Below are positions 1 to 60,484 of a DNA stretch of 60,484 nucleotides, piece by piece (positions within the stretch are counted from its first letter, which is position 1; each line of letters begins with the position of its first letter). The translations under genes were made by a program, and so were the position numbers. Below the pieces are notes generated by a model. It saw only the letters and a list, made by a program, of their open reading frames with translations, did no database searches and had not been told where the DNA came from. The DNA comes from a virus. The stretch lies in IMG/VR virus record IMGVR_UViG_3300035145_002886, one strand, 5' to 3'.

Positions 1-100
1 TTTAGTTTTAAAGGTTTTGTTGTATAAGACAACCGTAATATTTTATCGTGTGCATCCCAATGATCTATTTTACCATTTTTGTAATCTGTCAGTATTTTAC

Positions 101-328
101 TTATTGGACTATACATCTCTCTTTGGTTTTAAAGGTTTGTTCTACTCTTTGGATTAGATACTTTACTTCATACTCTTCGTCATCAATAAACTCTTGCGCC
201 AATTCTAATGCGTTTTTATCATTGTACTCTTCAGCATACCACTTTAGTCCACCGATAATATCATACACAACATATTCATTAGGTGCTTCTTTCCATTTCT
301 TAATCAACTCTTGCATTGCTGTTTTCAT
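101..328 (-). CDS. small cassette protein, near-identical copy of 1419..1637
   Basis: 75-aa ORF MKTAMQELIKKWKEAP...FKTKERCIVQ, bounded by repeat A. Confidence 0.8.
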   Translation of the reverse strand: MKTAMQELIKKWKEAPNEYVVYDIIGGLKWYAEEYNDKNALELAQEFIDDEEYEVKYLIQRVEQTFKTKERCIVQ

Positions 329-489
329 ATCTCTTTAGTTTTAAAGGTTGAATCGTGCGGGTGAGGATGTTCTAAAAGATATCTATTCACCTCAAATGTT
401 ATCTTAAACAAATCCATATCAGAAGCAATACCTTCCATATGATTACCAATGACATTATCTAATTTGGTAAACAAGTCTGTTTTTTTCAT
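325..489 (-). CDS. small cassette protein (54 aa)
   Basis: Manually translated MKKTDLFTKLDNVIGNHMEG...DSTFKTKEI*; starts and ends in repeat A. Confidence 0.7.
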   Translation of the reverse strand: MKKTDLFTKLDNVIGNHMEGIASDMDLFKITFEVNRYLLEHPHPHDSTFKTKEI

Positions 490-617
490 CTGTACTTAGT
501 TTTAAACTCTTCATCATAAAGACCTAAATCTTCATCTCCTTTTATTATTTCAATTAGCAACCGCTTTCTTCTATTTGGTAGTAACCAATTCAGAAATTTG
601 TTGTAATGCTTTTTCAT
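486..617 (-). CDS. small cassette protein (43 aa)
   Basis: MKKHYNKFLNWLLPNRRKRLLIEIIKGDEDLGLYDEEFKTKYR*; ATGA overlap with the next ORF at its 3' end. Confidence 0.7.
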   Translation of the reverse strand: MKKHYNKFLNWLLPNRRKRLLIEIIKGDEDLGLYDEEFKTKYR

Positions 618-677
618 CTCTCTTTGGTGTTAAGGTGTAGACTATCACCACGAGGGGCTTCTCTGTGTCTTTTTCTT

Positions 678-965
678 TCATCTCTCTTTGGTTTTAAAGT
701 ATTTGTCGTAAAACTCTGATATATTCAATTCTTCTTCGGGCTTTGGAGGTATAGGGTAGCCATCCATAGTCAAGTTGTCTAATCCGTAGACATAGCGGTG
801 GTATGCCCCGCTAAACTTGATCATAAGCTCTTTCTCTTCCTTGAGTAGTTCTTTACGATTTTCTCGAATGTGGCAAAGTAGTATAACCCCTACGCTTACG
901 TCAACATATTTTTTTGATGACTTTGCTTCTAATTCTAATAGTTCTTGCACTGGTGTTGTTTTCAT
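678..965 (-). CDS. small cassette protein (95 aa)
   Basis: ORF track; MKTTPVQELL...YFKTKER; bounded by repeat A. Confidence 0.8.
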   Translation of the reverse strand: MKTTPVQELLELEAKSSKKYVDVSVGVILLCHIRENRKELLKEEKELMIKFSGAYHRYVYGLDNLTMDGYPIPPKPEEELNISEFYDKYFKTKER

Positions 966-1111
966 CTCTCTTTGGTGTTAAGGGTGTCTAAATAATTGTC
1001 TACACATTCGTCAGTTGTTTGAGAGGTTTTATCACTCTCAGAGTAATCAGCAAAATCAAGCAGCAGTTCTCGTATACTTTTAAATGTATTATTTTTAGTG
1101 CGTATTTTCAT
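962..1111 (-). CDS. small cassette protein (49 aa)
   Basis: MKIRTKNNTFKSIRELLLDFADY...DNYLDTLNTKER*. Confidence 0.7.
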   Translation of the reverse strand: MKIRTKNNTFKSIRELLLDFADYSESDKTSQTTDECVDNYLDTLNTKER

Positions 1112-1275
1112 CTCTCTTTGGTGTTAAAGGGTTTTTCTGCGTCAACATTTTGAACATTCTCAATAGCCTTATTTATAGCACTTCTAACTTCATCAGTCAT
1201 AGGCTCTCCACTTAATATAACGCTCCTTAAAAATGCTAAAGTCATATGCACCTGCTTTAATCTTTTGTCTTTCAT
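1108..1275 (-). CDS. small cassette protein (55 aa)
   Basis: MKDKRLKQVHMTLAFLRSVILSGEPMT...KPFNTKER*. Confidence 0.7.
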   Translation of the reverse strand: MKDKRLKQVHMTLAFLRSVILSGEPMTDEVRSAINKAIENVQNVDAEKPFNTKER

Positions 1276-1418
1276 CTCTCTTTGGTTTTAAATTATTATT
1301 GGGGGTTGTAAAACATTAAAACGATTTCACAAAAATGTATAAAAACAATAAAAAGTTATTACTCCCAATAAATAGCCTGTAAATACTGCTGTAATCAAAT
1401 CAAATCCGTTATATTTTT

Positions 1419-1637
1419 TCATCTCTCTTTGGTTTTAAAGGTTTGTTCTACTCTTTGGATTAGATACTTTACTTCATACTCTTCGTCATCAATAAACTCT
1501 TGCGCCAATTCTAATGCGTTTTTATCATTGTACTCTTCAGCATACCACTTTAGTCCACCGATAATATCATACACACCATATTCATTAGGTGCTTCTTTCC
1601 ATTTCTTAATCAACTCTTGCATTGGTGTTTTCTTCAT
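1419..1637 (-). CDS. small cassette protein, near-identical copy of 101..328
   Basis: 72-aa ORF MKKTPMQELIKKWKEAP...FKTKER. Confidence 0.8.
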   Translation of the reverse strand: MKKTPMQELIKKWKEAPNEYGVYDIIGGLKWYAEEYNDKNALELAQEFIDDEEYEVKYLIQRVEQTFKTKER

Positions 1638-1656
1638 CTCTCTTTGGTTTTAAAGG

Positions 1657-1854
1657 TTAGGATTTAATATAAGTAATTACCATCGCTTCAAGTTTATCAC
1701 CGAGCAACGGACTACCATAATTTTCAAACTTCATTTTAATACTTGGATAAACTTCCAACCCATTAGGGCATTGTATAATTAGTGGCAACTCCCTTTTGTC
1801 AGCACTTATGCTTTGAAGTTCTTTTATAAAGTCATTAATAGTTTTCTGTCTCAT
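1657..1854 (-). CDS. small cassette protein (65 aa)
   Basis: ORF track; ATG lies inside repeat A. Confidence 0.75.
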   Translation of the reverse strand: MRQKTINDFIKELQSISADKRELPLIIQCPNGLEVYPSIKMKFENYGSPLLGDKLEAMVITYIKS

Positions 1855-1877
1855 CTCTCTTTGGTGTTAAATCGTTA

Positions 1878-2099
1878 TTAGAGTAAGCTAATCTGTTTTT
1901 TTACTTCTTTCCAATACTTATGATTTAATCTATCGCTATCATAAATATTTGGATTATCATTTAGTATTTCATCTACGCAAATAATAGCAAAGGCTTTACC
2001 TTGTTCTCTTTGCTCTTTTAGTTCTTCATCTGTCATATCAAAAACAGATTTGCTTATAAATTTATTTGCTAATTCGTTTGCTTTTTCTTTTGGTGTCAT
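1878..2099 (-). CDS. small cassette protein (73 aa, MTPKEKANEL...YWKEVKKQI type)
   Basis: ORF track; ATG lies inside repeat A. Confidence 0.8.
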   Translation of the reverse strand: MTPKEKANELANKFISKSVFDMTDEELKEQREQGKAFAIICVDEILNDNPNIYDSDRLNHKYWKEVKKQISLL

Positions 2100-2120
2100 C
2101 TCTCTTTGGTGTTTATATAC

Positions 2121-2399
2121 TTAATATGATTTGATTCTCTTGATTTTTTCAGCAATTCTATTAGCCTGTTCTGTCATTGCTTTGTCTTCTGGGTTCTTAA
2201 ACGCCGCCCATAAAATATCGATGTTAAATCGACTAGCTCCGCCAATCTCTTTATCAATCCACTTACAAAACTCAAAGATTTCTTGAGCCTCATCAGCGAA
2301 AAGAGATTCTTCAGCGTATTCATATCCTTCGGTAAAATTTCCAGACATCCCAGCTCCCATTAAGAGTAGAGCTTTAGTTTCTTCAGATAGATTTGTCAT
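2121..2399 (-). CDS. hypothetical protein
   Basis: 92-aa ORF directly downstream of an early promoter. Confidence 0.8.
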   Translation of the reverse strand: MTNLSEETKALLLMGAGMSGNFTEGYEYAEESLFADEAQEIFEFCKWIDKEIGGASRFNIDILWAAFKNPEDKAMTEQANRIAEKIKRIKSY

Positions 2400-2408
2400 A
2401 ATTGTATC

Positions 2409-2460
2409 TTTTAATTACTATACTAATATAAACATTTTTCTTGACATAAAAAAATCTGAG
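2409..2460 (-). promoter_or_regulatory. early (host-sigma) promoter module
   Basis: Minus strand CAGATTTTTTTATGTCAAGAAAAATGTTTATATTAGTATAGTAATTAAAA; TATATT[A/T]G resembles the Bacteroidota -7 element TAnnTTTG. Related copies at ~4696-4745, 8012-8060, 10917-10965, 11176-11225, 12312-12360, 15754-15805, 16091-16140, 20666-20715, 22587-22635 and 38821-38866. Confidence 0.85.
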
Positions 2461-2470
2461 GCAATTATTT

Positions 2471-2689
2471 TTAACTTTTTTTCCAGCAGGTTATACCCTC
2501 TAATTTGACCTCAATTATTTTAGAATCCCGTTCTACTATTTTTTTAATGTAGGACTGTGGGTACTTAATCTTATCATAGACTCGAAAATGATTCTTATAG
2601 ATAACTTCGACCTTATATCCTCCCGGCTTTAAACTTAAGTGACTGGTTCGATATCCATCTCCTACAAAATATCCTCTATTCTTACTCAT
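2471..2689 (-). CDS. hypothetical protein
   Basis: 72-aa ORF in the ligase operon. Confidence 0.7.
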   Translation of the reverse strand: MSKNRGYFVGDGYRTSHLSLKPGGYKVEVIYKNHFRVYDKIKYPQSYIKKIVERDSKIIEVKLEGITCWKKS

Positions 2690-2882
2690 TGATTAATTCT
2701 TTTATGTCTGAAACTGCTAATTCGCATTCATTCCATTCAGATTCTCCATCTTCTACTTCCATTTTTGCAAGATCATAGAATGAATTAATTTCTTCGGCAT
2801 GTTGTGGATATTTCTCTGCCATTTCGTTGCAATAATTGCGTAAATCTATTAGTTTCATATTAAAAATCTCTATTGTTTTCAT
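2682..2882 (-). CDS. hypothetical protein
   Basis: 66-aa ORF overlapping the ligase stop region. Confidence 0.7.
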   Translation of the reverse strand: MKTIEIFNMKLIDLRNYCNEMAEKYPQHAEEINSFYDLAKMEVEDGESEWNECELAVSDIKELINE

Positions 2883-4152
2883 AAATTGCCTTAATCACTG
2901 GGAATCTTAATGAGTGATTTCCATTCTGATCGGTTGTTTCTTCAAAGTATTGTACAGTAATGGTCTTGCCCAAGATCTCTTCTGGATTCTGATAGTAATG
3001 ACGCTTTTGGTCTTGATTAAAACCACTTCCAACCTGGACACGGTTACCCTTATGCATAATAACTACATTGCGTAACATCTCCTCTTCAACCTCGCGACCT
3101 TCAACGATAACACGATTAATCGCGTTCTCGGTCTCGATTACCACATATTCAGCATCAAAGAACTTTTTCACCTTCATGATATCGCTACTACGCTTACCTT
3201 GATATGGTACATCTTTACGGAGCATTAGACCCTCCCAGCCAAATTGAGCTGCAGTGTCCATGTGATTTTGAAGGTCCTCTTCATTTTCTATCCATTCTTG
3301 TTTAACCAACTCAATAACATTTCCAAAATCAAGAAAATCAAATCTCATCTCCATTTCAGAAAGCCTTTTACTAAAGATTCTATTAGAGTAACATGCGTCA
3401 AATTCAGTTTGGTGCAACATATCAAACACTAAAAATTTTGGGTTTTGAATTGTGTGATCTTTACGTTTGATCTCCTTAATGATTCCCTGGAAGTCTTCGT
3501 CTCCATTCTCATCAACCATACAAATCTCACCATCAAAAACTATATTCTTAAAACCATGTTTCTTTAATTGCTCTGCAACTTTACCAAGGGTGTCGAATTC
3601 TTTACCAGCGCGAGAAAAGAACTTTGGCTCTCCAGACTCATCAATATAGGCAATACAGCGAACTCCATCCAATTTGCGACTAACGTACCAGTCGTCCTTA
3701 GCAAAGTCTACCTTTTTCTTAGTAGAATCTTTGTATGTGTCGGCAAGCGCTACGTCGAAAGTTGGAACCAGACCTGGTACGATCTTATTAATCATTGAAG
3801 CGGTCGATCTGGTCTTGAGATTACGGTCGATAATGTTGAAGATCAGGTCTTCATAATCAGGATTTGCCGATATAAATCCATTAACATAACTAATTGCAAG
3901 ATGCCCTGTTATTTTACGATCGGCTAGCGCATCTAATAGCTCAAAAAGATCTTTATACCCATATTTAACTAGGTCACTTCTCTTCTTACAATTTTTAGAA
4001 GTAACATAATATTGTTTGAAGGGGGTATAGGTGTAATGTAGTGCTCTCATCACTTCAGCGTCATCACTAAAGTCCTTAATCACTTGCAACTTATCGCTAT
4101 TTGAATTAGTTGCATTTGATTGATCTACAAATTGTTGAAGTCTATTTAGCAT
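2860..4152 (-). CDS. lig: ATP-dependent DNA ligase
   Basis: Motif I KLDGVR, motif III FDGEI, IIIa FLVFD, IV EGLMLR, V KVK, and OB-fold VGSGF...LRFP. Confidence 0.96.
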   Translation of the reverse strand: MLNRLQQFVDQSNATNSNSDKLQVIKDFSDDAEVMRALHYTYTPFKQYYVTSKNCKKRSDLVKYGYKDLFELLDALADRKITGHLAISYVNGFISANPDYEDLIFNIIDRNLKTRSTASMINKIVPGLVPTFDVALADTYKDSTKKKVDFAKDDWYVSRKLDGVRCIAYIDESGEPKFFSRAGKEFDTLGKVAEQLKKHGFKNIVFDGEICMVDENGDEDFQGIIKEIKRKDHTIQNPKFLVFDMLHQTEFDACYSNRIFSKRLSEMEMRFDFLDFGNVIELVKQEWIENEEDLQNHMDTAAQFGWEGLMLRKDVPYQGKRSSDIMKVKKFFDAEYVVIETENAINRVIVEGREVEEEMLRNVVIMHKGNRVQVGSGFNQDQKRHYYQNPEEILGKTITVQYFEETTDQNGNHSLRFPVIKAIYENNRDF

Positions 4153-4170
4153 ATCTATTATATGTTTATT

Positions 4171-4494
4171 TTAAGAATTTGTTTTAACCAGCCAAAGTTC
4201 TTCTGGCATCGAATTATTATACATTAATTGCACATAAAATTTTAGTGCATGTATGTTGATTGAATCGGCTGAACCTACAGCCTGCATCAAATTATTATTA
4301 ACGACTGCCTGTACAAAGCTTCCACCAGGATAACCGATGTCCCATTTAGTACACAGAACCGATGTTCCGATGGCTACAATATGAGCCCTTTCACAAGTAC
4401 GAGTTGCCTTATCTTTGATTGAGTATTCGGCATTGTTATCGAAATAGTCTTCGACAAGTTCTCTGACAATTCTGATTTGATCTTCTACTTTCAT
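4171..4494 (-). CDS. hypothetical protein
   Basis: 107-aa ORF. Confidence 0.75.
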   Translation of the reverse strand: MKVEDQIRIVRELVEDYFDNNAEYSIKDKATRTCERAHIVAIGTSVLCTKWDIGYPGGSFVQAVVNNNLMQAVGSADSINIHALKFYVQLMYNNSMPEELWLVKTNS

Positions 4495-4500
4495 GAATAT

Positions 4501-4686
4501 TTACTTATTAGGTGAAAAAGATGCAATAAGAGACCCTCCAAATAACATACTGACCAAAATACAGAAGAAAATCTCATTGAGAGGATCTGCGAATGGAATT
4601 ACAGTTTGAATGGTTCCAGTAACCATACCCGCTAGGATAAGTATTGAAACGATTGCAATTAGGAAAGGTTTGATGTTGAATTTCAT
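4501..4686 (-). CDS. small membrane protein (2 TM)
   Basis: 61 aa, two hydrophobic segments, downstream of the early promoter at 4696-4745. Confidence 0.7.
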   Translation of the reverse strand: MKFNIKPFLIAIVSILILAGMVTGTIQTVIPFADPLNEIFFCILVSMLFGGSLIASFSPNK

Positions 4687-4794
4687 ATCTTTATCTTTTA
4701 TTACTATACAAATATAAACAAAAGACTTGATATAAAAAAATCTGGAGTGAATTATTTTTTTATCCGATTACTATATTAAAAGAAAAAGGAGAGT

Positions 4795-5031
4795 CAGCTT
4801 TACCGAAGCCAGACTCTCCTTGTCATCCCTCCGTCGGGGGACCCTCATACTAGTTTGGTTTTCCATAGGAACCGGTTGCACCTGTTAAGAACCTTTTTAT
4901 GGGCAGATTACTGCCTCGGTCAAATTGGTAGTCTGCTCTCTCTACCTATAACCAAGCATCTACGTCTTTTGTTTCTAGGGACAATTCTGACGCTCTGCTC
5001 TGGAGCCATTCCTAAACCCTCGGTAAAACTG
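4795..5031 (-). ncRNA. ~240-nt structured ncRNA of unknown family (RNase P-like or 6S-like are candidates)
   Basis: GC-rich island with no credible ORF; 14-bp terminal helix CAGUUUUACCGAGG/CUUCGGUAAAGCUG and several internal hairpins; own promoter (5070-5097) and an overlapping terminator GGAGAGUC..GACUCUCC-U-rich at ~4778-4821. Confidence 0.6.
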
Positions 5032-5069
5032 TTCTAGTTATTTTTGGGTATAATAACCTTGAACAGAAT

Positions 5070-5097
5070 GTTATATATCCTTTACAGGATTTGTTTC
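5070..5097 (-). promoter_or_regulatory. middle-type promoter GAAAC-N17-(A)TATA
   Basis: Same spacing at 5070-5097, 11417-11444, 22955-22982, 39850-39877, 49128-49155, 55815-55842 and 59258-59285, each upstream of a gene or RNA start. Confidence 0.8.
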
Positions 5098-5110
5098 AAC
5101 ACATTGGCAA

Positions 5111-5521
5111 TTATTTTCGAGTAAAGTATAGAGTTCTTAGCTGTTCTCCTACAATACCATACTCTGTCTTATTTTCTATTATTAATCCGTCGACTGACTT
5201 ATTAATAACCTTCCATTCTATATTTCTAATAAAAATACTCGTATCAACAAAAGTATATGAATGTGCATAATTGTTTGAATACATCCAACCTATAATTTCT
5301 ACCGGTTGAATTGTTCCCTCAACAATTGTAAATACATTTAAGCTGTCAAAAAAGAATACGACATCATCAAACACTGTATCTGTGGTAAAGACTAATCCTG
5401 GTAAGAAATAGTCTTCTTTAGATTCTAGGCGGTCTAGGTTCCATTCTCCAAGAACGCTATATGGTTCTTCTTTAACACAAGAGAATAAGATCAAAAATAG
5501 GAAGGTTAGAAGGTATCGCAT
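5111..5521 (-). CDS. putative lipoprotein (lipocalin-like)
   Basis: Signal peptide with lipobox LFSC followed by a VLGEWNL motif. Confidence 0.65.
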   Translation of the reverse strand: MRYLLTFLFLILFSCVKEEPYSVLGEWNLDRLESKEDYFLPGLVFTTDTVFDDVVFFFDSLNVFTIVEGTIQPVEIIGWMYSNNYAHSYTFVDTSIFIRNIEWKVINKSVDGLIIENKTEYGIVGEQLRTLYFTRK

Positions 5522-5525
5522 TGAA

Positions 5526-5999
5526 TTAAATTATTTTTGTAAATATCATTAGAATGATTGTCGATATTAATCCAATCATAAACGTCTCATGGCTATCAAA
5601 TTTGATTTTAACAGGACAACCAAGCTTCCATCCATTCCATTGAAAAAGACCAGGTCCTCCATGACATGAATGCCATTGCTTTTTACCAAAGATCCAATCT
5701 AATGTTTTATCAATTAGGTCAGGAAGGTTACCAAAAAACCAACCCAAGGCATATAACCATGGATAACCTGATTCAATTCCTAGAAGAATGAATATAATTA
5801 AGTATGGTACTTGAACTTTAAACAGGTTTATCCAGGGTCTATAGGGTGCTTCACCTAAATAGTCTAATAAGAAATGTGAAACATATGCCATAAAGGCTCC
5901 AGTTGCGTGTCCTATCATTGGCATTCCAATGCTATTAAATCCAAAAAATGGAAGAGCATATGAAATTGTTCCAGCTACTGCATGAGTATGTGGTTGCAT
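5526..5999 (-). CDS. membrane protein, possible YdjM-like metal-dependent hydrolase
   Basis: HTH, SHFLLD and LPDLID motifs within hydrophobic segments. Confidence 0.5.
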   Translation of the reverse strand: MQPHTHAVAGTISYALPFFGFNSIGMPMIGHATGAFMAYVSHFLLDYLGEAPYRPWINLFKVQVPYLIIFILLGIESGYPWLYALGWFFGNLPDLIDKTLDWIFGKKQWHSCHGGPGLFQWNGWKLGCPVKIKFDSHETFMIGLISTIILMIFTKII

Positions 6000-6017
6000 A
6001 ATTAAATTGTTTTTTTG

Positions 6018-6091
6018 TGGGCCCTGCAGGGCTCGAACCTGCGACCTACTGATTATGAGTCAGTTGCTCTAACCGGCTGAGCTAAGGGCCC
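6018..6091 (-). tRNA. tRNA-CAU (probably Ile2, lysidine type)
   Basis: Cloverleaf GGGCCCTTAGCTCAG...CT CAT AA...GGTTCGAGCC. Confidence 0.9.
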
Positions 6092-6160
6092 AAATAACCG
6101 GGTATTTGTTTTAAAGCTACCATAACCATCGCGAATGGGTAACTCCCGGTATTTACTCCA

Positions 6161-6228
6161 CTTGGACTCTCCTTTCGGTTGTAGGCGTGAGATTTGACGC
6201 CTCGTTGTTCGGCTTTCGCCTATCCAAG
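6161..6228 (-). ncRNA. small multibranch RNA with two GAAA tetraloops
   Basis: CUUGGA/UCCAAG closing stem, GGC-GAAA-GCC, AGGCG..CGCCU and CC-GAAA-GG. Confidence 0.5.
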
Positions 6229-6231
6229 AGC

Positions 6232-6348
6232 TGGGGAGTAGGGGATTCGAACCCCTACCTCTGCCTAACCAACTTAATCACACCGTGTAACTAGTATGAT
6301 GCTTTCTGTCTTAAGGTTGGAGCGTCGTACCACTTTGACTAACCCCCC
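6232..6348 (-). ncRNA. tRNA-like RNA with ~35-nt insertion in the anticodon arm
   Basis: Acceptor GGGGGGU/ACUCCCC, D arm, T arm AGGGG-UUCGAAU-CCCCU; CCAAC-CUUAAGA-[insert]-GUUGG. Confidence 0.7.
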
Positions 6349-6356
6349 GTATTTAG

Positions 6357-6430
6357 TGAACCAGACAGGATTCGAACCTGTGACCGTCTGCTTAGAAGGC
6401 AGATGCTCTATCCAGCTGAGCTACTGGTCC
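6357..6430 (-). tRNA. tRNA-Arg(UCU)
   Basis: Cloverleaf, loop CT TCT AA. Confidence 0.95.
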
Positions 6431-6444
6431 ATTCATTAAATTTG

Positions 6445-6530
6445 TACTCGAGGACGGGCTCGAACCGTCACGGACATTACTGCCCAAGGGATTTTAAGTC
6501 CCTCGTGTCTACCAATTCCACCACTCGAGC
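6445..6530 (-). tRNA. tRNA-Leu(UAA)
   Basis: Class II cloverleaf, loop CT TAA AA. Confidence 0.95.
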
Positions 6531-6533
6531 ATA

Positions 6534-6760
6534 CAGGTCCTAATTTCGTTTAGGACCAGGACGTGATCGGTTTAGGCTCTCAGCTCTAAACGATCAGCAG
6601 CTTACGCTGCTAGTGCAAATTCGTCGTTTGCGTAGATTAACCCACTCTCACTATCGCTATCAACCAATGTCAAAAGCCGGTCATCCCCATTGTAATTAAT
6701 GCCCTTGTGGAGATGGCGGGATTCGAACCCGCGTCCATCGATCCGCCAATAATGGTCATC
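6534..6760 (-). ncRNA. ssrA: tmRNA, circularly permuted (two-piece) gene; tag ANDEFALAA*
   Basis: The T-arm/acceptor 3' half GGACGCGGGTTCGAATCCCGCCATCTCCA (ends 6708) lies upstream of the 5' half GGGGATGACCGGCTTTTGAC (starts 6688). G3-U70 pair present; tag ORF at 6602-6631. Confidence 0.9.
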
Positions 6761-6773
6761 GAAGATTAATTTG

Positions 6774-6847
6774 TGGAGAATATCGGAGTCGAACCGATGA
6801 CCTCTTGCGTGCAAGGCAAGCGCTCTAGCCAGCTGAGCTAATTCCCC
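6774..6847 (-). tRNA. tRNA-Ala(UGC)
   Basis: Cloverleaf, G3-U70, loop CT TGC AC. Confidence 0.96.
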
Positions 6848-6853
6848 GTTAGT

Positions 6854-6930
6854 TGGCAGTCCAGACGGGACTCGAACCCGCGACCTCCGCCGTGACAGGG
6901 CGGCACTCTAACCAACTGAGCTACTGGACT
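6854..6930 (-). tRNA. tRNA-Asp(GUC)
   Basis: Cloverleaf, loop CT GTC AC, encoded CCA. Confidence 0.96.
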
Positions 6931-7204
6931 ATATTACACTTAGCGAGATTGACTAAGCTAGATTTTAACGGTTTAGTTTCCTCTTGAAACAAACAAACAT
7001 TAGTGTCTTACCACATAAAACTAAAAGTCAAGCTTTTGGGAGGCTCTACTATCCACCTTGATTCCCAGTCCCAGTATTTTAATCTTAAAGACCAGCTACT
7101 ACCTGTCTGATAGTCTTTCCTTCAATAAGAATTTCAGTTACCACCTGGGCATTAACTGAGGTATGTTAATGTTACCTAAACATCCAAGTATCTCTAACTT
7201 GGTT

Positions 7205-7292
7205 TGGCGGAAGATGTAGGATTCGAACCTACGGAGGTGTGACCCTCGCCGATTTTCAAGACCGGTGCATTCGACCACTCTGCCAATCTTCC
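7205..7292 (-). tRNA. tRNA-Ser(UGA)
   Basis: Class II cloverleaf, loop CT TGA AA, encoded CCA. Confidence 0.95.
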
Positions 7293-7317
7293 ATTGTTGA
7301 GATTTATATCTCATTAG

Positions 7318-7391
<74 letters not shown>

Positions 7392-7593
7392 ATATACTCT
7401 TTTTTTAAAATTAGCACTAAGAGAAACTAGCTTATCCTTTTAAAACTCTTAATACTTCGGGATTCAACCGCTCTAGTCTCAGGTTCAGCAGAACCATTCT
7501 GGTCGTTATTGACTAGCAACTCTTATAGTATATGGTGTCCATTTCTTCATCAATAGAGTGATAAGTCGTATTGATTACTCGAACAGTTTTTTG

Positions 7594-7667
7594 AGCCTCT
7601 TGAGGGATTCGAACCCACGACCTGCTGATTACAAATCAGCTGCTCTGGCCAGCTGAGCTAAAGAGGC
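7594..7667 (-). tRNA. tRNA-Thr(UGU)
   Basis: Cloverleaf, loop TT TGT AA. Confidence 0.95.
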
Positions 7668-7742
7668 AAAGGGGGACTTAGAACCTCGGTCTTATGCAAC
7701 CTAGGATTTTCTGCAGCCTGTTCATAGTCCCCAGTAAAATTG

Positions 7743-7815
7743 AGCAGAAGACGAGATTCGAACTCGCAACTTCCAGCTTGGAAGGCTGGCGCTCTACCAA
7801 TTGAGTTACTTCTGC
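7743..7815 (-). tRNA. tRNA-Gly(UCC)
   Basis: Cloverleaf, loop CT TCC AA. Confidence 0.95.
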
Positions 7816-7821
7816 TAATTG

Positions 7822-7903
7822 TGCGGATGGAGGGACTCGAACCCACAAGCCGTGAAGCACTGGTGCCTAAAACCAGCGTGTCTACCAATTTCACCACATC
7901 CGC
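7822..7903 (-). tRNA. tRNA-Leu(UAG)
   Basis: Class II cloverleaf, loop TT TAG GC. Confidence 0.95.
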
Positions 7904-7911
7904 ATAAATTG

Positions 7912-7983
7912 TAGCCCCTAGGAGAATCGAACTCCTCTTTCCAGGATGAAAACCTGGCGTCCTAACCGATAGACGAAGGGGCC
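7912..7983 (-). tRNA. tRNA-Glu(UUC)
   Basis: Cloverleaf, loop TT TTC AT. Confidence 0.95.
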
Positions 7984-7990
7984 ATGGTGC

Positions 7991-8006
7991 CAATATGTCA
8001 AAGAAC
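7991..8006 (-). promoter_or_regulatory. boxA-like antitermination element
   Basis: GTTCTTTGACATATTG just downstream of an early promoter; identical copy at 10894-10909 and variant GTTCTTTACATAA at 11158-11170. Confidence 0.7.
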
Positions 8007-8104
8007 TTCTTCTTTTAATTATATTGCTAATATAAACAAAGTTTTTTAAACCTGAAAATATTTTGCAACTTTTTTTTAACTCTTTTGAGTACACGTCTGA
8101 GTTG

Positions 8105-8176
8105 CGACCCTGGTAGGATTCGAACCTACGACCAATAGATTAACAGTCTACTGCGCTACCGCTGCGCCACAGAGTC
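8105..8176 (-). tRNA. tRNA-Asn(GUU)
   Basis: Cloverleaf, loop CT GTT AA. Confidence 0.95.
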
Positions 8177-8177
8177 T

Positions 8178-8287
8178 TTATGTATAAAATCATAAGATAT
8201 TTGAATCCATTTTTGTGGTTCGTTAAACATATCTTTCCACTTTATTCTTAAAACTTGCCAACCATTTTCAATGGCTAACTTGTCTTT
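8178..8287 (-). pseudogene. C-terminal remnant of a DUF559/Vsr-like endonuclease
   Basis: Frame KDKLAIENGWQVLRIKWKDMFNEPQKWIQISYDFIHK, preceded by an in-frame TAA and with no start codon. Confidence 0.55.
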
Positions 8288-8327
8288 TTAATACTTGTGA
8301 GTATTATATAACCCTTTTCCTAATTGT

Positions 8328-8789
8328 TTATTGAATTGTATCGGAATCTAAGATTACTACGTCTGGAATAACGATCGGTCTTATTTCAATATGGTCCTCC
8401 TGTCCTCTAACTGGCTTTTGAGTATAGCAGTAGATTGGGTGGCCATCCATATCATAGTAAAAGTATTCCTTCGTTGTTGGATCTAAGAATGCCCTATAGA
8501 TACCATTATTTTCATCAACGTATATAATTTTACCTGTTTCCGTGTCCGATCTGAGGCCGATTGAAAAGCTTTTACCTTTATTAGTCCTTGCCTCTTCGTA
8601 ATCTTGAATGTGCTGTTCGATCTTTTCCATTGATTCATTAATTTGTTGGTATTGATGAACCAGTTTATTCAGATCGCTGGCATAATTAATTACAGGGCGC
8701 ACATAGCTAATCAGGGTTATCAGTGCCCCGATTGCAGTGATTACAAAGATCACGTTGCTTGCCTTGTCTTTAAATACTTTAAATGCCAT
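8328..8789 (-). CDS. hypothetical membrane-anchored coiled-coil protein
   Basis: 153 aa with an N-terminal TM segment; GATATATA late motif at 8794-8801. Confidence 0.8.
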   Translation of the reverse strand: MAFKVFKDKASNVIFVITAIGALITLISYVRPVINYASDLNKLVHQYQQINESMEKIEQHIQDYEEARTNKGKSFSIGLRSDTETGKIIYVDENNGIYRAFLDPTTKEYFYYDMDGHPIYCYTQKPVRGQEDHIEIRPIVIPDVVILDSDTIQ

Positions 8790-8811
8790 ACATTATATAT
8801 CATTTAGTTTG

Positions 8812-8885
8812 AGGCGAAGGTTGGATTCGAACCAACGAATAACGGGTTTGCAAGCCGCTCCCTTAGACCGCTTGGGTACTTCGCC
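8812..8885 (-). tRNA. tRNA-Cys(GCA)
   Basis: Cloverleaf, U73, anticodon GCA. Confidence 0.9.
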
Positions 8886-8887
8886 GA

Positions 8888-8965
8888 TGGGGTGACCGAT
8901 CGGGTTTGAACCGACGACCTCCTGAACCACAATCAGGCGCTCTAACCAGCTGAGCTACGGACACC
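8888..8965 (-). tRNA. tRNA-His(GUG)
   Basis: G-1, C73, loop TT GTG GT, encoded CCA. Confidence 0.95.
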
Positions 8966-8969
8966 ATAT

Positions 8970-9046
8970 TGGTTGGAAGGGGCGGGCTCGAACCGCCGAC
9001 CTCTACATTATCAGTGTAGCGCTCTAACCAACTGAGCTACATTCCA
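8970..9046 (-). tRNA. tRNA-Ile(GAU)
   Basis: Cloverleaf, loop CT GAT AA, encoded CCA. Confidence 0.95.
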
Positions 9047-9054
9047 ATCTTTTG

Positions 9055-9127
9055 TCGGGATACCAGGGCTCGAACCTGGGACCTCCACGTCCCAAACGTG
9101 GCGCGCTACCAACTGTGCTACATCCCG
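9055..9127 (-). tRNA. tRNA-Pro(UGG)
   Basis: Cloverleaf, loop TT TGG GA. Confidence 0.95.
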
Positions 9128-9202
9128 TGGTCCGTATTTAGGGATATTTCTTAACCACCTCCTCAGCTCGGCAGCGGACATATCTGTCTCGTCTCGGTGG
9201 TA

Positions 9203-9284
9203 AATACTTCATAGTAGGATTCGAACCTACACCTATTCCTACATTTGCAACTGCGGTGATAGTGCCAACTTTTCCAAAAGTATT
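9203..9284 (-). ncRNA. degenerate tRNA-like RNA
   Basis: AAUACUU/AAGUAUU closing stem and a perfect T arm GUAGG-UUCGAAU-CCUAC; D and anticodon arms are poor. Confidence 0.5.
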
Positions 9285-9286
9285 TG

Positions 9287-9359
9287 TGGTTTCTACTGGA
9301 TTCGAACCAGTGACGCTCGGCTCTTCAGGCCGACGCTCTACCAACTGAGCTAAGAAACC
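9287..9359 (-). tRNA. tRNA-Phe(GAA)
   Basis: Cloverleaf, loop CT GAA GA. Confidence 0.95.
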
Positions 9360-9364
9360 AAACT

Positions 9365-9470
9365 CGTTCTACTGTCAGACTCGAACTGACATCCAGCCTT
9401 TCTGGTACTCTATGTACTATAGAGCAATCGGAGTCGAAACTGATGTGTTGCCTATTACACCAAGTAGAAC
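9365..9470 (-). ncRNA. tRNA-like RNA with 8-bp acceptor, T-loop in the anticodon position and two extra arms
   Basis: GUUCUACU/AGUAGAAC; D arm; AUCAG-UUUCGACU-CCGAU; two hairpins; GUCAG-UUCGAGU-CUGAC. Confidence 0.7.
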
Positions 9471-9474
9471 TTTG

Positions 9475-9548
9475 TACACCAGGAAGGATTCGAACCCTCA
9501 ACCTCCTGATCCGTAGTCAGGTGCTCTATCCAGTTGAGCTACTAGTGT
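9475..9548 (-). tRNA. tRNA-Arg(ACG)
   Basis: Cloverleaf, loop CT ACG GA. Confidence 0.95.
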
Positions 9549-9554
9549 ATTTAG

Positions 9555-9629
9555 TGGCAGGAGTGGGACTCGAACCCACGTCATTCGGCTTATGAGACCG
9601 AGCTGGAACCACCTCCAGTCCATCCTGCT
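9555..9629 (-). tRNA. tRNA-Met(CAU), atypical D arm
   Basis: Loop CT CAT AA, 1:72 mismatch, D arm CTGGA-GGTGGT-TCCAG. Confidence 0.85.
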
Positions 9630-9635
9630 ATATTG

Positions 9636-9710
9636 TGGGAAATATAGGATTCGAACCTATGACCCCTTGCTTGTAAGGCAAGTGCTCTGAACCAACTGAG
9701 CTAATTTCCC
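9636..9710 (-). tRNA. tRNA-Val(UAC)
   Basis: Cloverleaf, loop CT TAC AA. Confidence 0.95.
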
Positions 9711-9713
9711 GTT

Positions 9714-9805
9714 TGCTAGGGCAGGATTCGATACCTGCACGAAATGTCTCCACTCGAGTTGGACATTTTACGGAAGTCCGCGCCTCTATCTTGGGCTACC
9801 TAGCG
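9714..9805 (-). ncRNA. tRNA-like RNA lacking an anticodon loop
   Basis: GCUAGG/CCUAGC acceptor, D arm, GCGG-ACUU-CCGU mini arm, long variable arm AAAUGUC..GACAUUU, T arm GCAGG-UAUCGAAU-CCUGC. Confidence 0.65.
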
Positions 9806-9863
9806 CTTTTGCAAAATTTCTATGGTAGTGGCACCTTTACGCGGCCAATTGCTCTACTTGCGA

Positions 9864-9970
9864 TGGTTGATATGAGAGGATTCGAACCTCTTTACCTCCG
9901 CTCAACTATCCGCTCCGACTTTTACCAGAGAGATAGGAGGAACAGTGTGCCCACTACACTACTATCAATC
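9864..9970 (-). ncRNA. tRNA-like RNA with extended anticodon arm
   Basis: Long acceptor-like stem, D arm GUGU..ACAC, ~45-nt hairpin, T arm AGAGG-UUCGAAU-CCUCU. Confidence 0.6.
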
Positions 9971-10017
9971 GACAGTTTCGAACCTGTCAGTCTTAGGTTA
10001 ATTACTCCTAAGATTTG

Positions 10018-10099
10018 TTGGCAGGGAGGGATTCGAACCCCCGTACTCAATGAGAAAAGATTTACAGTCTTCCGCCTTTAACCACTCGGCCACCTACCA
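10018..10099 (-). tRNA. tRNA-Tyr(GUA)
   Basis: Class II cloverleaf, loop CT GTA AA. Confidence 0.95.
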
Positions 10100-10107
10100 A
10101 TATTTAA

Positions 10108-10196
10108 AAACACAACTCTATCTCCTTTGAGTGTTCAGGGTTGACATTGCCATTTTTCAGGTATTCTTACATATCCGTACTCCCTTAGTTGTGTTT
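10108..10196 (-). ncRNA. 6S-Flavo-like RNA
   Basis: Perfect 10-bp closing stem AAACACAACU/AGUUGUGUUU, with GGGAGUACGG and AACCCUGAAC motifs. The family assignment is from recall and was not searched. Confidence 0.5.
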
Positions 10197-10197
10197 G

Positions 10198-10270
10198 TGA
10201 CCCCTCAGGGGCTCGAACCCTGGACTCCCTCATTAAAAGTGAGGTGCTCTACCAACTGAGCTAAGAGGTC
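10198..10270 (-). tRNA. tRNA-Lys(UUU)
   Basis: Cloverleaf, loop CT TTT AA. Confidence 0.95.
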
Positions 10271-10273
10271 AAT

Positions 10274-10364
10274 ATAGATGAATAGAGGATTCGAACCTCG
10301 CTACAATTTAACTCCATTATAACAACCTGAATCGAACAGGACACGACCAACTCGCTTCATCTAT
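10274..10364 (-). ncRNA. tRNA-like RNA with two T arms
   Basis: 9-bp AUAGAUGAA/UUCAUCUAU; D-like arm; CCUG-UUCGAUU-CAGG; extra arm; GAGG-UUCGAAU-CCUC. Confidence 0.7.
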
Positions 10365-10367
10365 TAG

Positions 10368-10443
10368 TTGCGATTGAGGAATCGAACCTCGGAGGGGAGC
10401 TACCCAATACGTCTCATGAGAACGTCTCTGTACCACCATCGCA
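10368..10443 (-). ncRNA. D-arm-less tRNA-like RNA with CAU anticodon
   Basis: UGCGAU/AUCGCA; ACGUU-CUCAUGA-GACGU; variable arm GGG..CCC; T arm GAGG-UUCGAUU-CCUC. Confidence 0.6.
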
Positions 10444-10453
10444 TTAATATTTT

Positions 10454-10620
10454 ACTTCTAAAACTTCCCATTGGTTTACCCAGAAGGAATCATTCTAAAC
10501 CTTTACTGCAGTTAATCAGTTTAGCCTGGTTGAAGATCACCAATTTCTTACGAGCTTTCTCATCAACTCGGTGGTGAACCGAGCCTAGATACCAATACTA
10601 ACTCTACAACTTTTAGAAGT
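10454..10620 (-). ncRNA. ~165-nt structured RNA, unknown family
   Basis: 10-bp closing stem ACUUCUAAAA/UUUUAGAAGU, internal AUUGGU/ACCAAU and CUCGGU..ACCGAG hairpin. Confidence 0.5.
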
Positions 10621-10713
10621 CTTAAACTAAATTTGAGTTGCAAACGTTGTAGGTCTCTTTGCAAATCTATCCTACCGCTTCTACGTTCCCTTTCGGGCTC
10701 CATTAGTTTAAGA
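10620..10713 (-). ncRNA. ~94-nt structured RNA, unknown family
   Basis: 11-bp closing stem UCUUAAACUAA/UUAGUUUAAGA, CCC-GAAA-GGG and GUAGG..CCUAC. Confidence 0.5.
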
Positions 10714-10718
10714 ATTTG

Positions 10719-10789
10719 TTACCAGGCCTAGATTCGAACTAGGATTTTCTGAGTCAAAGTCAGACGTGCTGCCGTTGCACCACCCGGCA
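10719..10789 (-). tRNA. tRNA-Gln(UUG)
   Basis: Cloverleaf, loop CT TTG AC. Confidence 0.93.
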
Positions 10790-10992
10790 ATTATTAAGAG
10801 AGCCGGTCTCTCTAAGACTTACTTAAGCATATCAGCTGGGCCGTTAGACCAGCGTTCATATCAAAAGTAATATCTGTATTTTCTTAATTTTGCCAATATG
10901 TCAAAGAACTACTTTGTTTTAATTACAGTGCTAATATAAACATTATATTTGACACTGAAAAACTTTTTTCAACTTTTTTTCAAAGTTTTTTG

Positions 10993-11079
10993 CGGAAAGT
11001 AGAGGATTCGAACCTCTGGATCCCTCTCGAGATCAACTCCTTAGCAGGGAGCCACAATCGACCGCTCTGTCAACTTTCC
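10993..11079 (-). tRNA. tRNA-Ser(GCU)
   Basis: Class II cloverleaf, loop CT GCT AA. Confidence 0.95.
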
Positions 11080-11085
11080 AATTTG

Positions 11086-11156
11086 CACGTCCACAAGGAT
11101 TCGAACCCTGATCAACGGTTTTGGAGACCGCTATTCTACCATTGAACTATGGACGT
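11086..11156 (-). tRNA. tRNA-Trp(CCA)
   Basis: Cloverleaf, loop CT CCA AA. Confidence 0.95.
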
Positions 11157-11240
11157 ATTATGTAAAGAACATTGTTTTCTAATTACTATGCTAATATAAA
11201 CATTTTTTTTGAACCGGAAAACTTTTACTAAAAAAAGTTC

Positions 11241-11273
11241 AAAAAAAATGGGTCCCAATTTCTTGGAACCCAT
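11241..11273 (-). terminator. intrinsic terminator (candidate attenuator)
   Basis: AUGGGUUCCAA-GAAA-UUGGGACCCAU followed by a long U tract. Confidence 0.9.
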
Positions 11274-11298
11274 GTCAAATTAAATATGTTAAAATATA

Positions 11299-11394
11299 CT
11301 ACATCTTAACGGCAACACGGGTTCCATTCTGACAAGGACTCCAGTCCTTAGCCTGTTGAGAATAAAACGGAATATGTGTTGCGTTCAGTTGCAT
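11299..11394 (-). CDS. putative 31-aa leader peptide MQLNATHIPFYSQQAKDWSPCQNGTRVAVKM
   Basis: ATG ~25 nt downstream of the GAAAC-N17 promoter (11417-11444); contains a 13-nt complement of the terminator's 5' arm. Confidence 0.65.
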   Translation of the reverse strand: MQLNATHIPFYSQQAKDWSPCQNGTRVAVKM

Positions 11395-11462
11395 TGTTTT
11401 CTAATTTTTAGATAGTATATATAAAGATGTTTTAAAAAAGTTTCAAAAACTTTAGATTTATT

Positions 11463-12071
11463 TTACGACATTGCGTCAACTACTAATGATTTACCTCTAC
11501 GAATTCTGTTCTTCACAGTTTGTAATGGAACATTATGTTTAGAAGCAATATCTTCATATTTCATTTTACCAATCAATCGATCTTCAAGGATGTCACGATA
11601 CATTGGCTTTAAATTGTTAATACATCTTAGAGCGGTATTATATCTGTTCATTAGTTCATTCTCTTCTTCCCAATAGTCAGATTCGGTCATCATGCTTTCA
11701 GAATCTTCTAGCAACATCGCCAAATTTTCATTTAGAGAATTGTTTGAAGTTACCTCCATGCCAAACTCTTCCATTGTACTTAGGCTGTACTTCTTGTTTC
11801 TTTCACGAATGTAACCTAAGCTCTCATTGAATGCAATACGATAAAGCCAAGTTGTAATTTGATATTCTGGCTTGTATTGATCGATTTTAGTCCAAAGTTT
11901 TAGAAGAGTATTTGCTAAGACATCTTCTACTGCTTCGCTATCTTTTAAGATTTTCCATACATAGCTTTTTAGACCTGGGCGAACCTTGTCATAGAGTGCT
12001 TTGTAAGATTTTTCGGTACGATTGTTGTAGAATTCTAGTCCTAGTTGTTTGTAAGATTTTTCTTTGCTCAT
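11463..12071 (-). CDS. ECF-type sigma-70 factor
   Basis: Region 2 VEDVLANTLLKLW...ITTWLYRIAFN and region 4 MKYEDIASKHNVPLQTVKNRIRRG; start moved to MSKEK (12071). Confidence 0.93.
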   Translation of the reverse strand: MSKEKSYKQLGLEFYNNRTEKSYKALYDKVRPGLKSYVWKILKDSEAVEDVLANTLLKLWTKIDQYKPEYQITTWLYRIAFNESLGYIRERNKKYSLSTMEEFGMEVTSNNSLNENLAMLLEDSESMMTESDYWEEENELMNRYNTALRCINNLKPMYRDILEDRLIGKMKYEDIASKHNVPLQTVKNRIRRGKSLVVDAMS

Positions 12072-12088
12072 GTATTTTTTATTAGTTA

Positions 12089-12301
12089 TTATAAAGAATT
12101 TATAGTTAAATAAGTTAAACAATCTTCAACACACTCGTCAATAGTGTCAAACCCGAACCAATTTGTTGTTTTTGTTCCATCAACATCCCAGACATATTTG
12201 TAATAAGTTTCTCCACTTTTTGTTCTTATCACCTTTTCAATCTTAACAACATTTCCTGAGTTGAAGATTGCTCTCATTTTTTCTTCTAATGTAAATTCCA
12301 T
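12089..12301 (-). CDS. hypothetical protein
   Basis: ORF from MEFTLEEK, directly after the early promoter at 12312-12360. Confidence 0.7.
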   Translation of the reverse strand: MEFTLEEKMRAIFNSGNVVKIEKVIRTKSGETYYKYVWDVDGTKTTNWFGFDTIDECVEDCLTYLTINSL

Positions 12302-12380
12302 TTTTTTTATATTTAATATGTACAAATATAATCATTATTTCCTAAACCGGAAACATTTATTGAAAATATTTTTAAAAAAT

Positions 12381-12896
12381 TTACAGATCTTTGAAGATGC
12401 CTAGCATCTTTGATAATTCTTGAGGCTTAAAACTCCACAGATCTGTAGAGACGTTGATCGTCTTTTGCTTTGGGTCAGACTTATATTCTCTATTCGGGTG
12501 TCCAATGATTGACCAGAAGCCATCGCTCTTTTTTGGCCAATCGTTAAGTGGCCAATATGAAATAGTAACTTCCATCTTATGAAGAGGCATAATTTGTCTC
12601 TCAAGTTTAGATCCATTTGATAGCATCTTTTTAGCTGCAAGTTCTGCGACTGGAGTATCATGCTCTCCTGGAATAAACCAAATAGTTCCATTCATTCTTG
12701 AAATAGCATCTTGTGCTGTTTTAGGATCCCATGCAAAATTACCAAGATGATAGACAAGATCGTCTTTACCAACAACTGAATTCCAGTTCTCGATTAACTT
12801 TTCCGTCATCTCATCGACGCTATTAAACGGGCGATCGTAAATTTCTATCGCATTCGGTCTGCCCAACTGTAAGTTTGAAGTTACAAATCTCTTCAT
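12381..12896 (-). CDS. calcineurin-like phosphoesterase fold with degenerate metal ligands
   Basis: TSNLQLG / LGNF / PGEHD / IGH in place of TSDxHxxH / LGDF / GNHD / HGH. Confidence 0.8.
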   Translation of the reverse strand: MKRFVTSNLQLGRPNAIEIYDRPFNSVDEMTEKLIENWNSVVGKDDLVYHLGNFAWDPKTAQDAISRMNGTIWFIPGEHDTPVAELAAKKMLSNGSKLERQIMPLHKMEVTISYWPLNDWPKKSDGFWSIIGHPNREYKSDPKQKTINVSTDLWSFKPQELSKMLGIFKDL

Positions 12897-13435
12897 TAAA
12901 TAGTAATGAACTTAATGTTAAACTGATCCCAAAGAAGTTCAACGAATTCAGTCTCGTTAACTCCTCCCTGGGCATTAAATATCTTTTTGTCTTTTGATGT
13001 GTCAATAAACAGGTAAAGTACAAAATCATAATGTGTTGAATAGATCATTGATTGACCTACTCCAGAACGAAGATCTGAACCCTTATCACCTCTCTTAAAT
13101 TCAATAGCTATTCTAAGACCATTAATTTCAAGAACCATGTCAGGTCTATTCTGAGTCCCCATAAACAGGATGTGGTTGATTGTCGTTTTGACATTACCTT
13201 CCCATTTAAGTGACTTTTGAATCTTCTCTTTTGCCTTTGTTTTTTCAAGACCACCTTCTTCTACCAGGTAGTTAGTAAGAGACTCAACAAGATGAGGATA
13301 GATGAATTGCTTAATCTGATCCTCATTCTTGCTTCGATAGTCTATGACTGTAAATACGTCGTCCTGCGTAATTGATTCAGAAACAAGTTCCAGAAGTTCT
13401 ATTCTCTTCTGACTCTTACTTTTCTGTTTCATCAC
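12896..13435 (-). CDS. PD-(D/E)xK nuclease-family protein
   Basis: RPD...IEFK...GQxxxY motif. Confidence 0.7.
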   Translation of the reverse strand: MMKQKSKSQKRIELLELVSESITQDDVFTVIDYRSKNEDQIKQFIYPHLVESLTNYLVEEGGLEKTKAKEKIQKSLKWEGNVKTTINHILFMGTQNRPDMVLEINGLRIAIEFKRGDKGSDLRSGVGQSMIYSTHYDFVLYLFIDTSKDKKIFNAQGGVNETEFVELLWDQFNIKFITI

Positions 13436-13946
13436 CTAATACTTCTAGTTCAGGCTCTACCTGCTCTGTAGTGTTAGCATTTTCTAGCTCATCAATCTCC
13501 TGATCAATTTCAGAAAGCTGTTGATGAAGTTGGCCAATTTCTTGGTTCATGTCGCTCAATTCCTTCATTGCATCAGTTACCGCTGAACCTACATTAGTAA
13601 GCATCTTAATAAAACGTCTTGCGCTTTCGATTCCGGTTCCTTCTACATTTAAAAGTGCTTGATAAAGACCATTTAATTCATGACCTCTTAGCTTAACAAT
13701 AGCCTCATCATCCGCAGAAAGCTCTCTATACTGATCTTTTAGGCGGTCGTGTAGTGTTACGACTACCGCAGCATTTTGAGTCTTCCAAGTGTAACCTTTG
13801 TTAAGGTGCTCGGTGATGGTCTTAATGTCAGCTCTACTATCAAGCTTGATTTCAAATTGATGTTCTGCTGATTTAATCTGAAGATCTTCAGATTGTGTGT
13901 TGAGAGTTGCTCTCTCTTCTTTTAGTTGTTCGAGTCTGTTGCTCAT
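13416..13946 (-). CDS. coiled-coil hypothetical protein
   Basis: 176 aa with heptad-rich termini. Confidence 0.8.
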   Translation of the reverse strand: MSNRLEQLKEERATLNTQSEDLQIKSAEHQFEIKLDSRADIKTITEHLNKGYTWKTQNAAVVVTLHDRLKDQYRELSADDEAIVKLRGHELNGLYQALLNVEGTGIESARRFIKMLTNVGSAVTDAMKELSDMNQEIGQLHQQLSEIDQEIDELENANTTEQVEPELEVLGDETEK

Positions 13947-13981
13947 ATTTAGAAAAATTAAAATTTAGGTTTTATATATTC

Positions 13982-14455
13982 TTAAAAATTTGGATTTGTT
14001 ATGCGAATTTCAAAGTCTTTAAATCCTTTGAACTGTTCCTCATCTGCATTTAATCTACGTACTATTGTGTCGTTTACGTCATTGCGATAATTAAGCCTTT
14101 CAATTCTGGTTTTACGATCAATATCGAGATAGATTACAACGCATTGGTCACGATATTCTTTTGGTAAAATATCAAGGCCGTCCTTGCTCATAATCATGAC
14201 ATCCGCATTCTCGAAGTCTTCTTTAGTCTGACCATAGTACCATCCATTAAAATACATGTACTCTACAAATTGACCCTCTTCGATCATTTGTTTAAAAAGA
14301 TCATCATCAATAAAGTGATAATCAACTCCGTCCTGTTCTCCTTCTCTAGGTTTTCTAGTGGTGTGACTAACACCGATTCTAAATCCTTTATGGTAAAGTC
14401 TGTTCTTTAAGAAGTCTTTGCCTGATGCTGCTTTTCCTACTAGTATTAATTTCAT
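13982..14455 (-). CDS. gmk: guanylate kinase
   Basis: P-loop GKAASGKD, SHTTRKPREGEQDGVDYHF and NGWYYG. Confidence 0.92.
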   Translation of the reverse strand: MKLILVGKAASGKDFLKNRLYHKGFRIGVSHTTRKPREGEQDGVDYHFIDDDLFKQMIEEGQFVEYMYFNGWYYGQTKEDFENADVMIMSKDGLDILPKEYRDQCVVIYLDIDRKTRIERLNYRNDVNDTIVRRLNADEEQFKGFKDFEIRITNPNF

Positions 14456-15315
14456 GCGTTTTTATATGCTTTTGGGTTAGGTAAGCCTGAATAGTAATCC
14501 CATTCAGAATTCATATCTATTGTGTCCCATTTTGGGTCATACCAAAATCTTCTACCTGTTTTATCCACAACTTGTGCCATTGTTTCATTTCCGTAGCATA
14601 AAAAGAATGTGGATCTTGTTCTAATATAGTCGGTGTCGTTTTTAAATGGATTTTTCCAGTCCTTGATTTCTCCACCTCCCATAATATATGCAAGTTCTGG
14701 AACGGCTTTACATAACATAAAGAGTTCCTTTCCGTGCTCTTCGATTATTTGACGAGACTCCATAAATGGATAAACGTCTTCCATTCGGTAGAGAATCTCT
14801 GCTCTAAGGTAATTACCAATCCCGTTAAAGTACTTTTGGTTCATTAGCACCTCATTGATTGGCTTATTAAATTCCTTTTTGTCCAGATTCGATAAGATAT
14901 TCTCCTTAAAGTCTTCAAATTCTTTTACTGGACAGGGTCCTCGGTTTTCTGACCACTCAAATCCAGGCTTCCACTTACCAAATCGACGTACATCGACAAA
15001 TGAGAGGGTATGGTTGTCATCTGATAGGAACATAAAATGCGCATGTTTATTCTCCTCTCCAGTCTTTGAAAGCCTGAAGTGGCCCGCCATCCCCATCGTC
15101 CATCTCACAGGAAGAACCTCGTCTGAATTATAATCATATAGGTAGACTATCAATTCTTTTCCTCGACTCATCGCTTGAATATTGAACTTCTCAAACGGAA
15201 CTTCAAACATCTCACCCTTGTGTTGAGGATTCTTTTTAACGCCAGTATATGTTCTGCTCTCAGAGGCTTTATTAATATAATCGGCTGTTAGTCTAAGCTC
15301 AGCTAATTCAGGCAT
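14452..15315 (-). CDS. nei: Fpg/Nei-family DNA glycosylase, NEIL1-like
   Basis: N-terminal MPE, RGKEL, GMAG, DVRRFG, H2TH motif FNGIGNYLRAEILYR; no Cys4 zinc finger. Confidence 0.92.
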   Translation of the reverse strand: MPELAELRLTADYINKASESRTYTGVKKNPQHKGEMFEVPFEKFNIQAMSRGKELIVYLYDYNSDEVLPVRWTMGMAGHFRLSKTGEENKHAHFMFLSDDNHTLSFVDVRRFGKWKPGFEWSENRGPCPVKEFEDFKENILSNLDKKEFNKPINEVLMNQKYFNGIGNYLRAEILYRMEDVYPFMESRQIIEEHGKELFMLCKAVPELAYIMGGGEIKDWKNPFKNDTDYIRTRSTFFLCYGNETMAQVVDKTGRRFWYDPKWDTIDMNSEWDYYSGLPNPKAYKNA

Positions 15316-15351
15316 GCTCTGTCTCGTTTATCATTGATAGGTTCCAGTATA

Positions 15352-15744
15352 TTATCCATTTACTTGACGATTTACAAGGTCAATAGGAAACTTATAACGC
15401 TTACCATCTCTAGTGTTTTCAACTAGGATTGGATATTTAGAGCTTCTGGATTTGTAACCTATAATGGTATATGTCCCACCTCTAAATTCGAAAGAATCAC
15501 CCAGATTTGCTTGAATACCTTTGTAGTTCTTATAGCGATTAAAATCGAGAGCCTCTTTTGTCATAACTTGACCTCCTTCTGAAACTGTCATCATCTCAAA
15601 TTTTGAGGTGGCATTACGACCAGAGAAACGAGTGTTTCCCATCTTGATTTCGAGACCATACTTAGCAGCGACTGCTTTCATTGCTTCTTCCATTTCATTG
15701 TTGATCTGGCGAAGATTGACTTTAGTAAATTCTTGTACTTTCAT
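15352..15744 (-). CDS. hypothetical protein
   Basis: 130 aa, after an early promoter. Confidence 0.8.
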   Translation of the reverse strand: MKVQEFTKVNLRQINNEMEEAMKAVAAKYGLEIKMGNTRFSGRNATSKFEMMTVSEGGQVMTKEALDFNRYKNYKGIQANLGDSFEFRGGTYTIIGYKSRSSKYPILVENTRDGKRYKFPIDLVNRQVNG

Positions 15745-15821
15745 GTGTATTGCTTTTAATTATAGTACTAATATAAACATTTTTCTTGACATAAAAAAAT
15801 CTGGATTGAATTTTTTTCAAA

Positions 15822-16082
15822 TTATTTTTCAATCCAAACCTCTCCATCCTCTGCTTTACGGACGATTCCATAAATAGGGACTGGGTAGTACATTGTTCTG
15901 ATATGACCTTGACTGCCCTTTTCTACGGTCATTGTAAACCAAGGTTCATTATAATACTCTTCTAGCTTTTCGCTTCTACACTTAAGAGTTCCCATCAAGG
16001 TTCCACCTGCAAATTTAAAGATATACTTCTCTCCAATTTTTGGTTTCTTAACTGCTACTACTTGTTTTGCCTTTTTAGCCAT
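15822..16082 (-). CDS. hypothetical protein
   Basis: 86 aa, after an early promoter. Confidence 0.75.
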   Translation of the reverse strand: MAKKAKQVVAVKKPKIGEKYIFKFAGGTLMGTLKCRSEKLEEYYNEPWFTMTVEKGSQGHIRTMYYPVPIYGIVRKAEDGEVWIEK

Positions 16083-16156
16083 ATTGTTTCTTTTAATTAC
16101 TATACAAATATAAACAAAAAAGCTGACATAAAAAAATTTAAAGCAAATTATTTTAA

Positions 16157-16834
16157 TTAATATCCTGGGTTATATTCTTTTCTTAGCAACAGGATTACGT
16201 CAACAGCGTCTTCAACTGCATCGTGTGCAACCTCTTCTGGAAGATTTGCCCTTTTCTTACATAGACCTAACCCAGGAAGACTATTATCCTCTTTCCAATC
16301 TACATAAAGAATGCTTGGATCTAAAATTCTTTGGCGAACCCTAATCAATTGTTTCCATCTTGGCAATTTCTCTAAAAACTTAAGGTCAAATGTACCGAAG
16401 TTCTTACCAGCTACTGTGATATTTACCGGTTTGGTGCTATTAGTAATCGCTGGTAACATTTTACCGTTCTCCATCTTTACATAACCGCCAGAATTCCAAG
16501 GAATAAAATCATTTTGAGCGAGCCAATAATAAAATGCCTCAACAATCTCGTTTTTATCGTAGAATTTCATACCACTAGTGCCTTCAAGTAAGTTTCTATC
16601 CTCTTTAGTCTTCGAGGTTTGGTATCTAACCATCAATTCAATTAGATCCTTATTCATATTAAGTGCATATGGATCTCCTGAAATTTCTCTGCTTAAAACA
16701 ACACCGTGAAATGTTGGCAAATCTTTGACCGGCATGATATTATCAGTGTCTTCGATAACTGCACCAATACTTAATACCTGGCATGTCTCTGGATTAAGTC
16801 CAGTCGTCTCAATGTCGATCGAAATATATCGCAT
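16157..16834 (-). CDS. DEDDh 3'-5' exonuclease (DnaQ-like)
   Basis: SIDIETTG, GKNFGTFD and AHDAVEDA. Confidence 0.9.
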   Translation of the reverse strand: MRYISIDIETTGLNPETCQVLSIGAVIEDTDNIMPVKDLPTFHGVVLSREISGDPYALNMNKDLIELMVRYQTSKTKEDRNLLEGTSGMKFYDKNEIVEAFYYWLAQNDFIPWNSGGYVKMENGKMLPAITNSTKPVNITVAGKNFGTFDLKFLEKLPRWKQLIRVRQRILDPSILYVDWKEDNSLPGLGLCKKRANLPEEVAHDAVEDAVDVILLLRKEYNPGY

Positions 16835-16846
16835 TTTATGTTTATT

Positions 16847-17488
16847 TTAATTGTTAAATTTATATCTCCAAATGAATCCTCCCGCAGATTTTCTATTAGA
16901 ATTTATATTTGTCGAAGACGAAATGTTTCTTTGATTAATTTTTAAGGCAATAGAAGCTGCAGTACAACTTTCCCACTCTTTAATAAAATTAAACTCTTTA
17001 TCATATTGTAGAATTGGTTTATTTGTCTTTTCAAAAAAAGAAGCAGGATGCTTCTTTCCTTTTCTAGCAATTGATATTTTTTCTACAGTTTCTTTAGAAG
17101 CTTTTTTGCCTTTTCTATTTGTATTTCCTTTCTGAGAATCTGACATTTTTTTTCTAGCTTCTTCTGAAAAAATATATCCATTTTCAACAATATCTCTATC
17201 ATTTTTAATGTCATATTTTTTTCTATATTCGAGTATTAAAAACTCTTCTCTTCTTTTAACATCTTCAATGTCTTTATAATTTTCAATTTTATCAATAATT
17301 TCCATTATTGGTTTTAAATCTTTATCTAAAAGACTTTTAATCCATGCTCCCTTTCTATCTTTGCTACCATCTTTTTTACCAGAGTGTATATGCTGTCTAT
17401 ATCTTACTTTAGGTTGAACACTTCGGCCGACATATTTAATATCGTTTGTCATAGGACATTTAAGCACATAAAAATAAACTGGTTTCAT
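16847..17488 (-). CDS. free-standing GIY-YIG homing endonuclease with NUMOD3/NUMOD1-like domains
   Basis: YFYVL...YVGRS...R...H, SEEARKKMS/SKETVEKIS repeats and KPILQYD...SAGGFIWRY; very AT-rich. Confidence 0.88.
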   Translation of the reverse strand: MKPVYFYVLKCPMTNDIKYVGRSVQPKVRYRQHIHSGKKDGSKDRKGAWIKSLLDKDLKPIMEIIDKIENYKDIEDVKRREEFLILEYRKKYDIKNDRDIVENGYIFSEEARKKMSDSQKGNTNRKGKKASKETVEKISIARKGKKHPASFFEKTNKPILQYDKEFNFIKEWESCTAASIALKINQRNISSSTNINSNRKSAGGFIWRYKFNN

Positions 17489-17565
17489 TAGTAAAATATT
17501 TTTTATTTATATATCTCACCAATGTGTTAAAAATATCTATGCTTACATATTTCATAATCTTCTAT

Positions 17566-18189
17566 TTAATATTTCTCAGGAAGTACTGTATGACTACAAC
17601 GATCCCTGTCCTGCATTAATTCTAATACTTCTTCTATTGGAATTGGTTTAAAATTGTTTCCTTCAACGCCAACGTCCATTGACATATTGTTGTGAATTCT
17701 AAGATGTGGAGGAAGGTGTAGGTGTCCATGAAGGTGAATAACACCATGACACATTCCATTCCAACTTGCAATTGGATAATGGCATAGTACAAACCGATGT
17801 TTGGTACCCTCAATATCAAATACAGTTAGGAAAAGGTATTCTTGGACTGAATTAAATAGGGACTTCATCTCTTCACCATCCGTATTAAATCTCCAATCGT
17901 GATTACCCAACACTAAGTGAACATTTTTACAATTGATTTGTTTTCTAAAGTCCCGAACTGCCTCAATTCCGCCAAATGCAAAGTCTCCTAAATGAAAAAG
18001 ATAATCGTCCTTACCAACACACTCATTTATCCTATCTACCAGTTCACCGTTCATCCGTTCAAGGCTACTAAAATCCCGTGTTTTGGATTTATCATCCCAG
18101 GTTGTAGTTGCCTTACAGATGTTGCCGTGGTTATAGTGTGAATCACTAGTAAACCAAACCTTCTGACCTTTCTTTAACTGTATCTTCAC
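17566..18189 (-). CDS. calcineurin-like metallophosphoesterase
   Basis: TSDSHYNH, HLGDF, GNHD, CHYP, HGHLH and DVGV. Confidence 0.92.
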   Translation of the reverse strand: MKIQLKKGQKVWFTSDSHYNHGNICKATTTWDDKSKTRDFSSLERMNGELVDRINECVGKDDYLFHLGDFAFGGIEAVRDFRKQINCKNVHLVLGNHDWRFNTDGEEMKSLFNSVQEYLFLTVFDIEGTKHRFVLCHYPIASWNGMCHGVIHLHGHLHLPPHLRIHNNMSMDVGVEGNNFKPIPIEEVLELMQDRDRCSHTVLPEKY

Positions 18190-18199
18190 CTATATTATA

Positions 18200-19261
18200 T
18201 TAAAGAGACTTAACAAGTTTCAAGTGGTCAGTAATCATTTTGCGAATTTTTTCGATTGTCTTTTTAGCCTGAGGACTCTCGGCTTTATTAAATTTAGAGG
18301 CATTGTACATCTTCATCATCTTTTGTTCGTACTTGTTGATGACTGCCTTTAAGAACTGGTCCTTTGACTTATATTTAATAGAACCGCCAAATTCATCTAA
18401 GTTATCAAGTGTATCAGCAAGAGCTTTTATCCCTCCGAACAATTCTTGCATCGATGGATTATGGGTGTCCATTTTCCAGTTAATCAGAGCATCGCCAGGC
18501 GCAAAAGGTTTTGTTGATGATTGTTCCCAAAAGAATTTTGCAATGTCAACCAGAAAGCTTCTGATGTCACTAGAGACTAATATTTCTTCGACACCTGCCC
18601 TTTTTGAATATGGCACTAAGATTCCATCCTTTACCTTTGCTCTAACGCCCTTTAGCTGAACTGACAGGTCTAAAACTTCACCAAACGCAGAGTACATATT
18701 TCCAAGGATAAATCCTTTTATATTTCTGATTGGTGTTAGTCTTGATAGAGCCCAGTCTTTATATTCTTCGTGACTTGCTACCAGGTCTACTTGAACGTAA
18801 CCATCCTCTCCGTCAACATCAATCATAACTACAAGGTGAACTGCTCCCAAGTCTGAAACTTTACGAGTCTCTTCTGGATCGATTCCAGAGGGTCTAGCTT
18901 TTTCAAGCCAGTTCATTAACTCGTCATTATAGATTCTGACGCTTTCTGCCTCGTTCTTTTTGGTATTTTCACCATGGATTTTAAGAGTTGGGTAAATTGT
19001 CAAGACGTCGACGTCTCCATAAAGCTTATCTGGATAGTTTTCAAGGTCGTCCTTCCACCAGGTTCCTGAGCCTACAGGTTGGCCAAAGTCCATTTCTGGT
19101 AAATCAATTGATTTAAGATGTTTATTGAATTGAGCATTTACCCGTGCTAGAATCTCAACAGTCTTTTTAATTGCCATTGGGTTTAGGACAGTGTTCTGAG
19201 TCTTGACTGTACTCCAGCCTCCCTCTGTAATAAATTGCTCAAACAATAGTACTTTCTTCAT
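18200..19261 (-). CDS. Pol-beta-superfamily nucleotidyltransferase with a putative head-targeting N-terminus
   Basis: VGSG...GDVDVL...QVDL catalytic triad; N-terminus MKKVLLFEQFITE. Confidence 0.7.
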   Translation of the reverse strand: MKKVLLFEQFITEGGWSTVKTQNTVLNPMAIKKTVEILARVNAQFNKHLKSIDLPEMDFGQPVGSGTWWKDDLENYPDKLYGDVDVLTIYPTLKIHGENTKKNEAESVRIYNDELMNWLEKARPSGIDPEETRKVSDLGAVHLVVMIDVDGEDGYVQVDLVASHEEYKDWALSRLTPIRNIKGFILGNMYSAFGEVLDLSVQLKGVRAKVKDGILVPYSKRAGVEEILVSSDIRSFLVDIAKFFWEQSSTKPFAPGDALINWKMDTHNPSMQELFGGIKALADTLDNLDEFGGSIKYKSKDQFLKAVINKYEQKMMKMYNASKFNKAESPQAKKTIEKIRKMITDHLKLVKSL

Positions 19262-19271
19262 ACTGTATATA

Positions 19272-19655
19272 TTACAATGATTTCATCAACCTTTCGATCC
19301 TCTCTTGTTTTTCGATAGTTCGTAAATGCTTCTTCATCCTCTTCAGAGCTCTTTTGTATCTGCGAGTCATGTGTGAGAATATGTTATAATTCTGTAAGAA
19401 TCCTACCGTCCATCTAATCCTTCCGTTAATATATGCGCCGTTGTAATTTAGCGTAAATGCAAATTGTATTTTTTCTCCATTCTTATTAATATAATCGGGG
19501 CTATGCCATTCTGTCCAACTGTCTCCAGGACCTCCTCCACAGTATTTAATTTTCCATTGATCGTAGTCCTTCTCTAGTGAGTCAATCATGCGACTAAAAT
19601 ACAATCTATTAACTCTCTCTAGACTAACGCCTGTCTTCCATTTTTGACCAATCAT
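19272..19655 (-). CDS. hypothetical protein
   Basis: 127-aa ORF. Confidence 0.75.
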   Translation of the reverse strand: MIGQKWKTGVSLERVNRLYFSRMIDSLEKDYDQWKIKYCGGGPGDSWTEWHSPDYINKNGEKIQFAFTLNYNGAYINGRIRWTVGFLQNYNIFSHMTRRYKRALKRMKKHLRTIEKQERIERLMKSL

Positions 19656-19966
19656 ATCTCTACAAATTTATCTTTATAATATTCACCAAGCATGCCATGG
19701 AGCATCCAACCCATAATATCGGCATCGATTAAAATAGGCAAATGAAACCCGATTAAAGCATCTAGATTGTTAATAGTAAGAGGCCTAGCATTTGGATTGC
19801 CACCCATCAATTCAATCTTTTCTTGGGCATTATTTAAATCGAATGCTAAAACATAAAAAGGTCTATCATAATGTCTAGCGCCTTCAATTGTCAATGTTGT
19901 ATTACCTACTCTTCGATTACTTTTAATGTAACTTAGCAGTTTTTCTGCTGTTTTTATATGATTCAT
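19652..19966 (-). CDS. hypothetical protein (degenerate P-loop-like RRVGNTT)
   Basis: 104-aa ORF with ATGA coupling. Confidence 0.7.
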   Translation of the reverse strand: MNHIKTAEKLLSYIKSNRRVGNTTLTIEGARHYDRPFYVLAFDLNNAQEKIELMGGNPNARPLTINNLDALIGFHLPILIDADIMGWMLHGMLGEYYKDKFVEI

Positions 19967-20649
19967 AAGAATTCTATTTGATTATTTTTTGGATCCCATT
20001 CTATAGTTAATGGATTATTTACCACGCTATATCTTTCGTTTAGAACAGATGCGTTGATAAAGTGCGTACCATTATGGAACTTATATCCATAGCTTCCATG
20101 GATATGTCCGAATACATGGATCTTTGGCTTAATTGTATCGACTCGATTTCTCAAGATTTCACAGCCAAGATCTCCTTCAAACCAAGGCTCTCCACTAACA
20201 TCAAGATGTCCTTGGGGAGGTCCATGAGTTACCAAAATATCGACGTCTTCTGGAATGTTGTTCCAAACTTTTTCAAGTTCTTCACCGCATCTTGGAAGAT
20301 TGAATGCCCAATTGTAAAATTCAGGCTGCCATGGGCTACCATAAATTTTTACGAAAGGCCTTTCTCCTCCTCCGAAGATAATCTCGCTATCTTGCATATA
20401 GTCAATAGTGTATTCATTAACTATCTTTGCAACTCGATCAGGGTCATCCTCAAACAAACGATCATGATTACCTGCAATAAAAGCGCACGTCTCATAATTC
20501 TGAGATTCAAACCAATTACAAAAATCATCTATTTCTTGAGCATTATACCCACTGTTCATAATGTCTCCGGAATGGATTAAAAGGTCTCCACCTGGTAAAT
20601 CTAGTTGCCGATGTTTAGTGTGAGTATCGCTGATAAATGTTATCTTCAT
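19963..20649 (-). CDS. metallophosphoesterase (MPPED/239FB-like)
   Basis: ISDTH, HSGD, AGNHD, THGPP and FGHIH. Confidence 0.92.
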   Translation of the reverse strand: MKITFISDTHTKHRQLDLPGGDLLIHSGDIMNSGYNAQEIDDFCNWFESQNYETCAFIAGNHDRLFEDDPDRVAKIVNEYTIDYMQDSEIIFGGGERPFVKIYGSPWQPEFYNWAFNLPRCGEELEKVWNNIPEDVDILVTHGPPQGHLDVSGEPWFEGDLGCEILRNRVDTIKPKIHVFGHIHGSYGYKFHNGTHFINASVLNERYSVVNNPLTIEWDPKNNQIEFL

Positions 20650-20759
20650 TTCTTTTGCTTATGTATTTAATTACAGTACTAATATAAACCTTTTTCTTGA
20701 CATAAAAAAATCTAGAGGCAATTATTTGATCTCTTTGGTTTTAAATTACTTTATGGTGT

Positions 20760-20948
20760 TTATTGGCTTAGTTCCAATTTTCTTACCAACCAACCTCCAA
20801 CATCAATTTCATCACTCTTCCTAAATATTCTCCAAACCCTACCTTTAATAATTAATTCATCATTAATTGGTTGGTAAAGAAAATCATCAATCCTTTTGGC
20901 TACTGTCCCGTCAGGGTAGTAAATTAAAGTCTGTACTTTTTGTGTCAT
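20760..20948 (-). CDS. small cassette protein (62 aa)
   Basis: ORF track; ends in motif B. Confidence 0.7.
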   Translation of the reverse strand: MTQKVQTLIYYPDGTVAKRIDDFLYQPINDELIIKGRVWRIFRKSDEIDVGGWLVRKLELSQ

Positions 20949-20999
20949 AATTTCATCTTAAACTGTTTGTATGGTGTTTATTGGGGGTTAGCATTAATA

Positions 21000-21155
21000 C
21001 TAACCACATTGGTCTAAATTGTCGTAAACCTCTTTGCTTGGACATATTCTAATATGGAATAGGTACAAGCTAATTAATATAAATTCAGAACATTTGTAAT
21101 AATCAAATATTCTTCCTTTTCCAACTCCTTTTCCTTTAATAAATTTTATATACAT
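21000..21155 (-). CDS. small cassette protein (51 aa)
   Basis: MYIKFIKGKGVGKGRIFDYY...NLDQCG* between motif B copies. Confidence 0.5.
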   Translation of the reverse strand: MYIKFIKGKGVGKGRIFDYYKCSEFILISLYLFHIRICPSKEVYDNLDQCG

Positions 21156-21223
21156 AGTAGGGTGTTTATTGGGTGTTGTAGGAAATTAAAAAAGACATAC
21201 AACACAGAATATAAATAATAAAA

Positions 21224-21367
21224 TTACTTACCTAACTGCTTTTTAAGTTTTGTGTGTTCTTCAACAAGCTTATTGTGCTTATCAATTAATTCCCTGAGTA
21301 TTCTTGTGGCTGTATTTGCCCAATCTTTTGTATTTGGTAAATCTTCTGTTATTTTTAATTTTTCCAT
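21224..21367 (-). CDS. small cassette protein (47 aa)
   Basis: MEKLKITEDLPNTKDWANTATRILRELIDKHNKLVEEHTKLKKQLGK*. Confidence 0.65.
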   Translation of the reverse strand: MEKLKITEDLPNTKDWANTATRILRELIDKHNKLVEEHTKLKKQLGK

Positions 21368-21402
21368 ATCCGTAATTTTATCTTAAACTAATTGTAGGGT
21401 GT

Positions 21403-21678
21403 TTATTGGGGGTTATGCACATGCGTACTATCAACCCACCAATCGTTGTAATCATTATATCTTACACTTTTAGCATTTGCTATTAAGGTTTTCCCATTTT
21501 TAGGATTGTATTCTTTAAAGAAGTATTTTTTACCTTTATAAGTTACTTCTTGGTTTTCAGCAAAAGTACGTGTGGTAACATCTTCAAATTCATTCAGCAT
21601 TTTTATACAGTTTTGTACTATCCAATCAGGTGTATTAATACCTAGATGCTTCTTAATTAGTTTTTCTTTTTCACTCAT
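21403..21678 (-). CDS. small cassette protein (91 aa)
   Basis: Starts in repeat A and ends in motif B (NPQ*). Confidence 0.75.
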   Translation of the reverse strand: MSEKEKLIKKHLGINTPDWIVQNCIKMLNEFEDVTTRTFAENQEVTYKGKKYFFKEYNPKNGKTLIANAKSVRYNDYNDWWVDSTHVHNPQ

Positions 21679-21708
21679 CTCTCTTTGGTTTTAAATTGTT
21701 ATTGGGGG

Positions 21709-21852
21709 TTAGCAACCATTTACCCACCAAGTCAAACAATTTTTACAAGCGTATGAATTATTGGTTAAGGTAGTTTTATAACCTTTACTTCCACAGGTAG
21801 GGCAAACAGGTTTGCTAACAACACCTAAACTTTTAATTTCTTCTTCACTCAT
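21709..21852 (-). CDS. small zinc-ribbon cassette protein (47 aa)
   Basis: MSEEEIKSLGVVSKPVCPTC...ACKNC...*. Confidence 0.65.
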   Translation of the reverse strand: MSEEEIKSLGVVSKPVCPTCGSKGYKTTLTNNSYACKNCLTWWVNGC

Positions 21853-21971
21853 CTCTCTTTGGTTTTAGGTTTAATAAGGCACTTTGTGCATATTCTATAG
21901 AGTGGCAAACTTTGTGGTATTTTATCTCCACACTGAACGCACCTCTTTTCTTTTATCTCTTTTTCATTCAT
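21849..21971 (-). CDS. small zinc-ribbon cassette protein (40 aa)
   Basis: MNEKEIKEKRCVQCGD...ICTKCLIKPKTKER*. Confidence 0.65.
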   Translation of the reverse strand: MNEKEIKEKRCVQCGDKIPQSLPLYRICTKCLIKPKTKER

Positions 21972-21974
21972 TGT

Positions 21975-22580
21975 TTACATTAAACTTTTAGGAATGTAAA
22001 GAACAGTTGGGTTCTTTTTCTGAATATCAATCTCAGGATAACTTTTCTTAAACTCCATTACGTCAAACCTTTCGGTAATTAAATGTACTCCGCTTTTAGT
22101 TGGAATGGTTGCGATAATTTTATCGCCTAAAGGTCTACATAATTGAATCGAAAGTATAATACTTGAAACTATAGAAGCATCTTTAGTATCTATATCAACG
22201 ACCCATCGTTTTTCTTGTGTCTTAATCTGACCAACCACAGAGTTAAAAACATGTTGTTGATTAATCTGTCCACTCTGTACTCGGTCAACAATAGTCTTAA
22301 TCATATTCATGCCGACATCAAAGTGACTCTGCTTTTGAACGTGAATATATGCTCTGGCTTTAAAGACTTCACATAGGGTTTTAATCTCATCGTAGCGTTT
22401 TTCGAGGTACTCAACTGAACTAATCGTATAGGTCTTGATAGTCCTTACCGACTGATGGTTATCACGTTCTCCTTCAGGTTGGTCCTTCTTGCGCTTCATT
22501 ACATAAAGCATATAGAAGTCACCCTCTTTTTCGAAGTTGAGTAACTCTTTAATCTGTTCTATGTTGTCTATTGCTTTCAT
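21975..22580 (-). CDS. hypothetical phage protein (WVVDID, TKSGVHL motifs; primase-like fold possible)
   Basis: Start moved to MKAIDN (22580) because an early promoter occupies 22587-22635. Confidence 0.8.
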   Translation of the reverse strand: MKAIDNIEQIKELLNFEKEGDFYMLYVMKRKKDQPEGERDNHQSVRTIKTYTISSVEYLEKRYDEIKTLCEVFKARAYIHVQKQSHFDVGMNMIKTIVDRVQSGQINQQHVFNSVVGQIKTQEKRWVVDIDTKDASIVSSIILSIQLCRPLGDKIIATIPTKSGVHLITERFDVMEFKKSYPEIDIQKKNPTVLYIPKSLM

Positions 22581-22696
22581 ATTCTGTTTAATTATAGTAT
22601 AAATATAAACAAAAAAGCTGAGATAAAAAAATCTCAGCTTAATTTTTTTCAATTTCTAACTCTTCGCCATTCCATTGGTCGTCCCAGTAAATAAAA

Positions 22697-22936
22697 TTAT
22701 TGTCCATTATTAACTTCTAAATTAATTTTATCAAATTCAAACTTACCTTTAATAAATTCATTTAGAGCTTTACCTTGTGATTCAGCATTTACAAAGTCAG
22801 AATGTGTTTGTGGATCGACATTATGATATGCATAAGTCGCTCCAGTAAAATGAACTGTAAGGATTTTGTGTTTAAAATCGTAAGAGCTCGATTCGATCAT
22901 CGAGGAATCGTAATGGTTGGTCTGCTTCGTTACCAT
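22697..22936 (-). CDS. KTSC domain protein
   Basis: SSMIESSSYD...LTVHF...YAYHNV...AESQGKALNEFIK. Confidence 0.9.
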   Translation of the reverse strand: MVTKQTNHYDSSMIESSSYDFKHKILTVHFTGATYAYHNVDPQTHSDFVNAESQGKALNEFIKGKFEFDKINLEVNNGQ

Positions 22937-22969
22937 AAAATATCAATTTAGAACTTATATTCTAAATCT

Positions 22970-23671
22970 TTAACGAAGTTTCATTTTTGGAACTGAAAAT
23001 TTAGGAATGCTTAACTTTGGTCCCGTCTTTCCCGGCCCAGTTGAAATATTAGGGGTTGTAGGATGTGGTCTTTTGCTTATATCTGGAACGCTAGTCTTGT
23101 CCCTGTTTCTATCAAGTGCTGGAACCATACCAACGCTCGTCTTTTTACTTTTTTTGGTTGACGTATCAGGGTCCTTTGGTTCTTCTCCATCCGTTTCTTT
23201 CATATTTGAGCCCGCATCGGCCATCCAGCCATTAATTTTTCTCATTGCGGTTCTCTCCATCCAGCCCTGTTCAGAGTCTGAATTTTCTCTAGATGTTTTA
23301 ATTTCGGTAGTTTTAACCTCACTTGGTTCTGGTGGTTCTTTACTGATATTTTCTGTTTGAATCTCAGTATCGATTGCTTTTTGAGGATTTACCGGGTTTG
23401 GATTCTTAATATTGTTATTAATCTCTTTATTTGCATCTACGTTTGGATCGACCATCTCTTTTTCTCGAGTAGATCTATACTCTGAATTTGAAGAGTCCAT
23501 CATTCCTTCAGCCTGAGTTGTTTGGCTATTTATTCCAGTAGTCGTATCAATGTTTGAAGAGAATTGTGTTGGGCCCTGTCCCTTAAGAGAAATGGCTTCC
23601 GGCTCTCCATTCTTATTTAACTGTGCAAATACACTTCCCGGTTCATTAAATCTTGTAGATTGTTCAGCCAT
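22970..23671 (-). CDS. low-complexity hypothetical (tail region) protein
   Basis: 233 aa, polar and probably disordered; follows the tape-measure-like gene. Confidence 0.75.
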   Translation of the reverse strand: MAEQSTRFNEPGSVFAQLNKNGEPEAISLKGQGPTQFSSNIDTTTGINSQTTQAEGMMDSSNSEYRSTREKEMVDPNVDANKEINNNIKNPNPVNPQKAIDTEIQTENISKEPPEPSEVKTTEIKTSRENSDSEQGWMERTAMRKINGWMADAGSNMKETDGEEPKDPDTSTKKSKKTSVGMVPALDRNRDKTSVPDISKRPHPTTPNISTGPGKTGPKLSIPKFSVPKMKLR

Positions 23672-23673
23672 TA

Positions 23674-26481
23674 TTAAAATCCATTATTTCTTCTGACGAT
23701 TCTTTGTAGTTCTTCAATTGCATCAACAACTGGCTCAATATCAACATCGACTGTTCCTCCAGCAGATGAAGATCCTCCACCGTCACCTTTAGATTTATTA
23801 AGACTTGCAGCGGCTTTTGAAAGTTCAGAAGCACTCTTCGTACCGGCTTCGGTTTGTGCATCAACACTTCCACTAAACTGTCCAATCATTGCTGATAATT
23901 CTTTAACTGCATTTATAAGCGCGTCTCCAAGTTTTGCCATTGCGTTGTCACCTCCAACTTCATTAAGGTATGCAAGTGCTTTAACAAGATTCGTAGTCTT
24001 TTCTAAAATCTGACCATCCATTGATCCTTGTGCCTCTGCGATATTCATATATCCGTCTGCAACTTGATTTAAAAATCTAGGATATGCATTAAAGTAGTCT
24101 CTTACACTAAATCCATTCGTCATCATCATTCCTAAATCAGTAAGTAATGTTGCCTTTATAAGATCATTAATTTTTGTAATATTTCCTAATGTTGATAATG
24201 ATACAACCCTAGCTAATGAACCTGCAAGGGTGTCCATTCCATCGGCAAGAGTACCAATACTAGGACCCATTGTTACAAGATCTTTTAGAATGTCCATCGG
24301 TCCCTTTGATTTCTCAGCACCAAAGAAACCTGCAATACCATCAAAGAATGCTTTACCGAGGTTTGCAACACCTGCAATTAATCCACCAGCTGCAACACCA
24401 GCAGTTGCACCAGCAAGGGCTAAAAGAGATACTGAAACTGCAATAATACCTCCTGCAAGGGGTAATAGGTTCTCAATACCAATTTCATTTTTTAAACGGG
24501 CAAGAACATCAACAATACCGTTTACAGGAGCAAGAAGAGCGTCAGTTAATCCTGCAGCAACCTGTGCTAATTTTCCAGCAGGTATGTATGATAATATCCA
24601 AGAAACTGCAAGAATACCAGCTGCAATAATAATCATACCAATAACTCCAAGTACAATTGCTCCAAGTCCAGCTCCTCCTCCAGTGGCTTGAAGAATTGCT
24701 CCAATAACTCCAACAACAAGACCAAATCCAACAATGGCTACAACTGCTCCAAGAACCCAATCCATTGGTGGAGCTAAGAAAGTACTTGGTAAAATACTGA
24801 AAATCCAAGCAGTTGCTAGAATAGCGACTGCAATTGCGGCGACTGCGACTACCGCAAATATCATTGTTTTTAGTGGAAGTTTTGCAACCGTATATGCAAG
24901 TATTCCAAATGCAAGTCCAAAGATTCCAATTGCTGCACCAACCTTAAGAGTCCAATCATATTCTGGAGCTCTCATGTCATCCGGTAGCCAGTTAAATACC
25001 CATGCAGCTGCTGTTAAACCAATTGCAATAAGTGGAATTGCCGCGGCAGTCATTAGCATATCTTTTATCTTCATACCTTTAACTGCCTTTGAAATTAACC
25101 AAAATGCAGCAGCTGCTGGAATCATAACAAGGCTAATTAAAAATGCGGTATATAGTTTATCCTCCTTTACTGGCATAATAAGTTGCATGATCCAAGAACT
25201 TACCGTTACTGCTACTGCCATACCAACTACAGATAAGAGAGCACCTCCAATAACTGAGAACATATCCTTTGGATTAAACTTACCCTTTTTACCACCTTTA
25301 GTATTTTTAAGAGTTTTCATTATCATTGAATAACCATACGCTAAACCAACGAATGAAAGCCCAATAAAGAATGCTGTACCTATTTTAGCAAGAGAAACTG
25401 GCATAATAAGCTGCATGATCCAAGAACTTACCGTTACTGCTACTGCCATACCAACCATAGAAATTAGGGCTCCGCCAACTGCTAGAAATAGGTTTCCAGG
25501 GTTTATAACTCCAGTCTTTTTATCCTTTACAAGTGCAAGGGCTCTAACTACCTCAGCATATCCATATGCAAGTCCAACCATTGCAAGTCCTATAAAGAAT
25601 GCCGTTGCCGCCTGTGCTGGACTTATTGGAACAATCATCTGCATAATCCAAGAACTCATTGTTACGGCTGCTGCCATACCGATCATCGAGATAAGAGCAC
25701 CTCCAACCATTGAGAATATATCGCCAGTATTTACAGCTCCGGTCTTTTCATTTTTTACCGATGCAAGAGCAGTAACTACTTCTTTATATCCGTATGCCAT
25801 ACCAACCATTGCAAGTCCAATAAATATGGCCGTTAATGCCTGTGCTGGAGATACTGGAACAACATATTGTAAAATCATTGAACTTAGCGTTACGGCCGCT
25901 GCCATACCAATCATTGATATTATAGCCGTACCGGCTAATCCTAACATTGGTCCAAGTAGACCAGTTCCTGATGCGCTAACTCCAATTCCAGCAATATCTG
26001 CTTTTCCTTCGGTCTTTATTCCTTTAAGAACTTGAGCTATCCTCGTGAAAGCCATTGCCATCGGAATAAATGCCACTGAAATTGCGATTGCCGTGAGAAG
26101 TTGCATTGGTTTTACAACTGGTATAAATGAGAATATTCCAGCTGCTGCAACAATTGCAGCCGCCATACCGACCATTGCAAGTGCAGCTATACCAACATCT
26201 GCTGCCGTAAGTTTACCAAACCCGGCATATGTAACAGCCTTTCCTTTTCCACCCTCTTCTTTGCTACCTTTGGATTCAGTAGCTTTTTTACCCTGCAGAA
26301 CATCTCTAATTTGCTTTAAGAGGGAAGTCTGCTCCTTCATTTCAGAAGCATAGGTTTCGCTACGTTTTAGGCTTTCAACTGTACACTCATACAGCATCTC
26401 AACCTTTTCTTCAACCCTTTCAGATATCTGAGCTAGTTTTTCTACAGGCGAAAGTAATCGCACGAGTTGTTTATCGGTCAC
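23674..26481 (-). CDS. tape-measure-like protein with hydrophobic internal repeats
   Basis: 935 aa, Ala/Gly-rich, ~65-70-aa repeats GGALISMxGMAxAVTxSSWIMQ; downstream of tube and chaperone genes. Confidence 0.7.
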   Translation of the reverse strand: MTDKQLVRLLSPVEKLAQISERVEEKVEMLYECTVESLKRSETYASEMKEQTSLLKQIRDVLQGKKATESKGSKEEGGKGKAVTYAGFGKLTAADVGIAALAMVGMAAAIVAAAGIFSFIPVVKPMQLLTAIAISVAFIPMAMAFTRIAQVLKGIKTEGKADIAGIGVSASGTGLLGPMLGLAGTAIISMIGMAAAVTLSSMILQYVVPVSPAQALTAIFIGLAMVGMAYGYKEVVTALASVKNEKTGAVNTGDIFSMVGGALISMIGMAAAVTMSSWIMQMIVPISPAQAATAFFIGLAMVGLAYGYAEVVRALALVKDKKTGVINPGNLFLAVGGALISMVGMAVAVTVSSWIMQLIMPVSLAKIGTAFFIGLSFVGLAYGYSMIMKTLKNTKGGKKGKFNPKDMFSVIGGALLSVVGMAVAVTVSSWIMQLIMPVKEDKLYTAFLISLVMIPAAAAFWLISKAVKGMKIKDMLMTAAAIPLIAIGLTAAAWVFNWLPDDMRAPEYDWTLKVGAAIGIFGLAFGILAYTVAKLPLKTMIFAVVAVAAIAVAILATAWIFSILPSTFLAPPMDWVLGAVVAIVGFGLVVGVIGAILQATGGGAGLGAIVLGVIGMIIIAAGILAVSWILSYIPAGKLAQVAAGLTDALLAPVNGIVDVLARLKNEIGIENLLPLAGGIIAVSVSLLALAGATAGVAAGGLIAGVANLGKAFFDGIAGFFGAEKSKGPMDILKDLVTMGPSIGTLADGMDTLAGSLARVVSLSTLGNITKINDLIKATLLTDLGMMMTNGFSVRDYFNAYPRFLNQVADGYMNIAEAQGSMDGQILEKTTNLVKALAYLNEVGGDNAMAKLGDALINAVKELSAMIGQFSGSVDAQTEAGTKSASELSKAAASLNKSKGDGGGSSSAGGTVDVDIEPVVDAIEELQRIVRRNNGF

Positions 26482-26533
26482 AGTACTGTTTTATTTTTCT
26501 AAAGACCATATAATCTAATAGTATATATCAAAG

Positions 26534-26560
26534 AAAAGGGGAGTTTAACTCCCCTTTTTT
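26534..26560. terminator. intrinsic terminator
   Basis: AAAAGGGGAG-TTTAA-CTCCCCTTTT. Confidence 0.8.
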
Positions 26561-26563
26561 AAT

Positions 26564-26812
26564 TTAGAATTTTGGAACGCTCATTTTAGGTACTTTAATA
26601 TTTGGTACCTTCATGCCGCTCATCGCAGAGCTAGTCTGCTCTTGTTGTCCTTTTTGTGCATCGCTTTCCTTCTTAACAAATTCTGCCAGGTCTTTAACAA
26701 CATAAAAATATTCATAGTATTCCATGTTATTAAGTTCGCTAGGCTGGATATGTAAATGTTTATAGATCCAGAATCTAATCTTAAAGAAGTTCTCCAGCGA
26801 GATCTTGAACAA
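26564..26812 (-). CDS. tail assembly chaperone C-terminal extension (gpT-like), possibly reached by frameshift
   Basis: Overlaps the upstream ORF in the +1 frame; IQPSELNNMEYYE motif; only a TTG start. Confidence 0.6.
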   Translation of the reverse strand: MFKISLENFFKIRFWIYKHLHIQPSELNNMEYYEYFYVVKDLAEFVKKESDAQKGQQEQTSSAMSGMKVPNIKVPKMSVPKF

Positions 26813-27758
26813 TGAAAAGAGATTTGATGCCGTCGCGAAAGTTAATAGGAATAGAGGCCTCCTCGTCCTCTATGGTAACTAGCAACTCAGGCTTGATACC
26901 AACTTTTACTTTTTCAGCTAACTTATATAGCAATAAATACTGCCCGTTAGACCATCCATTCATCTCTACTTCAAGTTCAAAAAGTCTTTTTTGGTTAAAT
27001 CTTCTCCAGTCAGTAGCGACATATGGCGCAATTTGAATAAGAGACTGATCGATTTCTTGGCCACTGTCTCTTCTGTCTCTGATGTATGTTGTAATTTCCT
27101 GCATTACACCAATTGATGGTGGTCGCATAAATATTTCACCATAACTCTTTGTTCTAATTACATAACCTCGAGCCTCTGCATCGTAGTACTTTTCAACATC
27201 AGCTGGAACTCTGAAGTAGTCAAAGTATTCTCTTTTGATTTCAACTTCATGCTTCTTTCCAGTTTTTGAAGTATAATCAACCTTTAAACTGTTTTCTGGT
27301 TCAGGGAATGTAAGGTCTCTGATCTGAAGAATTAAAATAAATCTGTCTTCTTCACAAATATCCTTGTAAGATACTCTAGTAGACTTTGAACTTACCATTG
27401 TACATGATTCTACAATTGCATTTAATTTTGAATCAACATCTAAAATGTTATTCTCATCAATTGTTGAGAAATGTCTAATTTCAGCAACTTTAGCAGCTCT
27501 AATTTTAAGCACTGTATCTACTGGATAGAATCTACCCTCAGATGGTAAACTACTCATTGGAATTTCATGCCAGCCAAGTGCAAGATCAGGAGCCGTAGCA
27601 GTATCAGGCTTAAACTTATCCATATTTACACTTCCAAGACCCTCTCTTTCGATTGCCTCTTCCATTGCTTCTACATCTGGCGTTTCAACTGTGGTTTGTT
27701 TTTCTCTAGCAGCTAATTCTCTTTCTAGAGCTTCATTATTATTGTTTTCTTCTACCAT
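26781..27758 (-). CDS. tail assembly chaperone / T4 gp26-like baseplate hub assembly protein
   Basis: LPSEGRFYP and EEDRFILILQIR motifs; lies between tube and tape measure. Confidence 0.65.
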   Translation of the reverse strand: MVEENNNNEALERELAAREKQTTVETPDVEAMEEAIEREGLGSVNMDKFKPDTATAPDLALGWHEIPMSSLPSEGRFYPVDTVLKIRAAKVAEIRHFSTIDENNILDVDSKLNAIVESCTMVSSKSTRVSYKDICEEDRFILILQIRDLTFPEPENSLKVDYTSKTGKKHEVEIKREYFDYFRVPADVEKYYDAEARGYVIRTKSYGEIFMRPPSIGVMQEITTYIRDRRDSGQEIDQSLIQIAPYVATDWRRFNQKRLFELEVEMNGWSNGQYLLLYKLAEKVKVGIKPELLVTIEDEEASIPINFRDGIKSLFIVQDLAGELL

Positions 27759-27759
27759 T

Positions 27760-27990
27760 TTATTTTTCTTTTAGTTTATTAATGTGTTTTTTAACGATTG
27801 ATTCTTGTTCTCCTCTCGAGTTACTTTGTAACTCCTTCTGTATTAGTGACCTAATAAATGCACTTACCGAAACCGGTCTGGTTTGATTTATTAATGCGTC
27901 ATTTAATATCAGTCGATTAACTTCATCAACTTCGTCCTCTGTTAGGAGAACTTGAAGTTTCTTAGTTAACTTGTGATTTTTTATAGACAT
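27760..27990 (-). CDS. ribbon-helix-helix-like DNA-binding protein
   Basis: KKLQVLLTEDE...SVSAFIRSLIQKEL. Confidence 0.6.
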   Translation of the reverse strand: MSIKNHKLTKKLQVLLTEDEVDEVNRLILNDALINQTRPVSVSAFIRSLIQKELQSNSRGEQESIVKKHINKLKEK

Positions 27991-28022
27991 AATATCTTGA
28001 TATTTTAATATGTTTTCGGTGC

Positions 28023-28056
28023 AAAAAGAAGGGAAGGACCCTGGGACCCTTCCCTT
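28023..28056 (-). terminator. intrinsic terminator after tail tube
   Basis: AAGGGAAGG..CCTTCCCTT followed by a U tract. Confidence 0.8.
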
Positions 28057-28068
28057 ATTTAATTAATC

Positions 28069-28626
28069 TTAGTTTAATTCTTCTGAGAATGTATCACATC
28101 TCCAACTTACCTCTAGCGTTTGAGGATCTGTTGTTTCGTATGATAATTCACCAGTAAATCCAAGTGCTGAAGTAATGAAACAATCTTCAAGTGTTACTTT
28201 TCTGTAGATGTCTCCAGCTCTATTGAACTGTACAACAACAATTGTTCCAACGTAGTCTTTCTTAAGACCCATCTCACCAGTTTCTGGATTGTACTGTTTT
28301 CTATACCATTCTCTCATTGTTTTGTAAACATATGCCTGATTTGAATCATTCAGGTTCAATGAGAAGTTGATGGTTACATCATTCGCAGTTCCATCTGGCA
28401 TACCAGCATAAGAACGAGTAGCGAACTTGTATTTTTGTTCGACAGCTGCAACTTCTCTGTAAAGTGTCTCAAGACCAGAGATTGAGTTGACGTGTTGTAG
28501 TAGCAAATCAGCTCCTGCTACTCCATCTGGAGGAAGAATACTTACTTCAAACAGGTTAGCCTGTACTGGCTCGAAGTGTTTACTCTTCTTACTTGTTTGA
28601 TCTTCTCTATAATGTGGTAAAGCCAT
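28069..28626 (-). CDS. tail tube protein (gp19-like)
   Basis: 185 aa after the sheath; NPETGEMGLKKDY and LEDCFIT motifs. Confidence 0.88.
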   Translation of the reverse strand: MALPHYREDQTSKKSKHFEPVQANLFEVSILPPDGVAGADLLLQHVNSISGLETLYREVAAVEQKYKFATRSYAGMPDGTANDVTINFSLNLNDSNQAYVYKTMREWYRKQYNPETGEMGLKKDYVGTIVVVQFNRAGDIYRKVTLEDCFITSALGFTGELSYETTDPQTLEVSWRCDTFSEELN

Positions 28627-28647
28627 AATTCTTTATATTATTTTATT

Positions 28648-28655
28648 TATATATC
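28648..28655 (-). promoter_or_regulatory. late promoter motif (G/A)ATATATA
   Basis: GATATATA upstream of mostly structural genes at 8794, 17508, 26522, 28648, 31570, 36483, 41968, 45575, 50415 and 51260; AATATATA at 13973, 19266, 43617 and 47649. Confidence 0.8.
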
Positions 28656-28659
28656 TTTC

Positions 28660-31539
28660 TTATCCAAAGTTACCTGCTTCGATATCTCCAGTGTTTAGTA
28701 CTGTTACACGAGAAACTAAGATTTCAAGACCTTTAACTGGCTCGACGTAAGTATCAAGGATACCCATGTTATTGTCGATTACTTCAGTTGTGTTGTTAGT
28801 CGTGTCCATGATATTTCTATAGTCGTAAATACCTTGGTCAGTTCTTACTGATTCCATAAATGAATCTGCAAGAGTCTTAATTTCAAGTCTTGTCTGTGCA
28901 GTGTTAAACTCAAACAGATAGTTCTGTAAGATCGCTGCTAGACCATCTTCTATGTAGATCAATACCTCTCTTACGTGAGCTGAAGAAAGAGCTGATTGAA
29001 TACTTTGTTGAGCTGTCTTGTTACCTTTAATTACGATACCTGCACCTCTTTCAAATACGATTGGGTTGATACCAAATGGTTCAAGAACGTCTCTGTCGTT
29101 TTTATCGAATGCATATTCAACGCCTTGTACTCCAGATCCTCCGACTGCTCCTCTTCTTGGACCAGCTACGATTGACCATGGTAGAGAATCAGTGTACTTA
29201 TCGATGTAATTGTTCGATACGTAAGCTGCTGGTGGAATAACTTTAGTTTTTCCATTCTCTAGTACATTTAGACCTGGACCGTAGTAGAATCCATAGCTTG
29301 CTCCTTCGTTAATAGAAGGTAAAGTGTATAGTGCTTCTGGGTTCAGGTTTAGGTTACCTCCAGTTCCAACGTAACGTGTATTAAATGCTCCTGTATTTTC
29401 ATTAAGGAATGATGGGTTAGTAGAAGCTTTTAGTTCTTTTACCATTGGTGCATTTAGAATCGCTGAAACATTTTGTCTCTCTTTTGCAAGTAGAGTAAAT
29501 TGTTCTTTGTTTAGGATTCCGCTTGCAGCTTCGTAAGATCCAAAGGTATCTACTAAATATCTGAACGTGATTGCGTCTTTGTCTGCTAGTGTATTTGAAA
29601 CTCCATTTCCAGGTGTTAATACGTCTAGTAGTTCCTTGATTGTTTTATCGCTGTTTTCAGCAGCTTCAAGAACAAATACTTTATAAGCGTCTGATGCAGA
29701 ATCAAAAGATCCAAGTGCATATCCAGGAGCTTGTGTTACGTCTCTGTGACAGATGAATGTATAAGTGTATTTGTCATTTGCTCCTCCGTTAATTCCAAGT
29801 TCTGCTTTCTTTCTGATCTCTAGGATTCTTGCAAGTTTATCAGAACCTGTAACTGGAACGTACATTCCAACTTTAATATTGTCACTAATAACTGTAGATT
29901 CAGCACCTCCAGCCGTAGTAGTGTAAATATATTTGAATTCTCCAGCAGTTGCTGCATTTTCAAATGTCCATCCAGGAACATCATTCGGGAAGAATACTGT
30001 TCTCTCGTTTACTGCAATTGAGAATAGGTCAAATGCCAGCTGTGGAGTTTGGTCGTAAACTGCTAATTCTACTTGACCGATTGAAGGTTCAGCGAATTGT
30101 CCATTTCCAACAGGTACGAGTGTAATTGTACCTGCGCCATCGTCAGTTGCACTAAGAATTTCAACATATTCTCCAGCGTTTGAACCTGCTAGGTATTTAC
30201 CTCCTGCAAGTGCTCCAGCTGCAGCTCCTGTTAAAACTAAGTTAGCTCCAGAAAAACTAAATCCTGCGAATGTTGCGTTATTTTGTTCGTCTGCAAATGC
30301 TTCATATTTTGCTTTGCTAATGTCTTCGATTGCAACAATTGTTACATCTTGTACCGCGTCTGACCAGCTTTCATCAGCAACCGATACTGAAGCAATTTGT
30401 GTATATTCTCCATCAATTGAAGCATATAAGAAGCTATCTTCTGCAAGACCTGATGAAACCATTGCACTGTAGTGTGCTAATGTAACATCTTTGATAGTCA
30501 TCGTATCTCCATTAACTTCAACAACCTTTTCAAATGCAGCGTCTCTACCTTCATTTAGGTTTAGAGGCTGTTGTTGAACCACAACGTGAGAAAGAAGTTC
30601 GTAATCTTGGTGAATATCAAATGATTCTCCTACGAAATCAATTCTACTAAGTGCATCTTCGTTAACCGCACAGAAAAGTCCAGTTCTTCTTGATTCAGCA
30701 TTGATTAGAGTCTCAATGTAGTACATTCTTCCTTCGTTATCTTGGAAGTCTGGAATTAGAGAACCAGTGTATTTAGCAACTAGAGTAACTTCTCTTAGGT
30801 TAGTAAATGCATTGAATTGTTCTGGGATAATTCCGTTTGTATTAAAGTAGTTACCGTAAGTTGGATCGTTATTTAATTCAGAAGTTACAAATCTTCCTTT
30901 GTAAACAAAAACATCAATCATATAATCTGAGATGTAATCTAAATCATCGATTCCTTCTGGTACATTTCCTTCTCCGTACCATTCTCTTGCGGTAACGTTA
31001 AAACCTCTTGTATCTCCAGCTTGTCTTGCAACAATTGTGATCGGGTCTTGTTTAATGTTAGTAAATGTAAGAGCGTTATCTGAAGTTTCAGAAGTATTAC
31101 CTGCTAAATCAAGTAGCTTTGCGTCTTCTGGAATCCAGAACTTATCTCTATTAAATACATTTTTATAGTAGTCTGTACCTTCAACAGCCTCATTGTCTTG
31201 CTGAGAACCATTTGTTGTAGGTGAAGCCCACCATATCTTGTCAGTATCATTAGCAGACGTAAGGTTCAGCGCTAGAATTGGACCTCTTGAAAGAGTTTCA
31301 ATTGCTGATCTGTGGAAGTACATTCCCTTTCTTTCAAGTGCCTTGTCAATAGAACCAAACACTTGGATAAAAGTCTCAGTATCTTCAATAAAAACTGGTG
31401 TGTTATATGGTCCCTTCTTTGAGTGACCCACCACCAATCTAATAGTCTCTGCAGGAATACTTACAGTTTGTGACTTGTCGAATTCAAGACGGTAAACACC
31501 TGAGCTCTTGAATTGCTGTAATTGAGGACTTAATGCCAT
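28660..31539 (-). CDS. contractile tail sheath protein (gp18-like)
   Basis: SSGVYRLEFDKS, GHSKKGPYNTP, AGPRRG, INPI and LFEFNTAQTR. Confidence 0.95.
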   Translation of the reverse strand: MALSPQLQQFKSSGVYRLEFDKSQTVSIPAETIRLVVGHSKKGPYNTPVFIEDTETFIQVFGSIDKALERKGMYFHRSAIETLSRGPILALNLTSANDTDKIWWASPTTNGSQQDNEAVEGTDYYKNVFNRDKFWIPEDAKLLDLAGNTSETSDNALTFTNIKQDPITIVARQAGDTRGFNVTAREWYGEGNVPEGIDDLDYISDYMIDVFVYKGRFVTSELNNDPTYGNYFNTNGIIPEQFNAFTNLREVTLVAKYTGSLIPDFQDNEGRMYYIETLINAESRRTGLFCAVNEDALSRIDFVGESFDIHQDYELLSHVVVQQQPLNLNEGRDAAFEKVVEVNGDTMTIKDVTLAHYSAMVSSGLAEDSFLYASIDGEYTQIASVSVADESWSDAVQDVTIVAIEDISKAKYEAFADEQNNATFAGFSFSGANLVLTGAAAGALAGGKYLAGSNAGEYVEILSATDDGAGTITLVPVGNGQFAEPSIGQVELAVYDQTPQLAFDLFSIAVNERTVFFPNDVPGWTFENAATAGEFKYIYTTTAGGAESTVISDNIKVGMYVPVTGSDKLARILEIRKKAELGINGGANDKYTYTFICHRDVTQAPGYALGSFDSASDAYKVFVLEAAENSDKTIKELLDVLTPGNGVSNTLADKDAITFRYLVDTFGSYEAASGILNKEQFTLLAKERQNVSAILNAPMVKELKASTNPSFLNENTGAFNTRYVGTGGNLNLNPEALYTLPSINEGASYGFYYGPGLNVLENGKTKVIPPAAYVSNNYIDKYTDSLPWSIVAGPRRGAVGGSGVQGVEYAFDKNDRDVLEPFGINPIVFERGAGIVIKGNKTAQQSIQSALSSAHVREVLIYIEDGLAAILQNYLFEFNTAQTRLEIKTLADSFMESVRTDQGIYDYRNIMDTTNNTTEVIDNNMGILDTYVEPVKGLEILVSRVTVLNTGDIEAGNFG

Positions 31540-31592
31540 AATTTTATCTTTTTATTTTTTTTCGTATAGTATATATCTTCTAACATCTTGTT

Positions 31593-33422
31593 TTATTTAA
31601 GAAGATCGTAAATATCGTATTGTAAGTCTCCGTCGCCGTCCAGATCTTTATAAAGAATCCTTTCCATCGATTCATGGAGTTGCGGATCGATAAAGTCTAA
31701 AAGTTCTTCGATATAATCCGCGTAGTCAGTAGTATTAAAAAATTCAGTTGCAGTAATGCAAGTCATTACAAGGTCATCGTTACCCATTTGAGCGCCATAG
31801 CTTCCATTTGGTAGAACTCCAAATAGACTTGCCTCTGTTACCGTCTCTTCATCAGTTATATCGATTCTATTATTTTTATATAACTTAGCAAAGTTCTGAC
31901 AGAAGATTGTCTTATTGTCTGCTTTTAGTTTTATACCCGGTTTTAATGATCTACTGTCATGTCTGTGTTTAAATCTAAGAATCATCTCGTCCTCAAAGTC
32001 ATTTTTCTGAGGAAAGACTGTTCTTAAGTAGTTAAATAGAGTTGTTCCATATGTATTATATTCAACAATCATTTTAACATTTTCAGCATAAAATATATCA
32101 ATTGCCAATGTGTATAATACCTTTGCGAAGTCTTCAATAATATGTTCATTGCTTCTAAATCGGGCAACTTGTCTTAGCTTGAAAAAGTCATACATCGCTC
32201 CTGGATTACTTATCAATTCAATTTCTTTTAAGTCCATTGGTGAAATTTGAAACACATTGATTACTGAATAGTCACCTCCATTTCCTTCGGCAATATCAAC
32301 ATCAAATAACCAATAGTTTTCACTATATCTGGCATCTTCAATATCAAAATCAGGATCCCATGCTAGGAACCCTTCAATGTCAATTCCAATATTTTCAAAT
32401 TCTTCCAGGTCATGATATACATATTTCTTCATTCGCTTTCTCATCCTCTTCATATCTACCGGATCCATTAGCAGATTTGAAGAACTTACGAATTCATTAC
32501 CATATTGCTTATTAAATGCTTCAATTGAACCAAGGTTTCCAAGTTCTCTTTTATACCAAGCGTCGTCTCGATCTGGATGTTCCCACCAGTCGATTCGCAT
32601 TGATGTATATTCGTTATCACCTCGTTCGGCGGCAGCATAGATTTCATAGAACTTATTGAAACCATTTGGTGTTGAAGTAATTGTCAGCCTCGATACCTTT
32701 GATGCTGAAAGCGTAGGATAAACGTTTTCATAGAAAGCATCGGCAATCGATGGATGAATATGCGCAAACTCATCAATGTATAGATTATGAATTGTAAAAC
32801 CGATACCAGCCTTTGCGGTTGTAGATTGTCCCATTAGACGACAACCATTATCACAACGAACATTCATTACATCGTATTTGATAATACCTGGCTTCATAAA
32901 GAAGGGCAAGTTCTCAAGTACAACCTTTGCTTTATCAATGATTTCCTTTGTCGTATCACTCTTGTTCGCAAGAAGTAGTGTATTCTTATCGGTATTGAAC
33001 GTAACATACCATGCGTTATAAATCGATGCCGTTACTGTTTTACCCATTTGTCGAGATGCAAGTACAATATTAAATCTCTCACTTTGGAAGTTACGCAACA
33101 TTCTCTTTTGGTATTCGCGAAGTTTTACCCTTTTGATACCGTCATCAGTCATTACTACTGCATATTTCTCAGCAAAATATACGATGTCTGTCGCACATCT
33201 TGCCAATTCTGCAATTTCTTCGTCAGTATATTCAAAGACAATATTACCCTTTCTTAAGAATTGCTTACCCTCATAGAACGGCATCTTAACCTTTGGTCGA
33301 TACCCTTGGTCAAGTGCAAGTAAGAGGTCATTAATTTGTCGGGTAGACCAAACGATTCTTGACGATTCAACGTCACTTTCCTCTTTTGGAATCCATCTAT
33401 TATCTCCTACATAATCACTCAT
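31593..33422 (-). CDS. terminase large subunit (gp17-like)
   Basis: Walker A SRQMGKT, Walker B YIDEFA, TSTPNG, and nuclease motifs DIAEGNGGDYS...DDLVM. Confidence 0.97.
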   Translation of the reverse strand: MSDYVGDNRWIPKEESDVESSRIVWSTRQINDLLLALDQGYRPKVKMPFYEGKQFLRKGNIVFEYTDEEIAELARCATDIVYFAEKYAVVMTDDGIKRVKLREYQKRMLRNFQSERFNIVLASRQMGKTVTASIYNAWYVTFNTDKNTLLLANKSDTTKEIIDKAKVVLENLPFFMKPGIIKYDVMNVRCDNGCRLMGQSTTAKAGIGFTIHNLYIDEFAHIHPSIADAFYENVYPTLSASKVSRLTITSTPNGFNKFYEIYAAAERGDNEYTSMRIDWWEHPDRDDAWYKRELGNLGSIEAFNKQYGNEFVSSSNLLMDPVDMKRMRKRMKKYVYHDLEEFENIGIDIEGFLAWDPDFDIEDARYSENYWLFDVDIAEGNGGDYSVINVFQISPMDLKEIELISNPGAMYDFFKLRQVARFRSNEHIIEDFAKVLYTLAIDIFYAENVKMIVEYNTYGTTLFNYLRTVFPQKNDFEDEMILRFKHRHDSRSLKPGIKLKADNKTIFCQNFAKLYKNNRIDITDEETVTEASLFGVLPNGSYGAQMGNDDLVMTCITATEFFNTTDYADYIEELLDFIDPQLHESMERILYKDLDGDGDLQYDIYDLLK

Positions 33423-34084
33423 TCTTCAGTCTCATCTATTTCAACGTCTGTAATATCGTCTTCTTCAGATCCGCTTTTAATTCCTGCTTGAATTGCTGCC
33501 ATTAAGTCTTTTGTACCTCGTTGAACATTACCATCCTTAGAATCTCCACCGCTTGCTTCAATTTCTCGAGTGTCGTCTCTCTTTTTATAGAGTTCAATAT
33601 CTCTTGCAATTCTCTTGGTAGATTCTTCAGCTGCCATTAAATACATTGTTTGAGATTTGATAATATCTAACATTGACTTTTGTAGTGTTGCAAGCACTTC
33701 AAACATTCTTGGTGCAAGTTCTCCAGCTTCAATTGTTTCTAATAAGGTTGTAAGTGCTCTTTCACCAGCTTGTAATTGATAAATGAGAGAACTCATTGTC
33801 ATCTCATCCATCTTTTTCTTAGCTTGAATGTATTCGTCCTTCTCAATAATATCTGCATCAAGATAAAACTTCATTAGACTTGTAATAGTCTTTTTAGCCT
33901 TATTGGTTGAAGTTGACTTTATATCGGCATAATTAACTGGAGGCAAAGAAGTAGGCTGCTGAACTAGACCCGTGTCTTTTGGATCCTGCTCAACGTCTAA
34001 TCTTTCATCATCTCCAATTAAATTATCAAGCTCTCTACGGATCTCGTCGGCTTGATCTTTTATTGTTCTCTTGTTTTCACTCAT
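33419..34084 (-). CDS. putative terminase small subunit
   Basis: Helical 221-aa ORF coupled to the large terminase; PRMFEVLATL motif. Confidence 0.6.
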   Translation of the reverse strand: MSENKRTIKDQADEIRRELDNLIGDDERLDVEQDPKDTGLVQQPTSLPPVNYADIKSTSTNKAKKTITSLMKFYLDADIIEKDEYIQAKKKMDEMTMSSLIYQLQAGERALTTLLETIEAGELAPRMFEVLATLQKSMLDIIKSQTMYLMAAEESTKRIARDIELYKKRDDTREIEASGGDSKDGNVQRGTKDLMAAIQAGIKSGSEEDDITDVEIDETEE

Positions 34085-34115
34085 AAAATGTTCTTTAACA
34101 AGTTATGTATCTAAA

Positions 34116-36074
34116 TTATTTGGGATTGCTATATCTTCTTAACCTAATTGATGGAATCGCATTATCAGTAATTATTGCTAGATCTGAGTCTCTAACTACA
34201 TATTGTTGAATTACATTTATTTGCTGCTCCTCTTCAATTACTCTTTCAAAGACTCTAAAATTACTAAAGTTGATTGGTGCTGCAGAAAGGCTCCATCCTT
34301 TTTCAGCATCCCATTCTTGTGCTCCATTTAGGGCAAATGTCATATCAACAATTCTAGCAAGAGTTCCTGCCTTTTTGTGTGAAAGTCCTCTATTAGAATC
34401 TGGATCGAGTCTGTAAAGAGCGACTCCAAGATCGTTTGATTCATTATTTAAGTTAACCACTAGACCATACCAGACATTCTTTTCAAGTGGAGTGTCATAT
34501 GTTACTAATTTTGTGACTCCATTAACCTTGATTTCCATCGCAGTCTTACTAGTCGCAATTGATATTCCAGAATTAATGTTTGTCTCTGCGGTACCATCAA
34601 TAAATACATAACTTGAATCGTCAGCATCGGTAAACTGGGGTCTAATCCAACCAGTAACTGCTAGGTTCTGAGATGCTGTTAATTTTGAGTGTGCCTTATA
34701 TGTCAGAGCAAATCTTTCTCCAGTAGTAACCTGGTCAAGTGCATAGTGATTCTTTGTAATCATTGTCCACTTATTTCTGATCTCAGTATCTATGATTGTT
34801 AAGCTAGAATGCTTACTAAATCTAACATTATCCTCAAGTTCTTGATACGTTGTCTTGTACTGGTCTGGTTTAGTGAACTTTTCAAATTCTTGCTGAATCT
34901 CTTCACCAAAGATTTCTTCAACCCCAACGGTCAAGTCATCTACCTCTTGTTCAATTGCGCTATCGGTATGAATTGAACTTGTTCTGTCTTCCCATTTTCT
35001 AAGTTGAACTCTCCAATATGTCATTTGAAGATTAAACTCATCAGCAAGAGCAACTGTACTTACTTCATACATTCTATTAATTAATGGAAAATAAAGATAG
35101 TCTCTGCTTCTTGGTTCTTTGTTTAATCCAAACTTATTTGTGAACTCATCTCCTGTAATATGAACCTCAAACTCTTCAAAGTCCATTCCAAAAATATCGA
35201 AGTTGAATTCTCTGGTAGGAAAAGAATTGTCTGGAACCATAATTTTTAGAGTGTTCTCCGCAACGACATTGTAAAGTGAGTACTCTTTCAGGATTACGTC
35301 TCTACTTCTTTGATCTGGCTCGACTCTAAAATATTTTACATCATGTCCCCACATTTGGTTTGTTAAGGCGCTTAATTGACGATAAATAGCAGTTGGCTTT
35401 CTTAAGTTATATGGGTTCCAAACCTCATCTGTACAATCAATTATGATATTTGCACATCCATCCATTGCATATGGATCTGAGCAGTCCTCACACCAGTTAG
35501 GACACGATTCAATGATTCCATCACTAGTCTCAAGTTCAAATGTAATACTAAGTAGAGAAATTGAGTGACTGTCGGACAACCTATCGACCTCTAGTCGAAT
35601 GTCTAACCAAAGTGGTAAATTATCATCAAATGTCTTTCCAAACAGATCACTCGGGTCGCTATTCTTATTTAAGTCTCTAAATTCACTAAACTCTCCTCCA
35701 TCTGGAAGTTCGCTTTGTGACCATCTATACTTATATGTAAAGTAATTATTTGGATTTTCTGGAAGATAGAAGTTAAAGTCTCCACCAACTGGAGCCTCTT
35801 CTGTAATTGTAAATTGAGTATCACTAATTACTTGATCTACGGTAAAGGTCAGGTTACCAACAATAAATTTGTCTCCAGATGTAAGGTTAAGATTTGTTCC
35901 TATTCCAGTTACGGTAGTATTTCCAAGCGCAAGTCTTAATTTTCCAATAGTATTGGCATTGCTCACACCGACCACAATGGTCCAGTCAGTTACTCTAACT
36001 ACTCTCTCATAAGGATCTTTTAGCCTAGCAATAAAATTATCGCCTATTTGTGTTGCTGTGAAATTATTTACCAT
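34116..36074 (-). CDS. virion structural protein (gp14 neck-like domain plus LamG-like C-terminus)
   Basis: GHDVKYFR...DVILKEY...PRSRDYLYFPLINRMYEV; beta-rich C-terminus. Confidence 0.65.
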   Translation of the reverse strand: MVNNFTATQIGDNFIARLKDPYERVVRVTDWTIVVGVSNANTIGKLRLALGNTTVTGIGTNLNLTSGDKFIVGNLTFTVDQVISDTQFTITEEAPVGGDFNFYLPENPNNYFTYKYRWSQSELPDGGEFSEFRDLNKNSDPSDLFGKTFDDNLPLWLDIRLEVDRLSDSHSISLLSITFELETSDGIIESCPNWCEDCSDPYAMDGCANIIIDCTDEVWNPYNLRKPTAIYRQLSALTNQMWGHDVKYFRVEPDQRSRDVILKEYSLYNVVAENTLKIMVPDNSFPTREFNFDIFGMDFEEFEVHITGDEFTNKFGLNKEPRSRDYLYFPLINRMYEVSTVALADEFNLQMTYWRVQLRKWEDRTSSIHTDSAIEQEVDDLTVGVEEIFGEEIQQEFEKFTKPDQYKTTYQELEDNVRFSKHSSLTIIDTEIRNKWTMITKNHYALDQVTTGERFALTYKAHSKLTASQNLAVTGWIRPQFTDADDSSYVFIDGTAETNINSGISIATSKTAMEIKVNGVTKLVTYDTPLEKNVWYGLVVNLNNESNDLGVALYRLDPDSNRGLSHKKAGTLARIVDMTFALNGAQEWDAEKGWSLSAAPINFSNFRVFERVIEEEQQINVIQQYVVRDSDLAIITDNAIPSIRLRRYSNPK

Positions 36075-36460
36075 TACGCTTTAATCTTATCTTGTGGCGT
36101 GTAAACTTCTCCAGCCAACCAGCTAGCTACAAAACCAGTTAGTGAAACAAAGTAAACTGCCAAGTCAGTAAGACTTGAACCAAACCAAATCGCTGCTCCG
36201 CCTGCAATAGCCCATAAACCAACGACTGCGTAAATCATCACCTCTCTTCTGGAATTAGGACCCTTTTGCATGATACCTGTCTTTCCAGAAGGTCTCTTTG
36301 ATTCTCCCCAAATATATGTTGCTACGTATGCAGTTAGGGATCCAAAATAAACTGCAAGTTCTTTAAGATCGGTGCTTTTGAAGGCTCCTAGAACACCCAT
36401 TATAACCCATAAGATTACCGTAATGTAGACTAGTCCCTCTCTTTTTCCGAGATTTGACAT
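36074..36460 (-). CDS. 4-TM membrane protein with internal duplication (holin-like?)
   Basis: Two copies of RE..Y....LW....LAVYF.SLT..VA....GE. Confidence 0.7.
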   Translation of the reverse strand: MSNLGKREGLVYITVILWVIMGVLGAFKSTDLKELAVYFGSLTAYVATYIWGESKRPSGKTGIMQKGPNSRREVMIYAVVGLWAIAGGAAIWFGSSLTDLAVYFVSLTGFVASWLAGEVYTPQDKIKA

Positions 36461-36481
36461 AATGATTCAAGATCTTTTTCT

Positions 36482-37132
36482 TTATATATCTGAATCATAA
36501 TCAGTAATCACCAATACTTCTGGGTTATCGTTTTCATATGCTTCTAATACCTCGATAATTCTCATTATTACCGTTGCATTTTCACTGGTATTATGCTCGC
36601 TCAAAAAGATGTCAAGTGAGCGCAACATTGATTGCAATTTAATTACACTATAATGTTTATTGTCTTTTAAGATTCCTGATCTGAGAAGAATCATATTGAC
36701 ATGAGGCAACTGCTGTAACGGAAAATAGTCAAATGTCCTAAAAGTACCTCTAATTATTTTGATTGAAAACTTAATAGTCTTCATTTCATCAACCGAAACT
36801 ATTCTCGAGTAGCCTGCATTTCTGATGTAGTCTATTTTAATCCATTTCAGGTTTGGCATATCCTCCAGCATTCTCCATATAAAGTAGGTTGAAGTTGCCT
36901 CCTTGTAAATCATCGCAGTCTCAATTGCTTGAAACTTATTGATTTCTTTTCTGAAATTATTTAGTAGTATAGATCTTACAGCAGATGCTTCTACAAGAAT
37001 TGAGTCACTATCAAGATTTCTAAAACTATTTGTTTTTCTTATTAGCGCCCAAATCCTTGAGTCTACAGAATTATACCGGTAAAGTACAATATCTGTAATT
37101 TCTGAAAAAGTATCTCTATTTTGTGTAAACAT
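36482..37132 (-). CDS. hypothetical protein
   Basis: 216-aa ORF. Confidence 0.8.
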   Translation of the reverse strand: MFTQNRDTFSEITDIVLYRYNSVDSRIWALIRKTNSFRNLDSDSILVEASAVRSILLNNFRKEINKFQAIETAMIYKEATSTYFIWRMLEDMPNLKWIKIDYIRNAGYSRIVSVDEMKTIKFSIKIIRGTFRTFDYFPLQQLPHVNMILLRSGILKDNKHYSVIKLQSMLRSLDIFLSEHNTSENATVIMRIIEVLEAYENDNPEVLVITDYDSDI

Positions 37133-37544
37133 TAATTTGCTCCTCTATTTTCTGTAAGTCAGAATATAGATCTTCTTTCGCGAATTTTTTCATCTCTTCA
37201 AATTCGCGATTTCCAATCTCATTACGATCCATGTATATTTGAACTGCAGTTGGGTCCGGAATATATTTATCCTTTTCATTTTTTGCAGCCCGTTTGGTCC
37301 TTGTATAGATCCATCCTGGAACGCTTTTAAATCGAGAAGCAACTAGTGACCAGCATTCAACAACATTTCCACCATCAATTCCATTGATATTAAATGCTTG
37401 TGCATTTGCTGGATATTTAATAGCAAAGAAACGATTAATCATAAAGTGATGTCGCTTCTTGTTAACCTGCTTAATCTTTTTATAGTCTGATGGCCTCGTG
37501 AACATAATCTTCACGAAGTCAAATAGTTTAGTTTCGTCCAGCAT
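37116..37544 (-). CDS. putative clamp loader small subunit (gp62-like)
   Basis: FMINRFF motif and size; same operon region as the gp44-like gene. Confidence 0.5.
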   Translation of the reverse strand: MLDETKLFDFVKIMFTRPSDYKKIKQVNKKRHHFMINRFFAIKYPANAQAFNINGIDGGNVVECWSLVASRFKSVPGWIYTRTKRAAKNEKDKYIPDPTAVQIYMDRNEIGNREFEEMKKFAKEDLYSDLQKIEEQINVYTK

Positions 37545-38809
37545 TAAAACAAATTGTTTAGATTTTTAGTCTTTGGTTTTGCTTTTGTTTCAACCTTCTT
37601 TTTTCCAACCGTCTTTATTGGTTTTGGTTCTTCAGGAATGTCCATATCTGCGAAAGGATCCGAACCTGCTGGAGCATCTGAACCTTTAAGCCATGGCGTT
37701 CCTTCAAGTATTTTATCTTTATCAAATAAAACATTCATATTTTCAACAGCACCTTCCCATTCCTGATCAATCTCTTTGTAGATTGCCTTTTGAATAGCTT
37801 CTGGAATAATTCTATTGTGAAGAACCATTAGTGCAAGATTATTATTAAGACTGCTCTTAATCAAACCTTTAGAACTTTTACCGATTACTCGATAGATTAC
37901 TTCTGATAGGATATTCTTTTGTTCGTCTGAAAAAAGGTATTCAATTGAGAAGTTATCAAACTCTTTGATATATTGTTCCCATATTTTAGAAGCCATCTTA
38001 TCAGTAATTGAATAGTTGCGAAGCTTTCCATTCTTAAGCTCTTTTTGCCAAGTAACTACTGAAGGAATATTATCGCTACTGTCACCTGTTAAAACCTTCT
38101 TAAAGATAAACTCATCACAATTAACCTCAGTTACTTCAATTTTATATTTATTGATCCAGTTGAGAATATTGTGTTGATATTCATCACGTCCCATATGTTC
38201 GCCACCCATATTGAATAGCAGATCGTCAGTGCTTAGTTGTTCTGAAGCCATTAATTCCATATCGGCTTTAAATCCTTCATAAACATAGAGAGACTTTTTA
38301 GTATTCCAATACCAAATCGTATGAGCATCGTTTGCCTTTGAATGATTAACTAATTGAATTAGGTCACGATCACCTGTCCAAACAATACATGATTTGCCAC
38401 GACCATTTAGTGCAACTGACCAACCAAAGATAACATCATCTGCTTCAGCGCCAGATGTTTGCTGTACTGTTACTCCTCTTGTCTTTAGAATATTTTGAAA
38501 CTCTCCATATACCTCATAAACATTTGCCCAATCAACGCTGCTGTCGCTCTTTCTTGTTCCCTTATAGTCTGCTTCTGGATAAAGATCTTTTCTCCATGAC
38601 TTAGAGTCGACTGCAATAACTACGTCATCGACAAAATCTTGTAGTTTTCTTAATTCTGACGCAAGATCGATCGACAATTTACGCATAAATTGTGCCTTTT
38701 GCTTTTCGTCTCCTAGTAACTTACCAGTTTTTGGTCTAGGCATGACAAAAAGTCTACTATATACAAAATAGTTACCGTCTATTAATAGTGTATGTTTTCC
38801 CACTTTCAT
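37544..38809 (-). CDS. rnh: 5'-3' exonuclease / T4 RNase H-like flap endonuclease
   Basis: LLIDGN, WRK..YKGTR, EADD, TGDRDLIQL and GDSSDNIP. Confidence 0.93.
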   Translation of the reverse strand: MKVGKHTLLIDGNYFVYSRLFVMPRPKTGKLLGDEKQKAQFMRKLSIDLASELRKLQDFVDDVVIAVDSKSWRKDLYPEADYKGTRKSDSSVDWANVYEVYGEFQNILKTRGVTVQQTSGAEADDVIFGWSVALNGRGKSCIVWTGDRDLIQLVNHSKANDAHTIWYWNTKKSLYVYEGFKADMELMASEQLSTDDLLFNMGGEHMGRDEYQHNILNWINKYKIEVTEVNCDEFIFKKVLTGDSSDNIPSVVTWQKELKNGKLRNYSITDKMASKIWEQYIKEFDNFSIEYLFSDEQKNILSEVIYRVIGKSSKGLIKSSLNNNLALMVLHNRIIPEAIQKAIYKEIDQEWEGAVENMNVLFDKDKILEGTPWLKGSDAPAGSDPFADMDIPEEPKPIKTVGKKKVETKAKPKTKNLNNLF

Positions 38810-38875
38810 TTTAATCTTGTTTTACAGATCTAATATAATCATTTTTCATGACATAAAAAAATCTGGATAATATTT

Positions 38876-39832
38876 TTATGACCTTATAATTGTCTGTAGA
38901 GAATAAACACAACTCAACATTGTTATTACCGGGTCAATTACATGGACTCTTTGTGCTTGATGTTGAGCCACTGTAATAATAATTTGAGGAATATGTTGTA
39001 CATTCTTTTGTTTCTCTTGTTGTATGTATTCTATAAATTCTGCACCAAGTGCCGCAAGAACTTCATCAATTCTATTTGAATAGTTGCTTACCAACATTTG
39101 ATAATTCTTTGCTGGATCAGTTTCATTAAATATCAATTCAAATACATCTTTGAAAACAGAATTGAATCGCTTAACGTCATTGATTGTAATATTTGTTGTT
39201 CCTTGTGTCTTGAATCCTTGAAGTTTATTCAGGGTATTTCGAAGATCGGGAAAGTTTCTTCTTACAAATTCTACAAGCGCGTCCTTTTCAATACTTAGTC
39301 CTTCATTCTTACAAACTTGATAAACTCTCTTAATATACTTTTTTGTAAGTTCGCTTTCTTCTTCCTTATCAAAGTCAAAATTAATTACTTCAAAACGCGA
39401 AAGAACTGGATCTGGTATTTTATTGATATAGTTACAAGTCGCAATAAATCGAGAGTTACTTGCAAATTGTTCCATTGTAGCACGAAGTGCTTTAAAAAAC
39501 TGATCACTTACACCATCAACCTCATCTAAGATTACCACCTTAAATGCTCCAGGCTTATCCATGATCGAAACAGTAGAACAAAAGTCTATAATTCTGGTTC
39601 TAATCACATCAACCGAAGTATCTGTAGATGCATTAATATAAAGATATGGAAGTTCAAATTGATTTACAATTGCTTTCGCAGTTGAGGTCTTTCCAGTACC
39701 AGGACTGCCTGCAAAAAGCATATTCTGGACTAAACCATCGTTAAACTTCTTCATTACTCGATCCGGAAGGATCAATTCGTCTAAATTTTTTGGACGATAC
39801 TTCTCAGTGAAAAGTTGATTTATTGATTGCAT
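38876..39832 (-). CDS. clamp loader large subunit (gp44 / RFC-like)
   Basis: EKYRP, GSPGTGKT, ILDEVD and SRF; start moved to MQSINQ (39832). Confidence 0.95.
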   Translation of the reverse strand: MQSINQLFTEKYRPKNLDELILPDRVMKKFNDGLVQNMLFAGSPGTGKTSTAKAIVNQFELPYLYINASTDTSVDVIRTRIIDFCSTVSIMDKPGAFKVVILDEVDGVSDQFFKALRATMEQFASNSRFIATCNYINKIPDPVLSRFEVINFDFDKEEESELTKKYIKRVYQVCKNEGLSIEKDALVEFVRRNFPDLRNTLNKLQGFKTQGTTNITINDVKRFNSVFKDVFELIFNETDPAKNYQMLVSNYSNRIDEVLAALGAEFIEYIQQEKQKNVQHIPQIIITVAQHQAQRVHVIDPVITMLSCVYSLQTIIRS

Positions 39833-39894
39833 ACAAAAGTCTTTGATAATTATATTAAGAGATGTTGCTCTTGTTTCTAAAATAAATATAGAAT

Positions 39895-40407
39895 ATGGCA
39901 ATAAATTACTCAAAGATCACGATTAAGAGAACGACGAATCCAAGGGGTGGCAGCAGGTTTGGTGTCGTTCTTAAACACTTGCCAAAATCGTTTCGTCAAT
40001 TTTTAATTAAGAATAAGAATATGTCAAGATGGGCAGAAAGTGACCAATGGGTTGAGTGTGCCTTGAAAATACAGAGACCCAGGGTTAAAGATTCTTCGGC
40101 ATTAAAGATATATTGGGACTGGGAAAGTAATGCAGCCGTTGATAAACAGACACTTAAGAATAACTACAATACAATTGATTGGATATGCGCAGTATCTGGT
40201 AAACCAATCCGGTCTAAATTTATGAACTTTGACCTTGAAAACTTTATTCACCCTGAGTATCTTGATGTTCTTAAGGCTCCGATGGTTGATAGCCGAATCC
40301 TAAAAAGTTCGATTGAATTTCGTAAGAAATGTAAAGAACTCCTGCTCAATGAGAGACAAGAGTTCCTTAATATGGCTCGTAAGAACGCTAAAAAGAGGTT
40401 AGACTAA
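39895..40407 (+). CDS. hypothetical protein (only credible plus-strand gene)
   Basis: 170-aa ORF filling the gap between two minus-strand genes. Confidence 0.75.
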   Translation: MAINYSKITIKRTTNPRGGSRFGVVLKHLPKSFRQFLIKNKNMSRWAESDQWVECALKIQRPRVKDSSALKIYWDWESNAAVDKQTLKNNYNTIDWICAVSGKPIRSKFMNFDLENFIHPEYLDVLKAPMVDSRILKSSIEFRKKCKELLLNERQEFLNMARKNAKKRLD

Positions 40408-41940
40408 TTCATATTCTAATTCTAACGTTGAAATTTGTGTTTCAAAAATCATTACGTCAAAATCATATTCATTCCACGATTCTTTCATCTCAACCTTCTT
40501 TCTAAGATCTGTTAACTTCTTTAATTTTGGATTTTCTTTATCTAGACCTTCTAGCTTCTTCTTTTCGCTTGCAATTGCAGCTTGAAGCATTCCTATTTTA
40601 TCTTTCGAAGATTTATCCTTTTTCGACTCTAGATCTTTAATAGCCTCTTCGTATTCTCCTATTTTTGTCTTTATTTCTTCAGACTTTTTAGTAAATTCAG
40701 GCTTCTCTTTTTCTTTCTTAATTAGATCGTCGATTCTCTGTAGCTGATCCTCTTTAGAATTTTTCTTAGTAGGATTAGTATCTTTATCATCTTTTTTAGA
40801 AGTTAATCCCTCTTTATCGGCTAATTCTTCTCTTTCTTTCTTTAACCCATCTAGTTTTTTCTGAGCCTGTTCGATCTTTTCAGAGTCTCCGGATGCTTGT
40901 TCCTTTCTCAATTCGGCGGCAGCAACTGCAATTTCATATGTTTTAATCACAGACGGAGAGTTTGTATCGTCTTTCTTTGCAGCTTCAAGCTTTTGCTTAT
41001 TTGTTTCAATTTGCTTATTTAGCTTATCGATCTCTCCTTTATTTAGATCTGCCATCGCCTGATCTAATTCTTCTTGGTTTTTTTCGACCTCTTCTATTTG
41101 ATCCTTTGGAGCTCCGGATTTTGCTTTTTTGCCAGATTCTTTAGTCGCTTCGGATTCATCTTTAATTTTAGTGACCTTTTTAACTGCATTGTTATACATC
41201 TGCTCATATCTTTTTTTCTCAGATGGTGTAAGTGCTTTTTCATTATCAAGCATCAATTTTGCAACTTGCATGTTTGAATCTGCATTAAGAGCTGCGATCA
41301 TATCCTTATCTTTTGGATATTTTGAAGAAAGGGCAGTTGTATAATCTTCTGCCGCCTTCTTTAACTTTTCTATCTTTTGCTTGTACTGGTCGATGGCTTT
41401 CTTTTTTGCAGCTGCCTGTTTATCTTGTGGGTTTACAGGAGCTGCTTTCTTTGGAGCTGCTTTCTTTGGAGCTGCCTTTGGTTTTGTGGCAACTGCATCT
41501 GATTCACTTAAATTATTCATTGCTATCTCCATCTTAGCAGCCTCTAACTTTGGCTTTCGTACATTCTTCTCAAAATTCTTTCTAATCTTTGCTCTTCTAA
41601 TAGCCTTCTTGATTAGGACTGTAATACCAACCGCTGCACCACCAACAACACCGGCTGCAATAAGCGGGATCATATATAATTCAGCAGACATCATTGAAGC
41701 AACTGCGCCGTCGGCCTCGGTAATTAAGACAGACTCATTAGCCTTTTCTTCTTGACCAATTCCTTTTGCAAGATCTTCTAACTTATTAATAATTGAATCA
41801 ACGTCGCTTACAATATCTGTTCTAACAGAATCAGTTGGTTGAGAAACTTGCGTTGTTGTATCAACAGCTACTTCGGTTCTAACTTCTTGAGCCGATTGTG
41901 TAAATTCTTCAAACAACATTAATTTTTTAGATAACTTCAT
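40399..41940 (-). CDS. Lys/Glu-rich putative internal virion protein
   Basis: N-terminal LMLFEEF, one TM segment, PKKAA repeats and coiled coil; late motif upstream. Confidence 0.7.
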   Translation of the reverse strand: MKLSKKLMLFEEFTQSAQEVRTEVAVDTTTQVSQPTDSVRTDIVSDVDSIINKLEDLAKGIGQEEKANESVLITEADGAVASMMSAELYMIPLIAAGVVGGAAVGITVLIKKAIRRAKIRKNFEKNVRKPKLEAAKMEIAMNNLSESDAVATKPKAAPKKAAPKKAAPVNPQDKQAAAKKKAIDQYKQKIEKLKKAAEDYTTALSSKYPKDKDMIAALNADSNMQVAKLMLDNEKALTPSEKKRYEQMYNNAVKKVTKIKDESEATKESGKKAKSGAPKDQIEEVEKNQEELDQAMADLNKGEIDKLNKQIETNKQKLEAAKKDDTNSPSVIKTYEIAVAAAELRKEQASGDSEKIEQAQKKLDGLKKEREELADKEGLTSKKDDKDTNPTKKNSKEDQLQRIDDLIKKEKEKPEFTKKSEEIKTKIGEYEEAIKDLESKKDKSSKDKIGMLQAAIASEKKKLEGLDKENPKLKKLTDLRKKVEMKESWNEYDFDVMIFETQISTLELEYELV

Positions 41941-41990
41941 TACTGTGTATTTGTGTTTATTATAGTCTATATATCTCTAAATCTAAAGGC

Positions 41991-42021
41991 AAAAAGAAAG
42001 GGACCCCTTGCGGAGTCCCTT
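41991..42021 (-). terminator. intrinsic terminator after major capsid gene
   Basis: AAGGGACTCC-GCAA-GGGGTCCCTT followed by a U tract. Confidence 0.85.
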
Positions 42022-42045
42022 AATATCTAAAGTCTTAACTATTTA

Positions 42046-43533
42046 TTATAGTTCTAGACCTGTTACCTCGAATGAGTAGTACATAGTCTCTGGGTGGAAA
42101 CCTGCTTCAACTAGAGCGAATCTAGATTTAACAGCTACCTTAGGAGCCATTGTACCTTCAGCGATAGCTTGTACGCTTTCAGCCATTAGGTAAGGCATGA
42201 ATACAAGACCAGCACCGTTTCCATCACCTTTTCTACCAACGATAACTCTGTGAGTCTCTTCTGCTGGAGAACCAGCTTGGTAACCTGAGAATGGAATTCT
42301 TGGGTCAGTGTAAACATTGATACCAGCTACAGAACCTACTGGGTAGATTGCACCTGCAACTTGTGATACAGTGTTTGCCATTGGGTTAGGAACGAATCCT
42401 GCAACTCCTTGTAGAGCTGAAGCTACTTTAGCATCAACAACTGCGAAGTTACCAGCACCTCTTCTACCTCTGTTAGCGATTAAGTTAGCAGAAGCTAAGA
42501 TGTGAGTAAGGATTCTTCTGTTTACGTCACCGTAAGTGTTACCACCAGTACCGTAAGAAAGAGCTAAATCTAGAGAAGTACCAGCAGCTGCTTTGTTCTC
42601 TAATGCTAGTTCGTTGATTCTTCCTAGGATGTAGTCGTTGATTGACTGAGTTAATTCGTTAGTTAATACAGCTTCTACTTGAGCTACTGCGTCAACTCCG
42701 AATTGCTTAAGATCCTGAACCTGCTCTCTAGTTACTGCAGCAGCAACTTGGAAAGTTTCAGCCTCTACAGACTTGCTGAATAGAGATAGACCCATTAGCT
42801 TGTCAGCAGTTCTTTCACCACCTTCTCTTGAGAAAGGCTTAGCGAAAGTTGCGTAAGGATCGTTACCAGTGTTAACTCCATCACCAGAGAATCCTGGGAT
42901 GTGGTCTTCTAGAGCCTTCACTAGTTCAACTGCTGCTGAACCATTACCTGAAGCCGCTCTAAAGTCAGCTAGTACGTTAGCCTCAACTAGATCACCAGTT
43001 ACAGAGTAGATAGCGTATCCATCAATTCTTGAGTAACCTACTCTTGTGTAAGTTGCTGAAGATGCTGGAGAACCTGGACCGAAAGATGCAGCGTCCTCAT
43101 CAGACTTGATGTAAGTAGGAGCAGTTGCACCTAACTCGATAGTACCTCCTTCGTAAGTGAAGTCTAGGTAAGAAAGTAATCCCATAGGACCTGCCATTGG
43201 AATAACTGGTACAAGGTCAAGAGCGATAGTTTGAGCTGCAACTTGCATCGCTAAAGGAAGTAGAGTTGGAGCTTTATCACCAGAACCTACAGCACCAGAA
43301 GTATCACCATTCTGTGCAGTTTGTGTTGGGAAAGAAACCGCGCCCATACCTGTTAGGTTCATTGGGCCAGGGTTGTTGCTTAATGACATGATGTTAGCAT
43401 CTTCATAAAGCTTGTGATTGTGACAGTAAGTTGACATCCATGCCAGCTTTTCAGAATCGTTAATACCTGTAGCCTCCTCGATAATTGGAGCCCAAGTTGT
43501 TCTGATTTCTGCCTCGTTAATTAAATTAGCCAT
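42046..43533 (-). CDS. major capsid protein (gp23-like)
   Basis: WAPII, VIPMAGPMGL, QDLKQFGVDA, RRGAGNF and FMPY...KSRFAL. Confidence 0.96.
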   Translation of the reverse strand: MANLINEAEIRTTWAPIIEEATGINDSEKLAWMSTYCHNHKLYEDANIMSLSNNPGPMNLTGMGAVSFPTQTAQNGDTSGAVGSGDKAPTLLPLAMQVAAQTIALDLVPVIPMAGPMGLLSYLDFTYEGGTIELGATAPTYIKSDEDAASFGPGSPASSATYTRVGYSRIDGYAIYSVTGDLVEANVLADFRAASGNGSAAVELVKALEDHIPGFSGDGVNTGNDPYATFAKPFSREGGERTADKLMGLSLFSKSVEAETFQVAAAVTREQVQDLKQFGVDAVAQVEAVLTNELTQSINDYILGRINELALENKAAAGTSLDLALSYGTGGNTYGDVNRRILTHILASANLIANRGRRGAGNFAVVDAKVASALQGVAGFVPNPMANTVSQVAGAIYPVGSVAGINVYTDPRIPFSGYQAGSPAEETHRVIVGRKGDGNGAGLVFMPYLMAESVQAIAEGTMAPKVAVKSRFALVEAGFHPETMYYSFEVTGLEL

Positions 43534-43623
43534 TTTATCATTTTATTTTTTTTTAATGGTTATTTTCGACATTATCGGGGCTTTCTGCTTCTGTCGCCCT
43601 TATCGTCGATATTTTTTATATAT

Positions 43624-45552
43624 TTACTTGTTAAATCTTTTCTTTAACTCTGTAGCGTAGTTAGAAACATCGTAACCAAGTCCGTTAGTCTCTTCCTCCT
43701 TCTTAGATTCTGCTACCATTTCGATTTTTTCCATCTTTGGTGCAGTTTCTCTAAGGTCTCTAGTTTGCCAGAAGTTTCTTACTTGATATTCTGTCTCTAG
43801 TCTGTGGTAATTAGCCTGAGCCTTGATTTGATTTTGTTTTCCTTCAGAAAGAGCTTCCCAAGTTTCTTTATATTCAGTTGGCATAACTTCAATAAAGTAT
43901 GGTGCTGCATTTCTGTTCTCTACGATTAGAGTTGAGCTCTCGATAAGTGATTCGATTTGAGATTCAGTCATAAAGCCTCTCTTAGAAACATTATATCTAA
44001 CCTCTTTCTTCGCATCTTCGTTAAGAGCATTGTATTTCTCTTGTACTTTAGAAGAAACAACTTTAAAGAATGAAGGATTTTCGTTCTCCTTCTTCGTAGC
44101 AGCTTCTACTAGTGTGTTAAGTTTTTCAGAAATTTCATTTTTATATGCATCAGTTGCTGAAACTTCTTCAGCCTCTGCTACTTCTTTACCAGCAGCATCA
44201 GCTCCACCTTCTAGATCTGCTTCTAGTTCAGCTGATTTGTCTTCAGCATCATCTCCTTCTGGAGCAACATCTTGATCGCTGTTATCTAGTTCAGAATCTA
44301 GTTCTTCAGCTGGTGCTGCTGCTTCTTCGCCTTCAACGTTTCCTTCTTCAGAATTGTTTCCAACTTCAACATCTTTTTCAAGATCTTCAACTTCTACACC
44401 GGCTTCAACTCCTTCTTCTTCAACTACTAAGCTTTCGTTGATAGATTCAGCGATATACTCAGCATATTCAGTAACTGATTGTAAGTTTTCTTTCAAGTAG
44501 TTAGTGTACTCGATAAGTTTTTCAGCTGATGTTGTGTTTTCATTGTGAGCCTCTGCTAAGTAATTAGCATATTCTTTAAGGCTTGATAGGGATTCAGCAA
44601 CGTGCTCGCTATATTGAATTGACTGATCTAATTTTTCAGCAACATGATCTGTGTGTTCAATAGATTGATCTAATTTTTCAGCAACTGATTCACTGTACTG
44701 AATTCCTTGATCTGCCTTTTCAGCAACGTGCTCGCTGTATTGAATCGCTTGATCTAATTTTCCAGCTAAGTACTCTACGTACTCTGAAATGTTGTTTACA
44801 TTTTCAACGATATGATCGTTGTGAGCTTTAATTCCATCTAGCTCATTGTTTTCATTTGCTTCAGTTTCTTTTGTATCAAGAGCCTCTTTTAATGATTTAA
44901 TCTCATTAGCAAGATACTCAGTATACTTATTAAAGTCTTCAGCTTTTACGAAATCTGCCATGTCTTTATTTTCTATGATTTGTGTTTGTTCGTTATTTGA
45001 TTTATTTATCTCATAAATGTAGATACCGTTATCGTTATTAAATCCATAAGATTCATTAACTCTTTTCAGCTCTGCATTTTCGAATCCAGGGTCTGCAACT
45101 AAGTCATAAGTAAATAGTTGCTTAATTTTAACTTTACCGTTTGATTCAACAGCACCGGCCGCCCTAGAAGAAATTTGTAGAGGAACACCAGCATCAACAA
45201 GAGCCTTCGCCTGTCTACCCGCATCAGTATCTAATAGTCTAATACGACCTTTTACCTGCTTGGTATCTTTCTCATAAAATAAATCTTCAATGATGTGTGA
45301 GACGTTCTTCAGAGATACGTCAAACTGTGATGGGTGATCTAACTCACCTAAAAGCTTTCCAGACTTAATTTTATTCTGAAGAGACTCTATTTGTGGAACG
45401 TATTCATCCTCGCTGTAAATTCTTTGATTCTTATTCTTTACGTCGATTTCTCCGAAAATACCTTCCAAAACGTATTCTTTTGATTTACCATCTGCCACCG
45501 AAAGTGTTTTCGAAGACATTTCAACGATCAAAAGATCCTTTATATTTTCCAT
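43624..45552 (-). CDS. prohead protease fused to scaffold/core protein (gp21+gp22-like)
   Basis: N-terminal NKNQRIY, GELDHP, ISSRAAG and YDLVADPG; long acidic coiled-coil C-terminus with LDQSIQYSEHVAEK repeats. Confidence 0.9.
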   Translation of the reverse strand: MENIKDLLIVEMSSKTLSVADGKSKEYVLEGIFGEIDVKNKNQRIYSEDEYVPQIESLQNKIKSGKLLGELDHPSQFDVSLKNVSHIIEDLFYEKDTKQVKGRIRLLDTDAGRQAKALVDAGVPLQISSRAAGAVESNGKVKIKQLFTYDLVADPGFENAELKRVNESYGFNNDNGIYIYEINKSNNEQTQIIENKDMADFVKAEDFNKYTEYLANEIKSLKEALDTKETEANENNELDGIKAHNDHIVENVNNISEYVEYLAGKLDQAIQYSEHVAEKADQGIQYSESVAEKLDQSIEHTDHVAEKLDQSIQYSEHVAESLSSLKEYANYLAEAHNENTTSAEKLIEYTNYLKENLQSVTEYAEYIAESINESLVVEEEGVEAGVEVEDLEKDVEVGNNSEEGNVEGEEAAAPAEELDSELDNSDQDVAPEGDDAEDKSAELEADLEGGADAAGKEVAEAEEVSATDAYKNEISEKLNTLVEAATKKENENPSFFKVVSSKVQEKYNALNEDAKKEVRYNVSKRGFMTESQIESLIESSTLIVENRNAAPYFIEVMPTEYKETWEALSEGKQNQIKAQANYHRLETEYQVRNFWQTRDLRETAPKMEKIEMVAESKKEEETNGLGYDVSNYATELKKRFNK

Positions 45553-45603
45553 ATTTTTGGTTTATTTGTTTCTTTATATATCTAATGACAATTCTAAAGT
45601 TTT

Positions 45604-46008
45604 TTACATGTTCTCAAGGTCTGCTAACTCACTTTCGATATCGTCTCCGCCCTCTTCAGAATCTTCAGCTCCCGCCTCTGCTTCTGCTTCTGCTTCTGCT
45701 CCGGCAGGTGCCTCTTCCTCTTTCTCAGCATCGGCTTCTTCTTCTTTCTGTTCAGCATACCATTCGTTCCACTTTTGCTTGATTTCAGCTAGTTCACCTT
45801 GTTTAAATGCATTTTGACCATATTTGTCGAAGAAGTATTCTTCTAATTGCTTTTCATTCTCAGAATTAACAATTACTCCAACTATCTCTGCGGATGAAAT
45901 TGTTTTACCATCCTCTAACGTAATGTCGTCTATTGTAACCTCAGATTCTTCTCCAGGTTTCATAGTTTCTTCCTTAATGAATTGTTCAAATAATTTTACG
46001 TATCTCAT
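45604..46008 (-). CDS. acidic prohead core protein (gp67/68-like position)
   Basis: MRYVKLFEQFIKEE N-terminus; between portal and protease. Confidence 0.65.
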   Translation of the reverse strand: MRYVKLFEQFIKEETMKPGEESEVTIDDITLEDGKTISSAEIVGVIVNSENEKQLEEYFFDKYGQNAFKQGELAEIKQKWNEWYAEQKEEEADAEKEEEAPAGAEAEAEAEAGAEDSEEGGDDIESELADLENM

Positions 46009-46027
46009 TTTGTATTTATCTTTTTAT

Positions 46028-47626
46028 TTACATCATTCCACCCATCATATCCATTGCATCTGGTTCGTCTGCGCTTTCGGCATCATCTTTAGCTTTAGCT
46101 GCTGCATTTGCTGCCAAGTCATCATCAGATACTTTAAGATATTTTTTAACAAGGAAGTCCATGTCAAAGAAGTATTCTTCTTCCATTGTCGCTGGATTTG
46201 TTGTCATTAAGCTGTCTCTCATTTGTCCAATAAAGTCTAGTCTACGCTCCATGATCTCGTAGTTCTTTAATTCGGCAAAAACGTTCTCCTCATTAAATCG
46301 AAGTGCAACTTGCGTTTTGAATTGTGGATCGTTCTCGAACTCAGGGTATTTAAGACACATTTGCAAGTAAAGTGGTTTTACCAATACCTCTTGGAAGGCT
46401 GATCTAAGTCTATTAACAAACTTAGAGAATTTGATTTCATCTCTAATCATTCCGTCTGCTGCAAGGTTAAAATCACCACCTCCGTCTTCATATAGGAAAC
46501 GTGAGTAAGGTATTTTAGAAACATGCTTTAATTTATCAGAGAAATATTTAAGTGCTTCTGTATCTGAAAGATCGGGTCCATCACCTCCAAGCGTTTCAAT
46601 TTCAGGTTGTTCTCCATCTTTTGATGGTAACCAGTACTCTTTGTTAAATTGCAACATTGGTTTACCATCAGTTTGAAGTGATGCACTTTCCCAGTCAAAT
46701 TCAACATTCTCTTTATATGAATGCATTAATTGAGCAAGTGATTGTTTTGCTCTTGTCTTTGATTTACCGCCAACAGGAATAATAAACTTCATTCTAAAGC
46801 TCGAATTTGTGGTTGCCCAAATAACTCGAGTGTGTTCCATAATTCTCAATAGGTTAAATGCCCTAACAAGTCTTTCAATATATGAAACTCTACTTGCTGT
46901 TGTAATTGAGGAATATGAAATATAGATAACTTGAGAGTCGTATAATTTTCTCTCTTTTACTGGGTCGTCTTTGTATTGTACCCATACTTTTTTACCGTCT
47001 TCATGGTTATATCCAGGAATAAGTGTAATTGGATCAAGTTCTTTAAAACCTATAATCTCCTTTTGGTCTGGAGAATATACAATTTCAAATGCAAGATAAC
47101 CATCAACTAAGAATTTTCTATAGTAATACCAAGCTGATTGGTCTTGTGTAAATCCAAAATACTGGTAAATTTGCTTGTAGTATTTGTTAAGATCTTTTTC
47201 AACTTCATCGCTAACCTCCATTCCAATAATTTCAGGTTGAGCAAAGAAATTTCTTTCGTCATAAACTACAGTTTCATCACACATAATATCGAGAATATCC
47301 TCGATCTCATCATTAAGTGAAAATCTTCTTAGTTCGTCCCTTTTACCAGCATAATCTTTATCAAAGAATGGAATGTTCTTTTTTAGATTAGTATCTGTCA
47401 TTGAAAGGGCTGCAAACGCACCATAAATATCGTCGTTATCGAGACCCATTGGGTTCATTTGGCCGTAACCAAATTGATCCTCCATCGGTCCAATTGCTTG
47501 AGACTGTCTAAGTACTAAATCATCGTATCTCATTCCAAACGAAGAAAGATTTTTCAATGCGTTTGAAATTCTGAAAGGTCTTCTTCCAGTACTTAATGGT
47601 CCATTTCTGTCAGTAAATCCTGCCAT
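46028..47626 (-). CDS. portal protein (gp20-like)
   Basis: FLVDG, EYWLPSKDG..IETLGG, KIPYSR and RDEIKFSKFVNRLR. Confidence 0.96.
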   Translation of the reverse strand: MAGFTDRNGPLSTGRRPFRISNALKNLSSFGMRYDDLVLRQSQAIGPMEDQFGYGQMNPMGLDNDDIYGAFAALSMTDTNLKKNIPFFDKDYAGKRDELRRFSLNDEIEDILDIMCDETVVYDERNFFAQPEIIGMEVSDEVEKDLNKYYKQIYQYFGFTQDQSAWYYYRKFLVDGYLAFEIVYSPDQKEIIGFKELDPITLIPGYNHEDGKKVWVQYKDDPVKERKLYDSQVIYISYSSITTASRVSYIERLVRAFNLLRIMEHTRVIWATTNSSFRMKFIIPVGGKSKTRAKQSLAQLMHSYKENVEFDWESASLQTDGKPMLQFNKEYWLPSKDGEQPEIETLGGDGPDLSDTEALKYFSDKLKHVSKIPYSRFLYEDGGGDFNLAADGMIRDEIKFSKFVNRLRSAFQEVLVKPLYLQMCLKYPEFENDPQFKTQVALRFNEENVFAELKNYEIMERRLDFIGQMRDSLMTTNPATMEEEYFFDMDFLVKKYLKVSDDDLAANAAAKAKDDAESADEPDAMDMMGGMM

Positions 47627-47657
47627 TTTTTTACTATTATATTCTGTTTATATATTC

Positions 47658-48260
47658 TTAACTACCTAGGTGCTTTCTAAATTGTCTTCGTATCTTTCCG
47701 ACTGTAGATCCATTTAGATCAATGAAGTCACAAAGTGCTATCGTACTCCAATTTTCATATGAAATCACCGCTTGGTTACTTTTTAAATTTGGTATATATT
47801 GTCTAATTGCAAAGTCAAATCCAAACCTACCTAAAAACTTTTTTGCTCCTGAATATGAAAGGTTTATTTGTCCCTGTCTAATTGCATCTCCAGCCTTACG
47901 GCCTTTCATTTGATTTTTAATTTGGTTTTGCATAATTCCATACACATAATCAAGCAATTCTTCCTTTACTTTAACTGGAAGTAGATTAAGATTAATGCCG
48001 ACATCGTTTCCATTATATGGATCGAGAGCCAATACCACTGGATTTTTATCCCACCATTCTAATTTATCTGCCCATTTCGGGGTTGAGTACTCAAAGACAT
48101 AAATCTTTCCAGGTCTAAATCTTTTTCCGGTAGCGGCAACTGACTTTTCATTCATTACCTTTTTGCCATTCTCAAACCAAGCATGCGCCTTTACTCTAGC
48201 AAGTCTTTTACCTCCAGCCTCTTTAATAAGTTTTCTAATTTCAGTTTTAATAACTCCCAT
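47658..48260 (-). CDS. DNA end protector (gp2-like)
   Basis: PGKIYVFEY, WWDKNPVVL and GINLNLLP. Confidence 0.8.
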   Translation of the reverse strand: MGVIKTEIRKLIKEAGGKRLARVKAHAWFENGKKVMNEKSVAATGKRFRPGKIYVFEYSTPKWADKLEWWDKNPVVLALDPYNGNDVGINLNLLPVKVKEELLDYVYGIMQNQIKNQMKGRKAGDAIRQGQINLSYSGAKKFLGRFGFDFAIRQYIPNLKSNQAVISYENWSTIALCDFIDLNGSTVGKIRRQFRKHLGS

Positions 48261-48733
48261 TATTTAAGAGATTTTTCAGTTAGAACTACAAACCTCCAGC
48301 CTCTTTCTTCTGCCCATTTTTTAGCATATGCATATTTATCTCTATTTTTAACAAACTGCTCTGCTAGAAACTTATAAGATGCAAGTGCTTTCTTTGAGTT
48401 CTTTTTTGGAGGCTGCGGCTTTTTGATTTGCTCTGAGGGTTTAATCTCAACTAAGAACTCTTCATAACTATCCCCTTTCTGGACCTTCATATAAAAGTCG
48501 GGATAGTACCTACGCTCTTTTTTATCAAGAGTAGACCAGTATTTGATTTCTACTGGTTCAGATGACCAATGAACAACGTCATCTCTATTGTCACATAAAA
48601 CCATAAACTTTCGCTCCCATGAGGAACGAAAGATAATTGGGGTCTTTCCTAAATATTTGTTTGGATATTTTGGTTCGAAATAACCTTGTATAAACCCTGA
48701 ATTTTTAGTTGGCTTTACATTCTTTATTGACAT
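48260..48733 (-). CDS. head completion nuclease (gp4 / TnsA-like)
   Basis: KYLG...RSSWE, WSSEP, YYPDF and VEIKP. Confidence 0.92.
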   Translation of the reverse strand: MSIKNVKPTKNSGFIQGYFEPKYPNKYLGKTPIIFRSSWERKFMVLCDNRDDVVHWSSEPVEIKYWSTLDKKERRYYPDFYMKVQKGDSYEEFLVEIKPSEQIKKPQPPKKNSKKALASYKFLAEQFVKNRDKYAYAKKWAEERGWRFVVLTEKSLK

Positions 48734-49107
48734 TAAATATTGAATAGTCCTCCCTCCTCTCCATAAGAGCCGCTTGATTTATCAAGACTAAGGGTAGACT
48801 TATATTTTTTAGGATGGATTTTATTCCAACCTTTGGCATATCCGCGTTTAGCGATTTCAGTAAAATATGCAAATGCATTCGTATACTTAGGATTAAAGTT
48901 TCTCCAATATTTTAAAAGATCTAATAGAGCAAATTGTAAACAATCTTGCCTGTCATCTTCATTTACATAGGACAATTTTCTAATAGCCCGCTCAGCAAGG
49001 AGCACCAACATTTTTTCTGCGTCTGGTGTTAATTTGTCCTGTTCTTTTGATAAAACTATTTGATCATACAGGTCTCTATTATTTAGATAATTCTTTTTTC
49101 TTGCCAC
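48733..49107 (-). CDS. late-transcription sigma factor (gp55-like)
   Basis: YLNNRDL and NFNPKYTNAFAYFTEI; GTG start. Confidence 0.85.
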   Translation of the reverse strand: MARKKNYLNNRDLYDQIVLSKEQDKLTPDAEKMLVLLAERAIRKLSYVNEDDRQDCLQFALLDLLKYWRNFNPKYTNAFAYFTEIAKRGYAKGWNKIHPKKYKSTLSLDKSSGSYGEEGGLFNI

Positions 49108-49136
49108 GGTTGGAATATTATTTTAGTTTTATATAC

Positions 49137-49165
49137 AAAAAAGGCCAATTGTTTCCAATTGGCCT
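49137..49165 (-). terminator. intrinsic terminator overlapping a middle promoter
   Basis: AGGCCAATTG-GAAA-CAATTGGCC followed by a U tract. Confidence 0.8.
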
Positions 49166-49189
49166 CTAGATATTATATGTATGAATCAA

Positions 49190-50392
49190 TTAGATTGAAT
49201 CGTCAACCATAAGGTCAACGTGTCTCTTAACAACCTTCATTGGTTTATCTTCTACAATTACTGTAATCATATCATCCTTTGCAGCTGATGTATAATCAAG
49301 AGCGTCAACTTTAATTGCTGATCCCTTTGGTGCTCCATTATATTCAGATCCTAAAGTAGCGTCCATATAGCCGTCATTCTTAGTTAACTCATCATTCTCT
49401 AAGATTGAAGCAATTGTCTCAAACTTTTTAATCTCATTGTTAATCAGCTTGTCCGCTTCTTTAATTTCAGTAATGTTCTTATTTGCTCCAGCAAGAATAT
49501 TTCTCTGGTCCTTTAAGAATGCAATTAACTCATAGGTCTCTTCTAACTTTGCATCGATTCTTGACTTTAAATCTTCACTTGTTTGAAGTACATCTTCAAA
49601 CATAAATGTTACATCTTCTCCTGTTTTTTCAGCAACATAATCAATTGTTGCAAGTGGAGAAAATTCATTGAATTCTTCTAGTTTAGTTTCTGTGTTATTT
49701 CTAAAAGCGTATCCTTTATTTCCAACTCTAAAAGTAGAATAAGATACACCTCCTTCCTTAACCTCTACTAGGTTTTCTACAACTGAAAAGCTGTTAAAGT
49801 TTTTAGCAGCTATTTCAAAAGCAGATAGAATAGATTTGTTCTTAAGATTTACATATCCTGTGGCGTATGCTTCGTCTGCAAATCCTTCAAGAACTACTTC
49901 TCTGCTATTTACATAAACTTTATTTTCTTCAGCAACATATGTGTATTTTACATAGGTTGCTGCTTTTTTAAGTTCTTCAATTTTAGCAGTTAATCCATTT
50001 ATGATGTTATTTGCTTCAGATACTGCAACTTCATTGTTTGATAGTTTATGGGCTTTTCTTAGCGCCTCAACCTCAACTAATCTTTCAGTTAGTTCGCTAA
50101 TTGTATCATGTGCTGTAACAGACTCGTTTAGTTTATCAGTTTGAAAATCTACAGATACACTTTCTACCAAATGCTTAATGCTATTTGCTTTAATATCGTA
50201 GTAGAATTCAATTCCATCTTCAGTAACGTTAAAGTTTTCAAGTACCCATGCTAGCGTTGATTCTAGTTGTGTAGGGTTTGTTAGAATTACCTCATTTTCA
50301 TTAACCTCAAAGAATCTACCAGCAGAATAAACTCTACTAATTGAATCTTCATTAACACAAACTGTAAAGACATTTTTATTTAATGCTGTCAT
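49190..50392 (-). CDS. hypothetical late (virion) protein
   Basis: 400 aa; GATATATA upstream. Confidence 0.8.
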   Translation of the reverse strand: MTALNKNVFTVCVNEDSISRVYSAGRFFEVNENEVILTNPTQLESTLAWVLENFNVTEDGIEFYYDIKANSIKHLVESVSVDFQTDKLNESVTAHDTISELTERLVEVEALRKAHKLSNNEVAVSEANNIINGLTAKIEELKKAATYVKYTYVAEENKVYVNSREVVLEGFADEAYATGYVNLKNKSILSAFEIAAKNFNSFSVVENLVEVKEGGVSYSTFRVGNKGYAFRNNTETKLEEFNEFSPLATIDYVAEKTGEDVTFMFEDVLQTSEDLKSRIDAKLEETYELIAFLKDQRNILAGANKNITEIKEADKLINNEIKKFETIASILENDELTKNDGYMDATLGSEYNGAPKGSAIKVDALDYTSAAKDDMITVIVEDKPMKVVKRHVDLMVDDSI

Positions 50393-50428
50393 TTTATCGT
50401 TTTTGATTTTTTTTTATATATCTCAATG

Positions 50429-51235
50429 TTATTCCTTAAATGGAAGCTCTCTTCCAGTCACAGTATAGTTATCTCCAAGGATAGACTCACTGGTCTTACC
50501 TGATCCGCTGTTTCCTACACTTCCAATTTGATACATTCTATTTCCAGCATGTCTCTCAGTGCTAAAGTCAAATGATGGAATAAATGAATTAATTTCAAGA
50601 GCAAAAGTTACCCTAAAGTCCTCTTTTTCACCAAATGCAAACTCAACAGGTCTTTCAATAGAATAATCGTCAGGCACTGCATATTCAGATGATATTCTAT
50701 ATAGACCTTCTTCTAAGTGTCCAACCTCTACATTATAATAATTAGAGCGATACATCTTTTTAATGATTCCTTCTGTTACTTTAAATATATCTAGCTGGCT
50801 TGAAAGTACAATTACAACATCAACTCCTATCACGATTGGTATCATATCGAACTCAGCCATGTAACTTTGCATTGTTCCATTTTCGTCAAGCTTTGCATAA
50901 AATCCCTCGTTTCTTTTATTGACCAATTTTGAAGGGTCAACATTAAGCGATGTAACATTAATTACACCTCTTGGAATTTGGTCGTAATTACCATCTGCCT
51001 TACCGACACCAGGAACACAATTTACTCCCTGTGCTGTCGAGAATAAGAAGTTGTCTCTTAAAAAGTTTTCATCTCCTGTAATGGAATAATAGAAAGGTAC
51101 GTCAACTTCAACCCTCTGGTCATTAGAGACCTGACGATAAAAGCTCATCTTTTCATTCAGGTCTGCAAGCAGCCCGATAATTAAGTGACGAACTACACTG
51201 TCGTCTTTGTTAAATTTAAGGTTATAAGTTGCCAT
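50429..51235 (-). CDS. tail terminator / sheath stabiliser (gp15-like)
   Basis: VDVPFYY and QIPRG motifs; size and late motif. Confidence 0.65.
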   Translation of the reverse strand: MATYNLKFNKDDSVVRHLIIGLLADLNEKMSFYRQVSNDQRVEVDVPFYYSITGDENFLRDNFLFSTAQGVNCVPGVGKADGNYDQIPRGVINVTSLNVDPSKLVNKRNEGFYAKLDENGTMQSYMAEFDMIPIVIGVDVVIVLSSQLDIFKVTEGIIKKMYRSNYYNVEVGHLEEGLYRISSEYAVPDDYSIERPVEFAFGEKEDFRVTFALEINSFIPSFDFSTERHAGNRMYQIGSVGNSGSGKTSESILGDNYTVTGRELPFKE

Positions 51236-51267
51236 TTAATATAGAATATTTCTACTAGGTATATATC

Positions 51268-52938
51268 CTATTCAATTCTTTCTATTTCGAGCTTTGAGAA
51301 TCCATTCTCTCTGTAGATCTGGATCTTTTTATCAAATATCTCATGTGGTAAGACTGAGTGATTAATAACAAACGTATTAATTCTGTTCTCTTTAATTACC
51401 TGAGAAAGAATCTTTAAGATGTTATGTACTCCATCATTATCTACTGAACTCAATAACTCATCTAGGAAAAGAAGGTTTAATTGTGGGAACCTTAACTTCA
51501 ATATCTTAATAATTGCAATAATGATAATAAAGTCGGCCTTCTTACGTTCACCTGTAGAAAGGGTCATTGGATTAATCTCTTCTCCTAAGTGATTGATGAT
51601 ACAATTAAACTTTTCGTCAAATCTAATATGAAACGATAAGTGCATCGTTTGAGTCATCGCTGCAATATTGGTATTAAGCCCAGGTAGGATAGTTTTAACC
51701 GCTAAATTCTTAACACCATCTTCTCCCAAGATATTTTCAACCATCTCAGTAAATTGATACTCATTCGAAAGTTTACTAGATTCTGCAGACTTATCAGCCT
51801 CTTTTTCTTCGAAGTCAGAAATAAGTTTATTTAAATGCTCAAACTGGTCTCCGTCTGCGGTCTCCTTAATTTTAATTAATTCGTTCTTTAAAGATTGCAT
51901 ATCATACTTAATTTGAGAAATCTTTGACTCAATTTCTCTCTTACTATTATTAAGTTGATCCGTCTTTTCTTTTGCGACATCCATCAATTCTTTTTGCTGC
52001 TTGATTTGATCAGCACTATCTTTGAGTTTGTCGTTATATGTGTCTAACTTTTGATTATGCCATTCGCTATCAAGTTTAGTCTCACAGGTTGGACAGTGAC
52101 CCTCTTCATAAAGATTAATCTTTTTCTTTAGGTATTCAATTTCGTGCTTGAGTTTGCTGGCCTCACTTCTAGAGTCTTCATACTCCTCCTTTGAAGTTCC
52201 TATCTGAGCGACTAAATTATCTCTGTCGGAATTCAGACCTTTTACCGTATCGTTTAATTCCGTCAACTCATCTCTTAGCTGCTTAATTCTCTCCTTATTT
52301 TTTTGTGAAGATTCTTCAAGCAATGTATTGAGTTTAGATCTAACCGATTGGATTGACTCCATTATTTGATTGAGTTCACTATCATATGCGCTTATCTCAA
52401 GCTTAATGTTTCGCCTCTCCTCTTTAATCTTTTGTTGCATTTCATTCAAGACAGAGAATCCAAACATCTTATCAATAATTTGCTTCTTATCACTATTATT
52501 CATTGTCAAGAAAGACTTAAAGTCATTAATTGATAGGATAATAATGTTCTTAAATACATGGTACGGAATTCCATACACCTCTTCTTCAAGATACTCCTGT
52601 ACACTCTTTTTACCAGCCTTATCAAATTCAACCCCGTTTAATTTAACTGTAAAAATACCTGGATCTAGACCCCTTTCAATGTCTACGTCTATTGTTCCAC
52701 ATCTTAATTTAATGTGAACCCATAGCTCTCGATTAATTCTATTTGGAAGATCGCCGAGCTTTACACCTTCTACCTTGCCATATAGGGCAAATATGATAGC
52801 GTTTGCAATAGTTGTCTTTCCATCTCCGTTTTTACCAAGCGTTAGAAACAACTCAGAATAGTCCTGTTCGAACTCAATGGTCTGAAGTTTGTTTCCATAA
52901 CTTGCAAAATTCTTAAATGTTATCGAATCTATTCTCAT
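51268..52938 (-). CDS. recombination ATPase gp46 (SbcC/Rad50-like)
   Basis: GKNGDGKT, zinc hook CPTC, LSTGE and FLDE. Confidence 0.95.
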   Translation of the reverse strand: MRIDSITFKNFASYGNKLQTIEFEQDYSELFLTLGKNGDGKTTIANAIIFALYGKVEGVKLGDLPNRINRELWVHIKLRCGTIDVDIERGLDPGIFTVKLNGVEFDKAGKKSVQEYLEEEVYGIPYHVFKNIIILSINDFKSFLTMNNSDKKQIIDKMFGFSVLNEMQQKIKEERRNIKLEISAYDSELNQIMESIQSVRSKLNTLLEESSQKNKERIKQLRDELTELNDTVKGLNSDRDNLVAQIGTSKEEYEDSRSEASKLKHEIEYLKKKINLYEEGHCPTCETKLDSEWHNQKLDTYNDKLKDSADQIKQQKELMDVAKEKTDQLNNSKREIESKISQIKYDMQSLKNELIKIKETADGDQFEHLNKLISDFEEKEADKSAESSKLSNEYQFTEMVENILGEDGVKNLAVKTILPGLNTNIAAMTQTMHLSFHIRFDEKFNCIINHLGEEINPMTLSTGERKKADFIIIIAIIKILKLRFPQLNLLFLDELLSSVDNDGVHNILKILSQVIKENRINTFVINHSVLPHEIFDKKIQIYRENGFSKLEIERIE

Positions 52939-54041
52939 TGGTCAATATCGTGGTTATATGCACACAGATCGTGCAATTGTTTTAACTTGTGCTTTAGTTG
53001 TTCTTTCGTCTCATCATCATAATTTAGATTATCAACGTAACTATCACACAGGCTAAGTATGTTATAGTTCTTATAGATTTCCTCGTCAAGGTCATGAAAG
53101 TCCTTGTCGATTATATCTTCGTCCTGGTAAATGTTTGGTTCTAGTCTTCGACCTATGTTCTGTATCTTGTTAATTAGCTGGCCAAGAGAATTTGACGCTG
53201 CAATTTTACTAGGAACAAACAAGTCAACAAAGTTATTCTTTATCTCTTCCTTAAAAACACCTAGAGGAACATCGTACAATTTAGTTATATTGTATTTTAA
53301 GAACTTTGGTGATATATTGTTGGGGAAGAAAGTTTCTTCCATATTGTCTAAATCAACTAGGTCAAATCCTTTTTGATTCCCTCGGTCTGAACGTGTTAAT
53401 TCATATGGTGTTCCAACCATCAAGAGCTTCTCTTTTTCTTGGCGATAGTGAATATGTCCACTATAGACTCGAGTGTATTTACGATATGTTGAAGGTCGGG
53501 TACCGTGGTCATTCTTAACCTTTTCGTTTAGATAGAGTCCACTTACCTCAGAATGACAAAATACTATCTCAGCATTTGGAAACTCTGCAAGAGTCTCAAT
53601 TTCATGGTTAACGTCACGCCTCCAAGGCATTAAAAGTACCTTTCTTCCGTTCCATTCTAATTGTTTTGGTTCTTTATATACCTGTACGTTTGGGATCCAT
53701 TTCAAAGAGTCAATTGAACTTACGTCGTTACTCTTTTTTGCCCAAATATCATGGTTTCCGACAATAATATGAACTGGTAAAATTTCACCAAGTCTTTCAA
53801 ATACTTCAACCGCGTAGTTTAGTACTTTAATATTGATTGATTGTCTGTTATCAAAAGTGTCTCCAACCTGGACTAAAATATCTCCAGGTCTTACATTCTT
53901 TTTGAGTGTTGGGATAAAAAGGTTCTCAAAGAAGTCTTTTTGAATCTCAAGCCATTCTTGGGAATTTGCTCGCACTCCAAAGTGTAGATCCCCAAGAATC
54001 CACACTCTTTTTACCCCTTCACTTAAATTTCCATTAATCAT
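52935..54041 (-). CDS. recombination nuclease gp47 (SbcD/Mre11-like)
   Basis: GDLHFG, GDTFD, GNHD and SGHIH. Confidence 0.95.
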   Translation of the reverse strand: MINGNLSEGVKRVWILGDLHFGVRANSQEWLEIQKDFFENLFIPTLKKNVRPGDILVQVGDTFDNRQSINIKVLNYAVEVFERLGEILPVHIIVGNHDIWAKKSNDVSSIDSLKWIPNVQVYKEPKQLEWNGRKVLLMPWRRDVNHEIETLAEFPNAEIVFCHSEVSGLYLNEKVKNDHGTRPSTYRKYTRVYSGHIHYRQEKEKLLMVGTPYELTRSDRGNQKGFDLVDLDNMEETFFPNNISPKFLKYNITKLYDVPLGVFKEEIKNNFVDLFVPSKIAASNSLGQLINKIQNIGRRLEPNIYQDEDIIDKDFHDLDEEIYKNYNILSLCDSYVDNLNYDDETKEQLKHKLKQLHDLCAYNHDIDQ

Positions 54042-54481
54042 TAGAATAATTTATTGATGTTTTTACGGTCTAAAATTCCCGTCTTTCTATCAAGTTCTTC
54101 GATTAGATCCTCTTTATATACGTTTGAAAGAGAATTATAAAACTTAGTTGGATTAATATCAAAGTATGTGCACATCTCGCTAAAAATATCGATTCGGCTG
54201 TAGTTCTTAACCATCTCTCCGGCAACGTATCCATATACGTCGTTAATCTCAACCTTCTTTAACTTTGTGTTTCTTCCATGTTCATCAATCTCATTAAATT
54301 TTTTAAATCTAGAGTTGATAATTAATTCGTGAATTGTTGTTGATATTAATTGATAGTGAATCTTCTCCTCTTCTGACTTTGAATCAGTCCAACTAGGATC
54401 CAGATTAAATGAGAAGTTTGGAATTATCTCAAAATCTGGTGAATCAAAATTATTATCAAATATTTTATCTCTGTTTTCCAT
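54041..54481 (-). CDS. hypothetical protein
   Basis: 146-aa ORF coupled to its neighbours. Confidence 0.8.
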   Translation of the reverse strand: MENRDKIFDNNFDSPDFEIIPNFSFNLDPSWTDSKSEEEKIHYQLISTTIHELIINSRFKKFNEIDEHGRNTKLKKVEINDVYGYVAGEMVKNYSRIDIFSEMCTYFDINPTKFYNSLSNVYKEDLIEELDRKTGILDRKNINKLF

Positions 54482-55797
54482 TATATTCCGTGTAGATTAC
54501 TGTTTGTTATTTCGTCTGTTTCAATTAGACGCATATAATTCCAGTTTATGTTTAATTTACATTTAGTTCCCTTGCCTTCACCATCTCTCATCTTTAAGAT
54601 TTTGAGCCAATATTCATCACTTGCTCGCATTAAGTCGTCTTGAATAATACCAAGCATAACATCTGCGGTGTGTGAAAGTCCTGCAGATTCAGCAATATCA
54701 CCCATTGTTATATCGCTTGAATTATAACCATTTCTAGTAATTTGCGTAGCTGTTACAATTAACCAATCGTGTCTTTGACCCATTGCTCTTAAATCTTCTG
54801 CGATTTGCTTAATCTTTAAGTACATGTTTTCGCTGTTTGGGTTTCGATAGTTTGCTAAGATATTAATATAGTCAATTACAACCGCACCGATCTTAATCTG
54901 CTTTTCTTCTTCAAGCTGCGTAAGATATGCATCAATATCAAGTACTGTTGCTTGTGAAGTTGGCATTTGCTTAATAAAAAGCTGTCCAGGAGGAGTAAAT
55001 CCATCACCAACTGTCTCAAGCCTTCTTTTTATATGTTCATGATTTTTAGCCTTTTCTGCATAGTCGTTAATGTTGATTGAAAGTAAATTTGAACCAATAC
55101 GTTTTACAAATTTATGAGCTGCCATTTCTGCTGTAATTACAACAGTGTTTACTCCCATCTTTACAAAATTAGCAGCATCGTTTGCTAAATAAATTGACTT
55201 ACCAATATTTTGCTCTCCAGCATATACAACTAAATTACCACCCTTATCATAACCACCATTAAGTACTCGATTAATAAAATTATATCCTGAGTCTATTTTT
55301 TCAGTTTCTTTCTGGTCGTGATCTTCTGCATTAAAGAAGTTAAGTCCCAGGTCTGAGTTAAATGTAATATTATTTCTATCATTTATTAGACCTTTTACCT
55401 TCTGAATAATACTATCAGCATTCTCAGGTGTAACCTGTGTTGTTTTAATAAATTCAATAGTATCAATCAAAGAAGTATCGAAGGTTCTCCATTTGATCCA
55501 TGATTCAGCTGTCGATGTCAACCATTCTTCATCGTATTGTGCAAGGTCAACGTCAAAGATGACATCAAGAATTCCGTCGGTAATCTTTTCTTTTGCCTTC
55601 TTGTAATTTTGTATTAGGAGTTTAAGTTGATCCTTTCCAGGAGTCTCATTAAACTTAACATAGAATTTATTCGCAAGATAGCTTAAGACATCAATTTCTT
55701 CCGAAGTATAATATCCGGTTTTAATTGATTGAAGGTACTTTGGCTTTTCTAATGATAGGCGAAAGAATATTTTTTCGAAGTCTTGTCCGAACTGCAT
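54481..55797 (-). CDS. replicative helicase (gp41 / DnaB-like)
   Basis: GEQNIGKS, TAEM, IDY, TATQ, ESAG and KMRDG. Confidence 0.95.
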   Translation of the reverse strand: MQFGQDFEKIFFRLSLEKPKYLQSIKTGYYTSEEIDVLSYLANKFYVKFNETPGKDQLKLLIQNYKKAKEKITDGILDVIFDVDLAQYDEEWLTSTAESWIKWRTFDTSLIDTIEFIKTTQVTPENADSIIQKVKGLINDRNNITFNSDLGLNFFNAEDHDQKETEKIDSGYNFINRVLNGGYDKGGNLVVYAGEQNIGKSIYLANDAANFVKMGVNTVVITAEMAAHKFVKRIGSNLLSININDYAEKAKNHEHIKRRLETVGDGFTPPGQLFIKQMPTSQATVLDIDAYLTQLEEEKQIKIGAVVIDYINILANYRNPNSENMYLKIKQIAEDLRAMGQRHDWLIVTATQITRNGYNSSDITMGDIAESAGLSHTADVMLGIIQDDLMRASDEYWLKILKMRDGEGKGTKCKLNINWNYMRLIETDEITNSNLHGI

Positions 55798-55827
55798 ATT
55801 AATCTTATTTAAAGGTTATAGAGCGGA

Positions 55828-56937
55828 CTAGTCCTCTGTTTCTTCCATCAATTCTTCATAATCAAATTCAACTTCAGTGCTGTAGTTAAATATTGTTTTG
55901 ATTTTCTCTTCTATTTTTTCAAGAACCTCTTGTGTAAATACCTTCTCTGTAAAGAATTCACTGTTTGGTACTGTGTGGTCAAGGTGCTTACAGATCCAAT
56001 TACGTGCTGTTTTCTTAGGAACATATTCACCCTTTTCAATTGTACCTTTTGTGATGCCAATGTCTTCCCAGTCGATGTATTGCTCAAGGCCAACAAAACG
56101 GTTCATACCCTCGCTAAAGTGCAGGTGGAATTTAATATTGGTTGGTTTCGCAAAACGATTTTTGTTTGGTCTTGCCGTAACAATAATACCGGCTTTTTCT
56201 CCGCTTGAATCTTTAAGCTGTGCTTTTCCTAAGAATAGAACAATAGATGCTGCGTATTCAGGACCGGTACCACCGCCTGCAACTTGACGACTAATAAAGT
56301 CCTGTGTTTGGTATGTGTGATTCGTAAAAATAAAAGGTACCTTAAGATCTGCAAGTGGAGTCATAATAATACGGAAGATTGACTTAAGAATCTTTGAACG
56401 TGTCATATCACTCTTTTCAGAACCACTAACTGCGTCATCAATTTCTTTTTGAGTTGCAAGGTTACCAGCAGAATCAAGGATAATCATCATCTTTGGAAGA
56501 TCAGCTCCACCGCGTTTTGCCTCTTGCATTCTTTTTGTAATTGTAGTCACAGAAGATCTAAACTCTTGAACAGTGTTGATCGGCTGATAGTTAACTTTAT
56601 CAGTATCGATTCCAAACTTTTTCATTAAGGTTTTATCAACTGCTGCTTCTGAATCATAGAAGATCACGTTATAACCCATATCAATTGCTCTACGGATAGA
56701 ATTTAAAACTAGATATGTTTTACCAGTACCTGAAGGACCGGCGATAGAACACGACCTGTTATTTGGCCATCCGCCAAAAAGACTTCCTGATACACATGCA
56801 TTAAGGTGATAATTACCAGTGTCAATCCACTCTGTAACATCACTAAATGTTGAATTAGACATAACAGAACCTAGCGGGTTTAGCGTTGCTAGCTCTGCAT
56901 TAATGTCATCAAAACTAAATTGTTTACTTTTTGCCAT
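55828..56937 (-). CDS. uvsX: RecA-like recombinase (UvsX)
   Basis: GPSGTGKT, YDSE, ILDS, NHTY, GGTG and KNRF. Confidence 0.95.
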   Translation of the reverse strand: MAKSKQFSFDDINAELATLNPLGSVMSNSTFSDVTEWIDTGNYHLNACVSGSLFGGWPNNRSCSIAGPSGTGKTYLVLNSIRRAIDMGYNVIFYDSEAAVDKTLMKKFGIDTDKVNYQPINTVQEFRSSVTTITKRMQEAKRGGADLPKMMIILDSAGNLATQKEIDDAVSGSEKSDMTRSKILKSIFRIIMTPLADLKVPFIFTNHTYQTQDFISRQVAGGGTGPEYAASIVLFLGKAQLKDSSGEKAGIIVTARPNKNRFAKPTNIKFHLHFSEGMNRFVGLEQYIDWEDIGITKGTIEKGEYVPKKTARNWICKHLDHTVPNSEFFTEKVFTQEVLEKIEEKIKTIFNYSTEVEFDYEELMEETED

Positions 56938-57115
56938 TTTTTTCGTTTATTTTTTTATCTTTTTCTCGAAGAGCTTCAAGCTTTCCGATTAGTTCCTTTG
57001 CCTCTGCGCTTAATTCTGACATCTGAGACTCAAGATCTTGTAATCGAGAATGAATTTGTTGGTATTCATTAACGATTTGTTTTTGTTCTTCTGTGAGTTG
57101 ATTAAAATCTATCAT
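56924..57115 (-). CDS. small coiled-coil protein
   Basis: 63-aa ORF. Confidence 0.7.
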   Translation of the reverse strand: MIDFNQLTEEQKQIVNEYQQIHSRLQDLESQMSELSAEAKELIGKLEALREKDKKINEKNGKK

Positions 57116-57279
57116 CTCTTCATTGAATCCATTTCTTCATTTGAGAAGATTGTAAGTTGGTTTGGGTCTACTTCTTGTTTCTCAAGAGACCATGCAATCT
57201 TTCTTACTTCTTCACCAAACTCAATATTATTTGGATATTGGTTATGTAGCTCTACGATAAGTTGTTCTAGGTTTTCCAT
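57112..57279 (-). CDS. small protein (55 aa) with QLTIF motif
   Basis: MENLEQLIVELHNQYPNNIEFGEEVRKIAWSLEKQEVDPNQLTIFSNEEMDSMKR*. Confidence 0.65.
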   Translation of the reverse strand: MENLEQLIVELHNQYPNNIEFGEEVRKIAWSLEKQEVDPNQLTIFSNEEMDSMKR

Positions 57280-57281
57280 AA

Positions 57282-58484
57282 TTAAAATAGTGCTGAAGCA
57301 TAAATCAAATTAGTGTCGAGAGTTTGAAGTCCGATTGCTTTTAACACACGATTAAGCGGGTCAATCATTGACTTTTCAAATTGAGTGTCATAATCTACAG
57401 GTGGAGCAAATTCATAAGGATGTTCGCTTGGCATATAGGCAAACATATCGCTAATATTGCCCTTAACATGGTAGATTTTTAACTTCTCTCCGTTACCAAT
57501 CAATTTATACTTGTTTTTATATTTTTTGTTGTTGTTTAATAGATAATTGTAGAATCCTGCCGCTTTTACATTTGGAGGACATTTAGATCCAAATTGTAAC
57601 TCAATCTGATCATCAACAATATATTTTTCAATATTGTTTGTTCTCTTGTTAAATGCTATATCGTCAACATCTGCTAATTTAAACTCTTTCTTTGCCTGTT
57701 TCATAAAATTAACCAACTCTTGTAAATCTTCTGCTGTTGGCTTTTCATGCTTCTTAAATAGAATCTTAAGCGCATCTACAAGTTTTGCTCTTGCAAATGA
57801 AGGAGTAGAGGATTGTATTGTATCGAATCCAATTGTCTTAACTTTCTTTAGAGATGGATGCCTGTCAGTAACTTCAAGTTTATCGTCCCATGCAATATTT
57901 TGAATGTACTTCTTTTTACTCATCCAAATACCGCCATATGCGATCGTTTCAAGTTCAAACATTAGGTAGTTATCAGTATTTCTCTTCTCAGCATACTTTT
58001 CCATCGCTTTAACGATGTATTCTCTAAGTCTAAGTGCATATAATTCTATGATAAAAGTATCGATGCTTAGTTTATCGCCAAGCCATTCAATAGAATTATA
58101 CATTTCTTCAAACTGAACATAACAAGAATCTGTATCAATATAGATTACTGATGGTCTTTCAAGCTTATGCTTTACTTTAATGTTAAAGTGCTCATGTACA
58201 ACAGTATCTTTATGAAAGAATTCTTGGAAGTATTTGTTTAAGATAGCTTCAGAATAGAGGATGGCATCTTGACCCTGTAGCGTGATCGATTCGGCCATGT
58301 CAATATTAAAGAAGTGAAACCACTTGTTACCAAATGCACCATAGATAGAGTTCAAAGTTACTTTTACCGCCTGTTCATATGCCGTATACTTAGCAGAAAG
58401 CTCCTCATAGTGTTTAATGAGGAGTTCTGCTTCGTCTTTAGTTAATTGATCAGTTGGTTTATTCTTTAACTCTTCTAGAATCAT
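57282..58484 (-). CDS. family B DNA polymerase, C-terminal subunit only (gp43B-like)
   Basis: Motif B KVTLNSIYG, motif C YIDTDS and KKKY; no exonuclease domain or motif A. Confidence 0.92.
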   Translation of the reverse strand: MILEELKNKPTDQLTKDEAELLIKHYEELSAKYTAYEQAVKVTLNSIYGAFGNKWFHFFNIDMAESITLQGQDAILYSEAILNKYFQEFFHKDTVVHEHFNIKVKHKLERPSVIYIDTDSCYVQFEEMYNSIEWLGDKLSIDTFIIELYALRLREYIVKAMEKYAEKRNTDNYLMFELETIAYGGIWMSKKKYIQNIAWDDKLEVTDRHPSLKKVKTIGFDTIQSSTPSFARAKLVDALKILFKKHEKPTAEDLQELVNFMKQAKKEFKLADVDDIAFNKRTNNIEKYIVDDQIELQFGSKCPPNVKAAGFYNYLLNNNKKYKNKYKLIGNGEKLKIYHVKGNISDMFAYMPSEHPYEFAPPVDYDTQFEKSMIDPLNRVLKAIGLQTLDTNLIYASALF

Positions 58485-58485
58485 A

Positions 58486-59229
58486 TTAGGCAGTTTGGCA
58501 AGTAGATACGGTTAGAAGCGTTTCGCTATCCTTTGATGCGAATAGTACTTTTGAAGAAGAGATAAAAACATTTTGCTCTTCTTTATCAAGAAGATTCAAG
58601 TACTTCTTATAAACCGTTACATCACCACTACCGTTACTTTCTGGATTAATTACAACGTTAAATGATTTACCTTTAACATTTACGCCGCTACCATTTGCAT
58701 TGATTGCAAAAGTTTCGTCTTTGTCAAGGCTAAATAGATTCTTAACTTTACTGATTGAATAAGTGTCCAATTCAAAGTTAAATTCACTACCGTCCTTAGA
58801 GAAAATTGCTTCAATTTGCTCTTGAGTAAGATCTTTGAAACCAAGAGATGGTTCAGAACATGCAAGAGTAATTTCAAGCTCGTCATTAAATAGACGAAGT
58901 GTTGAAGCTACCATGTCTTCATCATTCTCAATGAATTCAATTTCACCTTTAATAGCGTCGCTATCAAAATGCTTGATTGCGTCAATAACTTTTGCGCCAT
59001 CGAAGAATGCAATCTTCATCTCTTTATCAGTCTCAGGTACTGCATTTAACTTAAAGATAGCATCTGTATTAACAGCATGGTACTTAACAGCATCTCTTTG
59101 TGGGAGATAAACTGCCGACGTAATACGATTCGAATCCATCTTCATATAGATGAATGAATCAATTAGCTTAACACGGTTGATAAAATCAGTCAAAGCGTGT
59201 TGGTCAACTCGATCAATTACTAGTTTCAT
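58486..59229 (-). CDS. sliding clamp (gp45-like)
   Basis: ~247 aa, acidic, beta-rich, next to polB; start moved to MKLVID (59229). The call rests on size and synteny. Confidence 0.6.
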   Translation of the reverse strand: MKLVIDRVDQHALTDFINRVKLIDSFIYMKMDSNRITSAVYLPQRDAVKYHAVNTDAIFKLNAVPETDKEMKIAFFDGAKVIDAIKHFDSDAIKGEIEFIENDEDMVASTLRLFNDELEITLACSEPSLGFKDLTQEQIEAIFSKDGSEFNFELDTYSISKVKNLFSLDKDETFAINANGSGVNVKGKSFNVVINPESNGSGDVTVYKKYLNLLDKEEQNVFISSSKVLFASKDSETLLTVSTCQTA

Positions 59230-59293
59230 ATTTTTTATTTGTTTAAAGAATTTAGAAGTTATATGAGAGCTGAACAAACTGTTTCACTAAAAT

Positions 59294-59325
59294 AAAAAAG
59301 CCAGGAAGTAGCGAACCTTCCTGGC
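59294..59325 (-). terminator. intrinsic terminator after nrdA
   Basis: GCCAGGAAG-GUUCGCUA-CUUCCUGGC-U6. Confidence 0.8.
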
Positions 59326-59395
59326 AAAATCCGTGAACTTTCACGGTCCTAAGACGAGGTCTTCAAACCTCACCGTCTTTATCCATCACAAGTCA

Positions 59396-60484
59396 TCACC
59401 CGTCGCAGCTTAAACAATCTGGATCCATTGCTCTAGTTGCAATATCTCCTCTTAGAACGCTCTCCGTTCTCATGTAATAGAGTGTCTTAATTCCTTGGTC
59501 ATATGCTTCAATATGAACCTGATTAATAAACTTAGGTTCGGCTTCTTTTGGAAATGCAAGGTTTAATGATACTGATTGGTCAACGTATTGTTGTCTAACT
59601 CCCGCCTGTTTTACCAATTCCATTTGATTGATTTCTTTAAATGTTCTAAAAACATCTTTCATTGGAATAAAGTTATCTTGGTCTGCTGTCAGTTTTGATA
59701 ACTCTTTTTTATGAATTGGCTTGCCTAGCCCGTTATCATCATTATGTAATGTTCCATGGTATACAAAGTAATCATTCATCCAGGCAATTCCTTGAACACT
59801 TCCTCCATCCTCTAATATCCTATTCCAAGTTGTTTTTGTGTTCTTACCAATTGCCTCAAGTGCAGTCTCAAGGGTTGGGTTCTTACGAATAAATGTTCCC
59901 TTTGCGGTTTGTTCAGTAAATACGTTTGCTGCCCATGGCTCTACACCTGGAGAAACATTACCACTTAACTTTGAATTAGAAACGGTTGGCGCAACTGCTC
60001 TAAGGTGAGTATTTCTCATTCCAGTACCAACACACCAGAGCGGCTCTCCATACTCTTTTGCCATATCGCGGCTAGCCTTCTCGCTTTCAGTCTTTAACTC
60101 GCTAAAAATCTTACGAGTTTCAAATTGAGCTGATAGACCCTCAAATGGAATGTTTCTGTCCTGTAGGTATGTATGCCATCCTAAGACTCCAAGGCCAAGT
60201 GCCCTTCCCTTTTCTGCTGAACGGATAGAGTTCTCAAATCCACGCATGTATTTTGCCTTCTGAATAAACTCTTCAAGAACACCATCAAGGAACCAAGTTG
60301 CCGTGTAAATAAGATCAGTATTCTTCCACTCATCGTATTTTGCAAGGTTAAGAGATGATAAACAGCATACAAATGAATGGTTTTCATCGGTGTGTAGTGC
60401 AATTTCAGAACAAATATTAGTCATAAATACCTTTAGACCGTTATTCTTATATGCATCTGGGTTTGCGTTATTTACATTACCCTT
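59396..60484 (-). CDS. nrdA: ribonucleotide reductase class I alpha subunit (5' end outside window)
   Basis: NICSE, CCLSS, LGLGVLG, APTVS, DQSVSLN, KTLYY and C-terminal CLSCDG. Confidence 0.96.
   Translation of the reverse strand, partial: KGNVNNANPDAYKNNGLKVFMTNICSEIALHTDENHSFVCCLSSLNLAKYDEWKNTDLIYTATWFLDGVLEEFIQKAKYMRGFENSIRSAEKGRALGLGVLGWHTYLQDRNIPFEGLSAQFETRKIFSELKTESEKASRDMAKEYGEPLWCVGTGMRNTHLRAVAPTVSNSKLSGNVSPGVEPWAANVFTEQTAKGTFIRKNPTLETALEAIGKNTKTTWNRILEDGGSVQGIAWMNDYFVYHGTLHNDDNGLGKPIHKKELSKLTADQDNFIPMKDVFRTFKEINQMELVKQAGVRQQYVDQSVSLNLAFPKEAEPKFINQVHIEAYDQGIKTLYYMRTESVLRGDIATRAMDPDCLSCDG

Follow-up and report, generated by a model that had tools for sequence, protein, structure and literature searches.

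A stop–start joint common to aquatic phage contigs, at which whole microgenes are likely gained, lost and reordered

Integrons combine an IntI tyrosine recombinase, attI and attC sites, and promoterless single-gene cassettes that stand behind one promoter. Among the elements described in phages, those closest to the locus reported here are the PeSL cassettes of the T4-type phages RB49 and phi1 (Arbiol et al. 2010, PMC2839356), which their authors, too, compare to integrons (PMC2839356), the linkers of the Botstein–Campbell model, and the SAS repeats of Cluster K mycobacteriophages, for which a role in translation initiation has been proposed (PMC3203893). In the largely open-access literature that we searched, no description of the present repeat or system was found.

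The DNA analyzed here, referred to as the window, is a stretch of 60,484 nucleotides whose position 1 is the end of a 166,616-base contig. The contig encodes a T4-type major head protein, a UvsX-like recombinase, a sigma factor and 25 tRNAs; the contig record analyzed begins at window position 143, no terminal repeat was detected in it, and its completeness is rated 59%. The genome is that of an uncultured, aquatic, T4-like jumbo phage. From its sequence, the original prediction was of an integron-like or homology-driven shuffling platform in which small genes, here called cassettes, are arranged in a row and delimited by a short repeat, here called the joint.

Anatomy of the row and its joint

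With up to 3 mismatches allowed, TTAAMACCAAAGAGAGATG is matched 13 times in the window, each time on the minus strand, compared with a chance expectation of 0.08 on average (13 were reached in 0 of 100 shuffles). Eleven of them lie within 114–2115, and the remaining two, at 21676–21694 and 21850–21868, belong to a second, small row (20658–22669, minus strand), absent from the original description, that also contains a truncated copy near 20726–20744 and four copies of the linker CCCCAATAAACACC. The 1–2115 row has its twelfth copy, degenerate with 4 mismatches, at 487–505, and a further copy is cut by the contig end at 1–11 (minus strand), which agrees with the 12 full copies and one partial copy originally counted and places them on the minus strand; the predicted spacing of 64–284 nt was likewise recovered. 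In the whole contig, close copies are confined to the 1–2115 row and to 21676 and 21850.

The consensus of the joint is AAACCT TTAA(C/A)AC(C/A)AAAGAGA(A/G) ATG A, that is, a repeat of 19 nt, or 26 nt with the usual flanks. A TAA within it is in frame with the ATG, 15 nt ahead of it, and the ATGA overlap closes a second frame, so that two of the three incoming frames stop inside the joint. Among the matches listed, 294 of 340 interval lengths fit these two stop modes; intervals measure 108–419 nt (5–95%), with a median of 209 nt. In the row itself, each joint copy ends in the ATG of an ORF of 31–95 codons, and six of the 11 interval ORFs terminate in the ATGA overlap (with C-termini of the KTKER type), three stop 19–51 nt ahead of the next ATG, one extends 16 nt beyond the next ATG, where the start is ATGT, and one interval, of 64 nt, reads through the joint out of frame. 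Judging from this geometry, genes that meet at a joint would be translationally coupled.

All features of the row are on the minus strand and were placed by motif match, ORF and interval geometry. The motif of the predicted early promoter is present at 2409–2460, with a −7 box, TATATTAG, one base off the Bacteroidota consensus (PMC6847099), and is separated from the row by one gene, the conserved 92-residue anchor gene at 2121–2399. The row opens with the first joint (2097–2115) and the first cassette ORF (1878–2099, 73 residues), followed by joint 1852–1870 with ORF 1657–1854 (65 residues), joint 1635–1653 with ORF 1419–1637 (72 residues), joint 1420–1438 with ORF 1327–1422 (31 residues, hydrophobic), joint 1273–1291 with ORF 1108–1275 (55 residues), joint 1109–1127 with ORF 962–1111 (49 residues), and joint 963–981 with the ATGA-coupled ORF 678–965 (95 residues). 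Beyond the two joints at 615–633 and 679–697 lie a 43-residue ORF (486–617), with homologues at 79% nucleotide identity and different neighbors in two other loci (L079, L114), the degenerate joint at 487–505, an ATGA-coupled ORF of 54 residues (325–489), a joint with 2 mismatches (326–344), a 75-residue ORF (101–328) with a homologue at 89% nucleotide identity in locus L161, and a joint (114–132) that starts ORF 3–116, which runs off the contig.

Two cassettes deserve separate comment. The 64-nt interval bounded by the two joints at 615–697 had been taken for a relic; comparison with two other loci (L375, L388), in which the cassette is intact, 92% identical, one base longer, provided with the usual overlap ending and set among other neighbors, indicates that it is a 65-nt, 22-codon cassette that has lost one base and consequently reads through. 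The duplication claimed for the row is real: 114–326 and 1420–1632 are 99% identical over 213 nt (ORF 101–328 duplicating 1419–1637) and enclose seven cassettes, an arrangement that one crossover within a shared cassette would be expected to leave behind.

The promoter motif has 15 matches in the contig, that at 2409–2460 included, with TATATTTG in most of them. Since the repeated motif fits the Bacteroidota −7 box, TAHHTTTG (PMC6847099), the host probably belongs to this phylum. The joint was also found at 12 loci in metagenome-assembled genomes, including five rows in Flavobacteriaceae/Flavobacteriales (three genomes), one in Saprospiraceae and five in other taxa; these matches are weakly consistent with a Bacteroidota host and may be mis-binned phage contigs.

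Translation starts in Bacteroidota prefer A at −3, −6, −12 and −13 and have no Shine–Dalgarno sequence (PMC6847099). The joint has A at −13 (0.99) and at −6 (0.96), C (0.69) at −12 and G (0.95) at −3; its A at −14, −13, −11 and −6 is as in Flavobacterium, whereas the G at −3 departs from the preferred A and −12 is mostly C. The repeat could be a translation or coupling signal only, with the variation around it being due to rare illegitimate recombination and to selection at gene boundaries: it sits exactly at start codons, a single copy in a Winogradskyella chromosome starts pdxJ (a match that we rejected as a prophage row, there being one copy only), and, because the joint is a gene boundary, some of the breakpoint pattern described below would be expected from selection for intact genes. 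However, the joint is confined to rows and is absent from the starts of long ORFs (0 of 115, with up to 3 mismatches allowed and the first Met taken as the start), it forms one cluster per phage, its conservation is far above that of known start determinants, and the conservation of its core does not depend on which upstream frame is open or on whether any reads through. Together with the partial match to the start preference, the long ORFs and the frame-independent conservation argue that translation alone is insufficient.

Exchange of cassettes among phages

Three scans of viral contigs yielded at least 124, at least 121 and at least 124 loci, corresponding to an estimated 320, 470 and 150 stretches. 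The resulting dataset comprises, among the matches listed, 386 loci and 623 unique junctions with full flanks. Grouped by flank, these junctions represent 391 left and 365 right families, which are combined in 601 pairings; when junctions are compared two by two, 579 pairs have only the left flank in common, 695 only the right, and 21 both, again among the matches listed. At the edges of the repeat, over just a few bases, identity drops from about 0.95 to about 0.3. In an initial, smaller set of loci, 225 of 279 BLAST alignment ends inside rows fall at the repeat, compared with 86.5 expected, and cassettes had a different neighbor in 67 of 79 comparisons on the upstream side and in 72 of 78 on the downstream side. 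Adjacent cassette pairs recur in nine of 308 cases among the matches listed, cassette orders are reversed between loci (L030/L100, L339/L070), and one cassette of 187 nt has eight distinct downstream neighbors in eight loci. Neighbors are randomized even where the cassettes are at least 94% identical, and units as short as 65–96 nt travel whole; in the one pair with a non-coding tail that was examined, 95% identity extends up to the repeat. The joint is common to hundreds of aquatic phage contigs, in which its genes appear almost wholly reordered. The predicted homology-driven shuffling at the repeat has thus gained support, order and content varying among relatives and the breakpoints coinciding with the repeat. 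A mere start signal would hardly account for 601 pairings among 623 junctions, for randomization at such high identity or for the movement of very short units, and we consider that explanation improbable.

A search with the ligase gene identified four loci, of which one, the contig G001, is a close relative, about 90% identical and syntenic with the window in segments of 82–96% nucleotide identity. Homology stops at 2121, immediately ahead of the first joint; there, G001 has other genes over about 2 kb, followed by six ORFs headed by joints, none of them in common with the window. The positions of other rows differ as well: a 4.1-kb row of G001 with 15 joints corresponds to an empty site at 15817–15822 of the window, and the window row at 20658–22669 is missing in G001, where the site measures 165 nt. 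Among 19 metagenome loci that contain the anchor gene, some of which are short and one of which (L133) is the G001 contig, a joint follows this gene directly in none, and joint copies occur further down in six. Because whole rows differ at several G001 sites and none of the 19 anchor loci has a joint in that place, the row does not stand on a fixed platform and is a recent load specific to its lineage. Among cultured phages, a blastn search of 50,697 GenBank records returned short matches only (one record for the window row, six for that of G001).

The same cassettes are found in other samples. The phage itself is present in two sequencing runs, X1 and X2, and its row was compared with X3, X4, X5, X8, X13 and X19 (X6–X7, X9–X12, X14–X18 and X20–X24 were left out). 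Among the pieces listed, five cassettes of the row occur in other runs at 97–100% identity, two of them with foreign DNA on both sides, namely 962–1126 in X4 (3 differences; the unit is at 98–99% in X3, X4 and X19) and 1270–1439 in X19 (5 differences, 97%). The stretch 1417–1653 is matched at 98–99% in X3, X4, X5 and X19, 1896–2106 in X3 without any difference, and 964–1135 also in X3, all among the pieces listed; 1134–1275, with 19 differences in X3 (87%), was excluded from the count of five. Matches of the row in X8 and X13 are short, of the size of the repeat. The phage core is represented at just 88–90% identity in X4 and is uncovered in X3, X5, X8, X13 and X19, which was not counted as absence of the phage. 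In these contigs cassette and core are not linked, so that the matching cassettes may be carried by this phage or by other genomes. 'Skip' joints, in which an intervening unit would be missing, were rejected as evidence of deletions or circles, since their sides are shorter than 30 nt and the source contigs hold two repeats.

A short repeat in mixed populations can mislead assemblers, and the apparent shuffling might be largely the product of mis-joining: of 77 rows, 32 are situated no more than 250 nt from a contig end, compared with 4.3 expected, and in the window row the joints at 114, 326, 963, 1109, 1420 and 1852 are unbridged (31 nt on each side) among the X1 and X2 pieces listed. Against this, the joints at 487, 615, 679, 1273, 1635 and 2097 are bridged without a difference in both X1 and X2, the row of the G001 type presents seven repeats in identical order in two assemblies (L133, L134), the base at −1 is more uniform within a row than otherwise (0.79 vs 0.48), a feature that random joining would erase, and between syntenic flanks rows are either there in full or missing. 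We regard mis-joining as a very improbable explanation of the pattern as a whole. Nevertheless, since rows break assemblies and six of the 12 joints are unbridged among the pieces listed, the order in the window may be one of several.

The cargo consists, among the matches listed, of 526 unique ORFs with a median of 60 residues, which form 199 families among those of at least 30 residues. Any Pfam match was obtained for 17 of 149 scanned proteins (HNH, HTH, methyltransferase, zinc ribbon and others) and for none of the ORFs of the 1–2115 row; NCBIfam gave one weak match in 29, and PHROGs matched the row with one family of unknown function (phrog_21441, the first cassette) and with weak helicase hits. 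For the duplicated cassette, 0 of 16 candidates from the viral-contig search held up, and a protein search found 20 relatives, the Atlas containing just one match, at 0.76. No Rfam match was found in 1–2600. The ORFs of the row thus have no informative family match, and the anti-defense or host-takeover role originally suggested for the cargo gains no support from these searches, nor do they argue against it.

Recombination genes and the proposed mechanism

Most carriers of the joint are small phages, with complete records of 31–63 kb, and T4-like phages of about 280 kb are also among them. The exonuclease VIII domain DUF3799 is encoded in 18 of 24 carrier records and in all six complete ones, the survey being of carriers only. 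Erf/exonuclease modules are commonly located among early variable genes. At about ten loci, Erf or a 177-residue protein in its place is followed by the exonuclease, one or two short genes and then the row. A model of the 177-residue protein (pLDDT 66) has RAD52 in the top Foldseek rows (E 1.5e-3, TM 0.3); with VIA it scores Z 5.4–5.6 (rmsd 4.6–4.7, 96–97 aligned), tied with unrelated dsRBD folds, and a PDB sequence search gave no match, so that the protein may be called Rad52-like at best weakly. Neither DUF3799 nor Erf was found in G000, G001 or G014, all incomplete, and the sole recombinase found in the contig under study is the UvsX-like protein (55828–56937, minus strand; phrog_97, E 1e-61). 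Of the cargo ORFs of the jumbo phages, seven of 33 have homologues elsewhere at 79–93% nucleotide identity, four of them in exonuclease VIII loci, and none was found for the other 26 within the sampled loci. Among the contigs compared, entire rows come and go between near-relatives at several sites, and the jumbo lineage has cassettes in common with small phages of another type.

The bases on the two sides of the joint differ in linkage. In a profile weighted by family, to allow for the dependence among pairs from one family, the six bases that precede TTAA (−6 to −1) track the upstream cassette (0.95–1.0) and the bases after ATG the downstream one, and the variable core positions 4, 7 and 15 follow neither side tightly (0.65–0.78, over a background of 0.51–0.58). 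One fixed crossover point is excluded by this profile, and annealing along the full length of the joint, with each mismatch settled in favor of one side or the other, fits it; staggered cuts at the edges fit too. This, the sharpness of the edges and the incompleteness of the contig (59%) could speak for an unrecognized dedicated enzyme of phage or host, possibly acting in trans, that cuts at the joint edges of a true cassette system. Yet the PF00589 tyrosine recombinase was found in none of the 32 virus records of carriers that were searched (including 0 of 7 complete ones) and the PF00239 resolvase in none of 24, a search of the contig detected no tyrosine recombinase, resolvase, reverse transcriptase or Rad52, and the joint has neither dyad nor stable hairpin (folding energies of −0.2/−0.8 kcal) nor an associated inverted repeat. 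Duplication of repeats in the manner of CRISPR was rejected, as adjacent joint copies are no closer to each other than non-adjacent ones (P 0.40, 0.65 and 0.93). We think such an enzyme unlikely, and the integron-like platform originally proposed is not supported, no such recombinase having been found in these records and no fixed crossover or fixed site in relatives. Equally unlikely in our view is a more far-reaching version, namely an integrase-free, community-wide system of aquatic Bacteroidota phages in which a dedicated exchange activity, recognizing the 26-nt joint at its TTAA and ATG edges, would move single microgenes, possibly as circles, from one phage type to unrelated ones, as a library of hundreds of counter-defense or host-takeover peptides.

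We favor as the likely explanation that the joint is a standard stop–start boundary, and that it is precisely here that phages acquire, lose and reorder entire genes by their own short-homology recombination, not by an integrase. According to this proposal, the A-rich joint would act as a Bacteroidota translation start, and a gene landing between two joints would owe its expression to the operon promoter and be coupled to its neighbor. During co-infection, single-strand annealing proteins acting with exonuclease VIII in the small phages, or UvsX in this phage, would anneal a stretch of about 26 nt (AAACCT, the 19-mer and A); if the core formed a heteroduplex, this would account for variable core bases that follow neither neighbor. 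The minimal pairing length is 23–27 bp for Red-beta, close to that of the joint, and 31–34 for RecA (PMC3945230); 26 nt is short for a RecA-type UvsX. The uniformity of the joint could result from the fact that only matching joints would open the common gene pool. The best reading at present is that a translation joint doubles as a recombination handle, giving access to a gene pool that spans phage types.

Comparison with known systems

The joint allows the old linker model of phage evolution to be measured at the scale of single genes, as one joint is present across phages of very different sizes and types and the neighbors on its two sides are almost fully randomized. It makes the spread of phage ORFans directly testable and provides a tag for retrieving mobile microproteins, most of them unannotated, of about 200 families. 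In the Botstein–Campbell model, as summarized in the PeSL paper, conserved flanks give homology for exchange and position a module for expression (PMC2839356), and the joint is comparable in both respects; here, however, each module is a single microgene, and a row contains the linker many times over, which leaves the order free.

SAS and the joint are both short, non-palindromic repeats in one orientation at the ATGs of non-structural genes (PMC3203893). SAS lies 3–7 bp before the start, is spread over the right half of the genome and, in the passages on it, is given no link to shuffling (PMC3203893), whereas the joint contains both a stop and the ATG and is where breakpoints fall. CRISPR arrays differ in that the intervals here are irregular (108–419 nt) and no repeat duplication is apparent. 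With integrons the rows have in common promoterless single-gene cassettes, free order and one promoter, identified here by its motif; they differ in that no tyrosine recombinase was found and in the lack of an attC-type hairpin, a fixed crossover and a fixed platform.

The likeness to PeSL is closest, comprising a repeated expression signal in front of small ORFs of unknown function in variable regions of a T4-like genome, gains and losses between relatives at the repeat, and no integrase beyond the recombination genes of the phage (PMC2839356). PeSL, however, is a promoter with a terminator hairpin that isolates each gene (PMC2839356), whereas the joint, of 19–26 nt and with neither hairpin nor promoter inside, chains genes into one operon whose promoter motif lies outside the joints, and the same joint sequence occurs in phages of 31–63 kb and in T4-like ones of about 280 kb. 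Mini-circles have been demonstrated for PeSL (PMC2839356); joint rows are known from contigs. The joint system works like PeSL and like the linker model, and it is neither PeSL nor an integron.

Putative nested linkers, and possible exchange within cargo genes and extra copies

At four loci (L041, L070, L073 and L099), a mini-ORF of 8-9 codons recurs downstream of the joint, the 19-nt stop-start repeat that heads each cassette, and behind it lies yet another start linker, the third, which heads unrelated ORFs; these are putative nested linkers. The biggest cargo cluster comprises 94 ORFs across loci (e.g. L004:3778-4017 and L006:2118-2339) and, because common N- and C-terminal motifs flank variable middles in its members, the pattern suggests that exchange may occur within genes as well as between whole genes. 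Downstream of the conserved 92-aa anchor gene in L146 and L148, a native gene start, TAAAACCAAAG..ATG, is similar to the joint and possibly represents the entry point for the first cassette. Contig depth at window positions 1449-1624, 1715-1865 and about 1007 is 2.2-2.8 times that of the core in sequencing runs X1 and X2 alike; additional copies of these segments probably exist, carried either by the portion of the genome that the contig lacks or by phages in the same samples.

Neighbouring genes and other features of the genomes

An unnamed protein of 177 residues, encoded at L070:4381-4920 and in five relatives, occupies the Erf slot, adjoining exonuclease VIII. Its Atlas neighbours carry PF27148 (Slr1353_N) and its predicted fold is at best weakly Rad52-like; it may represent an unannotated family of annealing proteins. 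The jumbo genome also contains a cluster of 25 tRNA genes (window 6017-11156), compared with 26 in the syntenic relative G001, and tail-fibre-type ORFs whose coding sequence is densely packed with collagen-like repeats (about 154,000-158,400 in window-extended coordinates).

Other cassette-like arrangements

A cassette-like system unlike the joint rows is found in the complete 44-kb phage G031 (L152:2000-4200), where ORFs end in ..AACG and contain an inverted GTT.. copy. The G031 record has no matches to the tyrosine recombinase family PF00589 and no copies of the joint; it shares with the window codons 14-44 of the cassette at 962-1111. Within the window, a second row (20760-21971) uses another linker, CCCCAATAAACACC, in four copies. 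One of its cassettes (21709-21852) contains GTTAGCAA internally and ends with an inverted copy of it, which gives the cassette an attC-like appearance.

Follow-up and report, generated by a model that had tools for sequence, protein, structure and literature searches.

Multivalent leader-peptide attenuators control the thr and ilvGMEDA amino-acid operons of E. coli. Parts of PMC9723704 indicate leader-peptide attenuation for amino-acid operons of Flavobacterium psychrophilum as well. It has long been asked why phages carry tRNAs. The tRNA cluster of T4 includes the extra small RNAs RNAC and RNAD (in part of PMC3014915), T5 has 23 tRNAs (in part of PMC11464382), and cluster C1 mycobacteriophages have large tRNA clusters with extra small RNAs (in part of PMC10264068). 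Two-piece, permuted tmRNAs are assigned mainly to Alpha-, Beta- and Cyanobacteria, and 53 have been counted in phages, 50 of them aquatic (sections of PMC11915505 and PMC9004378). YrlA and related bacterial Y RNAs (RF02553), as a portion of PMC4201824 describes them, mimic tRNAs in their D, T and acceptor features and occur in phages with a Ro60 gene; their order is permuted, the acceptor is closed, and a stem binds Ro.

Here we analysed a window of 60,484 nucleotides of viral DNA (the whole stretch), in which the span 4795..11444 had been described, in a sequence-only reading, as an integrated, RNA-only island for translation rescue and decoys. The span was read within a large aquatic or jumbo phage, and all array RNA genes lie on the minus strand. 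It shares with the T4, T5 and C1 clusters the co-oriented tRNAs, the interspersed RNAs and ORFs, and repair genes of the Pnk/Rnl1 type at other places in the genome; it differs from them in having many more accessory RNAs without an Rfam family and in a predicted leader-terminator switch in front. No GenBank phage record matches over more than 11% of its length, and the open-access literature yielded nothing relevant on a tRNA-array attenuator in phages. From gene content, leader comparisons and folding models, we consider the locus probably to be a jumbo-phage tRNA array, with a full complement of 25 tRNAs and one permuted tmRNA gene, placed behind a leader/terminator ribosome-stalling attenuator and interspersed with swappable small-RNA cassettes. 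The genes, the leader, the terminator, the complementarity between them and their recurrence in relatives are apparent in the DNA itself.

tRNA and tmRNA genes

Rfam scans and ARAGORN located 25 tRNA genes, all on the minus strand at 6017-11156, the number and common orientation first proposed. They cover all 24 decoding classes plus one initiator, a complete minimal decoding set. The genes with a CAT anticodon appear to be Ile2-like (6017), initiator-like (7317) and an atypical Met (9554). The permuted two-piece tmRNA was likewise recovered (6531..6772, minus strand; RF04321, 60.2 bits against a cut-off of 47; tag ANDEFALAA), with intact features by sequence reading: a G3.U70 acceptor, a 5' strand preceded by the T arm and the 3' strand of the acceptor, and a tag ending in ALAA-stop. 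Gene order, acceptor and ALAA tag are those of known permuted tmRNAs, and 40 distinct relatives were found. In contrast to the bacterial clades named for such tmRNAs, this copy sits in a phage whose presumed host is Bacteroidota-type by promoter motifs. No SmpB gene was found in the phage genome (G000, 59% complete); use of host SmpB is assumed.

Leader, terminator and the predicted switch

The upstream attenuator seen by the sequence-only reading was recovered as a 31-codon leader ORF (11299..11394, minus strand; p = 0.010 against nucleotide shuffles; homologs in L005, L069, L080 and L002) and an intrinsic terminator (11241..11273, minus strand; 11-bp stem plus U-tract). The ORF uses 19 of the 20 amino acids, with no Glu. 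Its codons 23-27 form a predicted antiterminator strand (11314..11327, minus strand) complementary to the 5' arm of the terminator (dG -20.4; p = 0.002 against nucleotide shuffles and 0.062 against synonymous shuffles). The leader zone in the window samples just 15/24 decoding classes (p = 0.03); the array here is unsplit, which makes a codon-match test inapplicable, and that test rests on the split arrays of relatives.

Twenty distinct sites of the promoter motif are followed by a tRNA at a distance of 100-450 nt, and 20/20 have an ATG within 60 nt. Seventeen of them lead to ORFs of 24-45 aa, against a chance expectation of 0.11 such leader ORFs per site, and three to ORFs of 58-63 aa, which were judged ordinary genes and excluded from the leader set. 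A terminator follows 16/17 of the tRNA-proximal ORFs vs 5/22 others. Across related phages the same layout, a short ORF, a spacer and a terminator whose 5' arm is able to pair with the ORF end, was found in 18 leaders belonging to 10 families, with a stop-to-terminator spacer of 23-29 nt in 17/18. Antiterminator pairing reached p<0.05 against nucleotide shuffles in 14/18 leaders (7/10 families, significant pairing being absent in the other 3/10), and against synonymous shuffles in just 8/18. In four split arrays, which belong to one clade, with two from one genome, and on which the zone rule was fixed after inspection, 59/61 codons upstream of the pairing strand match tRNAs directly downstream (13/14, 17/17, 13/13 and 16/17; Fisher p = 2e-11, 3e-6 minus the leader that prompted the idea, 2e-7 on whole ORFs). 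In cross-tests each of these arrays ranked its own leader 1/10. The leaders of L174 and L024 are a poor fit to the tRNAs visible at these loci, both of which are cut. The notion that every leader draws on almost the full range of 20 amino acids proved too simple, as family B uses 9-10, matching its six-tRNA block. The recurrence of spacer and end-pairing, together with the codon match in split arrays, points to a likely tRNA-sensing attenuator. If leaders are composed of the codons that the gated tRNAs read, monitoring of those tRNAs by the phage would be evident from the sequence itself.

A stall simulation gave a two-state profile in the window and in most relatives. In this model, a ribosome at codon ~21 or beyond would let the terminator form, and with a ribosome stalled on codons 2-19, or never loaded, the ORF end would pair with the terminator arm and give read-through. 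Given such a folding-predicted stall switch, slow decoding, with tRNAs depleted, uncharged or cut, would raise tRNA and tmRNA output from the phage-sigma promoter. Since read-through without any ribosome is predicted at 0.89, the switch may report any translation failure. The phage leader resembles amino-acid operon attenuators in its short ORF, its alternative antiterminator and terminator, and its codons matching the downstream product. It differs from them in that the output is tRNA and tmRNA genes, the codons are single and spread over up to 17 decoding classes instead of standing in runs, the match is at isoacceptor level, and the simulation needs no separate 1:2 helix. The codon-matched leader comparisons, the complete tRNA set and the intact tmRNA support the proposal that the locus detects translational damage and provides both tRNAs and ribosome rescue.

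Promoter motifs

The upstream neighbour of the array is a gene for a phage ECF-type sigma factor (11463..12122, minus strand; Pfam Sigma70_r2 + r4_2), which may read a TGAAAC...ATATATA promoter class. A promoter-like motif of this class, TGAAAC-N-ATATATA, heads the leader (11416..11445, minus strand); it was recognised by genome copy counts (2 copies of the strict pattern vs 0-1 in 20 shuffles; 5 copies in the 166.6-kb genome with wider spacing) and by its recurrence before leaders in relatives. A motif scan placed three host-type promoter motifs on the minus strand, each with a boxA-like element: motif A (TATATTAG; 11160..11200, before tRNA-Trp; missing in the relative L069), motif B (10898..10940) and motif C (7995..8036, before tRNA-Glu). 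The element, GTTCTTT(G)ACAT, follows 3/15 genomic TATATT(T/A)G promoter motifs, exactly the three preceding RNA genes; thus the boxA-bearing promoters claimed over the island stand at motif level. It is called boxA-like from its position and its restriction to RNA promoters, set beside the boxA consensus. A sigma-70 scan (20 sites vs 14.6 ± 3.7 in shuffles) is uninformative for this promoter type. Five promoter motifs lie in or at the span, and because the three host-type ones stand below the leader terminator, the leader attenuator is not the sole gate in the window; these boxA promoters would provide a basal supply, with phage-sigma output added on top. Of the leaders, 11/17 have no host-type motif between the terminator and the first tRNA. 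The promoter motifs are Bacteroidota-type, suggesting a host of that kind.

tRNA-like RNAs, cassettes and competing explanations

T-arm hairpins outside tRNA calls occur at 1.53/kb within 95 arrays vs 0.041/kb outside, rates that take in duplicated contigs as well as tmRNAs and some genuine tRNAs that ARAGORN overlooked. In the window they mark six tRNA-like RNAs, one of which has two such hairpins, and relaxed ARAGORN marks a seventh, in agreement with the ~7 tRNA mimics first noted; all are on the minus strand. mC (10367..10444) has an acceptor and a T arm, no normal D arm and a conserved CAU hairpin: CAT is invariant in 9/9 sequences, and the CAU stem shows 100% pairing, with both bases altered in 3 of its pairs (covariation, 0/500 shuffles). 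Over 39 sequence sources, an mC covariance model found only its own 9 training sequences and weak tRNA matches. mE (9864..10012) keeps acceptor, D and T arms with a variable middle and two conserved 5' hairpins (two-sided change in 11/20 pairs, 7 sequences). Three hairpins replace the anticodon arm in mG (9367..9470), which has a T-arm hairpin and, in L005, an 84% homolog whose stems differ by paired changes; mH (9203..9284) has a T-arm hairpin and a loop that is not conserved in L005; mI (6232..6348; Rfam tRNA, 39.9 bits) has an enlarged middle, different in its 3 homologs. mD (10275..10363), in which another T-loop-like hairpin stands where the anticodon would be and which has only 97-98% homologs, and mF (9714..9803), the relaxed ARAGORN call, with an 8-nt T-loop, an enlarged anticodon loop and 2 near-identical homologs, are uninformative on anticodon-loop conservation. 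Because mC, with its CAU, is the only one of the seven to keep a conserved anticodon loop, while mE, mG, mH and mI vary at that position, the suggested decoy function is unsupported. Most likely, the mimics use their acceptor/T-arm shape for excision and stabilisation together with the tRNAs.

All 22 accessory elements have at least one homolog (22/22), and folding alone reaches z<=-2 in only 6/22, which does not bear out the many structured spacers of the sequence-only reading. The closest relative keeps 12/22 cassettes, and 14 other arrays keep 0-5/22, with different neighbours. Comparison of island content across related phages thus upheld the conservation of the non-canonical RNAs but revealed them as swappable: they are conserved cassettes whose place and membership differ between relatives. 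The idea of one integrated system holds in part, given five promoter motifs, a terminal RNA that is a separate unit, and cassettes that shift between relatives.

That the whole span is one counter-defence system, with the mimics serving as anticodon-nuclease decoys, we find quite unlikely. The CAU hairpin of mC, present in 9/9 sequences on a covarying stem, fits it, and a hairpin decoy is feasible since PrrC cuts an isolated 17-nt anticodon stem-loop (in part of PMC3014915); the genome also has Pnkp-phosphatase, kinase, Rnl1-type ligase and CCA-adding-type genes. However, the anticodon position varies in 4/7 mimics while acceptor and T arm persist, the cassettes are not inherited as a set, and the phage tRNA tested against PARIS resists cleavage with host tRNA still degraded (in part of PMC11464382). 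A literature search on decoys in tRNA arrays brought up nothing relevant. The accessory RNAs could instead be Y-RNA-like partners of a phage TROVE/Ro60-like protein, in an RNA repair/decay module. We regard this as unlikely, although a DUF2828/DUF7788 gene does lie behind the same TGAAAC-class motif, and 26/30 ESM feature hits for its protein are TROVE/Ro60 (score 0.92, a lead). The conserved RNA Z (6935..7082, minus strand; covariation, 0/500 shuffles, 14 sequences) has a bulged stem in its 5' part, where some relatives carry a signature like that of Y RNAs (GGTCCGA in 3/14, GGTC in 9/14 and TTGAC in 14/14), and GGUCCGA is the motif contacted by Ro60 (in part of PMC4201824). Yet the GGTC-type signature is degenerate in the window copy, which lacks GGTCCGA; RNA Z has no Y RNA or YrlA model hit, and the weak YrlA hits land on tandem tRNAs, a known false positive. 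The DUF2828 protein has no PDB relative by sequence, the seven mimics are unpermuted, in the normal 5'-to-3' tRNA order, unlike YrlA, and the TROVE-like gene lies ~120 kb from them. In bacterial genomes, the RNA Z motif has 2 exact matches, neither near a tRNA.

An ordinary large-phage tRNA cluster, with a plain short ORF, a constitutive terminator and mimics that are decaying tRNA relics, would agree with z<=-2 folding in so few elements, with the five elements whose homolog is in the closest relative only, and with host-type promoters that alone could drive the array. Against it, leaders unrelated in sequence keep a constant spacer, the pairing and the codon match, and mC, mE and Z show covariation; we consider it very doubtful. 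The array behind a probable ribosome-stalling attenuator is the reading we retain. As a speculative extension, which we would not presume to be correct as a whole, it may act as feedback on host decoding capacity: leaders written in the codons of their own tRNAs would gate each block, host tRNA loss, including that by anti-phage nucleases, would call up replacements and tmRNA, and cassettes of the CAU-hairpin type would add swappable counter-defence or Ro60-linked repair. The earlier interpretation is supported in part: damage detection and supply find comparative support, the single system partial support, and the decoys none.

Other RNAs and open reading frames

The observations behind that interpretation are also partly confirmed, as the RNA inventory is largely real and the RNA-only, 6S-like and structured-spacer descriptions are not borne out. 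Three internal ORFs (8328-8789, 5526-5999 and 5111-5521) plus the leader occupy 21.7% of the span. The first (8328..8789, minus strand) encodes a conserved 153-aa protein with 65-99% homologs in related arrays and no Pfam family above its cut-off; the other two (5111..5999, minus strand) follow the last tRNA, ahead of the terminal RNA, and are absent there in L005.

Our best guess for the 6S-like RNA is an 89-nt rod with internal loops (7062..7150, minus strand; z -1.3; no Rfam hit), whose sole homolog is in one close relative, L005. The likeness to 6S RNA is a loose rod with internal loops only. A 6S identity was rejected, as Rfam scans gave no 6S covariance-model match across the region (E<=5) or within any of three candidate stretches (E<=10); the families are RF00013 (6S RNA) and RF01685 (6S-Flavo). 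Two closed-stem RNAs, X2 (10455-10620) and X1 (10621-10713), adjoin at 10455..10713 on the minus strand (z -2.2 and -3.1), with homologs in L009/L011 and no Rfam family.

The 240-nt RNA of the sequence-only reading was taken to be a terminal structured RNA of ~275 nt (4790..5065, minus strand), which belongs to no family and has a terminator and a TGAAAC-class promoter motif (5072-5098) of its own. Two-sided change was seen in 9/59 pairs (4 sequences). A T-box identity was rejected for want of an Rfam hit, and the internal ATG frame is not preserved in L078 and hence was not taken for a gene. In the single metatranscriptome-labelled run, whose contig depths cannot rank genes, one contig spans 4844-5057 without loose ends, a weak hint. 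A wider search gave 22 loci, with long matches in 4, one of these new. Together with mC, mE and Z, the terminal RNA makes up families without an Rfam entry and with covariation support, some of which published catalogues of phage structured RNAs may list.

A complete tRNA set and a permuted tmRNA

We consider it fairly probable that the region at 4795–11444 is a complete supply array of tRNAs and tmRNA that carries swappable RNA cassettes and probably a codon-sensing attenuator. ARAGORN found 25 tRNA genes, all on the minus strand, as the sequence-only reading had counted; they comprise all 24 decoding classes plus one initiator-like gene, the three CAT genes being assigned from sequence features. 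The permuted tmRNA of that reading was recovered (60.2 bits, Rfam), its roughly seven tRNA mimics correspond to seven tRNA-like RNAs, and its boxA-bearing promoters to a boxA-like element present after exactly the three RNA-gene promoters and only there. This inventory was mostly right and erred in two descriptions: the span is not RNA-only, since three ORFs plus the leader occupy 21.7% of it, one of them (153 aa) being conserved at 65–99% identity, and the label 6S-like has no support, no stretch of the region having matched the Rfam 6S models. T-arm hairpins of the kind seen in these tRNA-like RNAs, in a count that takes in duplicates, tmRNAs and some real tRNAs that were missed, were ~37-fold denser inside 95 arrays than outside (243 in 158,773 versus 231 in 5,622,534 bases).

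For relatives, tRNA numbers should be read as minimum values, because default ARAGORN misses apparent tRNA-Trp and tRNA-Asp genes at L007:11130–11215 and L009:11572–11644 (L-numbers denote fetched loci). The CAT tRNA at 9554–9629 has an initiator-like 1:72 mismatch yet an altered anticodon stem, and L007, L099 and L123 carry genes resembling it. An open remnant of 37 codons (8177–8287), 3' of the 153-aa ORF, looks like the C-terminal end of a DUF559/Vsr-type endonuclease; no homolog was found among the fetched loci. A manA RNA motif, barely above the Rfam cut-off, was seen in a distant relative (L015:18628–18846). Published accounts describe two-piece tmRNAs from phages (PMC11915505, PMC9004378), phage tRNAs resistant to host nucleases (PMC10264068, PMC11464382; see also PMC11555353) and, in T4, a tRNA cluster that, like this array, holds unexplained small RNAs, RNAC and RNAD (PMC3014915).

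A leader with a predicted attenuator

The array is headed by a promoter-like motif, TGAAAC...ATATATA (11416–11445), which adjoins an ECF-type sigma gene and which we infer to be paired with that sigma factor. A leader ORF of 31 codons (11299–11394) lies 3' of the motif and is followed by a terminator with an 11-bp stem. In loci fetched via sigma homology and the tmRNA pattern, 75 motif matches with a tRNA 100–450 nt downstream gave 20 distinct ORFs, 17 of them 24–45 aa long; the other three, longer genes, were left out of the leader set. Among 39 distinct ORFs of 18–50 aa in a larger locus set, a terminator followed 16 of the 17 near tRNAs versus 5 of the 22 others, and one of these five (L080, at a contig end) was taken by homology as the 18th leader. 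The 18 leaders were sorted by eye into 10 families. Stop-to-terminator spacing was 23–29 nt in 17 of them. Pairing between the 3' part of the ORF and the 5' arm of the terminator exceeded that of nucleotide shuffles in 14 leaders and of synonymous shuffles in 8, with three families failing both tests. The leaders were more diverse in amino acids than 21 control ORFs (mean z 0.98 versus –0.27; family-level p = 0.003), although family B, contrary to this average, was strongly low.

When stalling was simulated by folding with a masked ribosome footprint, the terminator arm of the window leader was predicted to be sequestered at ~0.8 with the ribosome at codons 2–19 and at 0.89 without a ribosome, and to be free once the ribosome stood at codon 21 onward. 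In 11 of 17 relatives, the stretch from the terminator to the first tRNA has no host-type motif. The window has one such motif there and two further on; therefore, attenuator output would here come on top of a basal supply from host-type promoters. The leader-type motif also heads an ORF inside the tRNA arrays at L171:17767 and L173:14242, which looks like a gene for a GIY-YIG homing endonuclease. Searches of an open-access library found no account of attenuators gating phage tRNA arrays.

Leader codons match the downstream tRNAs in four split arrays

A test of codon match was prompted by the family B leader, in which the six tRNAs of the following block read codons 1–15. Throughout, the zone compared began at codon 2 and ended four codons short of the predicted antiterminator strand. 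In four split arrays, which come from one clade (two from one genome) and were known before the zone rule was fixed, 13/14, 17/17, 13/13 and 16/17 zone codons were ones that the downstream unit reads and the other unit does not. The match was significant over the four arrays (Fisher p = 2e-11), without family B (3e-6; 1e-4 against a leader-pooled background) and over whole ORFs (2e-7). In each of the four cross-tests an array's own leader took first place among the 10, and p values from nucleotide shuffles were 0.0001, 0.006, 0.0003 and 0.1. Two leaders within one array (L007:9638 and L007:10820) split the codon set, one having only codons of the six-tRNA first block and the other covering 20 amino acids in 28 codons. 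The window array is unsplit, and the 18 zone codons of its leader fall into 15 decoding classes (p = 0.03). The leaders of L174 and L024, both cut loci, matched their tRNAs poorly.

Accessory RNA cassettes

Homologs were found for all 22 elements tested, nearly always adjoining tRNAs, five having one in the closest relative only; folded singly, only 6 of the 22 reached z ≤ –2. The closest relative, in which the sigma is 96% identical and the tRNA set is retained with little change of order, kept 12 cassettes, and 14 other arrays, some in cut loci, had 0–5 in different neighbourhoods. The mimic mC kept a CAU hairpin in 9/9 sequences, with covariation exceeding all 500 shuffles, a control that ignores relatedness. 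In mE, mG, mH and mI the middle changes while acceptor and T arm stay. The decoy role proposed from sequence therefore lacks support, and the pattern would fit a processing scaffold better than anticodon bait. RNA Z, a conserved RNA at 6935–7082 (minus strand), showed covariation across 14 sequences, and its 5' part has an exact GGTCCGA plus a bulged stem at L128:3858–3924, L134:11259–11325 and L145:11790–11860. GGTCCGA is a Ro60-contact motif.

The terminal RNA (~275 nt, 4790–5065, minus strand) has a promoter motif and a terminator of its own. In a run labelled metatranscriptomic and flagged 'probably DNA', a relative's 219-nt contig spans 4844–5057 without a loose end; its depth is 626, as against 2–23 for the other listed pieces. 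Depth in the same study's DNA run was flat at 30–42. The contig is a weak hint of expression, because it may itself be what led to the run.

Phage type and host

The window belongs to a contig of 166.6 kb from a T4-like jumbo phage; the contig is classed as linear, with a completeness of 59%. The major capsid protein shares 51% identity with that of an uncultured phage and 37–38% with those of Lak phages. Long pieces of the region were present in two DNA runs with 0–1 letters different, and one of these runs may be its sample of origin. The genome has 15 minus-strand copies of TATATT(T/A)G, 12 preceding ORFs and 3 preceding RNA genes; because the motif resembles the flavobacterial sigma-A box (TAnnTTTG, PMC9723704), we infer a Bacteroidota host.

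Outside the window, the same genome (L209) encodes a Pnkp phosphatase (11002–11484), a T4 Rnl1-type ligase (12162–13241), a CCA-adding-type enzyme (17480–18634) and an AAA_33 kinase (18810–19211), which as predicted from their genes are a tRNA repair and maturation kit; in T4, PrrC-cut tRNA is described as repaired by Pnk and Rnl1 (PMC3014915). SmpB was not found in the 59% complete assembly. A DUF2828/DUF7788 gene (L209:9374–10804) carries a promoter motif of the leader's class, and the resemblance of its product to TROVE/Ro60 by language-model features may serve as a lead. Small ORFs at 101–328 and 1419–1637 of the window are near-identical duplicates, and several small ORFs nearby share the same last four or five residues.

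Follow-up and report, generated by a model that had tools for sequence, protein, structure and literature searches.

A putative leader-peptide attenuator at the head of a phage tRNA island, and the apparent mirroring of tRNA blocks by leader residues in related phages

Leader-peptide attenuators include trpL, thrL, and pheL as well as the multivalent ilvGMEDA leader, and the pheST attenuator of E. coli places an aminoacyl-tRNA synthetase operon under leader-peptide control. T-box riboswitches dispense with an open reading frame (ORF), each binding a single uncharged tRNA directly. Why phages carry tRNA genes is debated; the leading answers are decay of host tRNA and defences that cut tRNA. For hisL of Salmonella, termination is described as the default and ribosome stalling as leading to read-through (PMC4046918), and a study of Flavobacterium psychrophilum described strong indications that leader peptides attenuate amino-acid operons there, and reported the mechanism as likely (PMC9723704). 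The Anabaena trn operon is reported to hold 26 tRNA genes under TrcR, a ribbon-helix-helix repressor (PMC8421152, PMC10272220), and the tRNA-Tyr of a T5-like phage is reported to offset the anticodon nuclease of retron-Eco7, rescue depending on its expression level (PMC11555353). Our literature search, with most subscription literature outside it, found no paper on leader-peptide control of phage tRNA genes.

The window analyzed here, a stretch of 60,484 nucleotides, was part of a virus record of 166,616 bases (IMGVR_UViG_3300035145_002886). Pfam profiles identified T4-like capsid, portal, sheath, and terminase genes in the contig. Among annotated phages, the capsid protein best matched that of an uncultured huge phage (51%) and those of Prevotella Lak phages (38%), and no DNA similarity to annotated phages was found. 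Gene starts were A-rich, a Shine-Dalgarno-like motif preceded only 4 of the 143 long ORFs, and 18 of the 19 coding-strand copies of a -7-type promoter box were intergenic. A -7 promoter consensus and an A at -3 of gene starts have been described for Bacteroidota (PMC6847099), and the A-rich starts, few Shine-Dalgarno motifs, and -7 boxes together fit the features given in that source; we infer that the host phylum is probably Bacteroidota.

The leader region lay on the minus strand behind a phage-type promoter (11417..11444) with a -35 box at 11444-11440, a 17-nt spacer, and a -10 box at 11422-11417, in agreement with the GAAAC-N17-ATATAT promoter that an earlier note on this DNA had placed there. 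The leader ORF (11299..11394) had no Shine-Dalgarno motif; its ATG followed A bases at positions -3, -6, and -11 through -14, a start context matching the genome's other genes, and its A at -3 agreed with the Bacteroidota pattern reported in PMC6847099. Its 31 codons specified 19 of the 20 amino acids, only Glu being absent, and the first 12 residues were all different (chance about 0.01), as that note had stated. The probability of such diversity, which the note had proposed to compute, was P = 0.003 for at least 19 different residues among 31 at the genome's residue frequencies; 19 was also reached by 170 of 43,074 real protein windows and by 48 of 3000 nucleotide shuffles. The diversity of this leader, a feature picked after the fact, was thus above chance and not extreme. 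The peptide matched no Pfam family.

Behind the ORF stood an intrinsic terminator (11241..11273) with an 11-bp stem (11273-11248), a 4-nt loop, and a U tract (11247-11241); both sequence and folding upheld its earlier description. Segment 2 of the leader, formed by codons 23-27 (11314..11326), was complementary to segment 3 (11264..11276), the 5' arm of the terminator. The proposed 13-bp antiterminator (2 G-U pairs, -22.4 kcal/mol) held up in a duplex test with the terminator 5' arm, its loop, and 8 nt upstream as the partner, and none of 300 codon shuffles paired as strongly. A longer helix, missing from the earlier description, joined codons 5-11 with codons 22-28 and would hide the antiterminator strand; in untranslated RNA, its segment 1 (codons 5-11, 11364..11382) is predicted to be base-paired to segment 2. 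Between these segments, the hairpin first drawn as AAGGACU-GG-AGUCCUU had to be revised, as a 2-nt loop cannot close; this inner hairpin (codons 16-21, 11334..11349) folded with 6 bp and a 4-nt loop, and one of its pairs changes on both sides in relatives. Folding also placed an AU-rich 10-bp hairpin across the stop codon (11288..11310), which was absent from the L002 type of leader. The region folded at z = -5.13, a value reached by 0 of 200 shuffles. Among the sequencing contigs, one 257-nt contig of X2, probably DNA, spanned 11243-11393; contigs of both sequencing runs mapped to the related locus L132 (small-share runs, contigs only) did not cover the leader.

In naked RNA, helix 1:2 together with the terminator reached -51.1 kcal/mol vs -40.1 kcal/mol for the antiterminator state, and in the window's leader the antiterminator and anti-antiterminator helices are predicted to be mutually exclusive. 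The ribosome was modelled as an unpaired footprint reaching from 18 nt upstream of the A site to 11 nt downstream of it. With the whole terminator present, a footprint at codons 6-15 gave the antiterminator at 0.62-1.00 at 8 of the 10 positions. Before the 3' arm of the terminator is made, the model permitted the antiterminator with the ribosome at codons 2-20, half permitted it at codon 21, and did not permit it at codons 22-31. Elsewhere the outcome varied with the assumptions made. When the upstream footprint was set to 15 nt, a ribosome at the stop codon left the antiterminator free (1.00, vs 0.08 with 18 nt). Nascent naked RNA at equilibrium formed the antiterminator in the folding model (0.99), and ribosome-free termination would therefore require either kinetic trapping of the first helix or later dominance of the terminator.

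Under the proposed mechanism, RNA that is untranslated, or on which the ribosome has reached codons 22-32, would form the terminator. With the ribosome delayed somewhere in codons ~2-20, segment 1 would be covered and segment 2 free to capture the 5' arm of the terminator, and the resulting antiterminator would let transcription from the phage promoter run into the tRNA island. The delay would arise from a shortage of usable tRNA for the leader codons, whether by host tRNA decay, cleavage, or starvation, and since tRNA shortage would be its cause, the products of the operon would switch off their own synthesis. Translation of the leader and transcription-translation coupling in the host are presupposed; our literature search on such coupling in Bacteroidetes found only an unrelated review. 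The layout of a ribosome-mediated attenuator, recognized in the earlier note, stands as the best reading of the ORF, the helices, their conservation, and the match to the tRNA block, and we hold with good confidence that the phage-promoter transcript is subject to ribosome-mediated attenuation.

The further proposal that the leader senses the loss of almost any tRNA did not hold in that form in the folding model. The sensing zone (codons 2-19) contained 14 different residues; Cys lay outside it in a borderline position, and the only Gly, Arg, and Val codons lay at 22-31, in or behind the antiterminator strand. Sensing by codons 22-31 was rejected, as a ribosome there blocked the antiterminator in the model. 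Gly, Arg, and Val would consequently fall outside the zone, and Glu was absent from the leader altogether, although the island carried tRNA-Glu. The proposal is better stated as a switch that would sense some 14-15 of the amino acids for which the block has tRNAs, an instance of matching between leader and block. The internal promoter at 8034 was considered as the reason for the missing Glu and discarded, as Leu, Ala, Thr, Ser, and Asp of the same sub-block sit in the sensing zone.

The island (6017..11156, minus strand) held 25 tRNA genes, which together served all 20 amino acids; other structured RNAs were interspersed. These included a permuted, two-piece tmRNA (6602..6756, minus strand; RF04321, 60.2 bits, cut-off 47), vs a one-piece tmRNA in the huge phage LR756500. 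A consensus scan of the coding strand found no terminator inside the island except a match within a tRNA, which would leave the tmRNA, 4.5 kb away, within reach of read-through. Several minus-strand spacers (10290-10700, 9720-10010, 9360-9460, and 6110-6350) were tRNA-like or structured and belonged to no Rfam family; 6232-6348 scored as a tRNA with a long insert. The stretch 8180-8270 (minus strand), within the island, resembles the tail end of an endonuclease gene of the Vsr/DUF559 type that has been lost. Beyond the island, the gene-free stretch 4814-5057 (minus strand) was matched by high-depth contigs from both sequencing runs (751 and 626), one of them adapter-flanked at both ends, and was flanked by a phage-type promoter at 5097 on one side and by a U-tailed hairpin near 4816-4780 on the other. 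It had no Rfam match and folded at z = -1.84, and it is likely an abundant small RNA of related phages, without known family.

Across the 166.6-kb contig, the strict phage-type motif had 11 copies on the coding strand and none on the opposite one; 10 of the 11 were outside long ORFs, mostly ahead of DNA-metabolism genes. The motif is a real genome-wide signal. Directly upstream of the leader promoter lay a gene for an ECF-type sigma factor (11463..12122, minus strand; Sigma70_r2, Sigma70_r4_2), and the phage-type promoter is presumably read by this phage sigma factor. The early promoter that had been noted just downstream of the terminator was present and of host type (11160..11198, minus strand), with a Bacteroidota -7 box at 11198-11191; together with further host-type promoters inside the island at 10938 and 8034, three promoters bypass the switch. 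Each is followed by a motif that we take to be boxA-like (11170-11160, 10909-10899, and 8006-7996, minus strand). The motif recurs in relatives, and these motifs suggest the use of host rRNA-type antitermination. The host-type promoters could supply a fixed early dose of tRNA, with the attenuator setting a later top-up. The 15-nt start context of the leader (11406-11392) was repeated at 11184-11170 (minus strand), behind the first host-type promoter, where it yields a 4-codon ORF just before tRNA-Trp.

Among close relatives, the ORF stood before the first tRNA in L006 and L132 (31 codons) and in L002, L005, L010, and L134 (28 codons), with differing genes upstream, while L001 and L004 had no leader. 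In a six-sequence alignment, the sole gap within the ORF was 9 nt long and the flanking gaps were 1-3 nt. The window and L002 differed by 13 non-synonymous and 3 synonymous codon changes; such free change of residues is what one expects in a leader, as opposed to a protein with a function of its own. Covariation within the window's family was weak, as two-sided change was confined to one pair, the score was reached by 20 of 500 shuffles, and 8 of 10 antiterminator pairs were invariant. The antiterminator pairing recurred with other sequences in other families. In a second family (42, 45, and 48 codons), the frame was kept up to the antiterminator, and L353 shifts frame after it. The relatives thus supported the expectation of a conserved short ORF that heads the tRNA island and is linked to a terminator/antiterminator pair, and the comparison indicates that this is a real conserved regulatory element.

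Conservation also bears on whether the ribosome provides the input. The RNA switch might instead respond to a protein, to a small RNA, or to tRNA bound directly as in T-boxes, or the peptide itself might act as an arrest peptide or small protein; the strong structure throughout the ORF, a recurring His codon near position 7, and the many phage genes without known function would suit such readings. The leader RNA, however, matched no Rfam family at gathering score, none emerged among the matches with E<=10, and the Rfam search detected neither a Stem I with specifier loop nor a T-box bulge. No conserved residue sequence of the kind expected of a small protein or arrest peptide was found, non-synonymous changes being dominant, and the peptide was poorly conserved while its frame and start were kept. 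The matching of residues to the block, presented below, would moreover need decoding, which argues against a non-ribosome input. We regard such an input as very improbable and retain ribosome-mediated attenuation.

A wider survey drew on 80 sigma-linked and 10 capsid-linked loci, from which 22 leaders in about 8 sequence families were curated (20 from detection, 2 added by hand). They measured 24-48 codons, their stop codons lay 21-33 nt before the terminator, and 22 of 22 folded with long in-ORF helices besides the terminator. For 18 of the 22, at most 11 of 300 shuffles reached the complementary strand found in the last 39 nt; the antiterminator was weak in the other 4 (20-44 of 300 shuffles). 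A promoter and short ORF preceded 20 of 22 distinct terminators lying at most 200 nt from a tRNA vs 2 of 142 others (93 loci), with the detector thresholds tuned on the same 93 loci and the relatives among them not independent. Applied to a new set of 14 further stretches, the same detector returned 5 leaders at 10 tRNA-proximal terminators and 2 at 21 others. Antiterminator values were -13.2 to -18.1 in the five leaders and -2.4 and -3.2 in the two others, which had no real antiterminator. The five formed a new family, each heading the main tRNA block; L526, with 17 tRNAs, had no leader. One block head in LR756500 consisted of a 24-codon ORF and a terminator, followed by His, Glu, Val, and Trp tRNAs, with Leu 1.2 kb on. 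Loose DNA patterns in viral and genome collections gave chance matches and one true locus, L082, among 120 viral loci; a promoter/boxA pattern search gave no new loci, and alignment of the sigma factor against genome contigs gave only distant cellular sigmas (24-35% identity).

Two further observations were made among these leaders. A His codon near position 7, or its five bases in another frame, recurred across unrelated members of the 22, often within segment 1. In L358-L362, the 3' half of the inner hairpin (codons 18-20) was complementary to the terminator 5' arm (-15.1 kcal/mol) and is a possible second antiterminator strand.

The survey also addressed how much of the tRNA supply would pass through the switch. 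The switch may be inherited and largely bypassed in the window, with host-type promoters making nearly all the tRNA and the terminator mainly insulating the island from the sigma-gene transcript. The host-type promoters at 11198, 10938, and 8034 are compatible with this. Small arrays with a plain promoter only and no leader were also many among the matches listed (e.g. L350, L352, L364, L374, L379, and L385), and L001 and L004 lacked the leader. Yet the leader has a promoter motif of its own and is intact in close and distant relatives, and in 9 of the 20 leader-bearing cases the terminator stood 5-22 nt before the first tRNA, leaving no room for a promoter between, though a host-type promoter usually lay within the first few tRNAs. 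We consider it very doubtful that the switch is a bypassed relic, and a working attenuator remains our preferred reading.

The earlier expectation of maximal amino-acid diversity upstream of tRNA arrays, once checked in relatives, did not generalize. The least diverse leader held 9 residues in 24 codons and the most diverse 20 in 28, a diversity equalled by 1 of 43,503 real windows; many leaders were no more diverse than chance. On sequence comparison, the rule is that leader residues mirror the tRNA block that follows. Seven leader families were paired with their blocks, the borders drawn by us at the leaders, ARAGORN run at a lowered threshold, truncated blocks and dubious tRNA calls set aside, and four tRNAs of L425 with a separate promoter counted in its block. 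With sensing codons, no other of the 5040 permutations equalled the true pairing on either score; with whole leaders, 5 and 2 of 5040 permutations did as well. With the window left out, the true pairing was the best of 720. The match comes from relatives, as the window's own block holds all 20 amino acids and its leader fits that block imperfectly, with Glu absent and Cys, Gly, Arg, and Val beyond the sensing zone; one near-complete tRNA block would account for its near-complete leader.

Individual leaders illustrated the match. Two genomes with two tRNA blocks each had two complementary leaders. In L368, 12 of 14 sensing codons of the first leader fitted a six-tRNA block for Glu, Asn, Leu, Arg, and Met (expected share 0.27), and the sensing part of the second lacked Glu, Asn, Leu, and Cys, its block lacking Glu and Asn. 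The second leader of L347/L391 lacked exactly Ala, Asp, Glu, and Thr, the four absentees of its block (1 in 3876 for a random set). Ala and Asp were missing from both leader and block in L405. L409 fitted poorly, its leader lacking Cys and Glu though both tRNAs follow, and its block lacking Thr. In LR756500, 11 of codons 6-19 were for His, Glu, Val, Trp, or Leu. The new arrays were compared by eye. In L520, only Ala was absent, in leader and block alike; L525 had Ala in both and lacked Thr, whose tRNA lay about 6 kb beyond the contiguous block. Ala was absent from both in L523, whose leader also lacked Arg despite a tRNA-Arg, and Ala and Trp were absent from both in L521/L522, whose leaders held 7 residues without a called tRNA.

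These pairings bear on the alternative that the attenuator is a general gauge of ribosome speed or initiation, responsive to any stress on translation or to lost coupling and indifferent to particular tRNAs, with the diversity of this leader incidental. The nascent-RNA model gave the same outcome at every codon from 2 to 20, many leaders were no more diverse than chance, and each amino acid in the window's leader was represented by single codons, with no runs or clusters built from one to three amino acids; enrichment in a few amino acids was seen only in small-block leaders (the first leaders of L368/L371 and L347). A general gauge, however, would not explain why leader content tracks the block in the complementary leader pairs, the new arrays, and LR756500. 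It appears to us improbable, if a little less so than a non-ribosome input or a bypassed switch. We lean by a narrow degree towards a broader proposal: in a clade of large Bacteroidota phages, a tRNA feedback loop would operate through block-spelling leaders that are rewritten as tRNAs are gained, lost, or moved, detecting and repairing in real time the tRNA loss caused by host defences, and the window would represent its one-block, near-all-amino-acid form.

If this proposal is true, a codon-mirroring sensor would indicate on-demand tRNA production by these phages and would reveal, lineage by lineage, which tRNAs are under pressure. Attenuation would be extended from amino-acid enzymes to tRNA genes, and the leader could be leveraged as a 150-nt reporter for tRNA damage in Bacteroidota.

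Compared with described systems, the predicted switch shares with T-box riboswitches a terminator/antiterminator choice that reports tRNA state, though T-boxes are ORF-free and no Rfam match was found here. pheST likewise places a part of the translation apparatus under leader-peptide control, but for one amino acid and in a protein-coding, cellular operon. The T5-like tRNA-Tyr system supplies a reason for needing more tRNA during infection; it differs in having a strong promoter and no described feedback, and the main text of PMC11555353 mentions neither attenuation nor a leader. The Anabaena trn operon, as reported, is the nearest functional analogue, a near-complete spare tRNA set that is turned on under translational stress, but it is repressor-controlled, and the main text of PMC8421152 mentions neither attenuation nor a leader. 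Unlike hisL-type attenuators, which precede enzyme genes and carry runs of one to three amino acids, the leader type described here precedes phage tRNA genes and carries single codons of up to 20 amino acids, with the antiterminator strand of the predicted switch inside the last third of the ORF. Apart from codon runs, the sequence-testable features of leader-peptide attenuators appear to be present. As in hisL-type attenuators, a short leader ORF is combined with alternative helices and a predicted default terminator when untranslated, slowing of the ribosome would, under the footprint assumptions used, promote the antiterminator, and the sensing codons appear to relate to the product of the operon.
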